Made by a program: the position numbers and the translations under genes
Notes under the pieces: model-generated
Told to the model about the DNA's origin: nothing
Databases searched by the model: none
What the model saw: the letters and a program-made list of their open reading frames with translations, nothing else
IMG/VR virus record: IMGVR_UViG_3300014962_000002
Coordinates: 1-34,130 of that record
Source: a virus
Length of the DNA: 34,130 nt
Reading direction: 5' to 3' (one strand)
Part shown: piece after piece, positions 1 through 34,130 of the stretch
How positions within the stretch are numbered: the stretch's first letter is position 1
How the letters are laid out: each line of letters begins with the position of its first letter

Positions 1-77
1 GCAAACTACGCAAAGTCTTTAGTAGCTAAACTTCATGAAGAAAAAAACAAATCATTAAATAACAAAGCACTCGATTA
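1..77. repeat. Terminal direct repeat, copy 1 (identical to 34054-34130)
   Basis: Direct comparison of the two window ends gives 77/77 identical nt. This implies a circular, circularly permuted or terminally redundant molecule. Confidence 0.95.
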
Positions 78-78
78 A
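1..78 (+). CDS. 3' end of the junction-spanning ORF that starts at 33949 (duplicate copy inside the terminal repeat)
   Basis: Reading frame continues from 33949; the stop TAA is at 76-78. Confidence 0.55.
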   Translation, partial: ANYAKSLVAKLHEEKNKSLNNKALD

Positions 79-111
79 CTTCGGGTGCTTAACTTTTATA
101 AACTAAAAATC

Positions 112-363
112 ATGAGTATAAACAAACTAATTAATTCAGGTGCAAGCCTTAACGAGATATTCTCGGAACAACTCAAGATGAAAGAGATTAACCGTTATGA
201 GGCAAGAATAGCGAAATTCCACGACTCTGAATACTCTAATATCTATTCTGTAATTGATTCGAGTAACGGCTCTATTGTGGCTCATATTAGCCCACACTTA
301 GGAAACTTTGAAGCCGAAAGAATAACTAAACTAATTGCTGACAAACTAAATAATAAACAATGA
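112..363 (+). CDS. hypothetical protein (83 aa from ATG 112; the ORF track begins at GTG 85)
   Basis: ORF in a co-directional array; the ATG follows an A-rich context (aaaaatcATG) seen before other genes here. Confidence 0.6.
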   Translation: MSINKLINSGASLNEIFSEQLKMKEINRYEARIAKFHDSEYSNIYSVIDSSNGSIVAHISPHLGNFEAERITKLIADKLNNKQ

Positions 364-536
364 TTAGAATAATAATATGTGTCTTATTGCAATTATTTTT
401 TTTTATACCATTTTACTTCATTTGGAGAAATGATTGTAAAAAAATAGGAAAGAATAATCTTGCAGTAAGTTTACAAGAAAGGTTTTTATATTGGTTAATG
501 CTTTGCCCAATTTGGTTATTTGGATTTTTAAATTAG
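360..536 (+). CDS. small membrane protein, 58 aa, not in the ORF track
   Basis: Hand translation gives MIRIIICVLLQLFFFIPFYFIWRNDCKKIGKNNLAVSLQERFLYWLMLCPIWLFGFLN, with two hydrophobic segments. An ATGA start/stop overlap links it to the upstream gene. Confidence 0.5.
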   Translation: MIRIIICVLLQLFFFIPFYFIWRNDCKKIGKNNLAVSLQERFLYWLMLCPIWLFGFLN

Positions 537-596
537 CTTATTGAAAAAGTATAAAGAACAATTAAAAAAGAAACAATAACTTAAATCTTAAATAGT

Positions 597-836
597 ATGC
601 AAACAGCAGTAGATTTCATTGAGGAAAAGTTAGACATTATACTTGAATTATACGCTAGCGAGTGGGATAAGATAAACGAGGTACTAAAACAAGCCAAAGA
701 AATGGAACGAGAACAAAGGGAATCCGACTTTGTAGATGGATATAAAGAAAGGGCAGAAATTAGCAATCTTATATTTGATGAAGCATCTGAAACCTTAGCA
801 AAATCAATATTTAGTAACAAATTACAAAACCAATAA
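597..836 (+). CDS. hypothetical protein, 79 aa
   Basis: ORF in a co-directional array. The AKEMEREQ helix motif resembles the C-terminal half of the 18936-19274 product. Confidence 0.6.
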   Translation: MQTAVDFIEEKLDIILELYASEWDKINEVLKQAKEMEREQRESDFVDGYKERAEISNLIFDEASETLAKSIFSNKLQNQ

Positions 837-841
837 AACAA

Positions 842-1114
842 ATGGAATCAAAATTCAAAGGCAAACTAATCAGCCTAAAAGAACAAGAAACAAAAGGAAA
901 GTTTACTTTTCAGGAAGCTATCTTCAAAGAAACTAAAGACGATTACCCTAGCATCTACTCAATTAAATTAGTAGGTAAAACACTCGGAACTTTAAATAAC
1001 AGTCATATCGGTCAAGTATTCGAGGTTTGCGTGAACATCAAAGGCAATGAATACAACGGAAGACATTATACGGATTTACAAGCATGGAAGTTAACAAATG
1101 ATATACCTTTTTAA
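842..1114 (+). CDS. DUF3127-like small OB-fold-type protein
   Basis: The layout (K)GK-I...Q....GKF.FQE..F.......YP....IKL.G......H.G....V..NI.G.EYNGR.YT.LQAWK matches my recollection of the Bacteroidota DUF3127 family. Confidence 0.55.
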   Translation: MESKFKGKLISLKEQETKGKFTFQEAIFKETKDDYPSIYSIKLVGKTLGTLNNSHIGQVFEVCVNIKGNEYNGRHYTDLQAWKLTNDIPF

Positions 1115-1116
1115 AA

Positions 1117-1305
1117 ATGAAAAAAAACAAAGCATTTACCGACAAAGAAGAGTTATCTATTTTTATTAAAAGGAATATACCTATTCTTGTTAAACCAAAA
1201 AGAAAAACAAAAGCAAGATATGCGAATGTATTTACAAGTAATAACGCCTTTAATGTTACAATAGATGAATTAACAAATAAACTTTGGGATAAAATATCTA
1301 ATTAA
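1117..1305 (+). CDS. hypothetical basic protein, 62 aa
   Basis: ORF, last gene of the plus-strand arm before the terminator. Confidence 0.5.
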   Translation: MKKNKAFTDKEELSIFIKRNIPILVKPKRKTKARYANVFTSNNAFNVTIDELTNKLWDKISN

Positions 1306-1311
1306 AACAAC

Positions 1312-1340
1312 AAAGCCCTATTAATTTAGGGCTTTTTATT
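1312..1340. terminator. Bidirectional intrinsic terminator between the convergent arms
   Basis: Perfect 9-bp stem aaagcccta/tagggcttt (1312-1320 / 1327-1335) with loop ttaatt, followed by a T-rich tract. A-rich sequence on the other side serves the minus strand. Confidence 0.75.
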
Positions 1341-2337
1341 ACAATACTTTTCCGTTTTTAATTCGTTTATTTTCAACATAAAAATTATCACCATCAATCT
1401 CAACATAGGCGAAGCCATGATTCCAAATAGTATGAGCAAAAGGTAAATACTCTGGATTCAAATCACAAAGACAACCTACACTCCAAGTCGTTACTAAGCT
1501 GCCGTTTAAACTGCCTTCGTTATTCTCGCCTGATTTATGTTTGTCGCCAGCTAAAACATTATCTTTTGCCCTTAGAAATAATGCTCTTGCAGGGTTAACA
1601 CCTCCACCGCCTTTGAACTCATTGCCATGAATAACATTTAATTTCCCGAATTTCACTAAAGTTCCATTAGGTATCCATTGAACATTATATTCACCAAATC
1701 TCAAGATAAAAGGTAGTTCAAATTCAGGATTCCCAAATAACTCAGCCGCTTTACTTGCTAAGTATCGTTTCCATCTTTTTTCATGATTACCTTCTAAATA
1801 ATAGATTGAAGCATTAGGGAACAACTTTCTTAATCTTTCTAAAAATGACCGACCCATCTCAAATTCATCTCTTATAGTTGGTTTGTCTGGGAACTTTTCA
1901 TGAAAACTCGCTCCGTACATATCGAGAATATCACCCCCAAGAAAGATAGTATCTATTTGACGTTCTAAGCCGTAATTTAAGGCAGTTATTAGCGAATCAT
2001 TATCTTGGTAAGGCAAATGAATGTCCGACATAAATAAGACCTTTTTGCAGCACTCAGGCAATTTAAATGTCTTTAGACCTTCTGCTTTGCTTTCTAGTTC
2101 TTTTATTATGTTAGCGTTCATTCTGCTGTAATCGTGATTTAATGGTGTTGGTCTTGTAGCTTGTTTTAAATTATTTTCTCCCATATGACCTCTAACTTTT
2201 CGAATAGTTGACCTTGCATTCTCAACCGTTTTAAATTGGATTGGATTTTCAGATTGGATCAACTTTGCTAAAGTATAATCTTTAAGCATTGGGAATTTAT
2301 CACAATAGTCTTCAACTATATTCTTAAGTGTTGCCAT
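1339..2337 (-). CDS. calcineurin-like metallophosphoesterase
   Basis: Ordered motifs are present: SDIHLP, GGDILD, GNHE, then HGNE and GDKH further downstream. Confidence 0.8.
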   Translation of the reverse strand: MATLKNIVEDYCDKFPMLKDYTLAKLIQSENPIQFKTVENARSTIRKVRGHMGENNLKQATRPTPLNHDYSRMNANIIKELESKAEGLKTFKLPECCKKVLFMSDIHLPYQDNDSLITALNYGLERQIDTIFLGGDILDMYGASFHEKFPDKPTIRDEFEMGRSFLERLRKLFPNASIYYLEGNHEKRWKRYLASKAAELFGNPEFELPFILRFGEYNVQWIPNGTLVKFGKLNVIHGNEFKGGGGVNPARALFLRAKDNVLAGDKHKSGENNEGSLNGSLVTTWSVGCLCDLNPEYLPFAHTIWNHGFAYVEIDGDNFYVENKRIKNGKVL

Positions 2338-2587
2338 CTTGTAAGGGTTGGGAGTTGTCTAAATCGGTCTTTCTATAAGATTCAGACCAAAGTAAATTGG
2401 TGAGTAGAATAGATTTTTCAACTACTTCATCCTCTGAAAGTTCAGGGAATATGATGTGTAAAGCCTCGTGAATGAGAATCTCTAAATGTTTCTTTCCTTT
2501 TAGTCTAGTATCTAAAATTATATGTTCGTCAGCAATGCCATAGGCTTTTTGCCTTCCTAATTTCTTGTATTTTACTTCGATTGTCAA
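2324..2587 (-). CDS. small HExxH-motif protein (possible zinc metallopeptidase-like)
   Basis: HEALH motif. The start is TTG, overlapping the lysozyme stop (TTGA), so the start is uncertain. Confidence 0.4.
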   Translation of the reverse strand: MTIEVKYKKLGRQKAYGIADEHIILDTRLKGKKHLEILIHEALHIIFPELSEDEVVEKSILLTNLLWSESYRKTDLDNSQPLQDGNT

Positions 2588-3048
2588 AAGTTAAATTTCA
2601 GTATGCCTTGATTGTAAAGTAATGCCTCTGTTTTTCTACGCCTAGTCAATCCTTCTAATACCTTACCGCCTCCTTTATTCCATTTCAAGAACTCAGTTTC
2701 AATTTTCAAAGCAGATCCTTTTTTATTAACTTCTCTTAAAAGATTTGATTTTTCTAAGTTGCCCAAACCACAATTATAAGCAAATGAAACTAAGGCATCA
2801 AACTCGCATTGCAGTAATTCACGCTTTACTAATTTATCCACGCCTTGAGCAAATTTCAATACAATATTAGGTAGTAAATCTTCCGCTTGTTTTAAAGTTA
2901 TCCTATCACCCATTTTAACGGGTTTACCATCAGCATAGAATGTATTTCCGAATCCAATAGTAATAATTTTACTAGGGCATAAATACGCTTCTAGTTTGCA
3001 TCCCTCATAGTATTTAATTACATTATAACATGAATTGCTTGGAATCAT
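2584..3048 (-). CDS. endolysin, GH24 (T4/lambda-type) lysozyme
   Basis: YEG..LEAY......TIGFG near the N-terminus, then FDALVSFAYNCG and LEGLTRRRKTEALL. Confidence 0.85.
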   Translation of the reverse strand: MIPSNSCYNVIKYYEGCKLEAYLCPSKIITIGFGNTFYADGKPVKMGDRITLKQAEDLLPNIVLKFAQGVDKLVKRELLQCEFDALVSFAYNCGLGNLEKSNLLREVNKKGSALKIETEFLKWNKGGGKVLEGLTRRRKTEALLYNQGILKFNF

Positions 3049-3203
3049 AGTTTAACTTTTGTTTCGTGTATTGGAAATCTTATTTCTTGAAATTCAACTA
3101 TATAAACGGGTTCTGAATAGCTTATTTTAACAACCTTAGAACCTTTAGGAATTAAAACTCTCTTCTTATTGTGCCATGCGTTAACGTCTTCAATTAAAAT
3201 CAT
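3045..3203 (-). CDS. hypothetical protein, 52 aa, not in the ORF track
   Basis: Hand translation gives MILIEDVNAWHNKKRVLIPKGSKVVKISYSEPVYIVEFQEIRFPIHETKVKL. ATGA overlaps at both ends (with the 3200-3703 stop and the lysozyme start) fill the apparent gap. Confidence 0.5.
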   Translation of the reverse strand: MILIEDVNAWHNKKRVLIPKGSKVVKISYSEPVYIVEFQEIRFPIHETKVKL

Positions 3204-3703
3204 CTTCTTTGGTTAAAATGAAACACGACAAATATCACCAACATAGCAAAGCCAATTATAGACCATTTAACAGCGTTATTTTTACTCTCTAATACTTTAT
3301 ACATCTCGGCATCTAATCTGTCAGCCTTGCGCTTGTAAAGCCCTAAACTGAATGTATCTTTCTTTATTATTGTTGTAACCTTTGTGAAGGTATCCACTCG
3401 ATAACGATTGATGTACTTCTGGACTTTTACTATTCTTTCTTTTGCTGAATCACAATCAACCTGAGTAAATAAAGTATCGTGCAACTCAGCCCCTTTCAAA
3501 TAAATAAATGAATCTTTTGTTTTTACTTCAATCTTACTCCCACAATACTCAGCTACATAAAATGGGTATTTACGTTCCATTCTAGCCATTTTCTTAACCG
3601 GATTACCGCAAGATGAAAGACTAACTAAAACGCCTAAAATGAAGATAAGAAAGCAAATAGCTATCCCAAAATAGATACCGTATTTAATTCTCTGACTTCT
3701 CAT
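3200..3703 (-). CDS. candidate unimolecular spanin (lipoprotein signal plus C-terminal TM helix)
   Basis: N-terminal basic/hydrophobic signal ending in the lipobox LSSC; C-terminal hydrophobic helix WSIIGFAMLVIFVVFHF; located between holin-like genes and the endolysin. Confidence 0.5.
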   Translation of the reverse strand: MRSQRIKYGIYFGIAICFLIFILGVLVSLSSCGNPVKKMARMERKYPFYVAEYCGSKIEVKTKDSFIYLKGAELHDTLFTQVDCDSAKERIVKVQKYINRYRVDTFTKVTTIIKKDTFSLGLYKRKADRLDAEMYKVLESKNNAVKWSIIGFAMLVIFVVFHFNQRR

Positions 3704-3920
3704 ATGTTTCTCCGTTTGCTAAGATTATGTTTAATACTTCTAAGCCCATCATCATCCAACCGATTATAAGCATTTGGTCTGCATCACTCAACCCGAATTT
3801 AGATAACGTACCAGTAAGCACCGAACCCGAAGTAACTAAGTAAATAATTCTTTTTGTCTTTCTATACCATGCAGGAGCAGGCTTAGTGTGATTGCTTGGA
3901 CTTATTGTTGTCTTTGCCAT
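3684..3920 (-). CDS. holin/antiholin candidate, 78 aa, two hydrophobic segments
   Basis: IIYLVTSGSVLTGTL and MLIIGWMMMGLEVLNIIL; position in the lysis cassette. Confidence 0.45.
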   Translation of the reverse strand: MAKTTISPSNHTKPAPAWYRKTKRIIYLVTSGSVLTGTLSKFGLSDADQMLIIGWMMMGLEVLNIILANGETYEKSEN

Positions 3921-4092
3921 TTCGGATGTTACTTTTAATCGTTAAAATATAAGAAGTTAAGCCAACTATTGACAAAGCAATTTTTAAAACTAAGTCAATG
4001 TTGGTCAACGCTATAACGGGAACAGCGCAAATAGTGCCTACTACATTGCCCATGATGGACATGAATATATGGTTTGGGTCTTGATGAATCAT
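3883..4092 (-). CDS. holin candidate, 69 aa, two TM segments and a charged C-terminus
   Basis: VVGTICAVPVIALT and ALSIVGLTSYILTI, followed by KSNIRNGKDNNKSKQSH. Confidence 0.5.
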   Translation of the reverse strand: MIHQDPNHIFMSIMGNVVGTICAVPVIALTNIDLVLKIALSIVGLTSYILTIKSNIRNGKDNNKSKQSH

Positions 4093-4343
4093 TTGTTTAT
4101 ATAATTGTCGTATTCAAGTTGATAAAGTCCTTCACATCCCATAAATGTATGAACTCCGCATGGTGTTGGATAGACTTCATATTGCTCAAATTCAGGCAAC
4201 GCATTACTTTCCCAAAGAATGTCTACCGCATCGAATCCCTCTAATAACTCACCATTAGAAACCCATGCAGAACTATCTTTAATCAATTCTTTTAAAGAAT
4301 CTGATTTTTTAATAGGTATTTGATATTTTAAAAATCTTGCCAT
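4089..4343 (-). CDS. hypothetical protein, 84 aa
   Basis: ORF in a tight co-directional array. Confidence 0.55.
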   Translation of the reverse strand: MARFLKYQIPIKKSDSLKELIKDSSAWVSNGELLEGFDAVDILWESNALPEFEQYEVYPTPCGVHTFMGCEGLYQLEYDNYINK

Positions 4344-4346
4344 AGT

Positions 4347-5750
4347 TTATGATGTTAAAGCTATACATTGAGCATCTGATAAAGGAGTATTCCAAAGTGC
4401 CATTTGTGAGATGTAATTAGGAACTAATGAAAAATCTCCATTAATCAGCTCCATATTTGTTATTGAGAATGATAAATTTGTAATCACTTGTGTACCATTT
4501 TCCCAAGCATTTAGTAGTGTACCATCCCACTTTATAATAATCTTACAATTAGTTGCAGTTGTTTGATATTGCCCTAATATGTTTGTACCATTTACGCACG
4601 TTGACAAATAAAGCCTTGTTGTACCTGTATTCCTAAAATATATTCCATTATTGTCTGAATTTGACTTTATGCCAAAACCTGCATTTGCAGAATCTCTCGT
4701 TAAGGCTATATTATTCTTAAACTCCAAAAACCACGTTCCACCACTTGCACCAATCAACCCATTAGTATAGATGTTAGAACGTGTGAAATTTGTTGCATTT
4801 CTTGTAACGGCTGCCGATGTTGTTGGGATATAAGATGTAGGGTAATTTACTGAACCGCCTGAACCGTTATCTTCGATTTGTTTTCCCCACTCATATCTCG
4901 TATTGCCTGCATTCCCTCTTGATGTTGAACCATCACTTGCTGCGCTTGCTGTAAAAAGTGTATAACTCGTTACACCAGAAAATGTAGCCTTAAATACAAC
5001 CTTATACCACCCATTTACTATTGATATAGAATAATCAGCTATTGCAGTTCCAATACCATTCGCTTGAGATGTACCTAATACACCTGTTTGTAAATTTACC
5101 CATAGCCTTACATTATTTGTCGTTACTACTGCCTCTTGAATTTGTATTCTTACCCAAGCTTGTGTGCCATATTTAAAAAATAAAGTTACAGGAAGTGTTG
5201 TTATTGATGACGTAATGCTTTGAAATAATGTAGAACCACTTGCTAATGTTTCAGTAACTAAGTTGCCCGTTATTGTTCCGTCTGGTGAAGTTATAGATGT
5301 TGCGTTTACGGTAGTATCTGTTTTTCCCCAATCTATTTGAGAATAGTCTTGAGAATATTTTAACAAATTTCTCCTCTGTGGCTCAAATAAAAAGTTAGGG
5401 CATCCACCTAAAGAATAGTCTAATTGAGGCACACCACTTGCAACTGATTCAATTAACCCTGATGAATTAACTCTTGTAGCAGTAGTAGCCCTTGTAATTG
5501 TCAAATCGCCATTACCATTACTAGGAACTTGTGAATAAATAACACCTGACTTATATCCACTTGGAGCAAGTACAAATGTTGCAGATTGCAAAAGATTTCT
5601 TGCATCTAAATTTGATAGTGTAGTAACTGCGCATGAGTCAGCCTCAACCACTCCTGAATTCCCCAATACTCTTGATTTAAACGAATTAAAAAGTGATTGA
5701 GAATAACTCACTACATTACTAAGTAAAACTCTTTTTATTAATCGTCTCAT
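4347..5750 (-). CDS. tail fibre / receptor-binding-like protein
   Basis: Ser/Thr/Asn/Gly-rich beta-type composition at the distal end of the structural module. I prefer ATG 5750 (TAATG overlap with the upstream stop) over the track's TTG at 5759. Confidence 0.5.
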   Translation of the reverse strand: MRRLIKRVLLSNVVSYSQSLFNSFKSRVLGNSGVVEADSCAVTTLSNLDARNLLQSATFVLAPSGYKSGVIYSQVPSNGNGDLTITRATTATRVNSSGLIESVASGVPQLDYSLGGCPNFLFEPQRRNLLKYSQDYSQIDWGKTDTTVNATSITSPDGTITGNLVTETLASGSTLFQSITSSITTLPVTLFFKYGTQAWVRIQIQEAVVTTNNVRLWVNLQTGVLGTSQANGIGTAIADYSISIVNGWYKVVFKATFSGVTSYTLFTASAASDGSTSRGNAGNTRYEWGKQIEDNGSGGSVNYPTSYIPTTSAAVTRNATNFTRSNIYTNGLIGASGGTWFLEFKNNIALTRDSANAGFGIKSNSDNNGIYFRNTGTTRLYLSTCVNGTNILGQYQTTATNCKIIIKWDGTLLNAWENGTQVITNLSFSITNMELINGDFSLVPNYISQMALWNTPLSDAQCIALTS

Positions 5751-6262
5751 TAGATACAATCTGTTGTAATCTCAATAAAGAATGATTGCGCATTTGTTGG
5801 AGTTAAAGTGCCTGAAAATGAATCTACCTCTAACATTCCGTAAATTGTGTTATTGCTTGGTCTGCTTTCAAATGCTAATGCACCTGTCCAAACAGCTATT
5901 GCAGCATCTGAACCAGTACCCTCTGTACTTAATGCAGAAAAAGTAATTGTTCCAATTCTGCTTGCTCTATTCGCATACAAAAGAGTAAAGGCATCATTAT
6001 CATTTATTGCCGTTACGGGATTCTTGTAAAGATGCAATTTTATTACAGCCGCATTAGTTGAAGCCCAATTGACATTATTAGTCATCAATCTAATTTTAGT
6101 GATGTACCCAAATTGCGAAATGTCAGGAGTTATTCCCGAAAAAGTCAATAAACTTGGTGAACTTGTAGCGTTCGCTATTGCATCTTTTGCAGTGTATGCC
6201 GTTGTATTAGCAGGTCTATTAAACTCGACCGCTATTACTTTATTAAAAAGTTGTGTTGCCAT
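5750..6262 (-). CDS. virion structural protein, function unknown
   Basis: ORF in the structural array. Confidence 0.55.
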   Translation of the reverse strand: MATQLFNKVIAVEFNRPANTTAYTAKDAIANATSSPSLLTFSGITPDISQFGYITKIRLMTNNVNWASTNAAVIKLHLYKNPVTAINDNDAFTLLYANRASRIGTITFSALSTEGTGSDAAIAVWTGALAFESRPSNNTIYGMLEVDSFSGTLTPTNAQSFFIEITTDCI

Positions 6263-6266
6263 ATAT

Positions 6267-6692
6267 TTAAGTTGGGATTTGACATTTATTGTATGCTATT
6301 GGTTGATAAAGTGCTATGTCTAACTTCACTCCACAAAGTACGTCAGGGTCATAGTCTTGTATTCTTGTTCGTGTTATTGATTTATTGAGTTGAAAATCTA
6401 AAGCATGATTATTAAGTGCCGCTACAACATCGTTACTAATTGCTATCATGTCGCTAAGTGCATCTTCCTCATTCGACCTATCTTGCCTCATTCTATCTAA
6501 AAACCAAAACTCATAATTCAAAGTCTCGATTTTATCAGACAATGGTGCAGAAACTAAATCAAAAGTAAAGATAGGATACTTAACGTCTGCCTCTGCTACT
6601 TTGTCCTGAATCGAACCGAAGTAGGTTGTTTTTATCATTGCGTTTTGCGCCCCTATCTGTCTTATCAGATTGTTGATTTCTACGAATGTCAT
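6267..6692 (-). CDS. virion-associated protein (possible head-tail joining)
   Basis: Position downstream of the portal-like gene; no motif recognised. Confidence 0.45.
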   Translation of the reverse strand: MTFVEINNLIRQIGAQNAMIKTTYFGSIQDKVAEADVKYPIFTFDLVSAPLSDKIETLNYEFWFLDRMRQDRSNEEDALSDMIAISNDVVAALNNHALDFQLNKSITRTRIQDYDPDVLCGVKLDIALYQPIAYNKCQIPT

Positions 6693-6754
6693 TATTATTA
6701 AAATACTCTTTTAGCTTATCTTGAGTCTTTTTGTTTAAACCTTTATTCATATTT

Positions 6755-7336
6755 TTATTCTATTGGGAATCCATTACCTTGATACCTATCTTTTAAGGGA
6801 ATACTATCCCAATAATCATTATCTTGACCTAAATAAATTGAGGTTGTGTAACCCATTGTAGAAGGTTTAAGCGTATCAATTCTTGCAGCAAAATTCAAGT
6901 ATTCAGGGAATGAGTTTCTGTTCTCTTGAAGGTATTTAACTAAGCATTGAGCGTAATGTTCAGCGTACCTCTTATGTTTATTCTCGATTGCTATAATCTC
7001 ATCTCCGCTTAATGTTTGTGCATTTTGGTCAGTCTTCTTAACTACTCCTTTATTATAGAACTGATAGGATAATTCAGGAGTTAACTCACTCATCACAAAC
7101 CAACAAAGCGCATCAGTTATATAGTTGTCAATCAAACCATTTTCCAAAGTAGTTAGGTTATTATTATCAATCCCTTGCAAAAGCCTATCAAATAACTCGC
7201 TACCTAAGATGGGTCTCAAGTGCATATCTTGACTAACCTTAATAATCGGTAGAACTAACTTTTCATCTACATTAGAATGTAAGCCCGTTCTTTCCTTTAT
7301 TGCCGCTACTGAAATTAAAAGTGTATTACTTGCCAT
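6755..7336 (-). CDS. virion-associated protein (possible head-tail adaptor)
   Basis: Position only; overlaps the portal-like gene by 11 nt. Confidence 0.45.
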   Translation of the reverse strand: MASNTLLISVAAIKERTGLHSNVDEKLVLPIIKVSQDMHLRPILGSELFDRLLQGIDNNNLTTLENGLIDNYITDALCWFVMSELTPELSYQFYNKGVVKKTDQNAQTLSGDEIIAIENKHKRYAEHYAQCLVKYLQENRNSFPEYLNFAARIDTLKPSTMGYTTSIYLGQDNDYWDSIPLKDRYQGNGFPIE

Positions 7337-9329
7337 TGTTTTGTTTTTTTACGACCATTCTTGCATCCCAAATATGGCGACAATGAAACTTAATATCTCC
7401 GTTGTCATTCCACCAACCTCCCACTCTTTCAAATACCGAATAACCCAATCTTGTACTTATTTTCTCAATGTCGGTACGCCCCCAAAGTTTATTTAAACCC
7501 ATCATTCTAACACAGAACTCTCTACTTGGGTGAGCTTTAGTATTTCTTTCAGATTGTGGGATTTCACTACGCCAATCATAAGCATACATCACACGAAAGT
7601 TAGTAGTAGTCGGCTTCTTATCTAACAAGTCCATTAATGGAGATGTTAATTCAGTTACCACGCTGCCAAGATTGTTAGTAGTTTGCTTTATTGCGCCTTT
7701 GTCCAAGAGTGATTTAAGTATTGCATCTGCTTCGTCAATATCTATCTTTAAAGCCTTGCTAATCGCTTCTGAATTAATCAATTTATCCTTATCAATCAAT
7801 CCCAAAACTTTAGCCTCATTATTTGTGAAATCGTCTTCAAAATCAATCCTCGCAAGTTCCTCTTCTACTGAATCCCTGAATAATTCTTTGCGTGAAACTT
7901 CGATGTAGTCGTCTTTACTTTCTCCAAACTCGGAAAAGATACTTATTAAATCCTCATCGCTAAATTGTTGTTGTGTGGTCAACATTTGGTTAGCCTCTTC
8001 ATCCGTCAAACCATAACCCGATTTTAGCAACATTGTAGCTTGTTCTTTGCTTAGTTTACCTTGCTGCATTTTACGAACTATCCTATCAATGTTTTGGTGT
8101 TGTCTCCCGGTTAAGTTTTTGATATTATCGTTCGCCGTTAGACCTTGAGTAGTTGGGTTATTATCAGTAATAACATTATACTTACTTGGGTCAATTCCTA
8201 ACTTTTCATAAACAAACTCTTTCGGCAATAACGCTAATAATTGCGGTTGAAAATAATCAATCTGTAAAGGCTCTAATTTCTGAATCTTTATTTTAGAAGT
8301 CGCACCATTTATTGACAAAATACCATTAAATACACTTTCAACGAATTGTTGGTACTCTTCTACATAGGTATTGTTGAATATCTCATAAGCCTCCACTATC
8401 TCACTTCTACCGCCTAATTGCCCCTCTGTTTTAATCCCGAAAAGCATCGGTGAAGTAATCTTATGACCTGCAAATATTTCTTGCTGAATCAGGTTATTAA
8501 CGGCTGTAAAATCTTCCTTAGTTAGATCCGATTGCCCTAAATCCTCAATTATTGTTTTTTGGTCTTTATTCTTTACGAATTCGATAACTACCTTACTGCC
8601 ATTCGCACCCGTGAAACGTTCTTTAAATTTACGTTCAATTCTTTTCTTTGCATCTTCCGTTGGTGGTTCACCACTTGTAAAAGATATTTGTTTGCTTGAG
8701 TTAAACCCACATTGCGCATTGCCTAAAACGTGCTTACTTATCTCAACATCCGATTGAATGTAGTTAACACAATTTAAATATTCAGGAATAGCATAGGCAA
8801 ACATATTAGGTCGATACTTCTTAACGTAAAGTATCTGTGTGCCTTTCCTAACATTTGGATTGAAACTAGGGTAAACTTCGGCTTTGTCTTTATTAAATAA
8901 CGCCCAACTATCTTTTATCCAAAATTGAGTGTTATCAGCGTTTGTTCTAACTTTACAATAATCAATGTGAGATATAGCCGCTACTTTATTGCCCATAACT
9001 GACCAATCACATTGAAGGTAGAAACCACCGAATATAGCAAGGTCAAGTACACATTTAGAACTAACAGAAAACAAATCCTCATTCTTGTTAGCCTTGCCTA
9101 TGAAAGCCCTTGAGATAGTATCTGCTTCGTCTTCTAAAGCCCATCCACGCCCGTTTATGTAGTTAGCCTTACCTTGTACTATTGCGCCATGTTTTGGGCT
9201 GCCATCATAAAGCGACATGATGAAATTAGGATAGTCGTTACTTTCACCAAAATTTATATAGCCTTGCCTATTCTTTTGCTCTAAAGGTTTAGGTGCTTCC
9301 GCAAAAGTTAATATTTCTATATTATTCAT
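7326..9329 (-). CDS. portal-like protein with C-terminal Mu F/SPP1 gp7-like head-morphogenesis region
   Basis: The N-terminus (INFGESNDYPNFIMSLYDGSPKHGAIVQGKANYINGRGW) resembles portal N-termini I recall. The C-terminus (AHPSREFCV...GGWWNDNGDIKFHCRHIW) resembles the MuF-type HP.CRC end. Confidence 0.5.
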   Translation of the reverse strand: MNNIEILTFAEAPKPLEQKNRQGYINFGESNDYPNFIMSLYDGSPKHGAIVQGKANYINGRGWALEDEADTISRAFIGKANKNEDLFSVSSKCVLDLAIFGGFYLQCDWSVMGNKVAAISHIDYCKVRTNADNTQFWIKDSWALFNKDKAEVYPSFNPNVRKGTQILYVKKYRPNMFAYAIPEYLNCVNYIQSDVEISKHVLGNAQCGFNSSKQISFTSGEPPTEDAKKRIERKFKERFTGANGSKVVIEFVKNKDQKTIIEDLGQSDLTKEDFTAVNNLIQQEIFAGHKITSPMLFGIKTEGQLGGRSEIVEAYEIFNNTYVEEYQQFVESVFNGILSINGATSKIKIQKLEPLQIDYFQPQLLALLPKEFVYEKLGIDPSKYNVITDNNPTTQGLTANDNIKNLTGRQHQNIDRIVRKMQQGKLSKEQATMLLKSGYGLTDEEANQMLTTQQQFSDEDLISIFSEFGESKDDYIEVSRKELFRDSVEEELARIDFEDDFTNNEAKVLGLIDKDKLINSEAISKALKIDIDEADAILKSLLDKGAIKQTTNNLGSVVTELTSPLMDLLDKKPTTTNFRVMYAYDWRSEIPQSERNTKAHPSREFCVRMMGLNKLWGRTDIEKISTRLGYSVFERVGGWWNDNGDIKFHCRHIWDARMVVKKQNNGK

Positions 9330-9694
9330 TATTCCCTTGTTTTAAATTCATTGTTAGATTGTCTTTGAGTGTATAAGTTTACGTTCTCATTCACCCATAC
9401 AAAACAAATACCCTGCTCGACCACTTCGCTATTATTCCCTGAATCATAAGCAGTTACTATGTAAGTATATTCATATTTCCCTTTCTCTGTTATCCCAAAA
9501 CTTGAATTAGTTGAGTTAATTACAAACTTGTTATAACGGTCAGGAAATGAACTTGTATCACTACCTAAATTAATTACTTTCTCAACTGCATTATTTCGAG
9601 TGAGTGAAAGTTGAAATGAAACTGCAGTAATTGTCAATCTTTCATTTAAAGTCAGGATTATAGTATTATTAACCCCTTGTTCTATATGAATCAT
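9329..9694 (-). CDS. hypothetical structural protein, 121 aa
   Basis: ORF; 1-nt TAATG overlap with the next gene. Confidence 0.55.
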   Translation of the reverse strand: MIHIEQGVNNTIILTLNERLTITAVSFQLSLTRNNAVEKVINLGSDTSSFPDRYNKFVINSTNSSFGITEKGKYEYTYIVTAYDSGNNSEVVEQGICFVWVNENVNLYTQRQSNNEFKTRE

Positions 9695-9724
9695 AATCTA
9701 AATACTTTTTTCTTAAAGTTGTCC

Positions 9725-9753
9725 AAAAAAAAAGAGGATGTAAAAACATCCCC
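9725..9753 (-). terminator. Intrinsic terminator after the tail-tube-like gene
   Basis: The minus strand reads ggggatg-ttttta-catcctc followed by T9. Confidence 0.75.
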
Positions 9754-9780
9754 TAATTTTATATTAACAGAAACCAAAGC

Positions 9781-10290
9781 CTAAGCAGTCAATCCTGAAA
9801 GTGAACCCGTAAACTCATAAGCGTGGAAAGGTTCCATACCTACAAATTTAAGTACATATCCGTTACGGTCGCCAAATGCAGTTCCCGTACTTGCAGACCC
9901 CCCATTTCTTTCAACTCCATTAGTTTTACCTAATAACCATGCTTTGCCGTTATTATCGACAACCACAGCAATTAGTCTATTTTGCCCTAATAGTTGAATT
10001 TCATCACGCATAGTTGTTGATAACTTAGCAATGAATAGTTCTATTTCTTGAGTAACGTATGACGTACCGTTTTGAATATTATCGTTGTATGTTTGGGTAA
10101 GGTATGCAGTTTCACGAACTAACTCATATTTTCTAAAAACTTTACCGCTTGCTTTTGTAATTGCTGTAATTACATTGCCCGTTAAAGTATAAGAAGAAAC
10201 ATTTGCAAATTCAATAAAATACATTTCCTTAAGCCCACCGACTGAATCTTTGCAGTCTAATGTATAACCCGATGTTAATGTACAAGACAT
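9781..10290 (-). CDS. major tail (tube)-like protein
   Basis: 169 aa, directly after the capsid gene and followed by a strong terminator. The pattern GY.LDCKDSVGG.K..YF...V.....G....I.......F.KYEL and the NGY.L.F.G.E end resemble tail-tube proteins of Bacteroidota siphoviruses as I recall them. Confidence 0.45.
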   Translation of the reverse strand: MSCTLTSGYTLDCKDSVGGLKEMYFIEFANVSSYTLTGNVITAITKASGKVFRKYELVRETAYLTQTYNDNIQNGTSYVTQEIELFIAKLSTTMRDEIQLLGQNRLIAVVVDNNGKAWLLGKTNGVERNGGSASTGTAFGDRNGYVLKFVGMEPFHAYEFTGSLSGLTA

Positions 10291-10319
10291 TTATTTGTGA
10301 TTTAAAAGTTAGTAAATAA

Positions 10320-10341
10320 GGGCAATCTTACGGGACTGCCC
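10320..10341 (-). terminator. Hairpin after the major capsid gene (weak or partial terminator)
   Basis: The minus strand reads gggcag-tcccgtaaga-ttgccc followed by ttatttact. Confidence 0.35.
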
Positions 10342-10347
10342 TATATA

Positions 10348-11556
10348 TTATGCTGTAAGTTGGAAACGTACAATTTCGTCAGGGAATGCTACGTTTACAC
10401 CAACTTTGAAAGCTGCAGCGTAACGATGTTCCATAGCTTCTTTTGCGTAGAAGAATTCAAACTTACCCTCTTCGTCAATCATGTCAACAGCCATAGCCAT
10501 GTTAGACAATCTCATTGCGTAAATCTCGTTCGTATCGTTCAAACCTTGCACCGCTTCGATGATTACGTTAGTACCATGTAACACAGTTTGGAACTTAGTT
10601 ATAGCATCATTTACAGCAGGATAATTAAACAAGTTAGCCGCAACTAAAGCCGCTTGATAACGACGTAAAACATCCATACCTACAAAGATTCTCAAGTCTT
10701 CTTTGTCTAACAATTTAGCAGGGATAAGATTGTAAACCGCTTGCAAGATAGAGATAACATTTGAAGATGTAATTGCAGTTACTGGATTACCACTATTTAC
10801 GTCTGTTGTAGCTGTTTGCGATGCCTTGTAGATGTTATAAGCACCTGCTGTTACTGCCGCTGCTGCATTAGCCGCCAATACAATTGTAGTAGCATTAGTA
10901 ATAGATGAAACAGTACCTAACAAAGTAGTGCCTGAATACAATTTATCGCCTGCTGCAACTTGTGTAGTAAACAATGTAGAAGAACCCGTTACAGATGTTG
11001 AATTGGTAGCACAAGTAATAGTTCCAGTACCTACTCGAGAATTAGAGATAATAGGAGTGCTAGTAGTTTTAATCAACTTAATAAAGCCATCCCATTTGTT
11101 AAGGTTAGCAGTACCTGAACCCGTATCACCTTGCCAAAGTGCTATCTCAACTTGTTGCGCTGTTAATCCAAGTTTCTTTTCAAAGAACTTCTCAGCCAAT
11201 GCAGTGAATAAGTCAGATTCAGACTCATACATTGAACCCATTGCCAACGCTTGAGATGTAAAGTAATCCTCTAAAGACTTAATACATAAAGCCTCTTGAA
11301 TCTTAACCTTACCAACAGTTACGTTACGTTGTGTAATTGTAGTCGTACCGCTTGCATTCCATCCGCCGCAACCATCTGCTTGAAATACTGAGTCTGTGTC
11401 GATAATGTTAATTGATTTTGAACTCTTTACACCTGCCATCAAGATACCCTTATCTTTGATTAATTGTGCAGTGCGTGCGCCTAATACTGCGCTTGTGTAA
11501 AATCTGTCAGGGTTTTGGTCAACCCATGCCGTTAATGATCCTAATGAAAAACTCAT
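10348..11556 (-). CDS. major capsid protein
   Basis: 402 aa following protease-like and scaffold-like genes; Ala/Thr/Gly-rich; followed by a hairpin. Confidence 0.65.
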   Translation of the reverse strand: MSFSLGSLTAWVDQNPDRFYTSAVLGARTAQLIKDKGILMAGVKSSKSINIIDTDSVFQADGCGGWNASGTTTITQRNVTVGKVKIQEALCIKSLEDYFTSQALAMGSMYESESDLFTALAEKFFEKKLGLTAQQVEIALWQGDTGSGTANLNKWDGFIKLIKTTSTPIISNSRVGTGTITCATNSTSVTGSSTLFTTQVAAGDKLYSGTTLLGTVSSITNATTIVLAANAAAAVTAGAYNIYKASQTATTDVNSGNPVTAITSSNVISILQAVYNLIPAKLLDKEDLRIFVGMDVLRRYQAALVAANLFNYPAVNDAITKFQTVLHGTNVIIEAVQGLNDTNEIYAMRLSNMAMAVDMIDEEGKFEFFYAKEAMEHRYAAAFKVGVNVAFPDEIVRFQLTA

Positions 11557-11562
11557 GTTTGT

Positions 11563-12246
11563 TTATTTTTTTAGTTGTGATTTAATAAAAGAACTTACGT
11601 CTGTTTTTTTTGCTTGAAATTTAAATGGTTCATTTTTGGTAATCGGTTCAGCCGTTGTGAAGTTTGATAAGACCTCATACATCTCTTTCAATAACTTCCC
11701 TTGACTTTCAACTGTTGCCTTCAAAGTCTCGACCTCGTTGTCTTTTTGGGTAAATACTTCTTTAGCTGTGTTCACTTGTTCGCTGAATTGCGAATAAGCT
11801 GCAATAGCTTGATTTCTTAATGCAGTTTCTTCTGCTTCTCTCATTTGCCAACCAAATGCATAATTCATCAACGCTTTACCAACAAGTTCAAGCCTTGCAA
11901 TCCTTTCTTCAGGTGTACCTACTGCAAATTGAGATACAGCCTTTTTCATGTCCTCTGTCGAAGGTTCTTGACCTTCAACTTGTGGAGTTTCAATGTTGGT
12001 AATTGTTCCGCTTTCATCAACGTAAATAGTTGAACCATCAGCAAGGTAAATTTCTCCTGCCTGACATGGTGTGCCATCTTGAGTCATACACTTACCGCCA
12101 ACTGCTAGAGTATCTATTTTTATTACTCCTCCGTCTTTAGTAGTGTATTCTTTTGGCTCTGTTGGCATCATAGGTTCGGCAAATGTTTCTTTATGCCTTT
12201 CCAAGAATGCAGCCAACGTTTTTAGTGCTTCTTTTTTAAGATTCAT
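11563..12246 (-). CDS. scaffolding-like protein
   Basis: Acidic; helical/coiled-coil C-terminal half; immediately upstream of the capsid gene. Confidence 0.5.
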   Translation of the reverse strand: MNLKKEALKTLAAFLERHKETFAEPMMPTEPKEYTTKDGGVIKIDTLAVGGKCMTQDGTPCQAGEIYLADGSTIYVDESGTITNIETPQVEGQEPSTEDMKKAVSQFAVGTPEERIARLELVGKALMNYAFGWQMREAEETALRNQAIAAYSQFSEQVNTAKEVFTQKDNEVETLKATVESQGKLLKEMYEVLSNFTTAEPITKNEPFKFQAKKTDVSSFIKSQLKK

Positions 12247-12276
12247 ATTATTTGATTTAAAGTAAATACTTAGTAA

Positions 12277-13152
12277 TTATGTTAGTGCCATTTTCAAAAT
12301 GTTTAGGAACTCTTCCCAAAATGCATCGTCTGCATTAATACCGAATGAACCCTCAATACTGAATCCTTTGAAGTTCCCTTCTTTGATTACTTGCCAAGCT
12401 TTCTCGTTTTCAACTTTGAAAGAACCAAACCAACTGCCATCTTTGCAATCTTCAAAACCCTTCATCGGCAATATCCCTCTTGACTTATCACTAATGAAAC
12501 TTTCAAACATGACAAACCCTTCGATTATTTCGCCATTGTGCATGAAGTTTACATTTTTTTGGAATCCCTTGTCAAAGAAATTAACCGCTATCTTTTCAAT
12601 CGTATCTTTTGAGAACGTACAATAATACTCGCCTCGTTTTGGATCGTTTCGATAAATAGGAGTATCTGCTAACATCAATGCGCCGCTAATTATTCTCCTA
12701 TCTTCATCTTGAATTGAGAAATTAGACTTATCAATCTGTTTTAGTTTTCTTTGCGCCCATTCAATACCTTCATCACCACCCCAAGCCAACCACATAAGCC
12801 TTCCGCATCCATCGCCTAACTCCTTATCGCTGTTTTGTCTATGACGTTCAAACGCTGCCATTCTTGCAATCGTATCTCTACTTATAGATTCACCTTTGGC
12901 AAGTTGGTTAGCTCGCTGTTTGCCTACATCTGTGCCACATTCACCCCATCCGTTTTCATCTGCCCATCTTAAAGCTATCTTAGCGTTTTCTTTAGCTGCT
13001 TCGGGATAGTCATTATAAGAGTCTGCAAAATCGCTAAAGGTTTGAAAGTTCTTTTTAATTGCAGGCGCATCGACAATAGCCACCGCATCAACTTCGAATT
13101 GTTCGCCATCAATAGTGAACTCTACTAATGGGAGTCCGTTATATGTATTCAT
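12277..13152 (-). CDS. XkdF-like putative prohead protease
   Basis: The C-terminal half (ALMLADTPIYRND....EYYCTFSKDTIEKIA..F.....Q..VN.MH) recalls the XkdF/S78-like family. Gene order is protease-scaffold-capsid. Confidence 0.4.
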   Translation of the reverse strand: MNTYNGLPLVEFTIDGEQFEVDAVAIVDAPAIKKNFQTFSDFADSYNDYPEAAKENAKIALRWADENGWGECGTDVGKQRANQLAKGESISRDTIARMAAFERHRQNSDKELGDGCGRLMWLAWGGDEGIEWAQRKLKQIDKSNFSIQDEDRRIISGALMLADTPIYRNDPKRGEYYCTFSKDTIEKIAVNFFDKGFQKNVNFMHNGEIIEGFVMFESFISDKSRGILPMKGFEDCKDGSWFGSFKVENEKAWQVIKEGNFKGFSIEGSFGINADDAFWEEFLNILKMALT

Positions 13153-13163
13153 AGTTATTATTT

Positions 13164-14795
13164 TTATCCGCCAAACTCGGCTGCTTGTTGAATCCTTCTT
13201 ATTCTGTTTTGGTTATCTGTAACATCTGACTCCACTACATACGCCCTAACCGTATTATTTTTCAACTCGTTAAGATTTTGATTTGTTAATTGAGTTGTTA
13301 CTACGTTGGTTTGTGGGCTGATAGGTGCTGTGCCTCCTGAACTAAATGAGTAACCGCCTGCACTTGGTGAACTACCGCCACCGCCTTTATTATTAGGTAC
13401 TTGTATAGATTGAATAGCTTTAACCCTTGCTAATCCTTGAACTACTGCCGTAGCTGCTGCAATAGCACCACGAATAGGACTTGACGCATCTGCTATTGGG
13501 CTAAATTGTGATTCATATGCTTTTTGTGCCGCTAAATACGTACTGATTAAAGTTGTGGCTATTGATAACGCTTTGCCCTCTGCTGTATTTCTACCTGCTA
13601 ACTCACCTGCCGCATCAGCAAGCCCACCTAATAAATCAGCATATTGTAAAGCAGTTTCATAGTTTTCTTGTGCAAGTGCTTTTTTGGCAATATTTAAATC
13701 TGACTCAACATTTATTTGGTCAACTTTTTTCTTTTCAGCAAGTCCTAATAAGTTAGCGTTTATCTGTTCGTTCCCTTTTACTTGAATAGCGTTTAACTCT
13801 TCGATATGTGCTGAATCTGCCTTTCTTTGTTCTTTTAATTCTTTTGCTCGTTTATCTGCTGCTACTTTTGCTGCTTCATCTCTTTTTGCCTTCTGCTCAT
13901 CTAAATACTTTTGCTCTTCGATTTTTAAAATTTCTAAAGCATTCTTAGTGTCTAGGATAATTTTACCCCATTCTTTCTCATTGTTCTTACCATAGTTTGC
14001 CCTCGCTTGTGCTAAATCATTTTCTAACTTTTCACGCTGTTTATTAAATGCGCCAACTTCATCACCTCTAGCTTTTAGTAATGCTATTTCTCTTTCTAAT
14101 TGTGCGCCATATTTATCAGTAGTTTTATTTAACTTTTCTAGTTGTCGGTCTGCTTCGCTTGTAATCCCTACAAAATCAGTCATTTTAGTAACTAGACCAC
14201 CGATATACTTTACGACCGTTTCAAGTCCAGGCAATAAATTATAAACCGCTTTTTTAAACGCTTCAAAGTTTGCCACTACTAAACCTAAACCAACTGCCAA
14301 AGCACCGATACCCGTTGCAATTATCGCACCTCTTAACGTAGAGAATGCAGATATTACTTGTGCCTTAATTACTGCCGCTAATTGAATGAATGAGTCTTTA
14401 GCTTCGCCTAATGTTTGCAAACCTTGAGAAAGTGCCATTGCAGACTGAACTTTCAAGAGTTGTTTCTCAAGTTCCTTAGATTCAGTACCGAACAAACCCA
14501 TAGCACCTTGAACCGCAGCGAATCCACCTGCCACCCCACTTAATGAAGCACTTAACGCTTTAAATTTTGCATCAGGATTAAACGCATCTGTTAACGCCTT
14601 AGCATCTCCTATTTTGTCTTTTAACTCGGCTGCTTTCTTTGCTGCATCTGCCGCTTCTTTAGATGTAACTCCAAACTTTTCAGCCATTGCAGCGACTTCC
14701 GCTTGTGCCTCTTTCAACTGACTTCTTAAACTACCTACTGCCTCACCTGCATTACTATCTACTTCAATCCGTAAGCCTACTACTTCATCTGCCAT
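13164..14795 (-). CDS. tape-measure-like protein (or ejection/internal protein)
   Basis: Ala/Lys/Glu-rich coiled-coil, a central hydrophobic stretch (GAIIATGIGALAVGLGLVVA) and a Gly-rich C-terminal region. Confidence 0.55.
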   Translation of the reverse strand: MADEVVGLRIEVDSNAGEAVGSLRSQLKEAQAEVAAMAEKFGVTSKEAADAAKKAAELKDKIGDAKALTDAFNPDAKFKALSASLSGVAGGFAAVQGAMGLFGTESKELEKQLLKVQSAMALSQGLQTLGEAKDSFIQLAAVIKAQVISAFSTLRGAIIATGIGALAVGLGLVVANFEAFKKAVYNLLPGLETVVKYIGGLVTKMTDFVGITSEADRQLEKLNKTTDKYGAQLEREIALLKARGDEVGAFNKQREKLENDLAQARANYGKNNEKEWGKIILDTKNALEILKIEEQKYLDEQKAKRDEAAKVAADKRAKELKEQRKADSAHIEELNAIQVKGNEQINANLLGLAEKKKVDQINVESDLNIAKKALAQENYETALQYADLLGGLADAAGELAGRNTAEGKALSIATTLISTYLAAQKAYESQFSPIADASSPIRGAIAAATAVVQGLARVKAIQSIQVPNNKGGGGSSPSAGGYSFSSGGTAPISPQTNVVTTQLTNQNLNELKNNTVRAYVVESDVTDNQNRIRRIQQAAEFGG

Positions 14796-14799
14796 ACAA

Positions 14800-16911
14800 T
14801 TATAAATTAAGTTTTAATAATTCTACTTTAGTTAAACCTTCTTGTTCGCTGTTATAGTCCACTACTTTATTAAGTCTGAAAATAACCCCATCAATGTATA
14901 TCGGTTTGCTAAAGTCTAAGTCTTTTATGTCTATTTTGTTTAAATACACATTTGCCACTAATAGCTTACTATCCTTATGGGTAATTTCTGCTAAATATGC
15001 ACTCCAATAAGAGTTGAATAAATTAGGTGGTACTGGCGCATTAAATCTATAATATAATTCTCTTGGTGCTTCCCAATCAATATCAAATGTTGGAGTATTA
15101 GGGTCATCAAAGTGCCCCATGTATCCGTATCCATCAAATGTTTCTTTGCCCGTATTTTTATGGAACTCCCAATTTGAAACTGGGTATATAAACTTAGAAA
15201 ATAATAATCTTATTTTAGTTCCCATTCTTCCCTCTGTTGCTCCATTGTCTGTTGACTTCCAAAAGATAGGGAACTTCTTTTCATTAGTATGCTCTGCGAA
15301 CATTGGTGTAGGACTAAATATTACTTTAGCTTCGCTTTTTTCTTTACTAAACTGATACTCGGAATCGAATATCTTTTCACCATAACCAATTCCATATTTC
15401 TCCTTATAAACAGTATTAATCCAATCACTATCAACATCATACCTAAACTCATAATAACGAGCGTTTAACTCACTCATAGGCTTTATTTTAAAAGCCGTTT
15501 TTCTGTCTATTTTATTACTCCAATCTATGGCAGTCGGCAAAGGGTAATAGTAATCAATGTAAGGAATAACTTTAAGTCCTTTCTCTTCATCTTTGTCCTC
15601 AATTATCATGCAGTTGAATAACTTTAAAACACTCGTTACAAAGTCAGTTAACTTAATGTTCTTAGGTATTTGATAATTCATATCTATCAATCCACCGTAT
15701 AATAATTTTTCAGGAAATTCAGCATGATTAGCACCTGCCCCACTTAAGACATAAGCGGTTGTTCCAATTATTAATGAAGATGAAGGCATATTTACATAAT
15801 TAAATACCAAAGCGCCTAATACTGAATTTGGAATTGAAGTCAAACCAATATTTAATTGAGAAGATAAATTCATATCGTAAGTAAACAATACATTGTTAAG
15901 ACTCGAACTTATTTTTACAAAAAAATAATCGTTATTATTTACACTTACATTATGAGTGAATTGAATAGCCTTAGAAGTAAATGCCCCATCAGTTGCAAAC
16001 CAAACATTTGATGCACTTGCTATTTGTGTACCATTCCTAAATAGTGAAATAGTTATAGTGGTATTAGTTGGTAATTGATATACGTTCTTTAAGTTATAAT
16101 TAAGTTGAAATGTTAGATTGTTAGTTGTTGGGTTTATATAAGTAATTAGATTTTTCTCAACAGTATTTCCTGAGATATTATTTGTAAACTTCAAATAAGC
16201 AGGCAAATACATATCGTCTTGATTATGTGGTATCACTAACCTATCAAACCAACTAATATTGGTAAGTGCCGACATATCCACGCTGTACTTGCTAACATCG
16301 AATATCTTTTCAAGGTACTCTTTTAGAAAGAATGCAGGTCTAAAGGCTTCGTATTTCCAATCATGCTTTAATTTAGGTGGTGGTGAAGGTTCAATCGAGC
16401 AGTTACCATAATCACCTAACCCAAAGAAAGGACCTGAACCAGCATTATTCCAACTTGTTTGAACGTTATACCATGTCCACGCTTGGTCATATGCACTGAA
16501 ATCTAAGTCAGATAAATACTTATTAGTAAGGTTGTAAAAGAAACCGCCTAACTCACCGAAAACACTACATTGATATTCTATTAATCCGTTTGTATTAGTT
16601 ACTTCTAAAACTCTGATAATACCTTTAAATACTTGGATCGAGTCGATTAGAACGATACAATTAGCTGGAACACCCGCATTGTAATTAGTCAGTACATTCG
16701 GAAGCCCACTAGAGTAATTTAGATTAATATTCAAATCCTCAACAAAGCCTAACAACTTTCTATTGGTAGCAGTTGCAGGAATAGTAATAGTTTTAGAAAA
16801 CGCTGTATTCTTTTTTGCAAAAGAACTTACATCGTCAACTTGGTAAGTGAATAACGCCCCTATACCCTCATAAATATCTAGTTCGTAACCTTCAATTAGT
16901 ATCTGTGTCAT
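14800..16911 (-). CDS. large tail/baseplate structural protein, 703 aa
   Basis: Size, beta-rich composition, position next to the tape-measure-like gene. Confidence 0.45.
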   Translation of the reverse strand: MTQILIEGYELDIYEGIGALFTYQVDDVSSFAKKNTAFSKTITIPATATNRKLLGFVEDLNINLNYSSGLPNVLTNYNAGVPANCIVLIDSIQVFKGIIRVLEVTNTNGLIEYQCSVFGELGGFFYNLTNKYLSDLDFSAYDQAWTWYNVQTSWNNAGSGPFFGLGDYGNCSIEPSPPPKLKHDWKYEAFRPAFFLKEYLEKIFDVSKYSVDMSALTNISWFDRLVIPHNQDDMYLPAYLKFTNNISGNTVEKNLITYINPTTNNLTFQLNYNLKNVYQLPTNTTITISLFRNGTQIASASNVWFATDGAFTSKAIQFTHNVSVNNNDYFFVKISSSLNNVLFTYDMNLSSQLNIGLTSIPNSVLGALVFNYVNMPSSSLIIGTTAYVLSGAGANHAEFPEKLLYGGLIDMNYQIPKNIKLTDFVTSVLKLFNCMIIEDKDEEKGLKVIPYIDYYYPLPTAIDWSNKIDRKTAFKIKPMSELNARYYEFRYDVDSDWINTVYKEKYGIGYGEKIFDSEYQFSKEKSEAKVIFSPTPMFAEHTNEKKFPIFWKSTDNGATEGRMGTKIRLLFSKFIYPVSNWEFHKNTGKETFDGYGYMGHFDDPNTPTFDIDWEAPRELYYRFNAPVPPNLFNSYWSAYLAEITHKDSKLLVANVYLNKIDIKDLDFSKPIYIDGVIFRLNKVVDYNSEQEGLTKVELLKLNL

Positions 16912-18128
16912 ATTAGTTGCTCGCCTACTGAAATTGTAATTTCTAAATTGAATATCTTATCAGCCCCATTAAATTTCTGCTTCCATTGGCTTGTCTCAAT
17001 TACACATGGATAAACTAAAGTAAAGTTAGGATTGTATTTTTCCACATATGCACTCGGTGTATTAATTAGCTGTTGTAGCCATTTATAATCTTGTTCGTTG
17101 ACGTAATCGGAAACTAGAGTGTATTTAGTTTTAATATTGTCAAAGAACACCGTTTCTTTTCTATCCTTAACGTAAGTAGTGAAGCCCGTTGTAGGTGAAA
17201 CATAGCCGCTATAATCGATAATTGAACTATTTAAAGCCGTTATCCCTTTACTTTTAAATGTCTTTCTTTCATTTTCAGTTTCCTCACGATTAATCGCACT
17301 AAAAGACATTGTTTCCCATGCGCCAAAACGATTGAGAAAATGAATCTGCATATCGTTATTTTTAACGCATTTGTAGTACACTCTAATATCTTCTAATTGT
17401 TCTCCTGATGGCTTTGCAATTTGTAAAAAATAGCTTGTTATCTGTGGGTCATCATTCCCATATATACCATAGTTTAAAGCCAAAGAACCTAGATTCAACT
17501 CTACACATTGCTTTGAAAGTGTTACATTAATCGTATCGCTATCATAAAGAGTATTCCCATAGTAATTATAATAATCAATCTGATGACTTGCAGGGGTACC
17601 GTTGTAAATATTGTTAAATGGTAAGTACAGATTCCTTTTTTGTGGGACTATAATATTTGTTAAATCCCTATCGCTTAAAACGGTGTATGTACTTGGATAA
17701 CTCGGTGTAATTACACTCGCTAAAATATCAGTATAGTAATAGTAAGCCTTTAAGGAATTAGGAGTTTGAATAGGGAAATGTTCCGAACCATTGTAATATT
17801 CTCCAAAACTATAAATTAGTCTTACATTAATTTTATCAGTTTGCCACGCCACTACTTCAAAACTTCCTTTAAACTTATTATTGAAGTAATTTAAAGCAAT
17901 CTTGGAAATATCAAACATTCCTTTCTTTGTCAATGGGTCAGGACTGAATCTAAACTTACCAATAGAAATAAAGCTATTAGGAGTTGCGCTATCAGGGTCG
18001 ATGTATGATATAACGACAATATACCTAAAATCAGACCATGTACTAGCAAGGTTTGAGTTTAAGTATATGTAGTTAGGACGTGATAATGCACACCCATTAC
18101 TCGGTTGTTGAAGTATTGTTATTGCCAT
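16908..18128 (-). CDS. tail/baseplate structural protein, 406 aa
   Basis: Position; 4-nt overlap with the downstream gene. Confidence 0.45.
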   Translation of the reverse strand: MAITILQQPSNGCALSRPNYIYLNSNLASTWSDFRYIVVISYIDPDSATPNSFISIGKFRFSPDPLTKKGMFDISKIALNYFNNKFKGSFEVVAWQTDKINVRLIYSFGEYYNGSEHFPIQTPNSLKAYYYYTDILASVITPSYPSTYTVLSDRDLTNIIVPQKRNLYLPFNNIYNGTPASHQIDYYNYYGNTLYDSDTINVTLSKQCVELNLGSLALNYGIYGNDDPQITSYFLQIAKPSGEQLEDIRVYYKCVKNNDMQIHFLNRFGAWETMSFSAINREETENERKTFKSKGITALNSSIIDYSGYVSPTTGFTTYVKDRKETVFFDNIKTKYTLVSDYVNEQDYKWLQQLINTPSAYVEKYNPNFTLVYPCVIETSQWKQKFNGADKIFNLEITISVGEQLI

Positions 18129-18763
18129 TTTCTAATAAATATTTTAATGTCATTACCTACTGCCATTGCTACCTTTGAAGCAAAGTCTTTATCAAATGTT
18201 TTAGCTGCTGCTTTTTCCATGTATTCTCTAGGCTTTATACCATATAGCTTGATTAACTTAGCCAACATATAAGCGTTTTGCTGTGCTATATCCTCAGACT
18301 TTTGCTCACGTTTAGTTATTGCTCTTTCTGTTCTAACTTGTAATCCCTTCACGCTGATATACTCACGCATATTATCCACCATTTTTCTTGAAGGGTTAGG
18401 GGTTTTAAATGAGTATCCTTTTACCGACGTTCCCGACTTAATACCTTTTACACCATAATTTACGAAACGCCAATGTATAGGCTCATTACTCTTTAAATAA
18501 CCAACTGAAAGTGAATATTTGCCGCCTTCATTGTCAATCGAGAAAGTAAGTAATTCTTTAATTGAACCTTTGTAAACTAATCCCTCCTCATTGATATATC
18601 CAAGTGCATTTTGGTAAAATACTTTGCCTCCATAGTGTGCAAGTATCTTTTCTAACTCAGGTAAGTTTTCATAATCCTTTTTTGCAGCCTCAACCGATTG
18701 CAAATTATTAGCAAGACTATCTAAGTAGTTTAGATTTTGTTTTTGTACTCTTGAAATACTCAC
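18119..18763 (-). CDS. hypothetical structural-module protein, 214 aa (GTG start, uncertain)
   Basis: ORF; the track start is GTG at 18763. Confidence 0.5.
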   Translation of the reverse strand: MSISRVQKQNLNYLDSLANNLQSVEAAKKDYENLPELEKILAHYGGKVFYQNALGYINEEGLVYKGSIKELLTFSIDNEGGKYSLSVGYLKSNEPIHWRFVNYGVKGIKSGTSVKGYSFKTPNPSRKMVDNMREYISVKGLQVRTERAITKREQKSEDIAQQNAYMLAKLIKLYGIKPREYMEKAAAKTFDKDFASKVAMAVGNDIKIFIRKWQ

Positions 18764-18801
18764 GTCTTAAATACAAAATCATGAGTTTTGGTACAAATAA
18801 G

Positions 18802-18864
18802 TTCGTCTAAAAACAGATACCTTAATTTTAATTAGACAAACTTTAGACAAACTTTAGACGAATA
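18802..18864. repeat. TTAGAC repeat cluster: three tandem 11-bp units plus one inverted copy
   Basis: ttagacaaact (18832-18842), ttagacaaact (18843-18853) and ttagacgaata (18854-18864). ttcgtctaaa at 18802-18811 is the exact reverse complement of tttagacgaa at 18853-18862. Confidence 0.85.
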
Positions 18865-18870
18865 AAACGC

Positions 18871-18900
18871 AAAAGGCGACACCAATCTTGTGATGCCGCC
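18871..18900 (-). terminator. Intrinsic terminator after the 18936-19274 gene
   Basis: On the minus strand an 8-bp stem (ggcggcau / guguCGCC, two G-U pairs) is followed by tttt-gcgtttta. Confidence 0.55.
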
Positions 18901-18935
18901 CTTCGAAAACTGAATTATCCGTATGGTATAATCAA

Positions 18936-19274
18936 TCAACTTTCAAATGTCTTTTCGTAATATTCAAGACCATCTGCCAAATCCATTTTATTTTGTTCTT
19001 CCATAAAGTTATCTTCTCCATTACTCCACGCTTCAATTATTTCTTGCTTATGCAATTCTTTTGCCTTTTGCAATATTTTATTATTGAACTCTTGGTCCTG
19101 ATTCCTATTATTAAGCATAAGAAATAACCAATCTATTGATGTTGTCTTTTTTTCAGGCTCAATTACTTTACTGTTTTTAACCTTGTTTCTATTATCACTA
19201 CAACTACAATAATAGAACCCACATACATGGCACAAATTTACGCCTATTTTAGCAAACATATCAAATATACTCAT
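18936..19274 (-). CDS. hypothetical protein, 112 aa, Cys-rich N-terminus
   Basis: CHVCGFYYCSC motif; bracketed by terminator hairpins on both sides. Confidence 0.6.
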   Translation of the reverse strand: MSIFDMFAKIGVNLCHVCGFYYCSCSDNRNKVKNSKVIEPEKKTTSIDWLFLMLNNRNQDQEFNNKILQKAKELHKQEIIEAWSNGEDNFMEEQNKMDLADGLEYYEKTFES

Positions 19275-19314
19275 GGTTATTTATTTTTGGTAAAGATAAT
19301 AAAAATAATAACAA

Positions 19315-19332
19315 AGGGACATTGATGTCCCT
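19315..19332. terminator. Perfect palindromic hairpin agggacat-tg-atgtccct
   Basis: 8-nt arms that are exact reverse complements; T-rich on the minus-strand downstream side. Confidence 0.5.
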
Positions 19333-19337
19333 ATCAT

Positions 19338-19363
19338 AAAAAAAAGGAGTGTAGAAACACCCC
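19338..19363 (-). terminator. Intrinsic terminator after the 19396-19665 ORF
   Basis: The minus strand reads ggggtg-tttcta-cactcc followed by T8. It closely resembles the terminator at 9725-9753. Confidence 0.7.
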
Positions 19364-19395
19364 TTCATTCACAAAAAACTAACTAACCAATGAAA

Positions 19396-19665
19396 CTATT
19401 TTTTCTTACTTAATTCTTTCATGTATTCTGATTCCGCTTTGATATATGTTAAGGAATTTAAAAACTCTAAGTACGTTAATTCCCAAGCATCATTTAACTT
19501 TATTCCGTTGTGGGCTGCGACTTGCTTAGCTGAGTAAATCCATCCATAGTGTTCAATAAATGGGTTAACTTCCTCTTCGTTTCCATCGTCAACTCTTTCC
19601 TCTCGATTAAATAATGCAGCGTAGTTTGAATCAACTTCTCTAATAGCCGACAAAAAAAAATACAA
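19396..19665 (-). CDS. -1 frame extension ORF, likely expressed only as a fusion with 19500-20174
   Basis: No ATG (the track start is a TTG inside the T-run); overlaps the upstream ORF by 166 nt; begins exactly at the T9 run. Confidence 0.5.
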   Translation of the reverse strand: MYFFLSAIREVDSNYAALFNREERVDDGNEEEVNPFIEHYGWIYSAKQVAAHNGIKLNDAWELTYLEFLNSLTYIKAESEYMKELSKKK

Positions 19666-20174
19666 GCAGAATAAACGTCTATAAATTTAGCATCTAGTAT
19701 TTCCTCACTTATTCTACTATGGTCCTCAGGTCTTGTTTTCTTATCAAAATAGAAACCTAATATCTTTCTTTGTGGCACTACCATTGTAGCCATTATTTTA
19801 CCGATATTATCCTCAAATTTAGCTGCAAATGATTTAACACTTATCACATCTCCCGCACTCGAGAACATCGCTATTTGCTTGCGTTGGTTGTGTTTACGAA
19901 CATCGTATTTAATCCGATAATAATTCCCATTTACTTTGATTCTTTTTTTCGGTTTAACTTCTTTTATCGGTTCACTCAAAAAGTCCAACTCTTTCAACCT
20001 ATCTTTAAAATCTTGGTCGTTTAAATTCTCAACATAACTTAAAGGTAAGTCAAAGAACAAAGCCACTATTTTCTCATTAAATTCGATTTGTTGAACTAAT
20101 GAAGGTTCTTTAAGGTCGTTGGCTAACTTTATATACTGTTGCCATTCTCTAACGGTTATATCGTTCCAAGTCAT
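19500..20174 (-). CDS. hypothetical late protein, 224 aa in the 0 frame (possible tail assembly chaperone-like)
   Basis: ORF; contains the slippery T9 run at codons ~171-174. Confidence 0.55.
   Translation of the reverse strand: MTWNDITVREWQQYIKLANDLKEPSLVQQIEFNEKIVALFFDLPLSYVENLNDQDFKDRLKELDFLSEPIKEVKPKKRIKVNGNYYRIKYDVRKHNQRKQIAMFSSAGDVISVKSFAAKFEDNIGKIMATMVVPQRKILGFYFDKKTRPEDHSRISEEILDAKFIDVYSACIFFCRLLEKLIQTTLHYLIERKELTMETKRKLTHLLNTMDGFTQLSKSQPTTE
19652..19660 (-). promoter_or_regulatory. Slippery T9 run (U_UUU_UUU heptamer in the 0 frame)
   Basis: 0-frame codons are tgt att ttt ttt tgt. A -1 slip reads ...ttt ttt ttg tcg gct, which is the downstream ORF frame. Confidence 0.5.
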
Positions 20175-20479
20175 TATAGTGCGTCTATTTGTGCTTGAGC
20201 TGTGGTTACATAAGAAGCGTATTGAGTATCAACTCCACTTTTTACAGAATCTCTTTGTGCATTTAATGCCGTTGCTGCATTAGTTTTTAAGGTAGCCTTA
20301 GAAGTAGCCGCTAGCCCGACTATTTGCCATTCAAGAACGCTATTATCCGAACTCCTAAATGTATAAGAATAAGTAGCACCATTCTCAGTGATTCCCTTTA
20401 TTACATCCCTTGCAATATCTCCTGAATTAATATCAGTAATGTAAACAACGTCATTTGTAATACTATATGCTGCTGGCAT
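20174..20479 (-). CDS. hypothetical protein, 101 aa
   Basis: ORF in array, 1-nt overlap with the next gene. Confidence 0.55.
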   Translation of the reverse strand: MPAAYSITNDVVYITDINSGDIARDVIKGITENGATYSYTFRSSDNSVLEWQIVGLAATSKATLKTNAATALNAQRDSVKSGVDTQYASYVTTAQAQIDAL

Positions 20480-20480
20480 T

Positions 20481-20687
20481 TTAATTTAATTGTGGGTTAA
20501 AAAGTCTTCTTCTTTTAGTTTTATTAATTAGCTTTTGATGTCGCTTTTGTTCAATCGCTTCTTTCTTTTTATGCCTTAAAAACTGCATAACCCGAATATA
20601 ATCTATTTGGTCTTTAGTTAGTAAGACAATACTCCCATCATCAGCCTTCACTTTAAATAGTAGTTTATAATTATTTGGGTCAAGCAT
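20481..20687 (-). CDS. hypothetical basic protein, 68 aa
   Basis: ORF in array. Confidence 0.5.
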   Translation of the reverse strand: MLDPNNYKLLFKVKADDGSIVLLTKDQIDYIRVMQFLRHKKKEAIEQKRHQKLINKTKRRRLFNPQLN

Positions 20688-20931
20688 TGCAAGTAAATTC
20701 TAGGTTTAACTCAAATTCTAATTCTGATATTTGATTGACTTTATTTGTCAAAAATATAATATCTCTTGCTGATACAATAATATTCATCTCGTTAATATTT
20801 TTATTAATAACCTCTTCAAGTACAAATTTATCTTTAAGACTGAAACCCGTATTGTAAAATAACTTTATGTTTTCTATTTGTTTCAAATCTTCACTTGTGT
20901 ACACTTTATGTACATTCATTGTTAGTTTCAT
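20680..20931 (-). CDS. hypothetical protein, 83 aa
   Basis: ORF in array. Confidence 0.5.
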   Translation of the reverse strand: MKLTMNVHKVYTSEDLKQIENIKLFYNTGFSLKDKFVLEEVINKNINEMNIIVSARDIIFLTNKVNQISELEFELNLEFTCNA

Positions 20932-20952
20932 GTTTGTTAGTTTTTTACAAAA

Positions 20953-22128
20953 TTACAAAACATTTATCGAATAATTACCTCTATTTAATCCTTCATTGTA
21001 TCCACTCCATGCCAAAGCTAAGGACATAACACAATCGTCATGGAAGCCTTGAGGTGCGCCATACTTTACGCCCGTTGCTGTATATTGATATTCAATGACT
21101 TCCAATTCTTCTTTTATGATTCCTTCGGGTATTCCAATCTTTTGTTGGTGAATAGCTGAGGATAACTGCAACATCATTTGCTGTTTGGATTGACTTGTGA
21201 ACTTCACGCCTTGCACGTCTAAGTTATCTTCTTGTAATTCTTCGCATATAGGGTCGCCTACACCAGTACTATCTATTCTTATCGGACATCTAGGCAATTG
21301 CTTTATAGTCTCCTTAGTAGCCTTCCAATCCCTTTGAAACCTATCAAAATAGCAAACAACTCCAAACCTATCCAACCCTATAATTACTGTATAATCCACA
21401 CTTTTAGCCAAATCTATTCCAAAGATAATAGGTGAATGATTCGAAATAGGTAAAACACAATTAGCAATCTTATCGAGTCCAAAAGGATTATCTGCATTCT
21501 CCGCAGGATTAGCCATGTACTCTTGTTCAAAGACTGCCGTTGGTAATTGGCTTCTTGCGTCGTCTATTTCTTCTTTAGGTATATAAGGATTCTCATAAGT
21601 TGAAAACTTAAACGACTTCCAATCTTTATCAGATAATCCTTTTAAGTATAACGAATAAGTAAACTTCTTACCTCTTGGAGTGCTTAGAAATATCCCATCG
21701 CCTTTATAGTCTGTTAATGTAGGTCTTATAGAATTTAGCCAACCTTCTTGCAAGTTCTTGATGTAATCGCACTCGTCCATTATAACCCTATGGAACTTAC
21801 GACCTCTGAAACTATCTAATCTTTCACCGGTGAAAAACTGAATATACCCACCAGTTAATAAAGTAATTACTAAGTCCGACTTGTTAGACGTATAAACATT
21901 GTCGGGCAATCTGTTTGTTAACTCTTCAAAGAAGTATTTAGCTAGTAAGTAAGTTGGAGTAACATAAGCAACCGACTTTCCTTGTAATGCTGTTTTAATT
22001 GCTTCCGATTGACTTATTAACGACTTACCCCACCTCCTACCACACATAAGAACTCTAAACCTTGTCGTATCTGCAAGGAATAGTTTTTGAGTATCATGTG
22101 GTCTTGGTAGTTTTATTTCAATCTTCAT
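20953..22128 (-). CDS. terL: terminase large subunit
   Basis: Walker A-like CGRRWGKS, Walker B-like RVIMDECD, and C-terminal RNase-H-like nuclease residues (GIDLA, IDSTGVGD, HDDCVMSLALA). Confidence 0.85.
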   Translation of the reverse strand: MKIEIKLPRPHDTQKLFLADTTRFRVLMCGRRWGKSLISQSEAIKTALQGKSVAYVTPTYLLAKYFFEELTNRLPDNVYTSNKSDLVITLLTGGYIQFFTGERLDSFRGRKFHRVIMDECDYIKNLQEGWLNSIRPTLTDYKGDGIFLSTPRGKKFTYSLYLKGLSDKDWKSFKFSTYENPYIPKEEIDDARSQLPTAVFEQEYMANPAENADNPFGLDKIANCVLPISNHSPIIFGIDLAKSVDYTVIIGLDRFGVVCYFDRFQRDWKATKETIKQLPRCPIRIDSTGVGDPICEELQEDNLDVQGVKFTSQSKQQMMLQLSSAIHQQKIGIPEGIIKEELEVIEYQYTATGVKYGAPQGFHDDCVMSLALAWSGYNEGLNRGNYSINVL

Positions 22129-22537
22129 ATTTTACGACAATCTCATGTTTGTTGTCGCTATCTACTTTACTTTCTGATTTATCAGTTAATCCGTTTAATC
22201 GTTGGGTTATACTTGGATTATAGAACCCTAATAGACCTCCTATTATTTGATTTTCTCTTATTTGGTCTTTAATATGCGAACAGATATCCACAAACTCTTT
22301 ATAATATCCATCTTTATCTTCAAAGTATTGTTTGACTTCGCCATAATTTTCACGGCAAAATCTTTTAAAACCTTCATAAGTCATTGGCACTTTTTGCGGG
22401 TCTGCTACTCTTTCTCCGTCTTTACCTACATATTGAACCTTTAGCCACTCATTACTTTGTTTTGTTAGGTCTTCTTTATAAAGATTAAACGCTGTAAGTA
22501 GTTGTTCGGGAGTTTCAAATATTCGTGTAGGGTGCAT
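22118..22537 (-). CDS. terminase small subunit-like protein
   Basis: Immediately upstream of and overlapping terL; the N-terminus (FETPEQLLTAFNLYKEDL) resembles gp3-type packaging proteins. Confidence 0.5.
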   Translation of the reverse strand: MHPTRIFETPEQLLTAFNLYKEDLTKQSNEWLKVQYVGKDGERVADPQKVPMTYEGFKRFCRENYGEVKQYFEDKDGYYKEFVDICSHIKDQIRENQIIGGLLGFYNPSITQRLNGLTDKSESKVDSDNKHEIVVKYED

Positions 22538-22538
22538 A

Positions 22539-22817
22539 TTACTTTTTCTTTTTAGTTTCTTTTGTTTCTTCTTTTACGTTTATTGGCTCGGGTTGTGGTA
22601 ATTCGTTATACATTGCCCAAACTCTCTGAACCATATCACCCACACATGAAGCACACCACTGATTTACTGTGAAGTTAGAATCATTTGCTAAGGTCCTATA
22701 ACACTCTTGGTAGGCTAATACGTCTGAATGGTTGGTGAATCTCATTATCTCATCTTGTGCTAGTGCCTGATGGTTGTAATGATTTTGTAAGTACTCTTTT
22801 ACTTGCTCGAAAGTCAT
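22539..22817 (-). CDS. hypothetical protein, 92 aa
   Basis: ORF in array. Confidence 0.55.
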   Translation of the reverse strand: MTFEQVKEYLQNHYNHQALAQDEIMRFTNHSDVLAYQECYRTLANDSNFTVNQWCASCVGDMVQRVWAMYNELPQPEPINVKEETKETKKKK

Positions 22818-23053
22818 AGTTTTAATTTTTGGATTATTCTAATTGCAATCGGTGATATTATACCCGAAGCGGAAACATTTAATAAGAAATACACAAAGTC
22901 ATAATTTGCGCTAACAATGTGAAGTAAAGCCACGATATAAACGGGTAAGCACACCGCACAGTTAAACGGCTTACGCTTAAAATAACTCAAGTTGCCATAC
23001 CTGTTGAACTCTATCAGATATATCGTCAACATTATTGCCGTTAAGGATATCAT
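22814..23053 (-). CDS. small membrane protein, 79 aa
   Basis: Hydrophobic segments; overlaps the 3' end of the sigma-like gene by 77 nt in another frame, so the start is uncertain. Confidence 0.4.
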   Translation of the reverse strand: MISLTAIMLTIYLIEFNRYGNLSYFKRKPFNCAVCLPVYIVALLHIVSANYDFVYFLLNVSASGIISPIAIRIIQKLKL

Positions 23054-23483
23054 TTGTTATGATTTTAGATTCTAAATGTGATTTTACTTTGTTGATTATG
23101 TTTAGTAATGTCTTTCTCGGTACCTGTGATTTTCGGCTAAACTCTGAAATATTTTCACCGAATGCGTAATCCTCAAAGATTCTACGTTCAACGCTATTTA
23201 AAGGCTCAAGGCACTCGAGTAAGCGGTCAATCCTTGCATCTATATTAATCTCGCTTGCTTCGTCTTCTTTGATATTAAGGACATTACTATTGAAGTCAAT
23301 CGGATCTATTCTTGGATTCAGATACTTTCTTTTAAAATCACTGCCTCTTGTAAAGTTCATTAATGTTCTTACACAATACCATTGCATCCAACCTTCATTA
23401 ATACCTCGTTCTATAAAACCTTTGTCTTTCTCTTCTTTTTCGTAAAGTGATATAAATAACTCATGTTTTGCATCATGTTGCAA
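22977..23483 (-). CDS. ECF/sigma-70-like late transcription regulator
   Basis: Region-2-like W.WYCVRTLMNFTRGSDFKRKY and region-4-like HTH LNSVERRIFEDYAFGENISEFSRKSQVPRKTLLNIINKVKSHL. It is the first gene of the late arm, directly upstream of the terminase genes. The start is TTG with no in-frame upstream ATG (the frame is open to 23573). Confidence 0.5.
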   Translation of the reverse strand: MQHDAKHELFISLYEKEEKDKGFIERGINEGWMQWYCVRTLMNFTRGSDFKRKYLNPRIDPIDFNSNVLNIKEDEASEINIDARIDRLLECLEPLNSVERRIFEDYAFGENISEFSRKSQVPRKTLLNIINKVKSHLESKIITNDILNGNNVDDISDRVQQVWQLELF

Positions 23484-23568
23484 GTCAATGGGGATAAGAT
23501 TACGGATAGCTTGGTTTATGTCGCCATCTCGGTATAATGTTTCTATGATTACTTGTATCTCGATTATG

Positions 23569-23576
23569 CAAAGTTA
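23569..23576 (-). promoter_or_regulatory. Candidate -7 box (TAacTTTG on the minus strand) for the sigma-like gene
   Basis: Matches TAnnTTTG, but the -33 region reads TTTT rather than TTTG. Confidence 0.3.
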
Positions 23577-23628
23577 TCCTATCTATTCTTATTAAAATAA
23601 GAAATATTTTTTCTTTTTTGAAAAAAAA

Positions 23629-23659
23629 TTTGCAGATTTAAAAAGTTGTTCTATCTTTG
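23629..23659 (+). promoter_or_regulatory. Bacteroidota-type promoter P-early1 (TTTG-N19-TAtcTTTG)
   Basis: TTTG at 23629-23632 and TATCTTTG at 23652-23659 with a 19-nt spacer. About 45 nt is shared with the promoter at 33627-33657. Confidence 0.75.
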
Positions 23660-23664
23660 TGTTA

Positions 23665-23801
23665 TCAAAGTGAAAGGGATACAATCACAGAGACGGTAAG
23701 CTACCCACCGAAGCAAGAAGATAGCCCCAAACCACACATAAGGTACACGGGAAAATACTCAGGAACAAGCCGCTGAAAAGTGTTGGCAACTGCAAATGAA
23801 A
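23665..23801 (+). ncRNA. Untranslated, compositionally atypical leader RNA upstream of the ribozyme (5' end inferred)
   Basis: No start-codon-initiated ORF. Hand count of 23671-23800 gives 60/130 G+C and 16/130 T. Confidence 0.45.
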
Positions 23802-23859
23802 GGTTAACTGATGAGTTCTTCAATAGACGAAACTAGGGTTAAAATCCCTAGTCTTAACC
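23802..23859 (+). ncRNA. Type I hammerhead self-cleaving ribozyme motif
   Basis: Stem I ggttaa (23802-07) pairs with ttaacc (23854-59). CUGAUGA is at 23808-14. Stem II is G23815-C23828 plus 2 bp. GAA is at 23829-31. Stem III is 7 bp, actaggg (23832-38) with ccctagt (23846-52). The GUC triplet has C17 at 23853. Confidence 0.8.
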
Positions 23860-23875
23860 AATAAAACTAACTAAA

Positions 23876-24133
23876 ATGAAATGTCAATTAGTAAACGAAG
23901 GAACAAAAAACGCAATGAGATTACAATCTATTGGTGTTGTTTTAGGAACACCTGCATCAGAAATTAAAGAAGGTGATTTCTTAATGTGGAATTTTGGCTC
24001 AGTTTATTCAGTAAATTCTATATTAAAAGAAACTGATAAAATGATTGTTATATCAACATCTCCAAAAGGAAGTGATACAGTCTATGAGCAAAAATTAAAG
24101 AAATCAAGATTAGTATGCAAATTAGAAAACTAA
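23876..24133 (+). CDS. hypothetical early protein, 85 aa
   Basis: First ORF after the promoter/ribozyme. Confidence 0.65.
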   Translation: MKCQLVNEGTKNAMRLQSIGVVLGTPASEIKEGDFLMWNFGSVYSVNSILKETDKMIVISTSPKGSDTVYEQKLKKSRLVCKLEN

Positions 24134-24143
24134 GATAAAGGGG

Positions 24144-24171
24144 TGCAGCATCCTAACAACTGCAATTTTTT
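24144..24171 (+). terminator. Weak hairpin plus T-run after the first early gene
   Basis: tgcag (24144-48) pairs with ctgca (24160-64), with an 11-nt loop, followed by tttttt. Confidence 0.3.
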
Positions 24172-24192
24172 AAATTTTAAAACTAAATAACA

Positions 24193-24363
24193 ATGACAAA
24201 AGAATTAACACATGTTTTAATTGTCTATTGCATCCTATCTATAACATGGTTGTGTATTAGATGGTCAAAAGACAGATTTAAAAATGAAATGATAAAAATA
24301 GTTTTATTCTTTATTTTTTTAATTGGTCTTTTAATAGAACTTAAACTATTTAATATTATATAA
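24193..24363 (+). CDS. small membrane protein, 56 aa, not in the ORF track
   Basis: Hand translation gives MTKELTHVLIVYCILSITWLCIRWSKDRFKNEMIKIVLFFIFLIGLLIELKLFNII, with two hydrophobic helices. Confidence 0.5.
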   Translation: MTKELTHVLIVYCILSITWLCIRWSKDRFKNEMIKIVLFFIFLIGLLIELKLFNII

Positions 24364-24365
24364 AC

Positions 24366-24449
24366 ATGGACAAAGTAACTCGCTTTTTCGTTCGCATCCT
24401 TATAATTGGATTGCCGCCTTTTATTTTATATCACATTTTTTTAAACTAA
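24366..24449 (+). CDS. micro-ORF, 27 aa, hydrophobic
   Basis: MDKVTRFFVRILIIGLPPFILYHIFLN; starts 2 nt after the previous stop. Confidence 0.3.
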   Translation: MDKVTRFFVRILIIGLPPFILYHIFLN

Positions 24450-24455
24450 CTAGCC

Positions 24456-24614
24456 ATGATAACTCAAAACATTTTTATTGTTTGCTCAATAGTTGGCAGC
24501 ATTATCTTCTTCTTTATGGGTTTCTTTTTTGGAAGACATGACAAAAAACAAGAGGAAGATTTTTACAGAGATTTTTACGAAGATTACATAACTAAAAACA
24601 ACATAGATGAATAA
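24456..24614 (+). CDS. small membrane protein, 52 aa, not in the ORF track
   Basis: MITQNIFIVCSIVGSIIFFFMGFFFGRHDKKQEEDFYRDFYEDYITKNNIDE; overlaps the next gene by 8 nt. Confidence 0.5.
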   Translation: MITQNIFIVCSIVGSIIFFFMGFFFGRHDKKQEEDFYRDFYEDYITKNNIDE

Positions 24615-24804
24615 ATCAATCGAGTACCTTAAGACAAACCACGACATCATTAAAGTATCATTTGTAACCAATTTAACGGGCTTAGCACCTTCTTTGCTTA
24701 GTCGCCTTATGTCAGGTAACCAAAAGAAATTAAGTGTCGAGAATGCCGCTAAAATCGACAAAGCCGTTAACATTATTAAATCACGTTTAAATAACCATTT
24801 ATGA
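24607..24804 (+). CDS. small HTH DNA-binding protein (Cro/XRE-like)
   Basis: VSFVTNLTGLAPSLLSRLMSGNQKKLSVENAAKI resembles a helix-turn-helix. Confidence 0.5.
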   Translation: MNKSIEYLKTNHDIIKVSFVTNLTGLAPSLLSRLMSGNQKKLSVENAAKIDKAVNIIKSRLNNHL

Positions 24805-25145
24805 GACTAACTAAGAGTTTTGAAACTCCTTTCTTTTACGAAAGCCAAAAACAAAAAGTAAATATTAATATTAAAGGTTTTGTTTACTTTAATGAAGATG
24901 CCTACAATCTCGACTTTGAAGATGAGTGTATCACTTATGATATTGATTCAATTACCTTACTAGGGGGTAAAGACAATATTAGAGATTTATTACACATTCT
25001 TGAAGGTGGTTGGATTGCTTCAGATATTGAACGTGAAGTTAAGCGTGTAGGCTTAGAACTATTTGAACGTGAACTCCGACCACTTCGCAAAGATGATAAC
25101 GATGATGAATTAGACCTTTACAGAGAATACAAAGAAAACAATTAA
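24801..25145 (+). CDS. acidic hypothetical protein, 114 aa
   Basis: 27 Asp/Glu by hand count; ATGA overlap with the upstream gene. Confidence 0.6.
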   Translation: MRLTKSFETPFFYESQKQKVNINIKGFVYFNEDAYNLDFEDECITYDIDSITLLGGKDNIRDLLHILEGGWIASDIEREVKRVGLELFERELRPLRKDDNDDELDLYREYKENN

Positions 25146-25166
25146 TCACATTTAAAACTTAAACCA

Positions 25167-25787
25167 ATGAATAACTTATCAATTTATCAGAAACTAAGCG
25201 TAACCCCACAAGAAGCAAGAAAAGAAATCGGGGCAGGTAGGTTAAAAGGTATGACCGACATTAATCCGATGTGGAGGATTAAAATGCTAACAGAAACCTT
25301 TGGAATCTGTGGTATAGGGTGGAAGTATGTTATTACTTCAAAACGTCTTGAACGTGGCTGTAATGACCAAATAAGCGCATTCGTGGACGTTGATTTGTTT
25401 ATTAAAGTAGATGGCACTTGGTCTGATGCTATTCAAGGTACGGGAGGGGCTTCATTTGTAGCTAATGAAAAAAACGGATTATATCAGAATGACGAATGTT
25501 TTAAGATGGCTTTAACAGATGCCTTAGGGATTGCTTGTAAAGCGTTGGGTATGAGTGCTGATATTTACTTTGCTAAAGATAGAAGTAAGTATGATGTACA
25601 AGGTGAACCTAAACCAAAAGAACAAGTTAAACCGAACGACAAAGAATATCTTGAGTTAGAAATCAAAGTTAACAACTGCAATAATTTAGAGGAATTGACT
25701 TTGCTTTATGATGTAGAAAAACCTAACACAGCCCCAAAGACTGCTTTATTCACCAACAGAAAACTTCAACTCAATGGAAGCAAGTAG
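25167..25787 (+). CDS. single-strand annealing protein, Rad52/Sak-like (DUF1071-type)
   Basis: GAGRLKGMTDINPMWRIKMLTETFGICGIGWKY and the later KMALTDALGIACKALGMSADIY; adjacent to a YqaJ-type exonuclease. Confidence 0.55.
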   Translation: MNNLSIYQKLSVTPQEARKEIGAGRLKGMTDINPMWRIKMLTETFGICGIGWKYVITSKRLERGCNDQISAFVDVDLFIKVDGTWSDAIQGTGGASFVANEKNGLYQNDECFKMALTDALGIACKALGMSADIYFAKDRSKYDVQGEPKPKEQVKPNDKEYLELEIKVNNCNNLEELTLLYDVEKPNTAPKTALFTNRKLQLNGSK

Positions 25788-26499
25788 GTCAGGAATGTTC
25801 ACCGCTTCGAGAATATCGGAACTAATGGCAAGCGGTACTGGTAAGACTCGGCTTAATTATATCTTTGACATAGCAGATGAACTTATAAACGGCTCTAAAG
25901 ACTTTGAAACTAAAGCAATGCAACATGGTACTATCAATCAATACGATGCTTTTGATATTGCTTTTAGACCAAAACTTGGGGGAACTTGGTATGACAAATT
26001 TATTAAGGTTAATGATAAGTTGGGCGCATCTCCCGATATTCTCGGCTTTGATTTTGTCGGGGATATTAAATGCCCTTACTCAATACATAACTTTTTCGAG
26101 CAAAGGGATAAACTGCCTAAAAAGTACATTTATCAATCACAAGTTCAAATGATGGCTGCAAAGGTTGATGTTGGTTATATGTGTTTATACCTGACTAAAC
26201 CCGAAGAATTTGGGATTGATTGGGTTGAATATCCTTTTACTGTTGATGAAAGAACTTACATCCATGAGATTAAATTTAGCCAAGAACTAGAAGAAAACAT
26301 TTTAAAGGCAGTAGAAAACAATCACCCTTTAATTGGGCAATGTGTGGAACTTTTAAACACCGCTACCGAATTAACGGACATTGAATTTTACCGCAGTCAA
26401 TACGATGGAATTAGGTATAACCTTTTAAAAGATACTAATTGGATTAATAAAGAAACTTGTATCAGATTCCAAAACAAATATTACACACAAATTAAATAA
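25774..26499 (+). CDS. YqaJ/lambda-Exo-like PD-(D/E)XK recombination exonuclease
   Basis: GASPDILGFDFVGDIKCP and YIYQSQVQMMAAKVD motifs. Confidence 0.7.
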   Translation: MEASRSGMFTASRISELMASGTGKTRLNYIFDIADELINGSKDFETKAMQHGTINQYDAFDIAFRPKLGGTWYDKFIKVNDKLGASPDILGFDFVGDIKCPYSIHNFFEQRDKLPKKYIYQSQVQMMAAKVDVGYMCLYLTKPEEFGIDWVEYPFTVDERTYIHEIKFSQELEENILKAVENNHPLIGQCVELLNTATELTDIEFYRSQYDGIRYNLLKDTNWINKETCIRFQNKYYTQIK

Positions 26500-26517
26500 C
26501 AACTAAAACTAAAAATC

Positions 26518-26694
26518 ATGCAAACATTTCACATTTTATTTTTCCCGACAAAAGATTCAACTTTTTGTTCTGGAGTTAACATTGAAGCCAAAGACCCTAT
26601 ACACGCACTAATTATCTTTTACCATCACCATTGGCAAGAAGGTAATGTATTCATCTCATGTTCAAATATCTCTGTAATTCCTAAATGTAAATAA
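26518..26694 (+). CDS. hypothetical protein, 58 aa, not in the ORF track
   Basis: Hand translation starts MQTFHILFFPTKDSTFCSG...; fills the gap between flanking genes. Confidence 0.4.
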   Translation: MQTFHILFFPTKDSTFCSGVNIEAKDPIHALIIFYHHHWQEGNVFISCSNISVIPKCK

Positions 26695-26697
26695 ATC

Positions 26698-26916
26698 ATG
26701 AAACACAAATCAATACTTGAAGCCGTTGAATGGCACTTGAAGAAAAGAGGTAGTATAACACAGTTACAATGCTTAGGTTACTATGGATCATGGCGACTTT
26801 CCCACTACATCTATGTTCTTAAAAAACGAGGACTAAACATTGAAAGTAAGTCCTTAAAAGTCAAGACAAGATTTGGCGCAGTTACTAATGTGGCTAAGTA
26901 CATTCTTATTAAATAA
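26698..26916 (+). CDS. winged-helix/HTH protein (HTH_39-like)
   Basis: GSITQLQCLGYYGSWRLSHYIYVLKKRGLNIES....K.RFG....AKY pattern. Confidence 0.5.
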   Translation: MKHKSILEAVEWHLKKRGSITQLQCLGYYGSWRLSHYIYVLKKRGLNIESKSLKVKTRFGAVTNVAKYILIK

Positions 26917-26933
26917 CTAATTAAAACTAACCA

Positions 26934-29132
26934 ATGAAAGACTATAATGAGTTTTTAAAATCTAAAGTAAAAAACCTAATTAATTCAGGTTTTCAAATTA
27001 GCCAAGATGCCTTGAATAAAAATCTATTCCCTTTTCAAAGATTCATAGTACAACGTGCTTTAAAGGCGGGTAAGTATGCAATTTTCGCAGATTGTGGATT
27101 AGGTAAAACATTAATGCAGCTAAGTTGGGCGCATGAAGTAAGCAAACAAACAAGTAAGCCAGTACTTATACTTGCACCATTAGCAGTAGCAGGTCAAACA
27201 ATAAAAGAGGGTTTGAAGTTCGGTATTGAAGTTGAAAAATTAAATAGCAATGTTTGTGATGCTTACGGCATTTATATAATCAATTACGAACAACTTGAGA
27301 ATATAGATTGTAGTTTATTTTCGGGAGTTGTACTTGATGAAAGTAGTATATTAAAGAACTTCACGGGCGTTTATAAAAACTTAATCATTGAGAAATTTGG
27401 ATATACTAATTACAAATTAGCTTGCACCGCTACGCCTGCACCTAACGACTTAAACGAAATAGGCAACCACTCTGAATTTCTCGATGTAATGGATGCGAAT
27501 GATATGCGAATGCGTTGGTTTGTTCGTGATGAAGGGATGAATAACTATCGACTAAAAGGTCATGCTGAAAGTGATTTTTACGGCTGGATTGCATCTTGGG
27601 CAAGTGTTTTAAGGAGTCCTGAAGATATTGGATTTGATGCTTCAGATTATAAGCTACCTGAATTGAATTATTTTGAAAAGCAAATTACAACTGGCAAAAA
27701 AGAAAACGGTAAATTATTCAATGATACTTCGGTTAATGCTACTGATTTTAACAAAGAACTTCGATTAACTATTATACCACGTTTAGAAGCAGTTGCAGAA
27801 ATAGTTAATAATTCAAATGAGCCGTTTATTATTTGGGTTAATCAAAATGAGGAAGAGGAAAAGATACTTCAATTAATACCAGATGCAGTAAATGTAAGAG
27901 GTGATATGAAGCAAGAACTAAAAGAAAGTAGGCTTTTAGGATTTGCTAAAGGTGAATTCAGAGTTTTAGTAACAAAGAAAAAAATTGCTCAATTTGGACT
28001 TAATTATCAACATTGCAGAAATCAAATCTTTGCTTCATTAGACTTTAGTTTTGAAGGTCTTTACCAATCAATTAGGCGTTCATATCGTTTCGGGCAAAAA
28101 CAAAAAGTAAATATTTATTTAGTAACTACCGATACAATGACAAACGTCATTCAATCAATCAACAATAAACAAGCACAATTTAATAAAATGATGGAACAAA
28201 TCACACAAAACGTAAACGCTAAAGAATACGGATTAAAATTCGACTATAATAGACGTGAGGTGAAAACAGATGAGTACCACATAATTAATGGGGATAGTTG
28301 CGATTTGATTAAAGAAATCCCAAGCAATTCAATTGATTTAAGCGTATTCAGTCCACCATTCAGCACTCTATTTACTTACTCAGATAATATTAGAGATATG
28401 GGTAATTGTGTAAGTGATGAAGAGTTTTTCGAGCAACAAAAGTACCTTTTAAAAGAGCTTTACAGAATAATTAAGCCAGGCAGATTAGTTTGTGTTCACT
28501 CTAAAGATTTAGCACGCTATAAAAATAGTAGTGGTTTTAGTGGAATGTGGGATTTTACAGGAGAATATCACAGAGCTATGGAAAGTGTAGGTTTTAAGTA
28601 TCATTCTAAAGTTACGATTTGGATAGATCCAGTACTTGAAATGCAACGGACCAAAACACAAAGATTACTATACAAACAAGTAACGTCAGATTCAAGTTAT
28701 ACGGGAATAGGCATGCCTGAGTATATTACTATATTCCGTAAATGGGAAGGTAATGAGGATGAATGGACACCGATAACGAATAAAACAAAACAAAACTTTG
28801 ATTTAAACACTTGGCAAAAATGGGCAAGTCCTGTATGGATGGACATTAAAAGAACTAATGTTCTAAACAACTACAAAGGCGCAAAGAATGAAAAAGATGA
28901 GAAACATATTGCACCATTACAATTAGATATAATTGAACGTTGTATTGCCTTGTGGAGTAACAAAGGGGAAACGATATTCACTCCATTTTTGGGAATTGGT
29001 AGCGAAGTTTTCCAAGCGGTAAAGATGGGTAGGAAGGGAATAGGATTTGAACTTAAAGAGAGTTATTTTGATTTAGCAAAAAAGAATCTTAATTCAGTTT
29101 TGCAAGAACAAAATCAAACATCTTTATTTTAG
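26934..29132 (+). CDS. SNF2-type helicase fused to an amino-DNA methyltransferase (beta-class, SPPF motif IV)
   Basis: The N-terminal half has DCGLGKT, VLDESS and QSIRRSYRFGQ. The C-terminal half has DLSVFSPPF (SPPF at 28350-28361) followed by FTPFLGIGSE (FxGxG). Confidence 0.8.
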   Translation: MKDYNEFLKSKVKNLINSGFQISQDALNKNLFPFQRFIVQRALKAGKYAIFADCGLGKTLMQLSWAHEVSKQTSKPVLILAPLAVAGQTIKEGLKFGIEVEKLNSNVCDAYGIYIINYEQLENIDCSLFSGVVLDESSILKNFTGVYKNLIIEKFGYTNYKLACTATPAPNDLNEIGNHSEFLDVMDANDMRMRWFVRDEGMNNYRLKGHAESDFYGWIASWASVLRSPEDIGFDASDYKLPELNYFEKQITTGKKENGKLFNDTSVNATDFNKELRLTIIPRLEAVAEIVNNSNEPFIIWVNQNEEEEKILQLIPDAVNVRGDMKQELKESRLLGFAKGEFRVLVTKKKIAQFGLNYQHCRNQIFASLDFSFEGLYQSIRRSYRFGQKQKVNIYLVTTDTMTNVIQSINNKQAQFNKMMEQITQNVNAKEYGLKFDYNRREVKTDEYHIINGDSCDLIKEIPSNSIDLSVFSPPFSTLFTYSDNIRDMGNCVSDEEFFEQQKYLLKELYRIIKPGRLVCVHSKDLARYKNSSGFSGMWDFTGEYHRAMESVGFKYHSKVTIWIDPVLEMQRTKTQRLLYKQVTSDSSYTGIGMPEYITIFRKWEGNEDEWTPITNKTKQNFDLNTWQKWASPVWMDIKRTNVLNNYKGAKNEKDEKHIAPLQLDIIERCIALWSNKGETIFTPFLGIGSEVFQAVKMGRKGIGFELKESYFDLAKKNLNSVLQEQNQTSLF

Positions 29133-29143
29133 TTTATTCTTTG

Positions 29144-29151
29144 TATATTTG
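29144..29151 (+). promoter_or_regulatory. Candidate -7 box TATATTTG
   Basis: Matches TAnnTTTG; no exact -33 TTTG at the expected spacing. Confidence 0.3.
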
Positions 29152-29193
29152 CCAAATCATTTGAGTAAGACCAAATGCGAAAACGAAATTCTT

Positions 29194-29269
29194 GCCTCTA
29201 AAGGCTTAGTGTGTTGGTAACATAGGTTATCGGCAGTCTTACCACTAAGCATCTTTAGGGGCTTTTTTT
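29194..29269 (+). terminator. Long structured hairpin plus U-tract (terminator and/or 3' domain of a small RNA)
   Basis: cctctaaag (29195-203) pairs with ctttagggg (29253-61), gcttagtg (29204-11) with cactaagc (29243-50), and gtaa (29217-20) with ttac (29039+200=29239-42). The hairpin is followed by cttttttt. Confidence 0.7.
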
Positions 29270-29309
29270 ATCTCAAAAAGTTATTGGTATCCTTTAAACC
29301 ATTATTATT

Positions 29310-29531
29310 ATGGCAAGAGTTAGAACCGTTTTTTATGGCTCTCAATTATCGGGCGAAGAATTAACAGAACTTAAATGTTTTGTAGATGCTGATAATGAAA
29401 TATCAATATCTATTGAAAACCAAAGCTGTCCACCTCAATATATTTGGCTTGACAAAGAAACCGCCATTAAGTTAGTTAAACACCTTAAACAGCAAATTGG
29501 GATTATTAACGCTAATCAAAAAGGTGAATAA
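29310..29531 (+). CDS. hypothetical protein, 73 aa
   Basis: ORF; TAATG overlap with the next gene. Confidence 0.6.
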   Translation: MARVRTVFYGSQLSGEELTELKCFVDADNEISISIENQSCPPQYIWLDKETAIKLVKHLKQQIGIINANQKGE

Positions 29532-30319
29532 TGAAAGATACATCTATAATCCTAATGAAGGATTGGAAGCCGCTAATAAATGCACTACCTGAATCTGATA
29601 GATGCTATTTCTTTGATTTACTTTTTGAATATGAGTATGGAGTCGAGCAAGTATGTGAAAGACCTATGGTTTTTCCCGTATGGACTTTTGTTCGTAGCCA
29701 ATTAGATAAGATGAAAGAAAAGTATGATAATGTTTGTGAAAAGAATAGAATAAACGGAATGAAAGGAGGAAGACCTACAAACCAAAATAAACCGAAAGAA
29801 ACCGAACAAAACCGAACGGTTATTTTGGAAACCGAAAAAACCCTTAATGATAATGATAAGGATAATAATAAAGATAATGGTAATGATAAGGATAAAGAAA
29901 AAGATAATAATAATGATATTATTTTAAGCGAAATAAATTCGCAAAAAACTGAAATTTTATCTTTAGAAATTGAAAAAGAAAAAGAAAGAAAAAAACTTGC
30001 GCCAAAAAAAGAAAGAAATTTATCCGAACTTCAATACCCTTATCTATCAGAATCATTCATTAATACTTGGGATGTGCTAATAAACGAACCCAAATGGCGT
30101 AAAAAGACAACATCAGCATTACAAGCATCATTAGTACAGCTATCTAAATATAGCGAGCAAATAGCCATAGAAATGATGCTTCAATCAATATCAGGAAACT
30201 ATCAAGGATTATTTGAAATCAAAAAATCAAACAATGGAAAATCAAATTCAGAAATCGACTCTTACAATGCAGACTTGGAAAAAAGAGCTAAACAACTTGC
30301 AGATAACATTGGATTCTAA
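29531..30319 (+). CDS. replication-organizer-like protein with a low-complexity Asn/Asp/Lys linker
   Basis: The N-terminal domain ends in KYDNVCEKNRINGMKGGRP, a pattern I associate with Bacteroidota phage/element replication-associated proteins. The central linker is NDNDKDNNKDNGNDKDKEKDNNND. Confidence 0.4.
   Translation: MKDTSIILMKDWKPLINALPESDRCYFFDLLFEYEYGVEQVCERPMVFPVWTFVRSQLDKMKEKYDNVCEKNRINGMKGGRPTNQNKPKETEQNRTVILETEKTLNDNDKDNNKDNGNDKDKEKDNNNDIILSEINSQKTEILSLEIEKEKERKKLAPKKERNLSELQYPYLSESFINTWDVLINEPKWRKKTTSALQASLVQLSKYSEQIAIEMMLQSISGNYQGLFEIKKSNNGKSNSEIDSYNADLEKRAKQLADNIGF
29789..29836. repeat. Four AAACCGAA repeats in 10-bp register
   Basis: aaaccgaa starts at 29789, 29799, 29809 and 29829. 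Confidence 0.85.
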
Positions 30320-30851
30320 TTTATCTGATATTAATAAAATGTGCTTGCCTTCAATCTCGGTCTTAAATAAAAATCAACAAAGCAAAGAAAATGGGATAAT
30401 TGTTTTTGAACTTATGGTTAAAAGTATCTGTGATTTTATCGGATTAGAATTTAACCAAAATCAAAGAAGAGAATTAGCTGTTATATTATTCGATAATTAT
30501 CATTATTGGAACTTAGCAGAAATGAAACTATTTTCTTTGCGAATGAAAACAAACTACTATAAAGATTTATTTGGTTGGTCAAAATTAAATCCTTCGCATC
30601 TTATAGAAATAGCTGCTGAATTTAACTCGGATATTCTAAAAGAAAGAGCAAATTATCACGCTAACAAAAAGACTGAATCTGTTGAAAATATGAAGTATGT
30701 ACCAAAAGAAAAAGTCATTCAAGCACTTAAAGAATTAGTTACAAGTATGACTGAGAAAGAAAAAAAGAAAAGTGAAGAAATAGATGCAGAAAATGAACGA
30801 AGAAAGAAAATTATTGAAAACAAAAGAAAACAATGGGAGTGTAAATTATGA
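30213..30851 (+). CDS. hypothetical replication-module protein (start uncertain; ATG 30339 avoids overlap)
   Basis: ORF; in-frame ATGs at 30213, 30234, 30267 and 30339. Confidence 0.55.
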   Translation: MKSKNQTMENQIQKSTLTMQTWKKELNNLQITLDSNLSDINKMCLPSISVLNKNQQSKENGIIVFELMVKSICDFIGLEFNQNQRRELAVILFDNYHYWNLAEMKLFSLRMKTNYYKDLFGWSKLNPSHLIEIAAEFNSDILKERANYHANKKTESVENMKYVPKEKVIQALKELVTSMTEKEKKKSEEIDAENERRKKIIENKRKQWECKL

Positions 30852-31210
30852 CTACTTACGAAATCAATCTATCAATTATTCCTGAATTGGAAATCATTGA
30901 AACCGTTTATTTAGCTTGTGGAGTTGAATATAACGATTTAAATCTTTTGCTTAGAAAAGAAAAATGTGTTATGGCTAAGTTTATTAGTGTGTTTTTGCTT
31001 GAGAAAAAGAAAACTAAACGTAAAACAATATGTGAATTACTAGGCTATAAAGACCATACAACGCTTATCCATGCTTTGAAAGTAATTGATTTTAGGCTTA
31101 AAAACTTCCACGAGTATAAAGTTTCATTCATGGTAGCAATGGAGATGTTAGAGTTAAGAATAATGAAACAACAACAGCCTATTACTTACTCTTTTCAATC
31201 AATTTCATAA
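30848..31210 (+). CDS. DnaA domain IV-like HTH DNA-binding protein
   Basis: MAKFISVFLL.......KTICELLGYKDHTTLIHALKVI resembles the DnaA C-terminal domain pattern (iamyL...t..Sl.eIG..fg.rdHsTV.ha..ki). Confidence 0.5.
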   Translation: MTTYEINLSIIPELEIIETVYLACGVEYNDLNLLLRKEKCVMAKFISVFLLEKKKTKRKTICELLGYKDHTTLIHALKVIDFRLKNFHEYKVSFMVAMEMLELRIMKQQQPITYSFQSIS

Positions 31211-31225
31211 AACATTTCAGCATCA

Positions 31226-31432
31226 ATGAAAATTCAAGGGACTATTGAATTATGGATAAATGGTCATAGAGTAAGAAAGGCTAAGTATGCTGATAAGTAC
31301 ATAAGAAAGAACCTAATTAAAAACTATTATCACATAAGAGAAAGCTACGAAGAAATTAAAGAATCATTCATTTTAATCAAACCAAATTATGGCTATAAAA
31401 ATATTAATCAGAAACGAATCACCAATAAGTAA
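31226..31432 (+). CDS. hypothetical basic protein, 68 aa
   Basis: ORF in array. Confidence 0.5.
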   Translation: MKIQGTIELWINGHRVRKAKYADKYIRKNLIKNYYHIRESYEEIKESFILIKPNYGYKNINQKRITNK

Positions 31433-32171
31433 GCAAAACGCTGAATGGCTTAGAGAAAATTATGGTAACGCTTCATGTATCGAATTAGTAACTAAGTTGA
31501 ATAAATCAATGACTTCAATACACGCCTTTGTAAGGAAGCAAAAAGCAAAAGGTATTGAATATCCACTTAGACATCAATCGGTAAGTAAAGACCGTAAAGA
31601 AGCCGATAAAATGACTCCTATAAAATATCGAACTATTACTGATGAAGAGTTAAAATGGATAACAGATAATTGGAATAAAAAGTCATTAGTTGAGATTGCG
31701 GAGCACTTAGATATTCCAAGAAGTACCGCTTATAGTGTTTTAAAGAAAGTTGAAAAGTTAGATCCTAATTTAATTAGAAAACGTTTTGTAATGCCTGAAC
31801 GTCAAGCTGTGAAAAGAAACCCACCTAAACAACACATGATTAAACTAGATGAAACGAAAAGAGAAAAAGTTATTAAAGTTAAAGTGCCTAAAGAACCAAA
31901 GCCAAAAAAACTTCCTAAACTCAAAAAGAAAAAAGTTAGGAAAGAAAGTAAGCCAAAGGAAGTCAAGCAGCTTAAAGCGATTGTTAGAAATCCAAAAGAC
32001 TACTACAAGGTTTTAGTGAACAGAAAGACCAACACAATAGTTGAAGTTCACAAAGACAAAATAAACGACATCGAGTACATGGATAATCTTTACCGAAAAC
32101 ATAACATGACTATTCAAGAAAGATTAAAACAAGAAAGAGAATTACTAACCAAAACAAAAACTAGAATATGA
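31389..32171 (+). CDS. DNA-binding protein with duplicated HTH-like segments and a Lys-rich tail
   Basis: The two segments are ISKQNAEWLRENYGNASCIELVTKLNKSMTSIHAFVRK and ITDEELKWITDNWNKKSLVEIAEHLDIPRSTAYSVLKK. The tail is KVPKEPKPKKLPKLKKKKVRKESKPKE. Confidence 0.5.
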   Translation: MAIKILIRNESPISKQNAEWLRENYGNASCIELVTKLNKSMTSIHAFVRKQKAKGIEYPLRHQSVSKDRKEADKMTPIKYRTITDEELKWITDNWNKKSLVEIAEHLDIPRSTAYSVLKKVEKLDPNLIRKRFVMPERQAVKRNPPKQHMIKLDETKREKVIKVKVPKEPKPKKLPKLKKKKVRKESKPKEVKQLKAIVRNPKDYYKVLVNRKTNTIVEVHKDKINDIEYMDNLYRKHNMTIQERLKQERELLTKTKTRI

Positions 32172-32536
32172 CACAAAAAGACAACGATTATAGCATGGCG
32201 CTATTTGCCGCTTACGTTAATGTTGCGAAAAGAATCGGTGAAAGAATTTATGCAACAGCTCAAAACAAAAAAAAGCTCAATACTGAATGTTCAATGCTTG
32301 AGTTAAACAATAAATTAAAGTATATTGATTCAATAATTAAGACAAAAGTAAAGATTATCAATTACCCTGACTTAATGGAATTATTAGAAGATGAGTTTGC
32401 TGATTCATTTTCTTCTATGATGCACATATGGGCAGCCTTACCTAAAGATAAAAGAGATATAGGCGAGCAACTAATGGAAGCCTTGCAGATGGGTAAACTA
32501 GAACTAGAAAACGATTCTTTGACTATTAAAGATTAA
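32168..32536 (+). CDS. hypothetical protein, 122 aa
   Basis: ORF, ATGA overlap. Confidence 0.6.
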   Translation: MTQKDNDYSMALFAAYVNVAKRIGERIYATAQNKKKLNTECSMLELNNKLKYIDSIIKTKVKIINYPDLMELLEDEFADSFSSMMHIWAALPKDKRDIGEQLMEALQMGKLELENDSLTIKD

Positions 32537-32539
32537 ATC

Positions 32540-32773
32540 ATGAAATTATTTACAGAGGAACAAGTAAGGTCAGCTATATACCTTTCTACTAGCGATGATT
32601 ACAATTCATATTCTCAAATATTAGAACAATTTAAACCAATCGAATTGCCAAGTGATGAAGAAATTGATGATAAGATTTCAAGCATGAATTCTCATTGGAT
32701 ATCTAAAGATGGATGGATTGCAGGAGTTAATTGGTATAAATCACAAATACTAAAACAAATAGAATCATGTTAA
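32540..32773 (+). CDS. hypothetical protein, 77 aa
   Basis: ORF in array. Confidence 0.55.
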   Translation: MKLFTEEQVRSAIYLSTSDDYNSYSQILEQFKPIELPSDEEIDDKISSMNSHWISKDGWIAGVNWYKSQILKQIESC

Positions 32774-32973
32774 CCCCTAAAGAAAAAGCTAAAGAATTAT
32801 ACTATAAATTTATAGGTATTCATTGCGCCCATGATGAATATTGTGAGTCATATATTTGTCCTAACGTAGCGTATAATTGTGCTAAAATAGCAGTAGAGGA
32901 ATGTTTACAAACTTGTGTAGAATCGTCTATTTATTATTGGAAAGAAGTATTAACAGAAATTGAAAGTTTATGA
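32767..32973 (+). CDS. hypothetical Cys-rich protein, 68 aa
   Basis: ORF in array. Confidence 0.55.
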   Translation: MLTPKEKAKELYYKFIGIHCAHDEYCESYICPNVAYNCAKIAVEECLQTCVESSIYYWKEVLTEIESL

Positions 32974-33596
32974 GGTGTAAAAACTGCAAGCGAGAAACTA
33001 AAACTCCTTTTTGTTCGGTTAATTGTTTACAAGAATTTGGCGAAACTGAAAAGGGCAAAGCCTACATTGAACGGATTTCTTTGAACGTTAAAAAAGAACG
33101 TGAGAAAAAAGAAAGAACAATCAGAAAAGAATTAGGGGTTTTAGTTTATGAGAAAGAAAATAAAAAATCCTTGCAGCGAGAAATTAACCGACTTTCAAAA
33201 ATGATTGATGCTAAATGTGGTTATAATACTTGTATTTGTTGCCATCGTGATTTTGGTAAACAAACAGACGCCGCACATTATCATTCAGTAGGTTCTAACC
33301 AAACTTTGAGATTTAACTTGCATAACATTCACTCTGCTTCGTCTTATTGTAACAATTATAGCAATACTCATTTAAGCGGTTATTTAATAGGATTAGAAGC
33401 ACGTTACGGGATTGAATACAAAGATTACGTACTTTCATTGCCACAAGTTTATAATTCGATTAAATTGTCAGCAAAAGACATTCACGATAAATTGATACTT
33501 GTTAGAAGTCTTATAAAAAACTTTGATAGCTACGAATTTACTAATGGGATTGAAGGTAGGGAATTGTTTAATAAAATGATAGTGATATATGTCTAA
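32970..33596 (+). CDS. ninG: NinG/Rap-like recombination protein
   Basis: N-terminal CKNCKRETKTPFCSVNC and central CICCHRDFGKQTDAAHYHSVGSNQTLRFNLHNIHSASSYCN. Confidence 0.65.
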   Translation: MRCKNCKRETKTPFCSVNCLQEFGETEKGKAYIERISLNVKKEREKKERTIRKELGVLVYEKENKKSLQREINRLSKMIDAKCGYNTCICCHRDFGKQTDAAHYHSVGSNQTLRFNLHNIHSASSYCNNYSNTHLSGYLIGLEARYGIEYKDYVLSLPQVYNSIKLSAKDIHDKLILVRSLIKNFDSYEFTNGIEGRELFNKMIVIYV

Positions 33597-33626
33597 AAAA
33601 TAATTTTAAAAAAAAGTGAAAAAAAA

Positions 33627-33657
33627 TTTGCAGTTTTAAAAGTTTAGTGTATCTTTG
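33627..33657 (+). promoter_or_regulatory. Bacteroidota-type promoter P-early2 (TTTG-N19-TAtcTTTG)
   Basis: TTTG at 33627-33630 and TATCTTTG at 33650-33657 with a 19-nt spacer; paralogous to 23629-23659. Confidence 0.75.
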
Positions 33658-33678
33658 TATCAACAAAAGCAAATAACC

Positions 33679-33918
33679 ATGACAACAGTACAAAACATAG
33701 CAAAAAAATTAGTGAAAGCTGGATTAAAAAAAGCAACTACGCAAAGAGTTAATTTTCAAACAATATTTGTTGGAGATTATGAAGCAAGACACTTAAAAGT
33801 TTTCGGATTAAACTGCATAACAGTAACTCCAAAAAACGGAATGACTTGTGAAAGAATACAACAGATACTTTCAGATGAAAATACAGAAATTAAAAACGGA
33901 CTTGTAATAATAAAATAA
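33679..33918 (+). CDS. hypothetical protein, 79 aa (ATG 33679; the track's TTG 33655 lies inside the promoter -7 box)
   Basis: ORF directly downstream of P-early2. Confidence 0.6.
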   Translation: MTTVQNIAKKLVKAGLKKATTQRVNFQTIFVGDYEARHLKVFGLNCITVTPKNGMTCERIQQILSDENTEIKNGLVIIK

Positions 33919-33948
33919 AATGGAATCAAAATTCAAAAGCAAATAACC

Positions 33949-34130
33949 ATGAAATCAATAGTAACAACTACAAACACTACCGAAATCAAAAATGCATTTC
34001 AAAACAAATTCGGGATGATAACAAGTAATACACCTGAAGTAAGAGATTCAGTAGCAAACTACGCAAAGTCTTTAGTAGCTAAACTTCATGAAGAAAAAAA
34101 CAAATCATTAAATAACAAAGCACTCGATTA
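33949..34130 (+). CDS. hypothetical protein, 61 aa, crossing the window junction (stop completed at nt 76-78)
   Basis: Open frame from ATG 33949 to the window end; continues in frame into the repeat copy at the window start. Confidence 0.6.
   Translation, partial: MKSIVTTTNTTEIKNAFQNKFGMITSNTPEVRDSVANYAKSLVAKLHEEKNKSLNNKALD
34054..34130. repeat. Terminal direct repeat, copy 2 (identical to 1-77)
   Basis: 77/77 nt identity. Confidence 0.95.

Follow-up and report, generated by a model that had tools for sequence, protein, structure and literature searches.

A conserved leader RNA at the head of an early phage operon, accompanied in every version found by a predicted self-cleaving ribozyme

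Why should the early operon of a phage begin with some 140 nucleotides in which no protein is evident, followed at once by a ribozyme motif that would cut them away before the first gene? The question is raised by positions 23660-23801 of the IMG/VR virus record IMGVR_UViG_3300014962_000002, the 34,130 nucleotides of which were analysed as a whole and are referred to here as the window. The first 77 nt (1-77) recur as the last 77 nt (34054-34130), so that the contig represents a whole phage genome of ~34 kb (~34,053 bp), assembled as a circle and either circular or terminally redundant. It has no close cultured relative, the highest TerL identity among GenBank phages being 32%. A leftward arm carries packaging and structural genes, including those for TerL (20953-22128), a gp3-like small terminase and a protein of 168 amino acids, while the rightward arm is a replication and recombination operon encoding a YqaJ exonuclease, an SNF2 helicase-methylase fusion, an O-like initiator, NinG and a protein matching PHROG 'exonuclease' families, the homolog of which in the related contig L156 has a Pfam ERF match. 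The leader and its ribozyme occupy the divergent region separating the two arms, facing the 168-amino acid protein gene (22977-23483, minus strand) which heads the packaging operon. Relatives of the 168-amino acid protein form only three clusters among 5.8 billion proteins. Its C-terminal part reads like a helix-turn-helix, the protein has a Pfam match below threshold (E 0.074) to the family of Mor transcription activators, and it may be a late-gene activator.

A motif scan for -33 and -7 boxes identified an early rightward promoter, TTTG-N19-TATCTTTG, at 23629-23659 on the plus strand, which we take to be of the Bacteroidota type on the published consensus of Bacteroidota promoters, and from which we infer a transcription start near A23664. 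The same promoter architecture lies upstream of every homologous leader. The scan also identified a second, near-identical copy, TTTGCAGTTTTAAAAGTTTAGTGTATCTTTG, at 33627-33657 on the same strand, with a gene directly behind it and neither leader nor ribozyme. The first transcribed bases of the leader, AUCAAAG.., resemble the AUCAA... of the transcript from this second promoter, and no second leader copy is found at another promoter of the genome in the fashion of nutL and nutR.

The interval between the early promoter and the hammerhead measures 142 nt (23660-23801), close to the 140 nt or so given in the preliminary description, and the hand counts reported there of an aberrant, A-rich and T-poor composition proved accurate, the values computed for 23671-23800 being 41.5% A, 23.1% C, 23.1% G and 12.3% T (46.2% G+C). 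For comparison, T makes up 33.4% and G+C 33.7% of the whole window. Among all 130-nt segments of this strand just 0.035% are equally T-poor, and the strand minimum, 11.5% T in the segment starting at 23666, falls in the same region. Leaders of the relatives described below contain 14-22% T and 35-43% A, with a G+C content exceeding their own genome average, and the extreme T-poverty of the window is the upper end of this family tendency. No ORF starting with ATG or GTG is present in the leader. Its single open frame, 39 codons with a TTG start (23657-23776), begins within the -7 box and was considered as a small protein gene with a non-canonical start; this was rejected, since five of eight relatives carry a stop in the frame and a 2-nt indel shifts it. 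On neither strand does any frame stay open throughout the relatives, and with the TTG frame interrupted and shifted the leader is judged non-coding, as had been proposed.

Directly behind the leader, positions 23802-23859 contain all the core bases of a type I hammerhead: CUGAUGA (23808-23814), GAAA (23829-23832) and GUC (23851-23853). Stem I (6 bp) joins 23802-23807 with 23854-23859, stem II (3 bp) lies within 23815-23828 and stem III (6 bp) within 23833-23851. With this core and these three helices, stem I being the open one, the element is a type I hammerhead by sequence, putatively self-cleaving, and cleavage is predicted 3′ of C23853. The Rfam model matched best is the RAGATH-1 hammerhead (RF03152), with 32.8 bits and an E value of 0.0018 in a local search, under the gathering score of 56.3. 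The match begins at 23783, within the conserved part of the leader, and in the alignment to the model 23783-23800 fall on an accessory 5′ hairpin, at the cost of a 5-nt deletion and one non-standard pair. The bases so aligned belong to the leader, as its invariant 3′ end, and precede twisters too in five relatives; the remainder of the leader matches nothing. Searches for RAGATH motifs rest on the tendency of ribozyme classes to share genomic contexts, and such motifs neighbour hammerhead and twister ribozymes. The hammerhead is the only ribozyme-like match at E ≤ 1 in an Rfam search of the whole 34 kb genome, which argues against ribozymes serving this phage as a general device for operon cutting.

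Searches with the neighbouring proteins (the 168-amino acid protein and TerL) brought up relatives with the divergent arrangement preserved, on metagenomic contigs of Logan, ENA and JGI. Nine distinct versions of the leader were identified at 17 loci, always at the same site between the divergent 168-amino acid protein gene, which accompanies the leader in every case, and the early operon. The versions are those of the window; L010; L053; L146-L149 with L151-L153; L154/L155; L156/L157; L158; L159/L280; and L279. They represent effectively three to four independent lineages of a small clade of uncultured metagenomic phages. A pattern scan of JGI metagenomes gave one true match, L053, among 27; exact and degenerate leader patterns gave no match or chance matches only among the IMG/VR matches listed (at least 119 in the last scan) and chance matches only in GTDB genomes. 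No close DNA relatives were found among GenBank phages, and nhmmer found no leader in 80 phages with 60-65% identical TerL; in the one of these inspected, L064, the genes upstream of TerL stand in another arrangement.

Comparison of the nine versions divides the leader into a variable 5′ part (23660-23694), which differs in sequence and length (35-65 nt) among relatives, a core of 101 nt (23695-23795; 99-107 nt in relatives) running from GGUAAG to GUGUUGGCAACUGCAA and conserved in blocks, and an A-rich spacer between core and ribozyme (23796-23801). Between the window and L146 the core is 69% identical, as compared to 73% for TerL DNA, 47% for third codon positions of TerL and 33% for the adjacent promoter-side spacer; between the window and L010 the corresponding values are 86, 84, 62 and 61%. 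A core about as well conserved as TerL DNA, and far better than silent sites or spacer, indicates purifying selection comparable to that on a conserved protein gene. Absence of the region from close relatives that retain the flanking genes had been named in the preliminary description as an observation that would count against the element; the comparison was made and the element was retained. Around it the genomes are strongly mosaic, as L154/L155, L159 and L280 keep the leader and the 168-amino acid neighbour with a swapped packaging module, in which a ParB-like gene, a DNA methylase and a Terminase_3 replace the gp3/Terminase_6 pair.

The earlier expectation of a largely unstructured RNA was confirmed, leader plus ribozyme (23660-23860) having a minimum free energy of -36.2 kcal/mol where shuffles give -37.1 (z = +0.24) and the core alone folding with z = +1.44. 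Within this weak overall fold one hairpin, P1 (23700-23725), is backed by covariation. Its 6-bp stem (23700-23705/23720-23725) occurs in three versions, GCUACC/GAUAGC, GUUAAC/GUUAAC and GUGAGC/GUUCGC, with 95.8% of cells paired and two of the six pairs changed on both sides; when the partner strand is shifted, pairing of the whole tested structure falls to 13-40%. The 14-nt loop is almost invariant, CACC(G/U)AAGCAAGA-N. P1 displaces the local hairpin GGUA-AGC-UACC (23695-23705) proposed at the outset, which overlaps it and is broken by GGUAAGUUAACC in relatives. A candidate hairpin P3, GCCGC/GUGUUGGC (23769-23787), shows one-sided changes and a loop-length indel; its terminal loop has 6, 7 or 15 nt, and the 9-nt insertion of L146 falls exactly inside the loop. 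An alternative long-range helix of CCACAC (23732-23737) with GUGUUGG (23780-23786) would exclude P3 and is equally compatible with the alignment. Neither P3 nor this alternative contains a double covariation, and with one-sided changes only in effectively three to four lineages every helix except P1 is tentative.

A predicted self-cleaving ribozyme lies 2-9 nt 3′ of the core in nine of nine versions, in three architectures, all matches in the window and relatives scoring under the Rfam gathering scores with all core nucleotides present. Type I hammerheads follow the leader in the window, L154 and L156. Five versions have a type-P1 twister (33-39 bits, E down to 2.7e-5) of two subtypes, one with an extra hairpin (L010, L053, L279) and one shorter (L158, L159). 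In the L146 group the ribozyme is a type III hammerhead (Rfam Hammerhead_3, 35.1 bits, E 4e-6). Ribozyme stems show compensatory changes, twister P1 being AUAG/CUAU or AAAG/CUUU and hammerhead stem II being GUU/GAC or GAUU/AAUC, with compensatory differences between the window and L154/L156. Near-identical leaders can precede different ribozymes, a hammerhead in L154 but a twister in L279, and a hammerhead in L156 but a twister in L158. Predicted cuts differ in position. The type I hammerhead would cut at its 3′ side, leaving the ribozyme on the leader and starting the mRNA 22 nt before the AUG, whereas twister and type III hammerhead would cut at their 5′ side, placing the ribozyme on the mRNA and ending the leader ~7-13 nt past the core. 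The species of ~190 nt ending at 23853 that had been predicted from the window would thus be expected of members with type I hammerheads, but not of those with twisters or the type III hammerhead. On these predictions the sole outcome common to the three architectures is that leader and mRNA come apart.

In the leader-less relatives, which are few loci, a regular-expression scan for hammerhead and twister motifs detected no ribozyme. In L004-L007 some 20 nt separate a similar promoter from the start codon of the gene homologous to the window's first, with leader and ribozyme both absent, and in L011, which encodes a 43%-identical homolog of the 168-amino acid neighbour, the promoter leads straight into the gene. 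The gene downstream varies too, six different small genes taking first place across the versions and none in L156. The same leader, followed by three architectures with different cut positions and a variable gene, and no ribozyme detected in its absence, together point to one selected outcome, detachment of the leader. Cutting the leader free of the early mRNA thus appears to be what the ribozymes are selected for.

We prefer to read the region as a non-coding RNA gene, specific to this lineage, that is joined to an early operon at its 5′ end. The early promoter (23629-23659) would transcribe the leader of ~140 nt, and the ribozyme a few nucleotides past the core would cut the nascent transcript and so serve as the leader's 3′-end maker. 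Cleavage by hammerhead and twister ribozymes leaves a 2′,3′-cyclic phosphate on the upstream product and a 5′-OH on the downstream one. The freed leader would accordingly carry a 5′ triphosphate and a 2′,3′-cyclic phosphate, and the early mRNA would go on from a 5′-OH with a short A-rich translation leader of its own. A single strong promoter could in this way supply both an abundant small RNA and full-length operon mRNA with neither a terminator nor host RNases; a terminator would starve the operon, and RNase sites would create a dependence on the host. That the leader is a discrete early RNA, released without a terminator and acting in trans, we hold with a probability of roughly 45%. Action in trans would most likely proceed through exposed, invariant single-stranded blocks, namely the P1 loop CACCNAAGCAAGA, ACAUAAGG and GUGUUGGC; we propose that the leader is kept U-poor and weakly folded so that it stays accessible. 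Invariant exposed blocks in a weakly folded RNA would fit a molecule read by a partner and not a compact fold. The narrower idea that the partner is a protein or RNA of the host, for which the leader would be a decoy or sponge (e.g. in anti-defence or host takeover) and for which this lineage keeps its hammerheads and twisters, is a possibility that we offer tentatively. The preliminary description had held that the leader may be a discrete RNA and not a simple 5′ UTR. Comparative evidence (conservation, covariation of P1 and a ribozyme in all versions) supports this, and with it a selected entity the boundary of which ribozyme cleavage would set, while in vivo cleavage, a stable product and action in trans are what we infer.

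Partial precedents exist for such an arrangement. The CI RNA of P4 and the C4 RNA of P1 and P7 are small regulatory RNAs cut from the 5′ leader of a co-transcribed operon; their processing depends on RNase P or host nucleases, and they fold well and pair with complementary sites on the same transcript. The leader of the window differs in having no such complementary sites within the phage, where the top matches of 12-15 nt are at chance level, and an antisense regulator of the P4 CI or P1 C4 type was rejected on the same ground. Theta ribozymes, which are HDV-like, adjoin phage tRNAs and were proposed as 3′-end makers replacing host RNases (Kienbeck et al. 2024, PMC10879173), and the phages that carry them appear to infect Bacteroidota or Bacillota (PMC10879173). 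There as here a phage non-coding RNA would receive its 3′ end from an adjacent self-cleaving ribozyme, although in that case the RNA is a tRNA and the ribozyme of the HDV-like class, whereas here there is no tRNA, the RNA belongs to no known family and it is fused to an mRNA.

Three other explanations were weighed, of which action of the leader in cis, with the ribozyme as a natural insulator, is the main one, although we consider it unlikely. The nascent leader would load a factor onto RNA polymerase (processive antitermination through a NusG paralogue, or an element like put or nut) or bind a regulator, after which the ribozyme would remove it and provide any downstream accessory gene with a standard short 5′ UTR. 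The leader is indeed promoter-proximal, at the head of an operon of ~5.5 kb, its P1 hairpin with the invariant loop resembles a protein-recruitment hairpin, and a conserved hairpin with a U-run at 24140-24171, which shares the 9-mer CAACUGCAA with the leader, would fit an antitermination role; a swappable downstream gene cassette is moreover the situation in which an insulator helps. Put of HK022 consists of two stable stem-loops, and put and lambda nut act while tethered to polymerase through the nascent transcript. Like these, the leader is a conserved RNA element that closely follows an early promoter of a phage and precedes a hairpin resembling a terminator, but it is weakly folded and predicted to be cut off, and the ribozyme would sever the very tether that put and nut RNAs need. 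Cis leaders such as riboswitches, nut and put are not known to need a ribozyme, yet one is present in every version here. The near-identical promoter at 33627-33657 has no leader, homologous genes elsewhere sit directly behind similar promoters, and a weakly folded leader lying at least 20 nt from the start codon gives little evident reason for its removal. In synthetic insulators of the RiboJ type, a ribozyme set before the translation start detaches an unwanted leader that derives from the promoter; the leader of the phage, by contrast, is conserved and co-occurs strictly with its ribozyme.

An improbable alternative is that selection acts on the end of the mRNA, a 5′-OH guarding the early message from 5′-end-dependent decay or sensing, in which case the leader would be sacrificial and recently inherited. 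It is an established mechanism that hammerhead and twister leave a 5′-OH. The haloviruses HF1 and HF2 offer a precedent for this explanation: a hammerhead stands 13 nt ahead of their first early gene, and the 5′ end mapped for the transcript coincides with the cleavage site (PMC3088659). The present locus resembles theirs in having a hammerhead a few nucleotides before the gene that opens an early polycistronic transcript (Perreault et al. 2011, PMC3088659); neither a conserved RNA upstream of the ribozyme nor an exchange of ribozyme class was described there, whereas here the upstream fragment is conserved. Protection of the mRNA end leaves unexplained the block-wise conservation of the leader (69%, as against 47% at silent sites and 33% in the spacer, window with L146), the covariation of P1, the absence of the ribozyme wherever the leader is missing, and the interchange of type I hammerheads, which would give the mRNA an unstructured 5′ end, with twisters, which would give it a folded one. 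Least probable is an allosteric ribozyme gated by a ligand- or protein-sensing leader through alternative pairing of its 3′ segment: the invariant GUGUUGG takes part in two mutually exclusive pairings and CUGCA in the leader of twister members is complementary to the 5′ strand (UGCAG) of twister P2, but this complementarity is absent for the hammerheads, three unrelated architectures would each need their own switching helix, neither alternative helix covaries, no Rfam aptamer matches and overall folding is weak.

The locus bears on a wider problem. Hammerhead, twister and related ribozymes occur by the hundreds in phage and prophage genomes. With the exception of glmS, the role of self-cleaving ribozymes in bacteria and phages is still described as largely unexplained (review PMC6765202). 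What is new here is a leader RNA family, present in no database, in which, by comparison of sequences, one conserved RNA is served by three predicted ribozyme architectures within a narrow clade. The locus is an unusually clean natural experiment, making the purpose of phage hammerheads and twisters directly testable on a construct of 250 bp. If the leader is a trans-acting RNA, phage ribozymes would have a defined job, allowing one promoter to yield a small RNA along with an mRNA, independently of terminators and RNases. The locus also suggests that conserved partner RNAs are worth seeking just upstream of other orphan phage ribozymes.

Searches for a known identity of the leader agreed with the earlier failure to place it in an RNA family. 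Rfam 15 gave no leader match in the window at gathering scores. At E ≤ 10 across 23400-24200 the leader was touched only by the 5′ edge of the hammerhead model, and at E ≤ 1 no leader match was obtained across the whole window or in relatives. ARAGORN called no tRNA or tmRNA in the window. A riboswitch or aptamer leader was rejected as only P1 covaries, folding z values lie between +0.2 and +1.4 and no terminator-like site was called across 23300-24400. The template repeat of a diversity-generating retroelement (DGR), considered in view of the A-rich, non-coding character of the leader, was likewise discarded: nhmmer and BLAST found no second copy, and no reverse transcriptase domain was present among the proteins scanned, a subset of the ORFs. 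A 12-nt identity was observed between the leader segment ACCACACAUAAG and the Walker-A codons (LMCG) of TerL at 22039-22050, so that TerL mRNA is perfectly complementary to the leader there. Antisense pairing with TerL was rejected; the match is explained by the conserved Walker-A peptide and decays in L146, while the leader persists with a different terminase. GUUGGCAACUGC may resemble the start of a Cas13b direct repeat, over only ~11 nt.

After cleavage the early mRNA would begin with a short A-rich 5′ UTR (23854-23875). A tract of the form UUAAC(C/U)AA..AAACUAA..AUG follows type I hammerheads and twisters, and the A-rich tract of the type III member is a different one. The first early gene of the window (23876-24133, plus strand) encodes 85 amino acids with no Pfam or PHROG match. 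Its homologs form 81 clusters in unrelated contexts, for instance beside a Rep_1 gene or behind an SSB gene (L001-L009), and this scatter suggests a mobile accessory gene. Beyond it lies the hairpin and U-run at 24140-24171 (plus strand), GGGG-UGCAG-CAUCCUAACAA-CUGCA-A-UUUUUU, with a loop of 11 nt, which is conserved behind three different first genes (in the window; in L053 and L159; and in L158). The 9-mer CAACUGCAA occurs both in the 3′ arm region of this element and at the end of the leader core (23787-23795), so that ribozyme and variable gene are bracketed by the same 9-mer. The element might act as a weak terminator, serve as a shared site of recognition or mark a boundary at which gene cassettes recombine; a terminator scan of 23300-24400 called no site, the loop being too long.

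Two further loci drew attention. In L010, at ~3000-3335 on the minus strand and downstream of the first early genes, two tRNA-like sequences with long inserts were observed, e.g. GGTCAGGTGGCGGAATTGGTAAACGC ... CAAGTTCAAATCTTGTCCTGACC, for which ARAGORN made zero tRNA calls. In the window, a long and very stable hairpin with a U-run behind it (29194-29272, plus strand; -38.2 kcal/mol, z = -4.66, 0 shuffles as stable) sits in a gap of 400 nt 3′ of the helicase-methylase gene, with a TAtaTTTG-like box just upstream, and is probably an operon terminator or a small-RNA gene. A regular-expression 'twister' hit near 29241 on the minus strand is the complement of this large hairpin and U-run and was set aside as no ribozyme. 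The hairpin carries GUGUGUUGGUAAC, recalling GUGUUGGCAAC of the leader.

Follow-up and report, generated by a model that had tools for sequence, protein, structure and literature searches.

The window analysed here is a viral sequence of 34,130 nt (IMGVR_UViG_3300014962_000002). Its first and last 77 nt (1–77 and 34054–34130) are identical, which makes it a complete phage genome of about 34,053 bp, either circular or terminally redundant. The genes for terminase, portal and tail proteins point leftward, beginning at about 23483; exonucleases, a helicase and a replication-initiator-like gene are encoded rightward from 23876. The terminase protein TerL is at most 32% identical to those of cultured phages, and more than 590 uncultivated contigs carry a TerL at 60–65% identity. 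The following features were located in the 392-nt divergent intergenic region and beyond it.

23629–23659, plus strand: predicted promoter from a motif scan, with TTTG at −33 (23629–32), a 19-nt spacer and TAtcTTTG at −7 (23652–59).
23665–23801, plus strand: promoter-proximal leader of about 137 nt, A/C/G-rich and without a start codon, recognized by its composition.
23802–23859, plus strand: type I hammerhead ribozyme, from direct reading, a descriptor and a covariance model.
23854–23875, plus strand: A/U-rich leader of 22 nt, UUAACCAAUAAAACUAACUAAA, which cleavage would leave on the mRNA; its length equals the median of the hammerhead subclass described below.
23876–24133, plus strand: first rightward gene, for an 85-aa protein, from the ORF list; no PHROG match.
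33627–33657, plus strand: near-identical twin promoter (AAAAAAAATTTGCAG..TATCTTTGT), from the motif scan, used as an internal control.

The motif TTTG-N19-TAtcTTTG at 23629–23659 corresponds to the Bacteroidota promoter consensus and would place the transcription start at about 23664–23667. A sigma-70 promoter scan was uninformative; the Bacteroidota-type motif fits instead. No terminator was found between this promoter and the hammerhead. Downstream of the twin promoter come about 20 nt of leader and the start codon ATG 33680, with no hammerhead, and it seems that the phage employs one type of promoter more than once for its rightward units. On the minus strand, TAACTTTG at 23569–23576 fits the −7 consensus TAnnTTTG. 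It precedes by about 80 nt the first leftward ORF, which starts at 23483, and is a candidate promoter for divergent transcription of the packaging and structural operon. A −33 TTTG to go with it was not evident on that strand.

The 85-aa protein has no Pfam or PHROG assignment. It has 81 homologues at 45–89% identity, not one of them with a hammerhead ahead of it, found beside Rep_1 or Rep3 replication genes, beside terminases and in phages, and the gene is typically the first after a Bacteroidota-type promoter; it looks like a mobile small gene. Three relatives (L022, L026 and L139) carry the same promoter motif before a homologue of this gene. Leaders before the homologue are 25–50 nt long in the relatives, as against about 210 nt in the window.

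Much of that extra length is the segment 23665–23801, in which T is scarcer (12% versus 33%) than in any other 137-nt stretch of the genome and whose GC content of 45% falls at the 99th percentile. No structure is predicted for it (fold z-score +0.36), it has no Rfam match even at E<=10, and no relatives were found in annotated phages, in 1.17 Mb of hammerhead-bearing loci or at the protein level. Several identities were considered for this leader. A gene remnant was unsupported, the open frame of 38–44 codons being start-less and having neither a protein homologue nor a tblastn match in the hammerhead-bearing loci. A known RNA was ruled out by the lack of an Rfam match at E<=10 and of a fold signal, and an antisense regulator of another phage gene by complementarity to the genome that stays at chance level. 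Kinship with the noncoding RNAs upstream of other hammerheads was likewise rejected, since none in 1.17 Mb is similar.

The leader runs into the ribozyme, whose elements on the plus strand are as follows.

23801: A directly 5' of stem I; A in 97% of the GGUUAA subclass.
23802–07 with 23854–59: stem I, GGUUAA/UUAACC, the open end.
23808–14: core C3–A9, CTGATGA, aligned to the core columns of the covariance model.
23815–28: stem-loop II, GTTCTTCAATAGAC, with G10.1–C11.1, one bulged U, 3 bp and the loop UCAAU.
23829–31: G12–A14, GAA, aligned to the core columns of the covariance model.
23832–52: stem-loop III, 7 bp with the loop UUAAAAU.
23853: C17, the cleavage nucleotide of the hammerhead consensus.
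23853–23854: predicted self-cleavage site 3' of C17, placed by its position in the hammerhead consensus.
23860: A directly 3' of stem I; A in 97% of the GGUUAA subclass.

Read directly, the plus strand from 23802 to 23859 gives in order GGTTAA, CTGATGA, GTTCTTCAATAGAC, GAA, ACTAGGG-TTAAAAT-CCCTAGT, C and TTAACC. The invariant hammerhead core, C3 U4 G5 A6 N7 G8 A9 together with G12 A13 A14, is present in full at 23808–14 and 23829–31. The A15.1–U16.1 pair is A23832/T23852 and is followed by C23853 as H17, which is not G. G23815 and C23828 form G10.1–C11.1, and stem II has the two or more base pairs that a hammerhead requires. Stems II and III are capped and stem I is open, which defines type I topology. 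The element retains all 11 invariant core nucleotides, its three helices, both flanking A's and the consensus of loop II. The initial annotation had described a complete type I hammerhead at these positions from reading the DNA alone, and every base and coordinate that it named proved right. It had also drawn stem II as three pairs with a terminal G–U and an 8-nt loop. The short stem opened by G10.1–C11.1 holds, but the remainder was revised: Infernal aligns G–C, a bulged U, U–A, C–G and U–A around the loop UCAAU.

The elements through which members of the subclass may join loop II to stem I are all present, namely UCAAU, A23801 and A23860; the loop II pattern U-N-A-R-U and the A's flanking stem I would make a tertiary contact. 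By eye, UCAAUA of loop II is also complementary over 6 bp to UGUUGG at 23781–86 and could in principle form a pseudoknot with it, but a match of this size would arise within the flanks by chance about half the time, by our estimate.

The statistical standing of the motif was assessed in several ways. Our own type I/II/III descriptor, run on both strands of the window, returned one site, 23802–23859, with stems of 6/3/7 bp. Stems of at least 6/3/7 bp occurred in 0 of 1000 dinucleotide-preserving shuffles of the window, and a minimal-stem descriptor gave 0.25 matches per shuffled window. A covariance model was trained on 14 type I hammerheads from other viral contigs with the window left out. 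The window hammerhead aligned to it over its full length with 55.9 bits (E~1e-14), and the next-best site in the window scored 13.1 bits. Part of the 55.9 bits comes from identity of the stem III sequence, because the pattern used to pick the training contigs contains CGAAACTAGGG, a part of stem III common to the window; we estimate the inflation at about 10 bits. The hammerheads of two contigs outside the training set (L147 and L148), whose stems I and III are unlike those of the training set, still reached 48–51 bits. In the class alignment 98.5% of the cells are paired and 14 of the 17 pairs show compensatory changes on both sides, compared with only about 30–40% of cells paired in slid controls. 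The descriptor, Rfam and the covariance model agree that the whole window holds no second hammerhead on either strand, as the initial annotation had reported.

Rfam itself was silent at its own thresholds. A search of 4227 families at gathering thresholds returned no match in the window. In a permissive local scan the best model was the RAGATH-1 hammerhead (RF03152) with 32.8 bits against a gathering threshold of 56.3, and Hammerhead_3 reached 12.6 bits. Hammerhead_1 (RF00163), which has type I topology as the window element does, yielded nothing reportable even at E<=10 when 251 nt were searched. The initial annotation had named a score below the gathering threshold as a refutation of the ribozyme. 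The score does lie formally below it; the value is nevertheless uninformative, because the same thresholds miss nearly all clear relatives. In a calibration set of 19 viral contigs (L001–L019) that share the core and the start of stem III and hold about 45 textbook type I hammerheads, the gathering thresholds reported none of the pattern-matched hammerheads and picked up only a few others there. In L147–L149 they found one of about 17. Hammerhead_1 detects only a minority of the compact phage subclass. The sub-threshold score is a limitation of the models and says little against membership.

Membership of the RAGATH-1 family was considered and rejected on the sub-threshold score and the unmatched 5' hairpin of that model. 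What does align is the core of the hammerhead, its open stem I, the hairpin of stem III and the region of the reduced stem II. The 5' hairpin is only weakly matched in the window, with three of four pairs formed, one non-standard pair and five loop positions deleted, and stem II comprises 1 bp in the RAGATH-1 model as opposed to 4 bp and a bulge in the window.

Relatives of the window element are abundant. More than 119 viral contigs carry the identical stem I, GGUUAA/UUAACC, together with the core, and so do 11 contigs from bacteria, of which six belong to Bacteroidota (Paraflavitalea, Agriterribacter, Sphingobacteriales, Cryomorphaceae and a Bacteroidetes MAG). These contigs yielded 140 complete hammerheads in 125 distinct contexts, on which the following statistics are based; an earlier, broader sample of hammerheads gave the same picture. 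An A stands directly 5' of stem I in 97% and directly 3' of it in 97%. Loop II follows U-N-A-R-U with its conserved positions at 88–100%, H17 is C in 78% and A in 22%, and stem III ranges from 4 to 14 bp. The next ATG follows the cleavage site at a median distance of 22 nt (IQR 20–23, n=115). In 94 of 120 cases (78%) the preceding ORF has its stop codon no more than 5 nt from the 5' edge of the ribozyme or inside it, and in about 15% of the subclass noncoding sequence takes the place of an upstream ORF.

The closest likenesses are the hammerheads of L147 and L148, which are identical to that of the window in stem I, core and stem II save for one U, and whose stem III differs from it with full compensation. 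The window copy fits every feature of the subclass, including the spacing of exactly 22 nt, except for the upstream stop codon; only the promoter and the start-less leader precede it. The leader at 23854–23875 has no Shine–Dalgarno sequence and resembles in sequence the post-hammerhead leaders of L148 and L009. The window hammerhead is a new example of an abundant phage hammerhead subclass placed just ahead of genes.

Many contigs of this kind hold arrays. At least 10 type I hammerheads occur within about 8 kb in each of L007, L013 and L149, and L148 has five in 1.7 kb (1258–2955); in all four, almost every gene has one before it. In the array contigs the upstream stop is often a TAA inside stem I or a TGA in the core, and the Rfam gathering thresholds find about one hammerhead per contig.

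Type I hammerheads of phages and prophages, their intergenic placement, their arrays flanking phage genes and a proposed part in the processing of polycistronic RNA were described in 2011 (PMC3088659). The compact subclass among them has the same core, stem I, loop II, flanking A's, C17 and 22-nt A/U-rich leader as the window element. Most of its members (78%) abut an upstream stop, often in arrays of 5 to more than 10 per contig, whereas the window copy is solitary, has a promoter and an orphan noncoding leader upstream, and carries a bulged U in stem II.

A placement like that in the window also has a precedent outside this subclass. In the haloviruses HF1 and HF2 a hammerhead lies 13 nt upstream of the first early ORF, and a mapped transcript 5' end coincides with the cleavage site (PMC3088659). 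That ribozyme, HHphage, resembles the window element in its short distance upstream of the start codon (13 nt in the haloviruses, 16 nt in the window) of the ORF that opens an early or replication polycistronic unit; the transcript end mapped to the cleavage site is that of HF2. It differs in that it is a variant from an archaeal virus, carries insertions in its catalytic core and is adapted to high salt, in contrast to the canonical core of a bacterial, Bacteroidota-like phage in the window. The initial annotation had called a ribozyme between a promoter-proximal RNA and the early-gene mRNA of a phage an unusual arrangement. This description was not supported, given the more than 119 contigs with identical stem I, the median of 22 nt in 125 contexts, the roughly 15% of members without an upstream ORF and the HF1/HF2 precedent.

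In the phage's own relatives the element is missing. No hammerhead was found at about 60 loci with homologues of the 85-aa protein (up to 89% identity), nor in 80 loci around related terminases (682 kb), and none in all in about 807 kb from these relatives (682 kb and 125 kb). The loci searched include no homologous locus with a hammerhead from which covariation or conservation at this site could be read. The sole other copy is an identical unitig from one sequencing run. Intergenic likeness to the hammerhead-bearing contigs is confined to 23796–23880, that is, to the ribozyme and the short leader. Because some 807 kb of relatives lack a hammerhead, the copy was probably gained horizontally: ribozyme and short leader together appear, from these comparisons, to have been acquired rather than to be ancestral to the phage lineage, and the acquisition is probably recent.

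Two further observations concern the surroundings of this copy. A distant relative (L008, IMGVR_UViG_3300045738_000428), with a portal protein at 33% identity (E 1e-57) and four other proteins in common, carries two type I hammerheads with another stem I type at 8564–8641 (−) and 8844–8898 (−); hammerheads therefore occur sporadically in the wider phage group. The only other assembly of this phage consists of two Logan unitigs (L021 and L150, SRR1573580), which overlap by about 29 nt at window positions 23741–23769 and break inside the T-poor leader, which could reflect population heterogeneity or a shared k-mer.

Taken at the level of sequence, the element at 23802–23859 is probably a functional type I hammerhead that would cleave itself between 23853 and 23854 and yield a short leader with a 5'-OH. 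Transcription would proceed from the promoter at 23629–23659, with a start at about 23665, through the 137-nt T-poor leader into the ribozyme, where the RNA would fold and self-cleave between C23853 and U23854. The 5' product would measure about 190 nt, comprise the leader and nearly the whole ribozyme, and end in a 2',3'-cyclic phosphate. The 3' product would be the operon mRNA with a 5'-OH and an unstructured A/U-rich leader of 22 nt, the same short kind of leader that promoters would give directly elsewhere in this phage and its relatives. The likely benefit would be that translation and stability of the first gene are insulated from the long upstream leader. Both the 22-nt length before ATG 23876 and the position in the 5' UTR had been predicted in the initial annotation and are borne out by the sequence: the ribozyme is on the coding strand, its cleavage site lies 22 nt upstream of the first rightward recombination/replication gene, and a promoter lies upstream.

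A comparable arrangement is known from engineering. In synthetic insulators of the RiboJ type, a self-cleaving hammerhead-type ribozyme between promoter and RBS removes a variable 5' leader and leaves a fixed short leader with a 5'-OH. RiboJ was engineered from the ribozyme of a plant satellite RNA and given an extra hairpin, whereas the window element is natural; the two are alike in their placement between promoter and gene.

The main purpose of the same cleavage might instead be 3'-end formation for a noncoding RNA some 190 nt long, made up of the T-poor leader and the ribozyme body and having a function of its own in infection, with trimming of the mRNA secondary. This reading is unlikely, although several observations speak for it. 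The leader is compositionally the most extreme stretch of the genome and lies outside the shared hammerhead module, about 15% of the subclass has noncoding sequence and not an ORF upstream, in five viral contigs a noncoding RNA conserved among them separates the hammerhead from a promoter-like element, and in L160 and L207 a noncoding stretch of about 100–130 nt lies between two hammerheads. Against this, none of the searches turned up a relative of the window's leader, and Rfam has no match for it. No structure is predicted (z = +0.36), its complementarity to other parts of the genome is not significant, and it may be a decayed fragment transferred together with the module. A more specific form, in which the main job of the hammerhead would be to make a discrete phage small RNA of about 190 nt that acts early, for instance by sequestering an RNA-binding factor or nuclease of the host as a decoy or sponge, we regard as more doubtful still. 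If the small-RNA reading were true, it would fit a wider, undescribed habit of Bacteroidota phages of cutting noncoding RNAs from operon transcripts, of which L182, L202, L215, L247, L274, L160 and L207 would be examples.

The loci with noncoding RNAs beside GGUUAA-type hammerheads are of two kinds. In L160 (about 3830–4080, minus strand; Paraflavitalea speifideaquila NZ_CP135920) and L207 (about 7262–7500, plus strand), the noncoding sequence of about 100–130 nt has such hammerheads on both sides, and the two loci have the motifs AGaAAGCGC and GGAAUAAGU in common. Double cleavage there would excise a small RNA with a 5'-OH and a 2',3'-cyclic phosphate, which an RtcB-type ligase could in principle circularize. 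The other five (L182 2524–3043, L202 3813–4332 and L215 2159–2678, plus strand; L247 8416–8935 and L274 6342–6861, minus strand) hold a conserved T-poor noncoding RNA of about 100–220 nt, with large indels between contigs, between a TTGACA-containing promoter-like element and a GGUUAA hammerhead. The noncoding RNAs of all seven loci are absent from Rfam.

The bulged U bears on a different alternative, that the element is an inactive or decaying relic: the module would have arrived by recombination from another phage, an inserted U would have crippled stem II, and the remnant would persist in a long 5' UTR. Stem II of the window equals that of L147 and L148 (GUCU-UCAAU-AGAC) with one extra U. 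The hammerhead-competent fold lies about 2 kcal/mol above an alternative MFE fold; when the extra U is deleted in silico, the hammerhead becomes the MFE fold, just as in L148. Stem II is predicted to form with a probability of 0.08, at the 9th–13th percentile of 70 class members, and stems I and III are at or above the class median in the native context.

The inserted U, which destabilizes stem II and was unique among the 45 sequences aligned first, speaks in favor of a relic. To it can be added that the copy is single, that the lineage is otherwise without hammerheads (none in 682 kb and 125 kb of related loci), and that the start-less open-frame fragments upstream suggest co-transferred junk. 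Nevertheless, neutral decay should have struck some of the 11 invariant core nucleotides, the helices, the A's beside stem I or the consensus of loop II, and the integrity of all of these speaks against a relic. Moreover, three other lineages share this plan of stem II (G10.1, a 1-nt bulge, 3 bp and a 5-nt loop), as G(A)GCU in L162, as G(C)GCU in L170, L210 and L278, and as G(C)ACU in L181, L194 and L233. In the last of these the ribozyme has been kept with its bulge while the flanks have diverged. Bulged forms of stem II make up about 5% of the subclass. A stem II of only 2 bp is common among natural hammerheads (Perreault et al. 2011, PMC3088659), and such ribozymes are active. On this evidence, decay is quite improbable.

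A chance likeness to the hammerhead consensus, with no evolutionary or functional tie to ribozymes, could draw on the failure to reach the Rfam gathering thresholds and on the 0.25 minimal-stem matches per shuffled window, but it is effectively refuted by the absence of the observed stems from 1000 shuffles, the 55.9 bits (E~1e-14) on the covariance model, the near-identity of stem I, core and stem II to the L147/L148 hammerheads, and the conserved flanking A's and leader length.

The preferred reading, a self-cleaving hammerhead that trims the mRNA, accounts for an otherwise odd 210-nt leader and predicts that the mRNA of the replication operon has its 5' end at 23854. The role of such phage ribozymes is acknowledged in the field to be undefined (PMC6765202). 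What the present case adds is mildly new and consists in a solitary, probably recent copy, its orphan leader, and the abundance, stereotypy and poor detection of the subclass.

More broadly, the compact hammerhead with its short leader is a module that many phages of Bacteroidota-like hosts place ahead of their genes. The compact type I subclass is very common in uncultivated, mostly Bacteroidota-associated phages and has a rigid geometry, with the stop codon in stem I and about 22 nt to the ATG. Routine annotation will overlook these GGUUAA hammerheads, since the Rfam gathering thresholds miss almost all of them. A solitary copy of this kind in a cultivable relative would suit the study of short-leader mRNAs with a 5'-OH in hosts whose initiation does not depend on a Shine–Dalgarno sequence.
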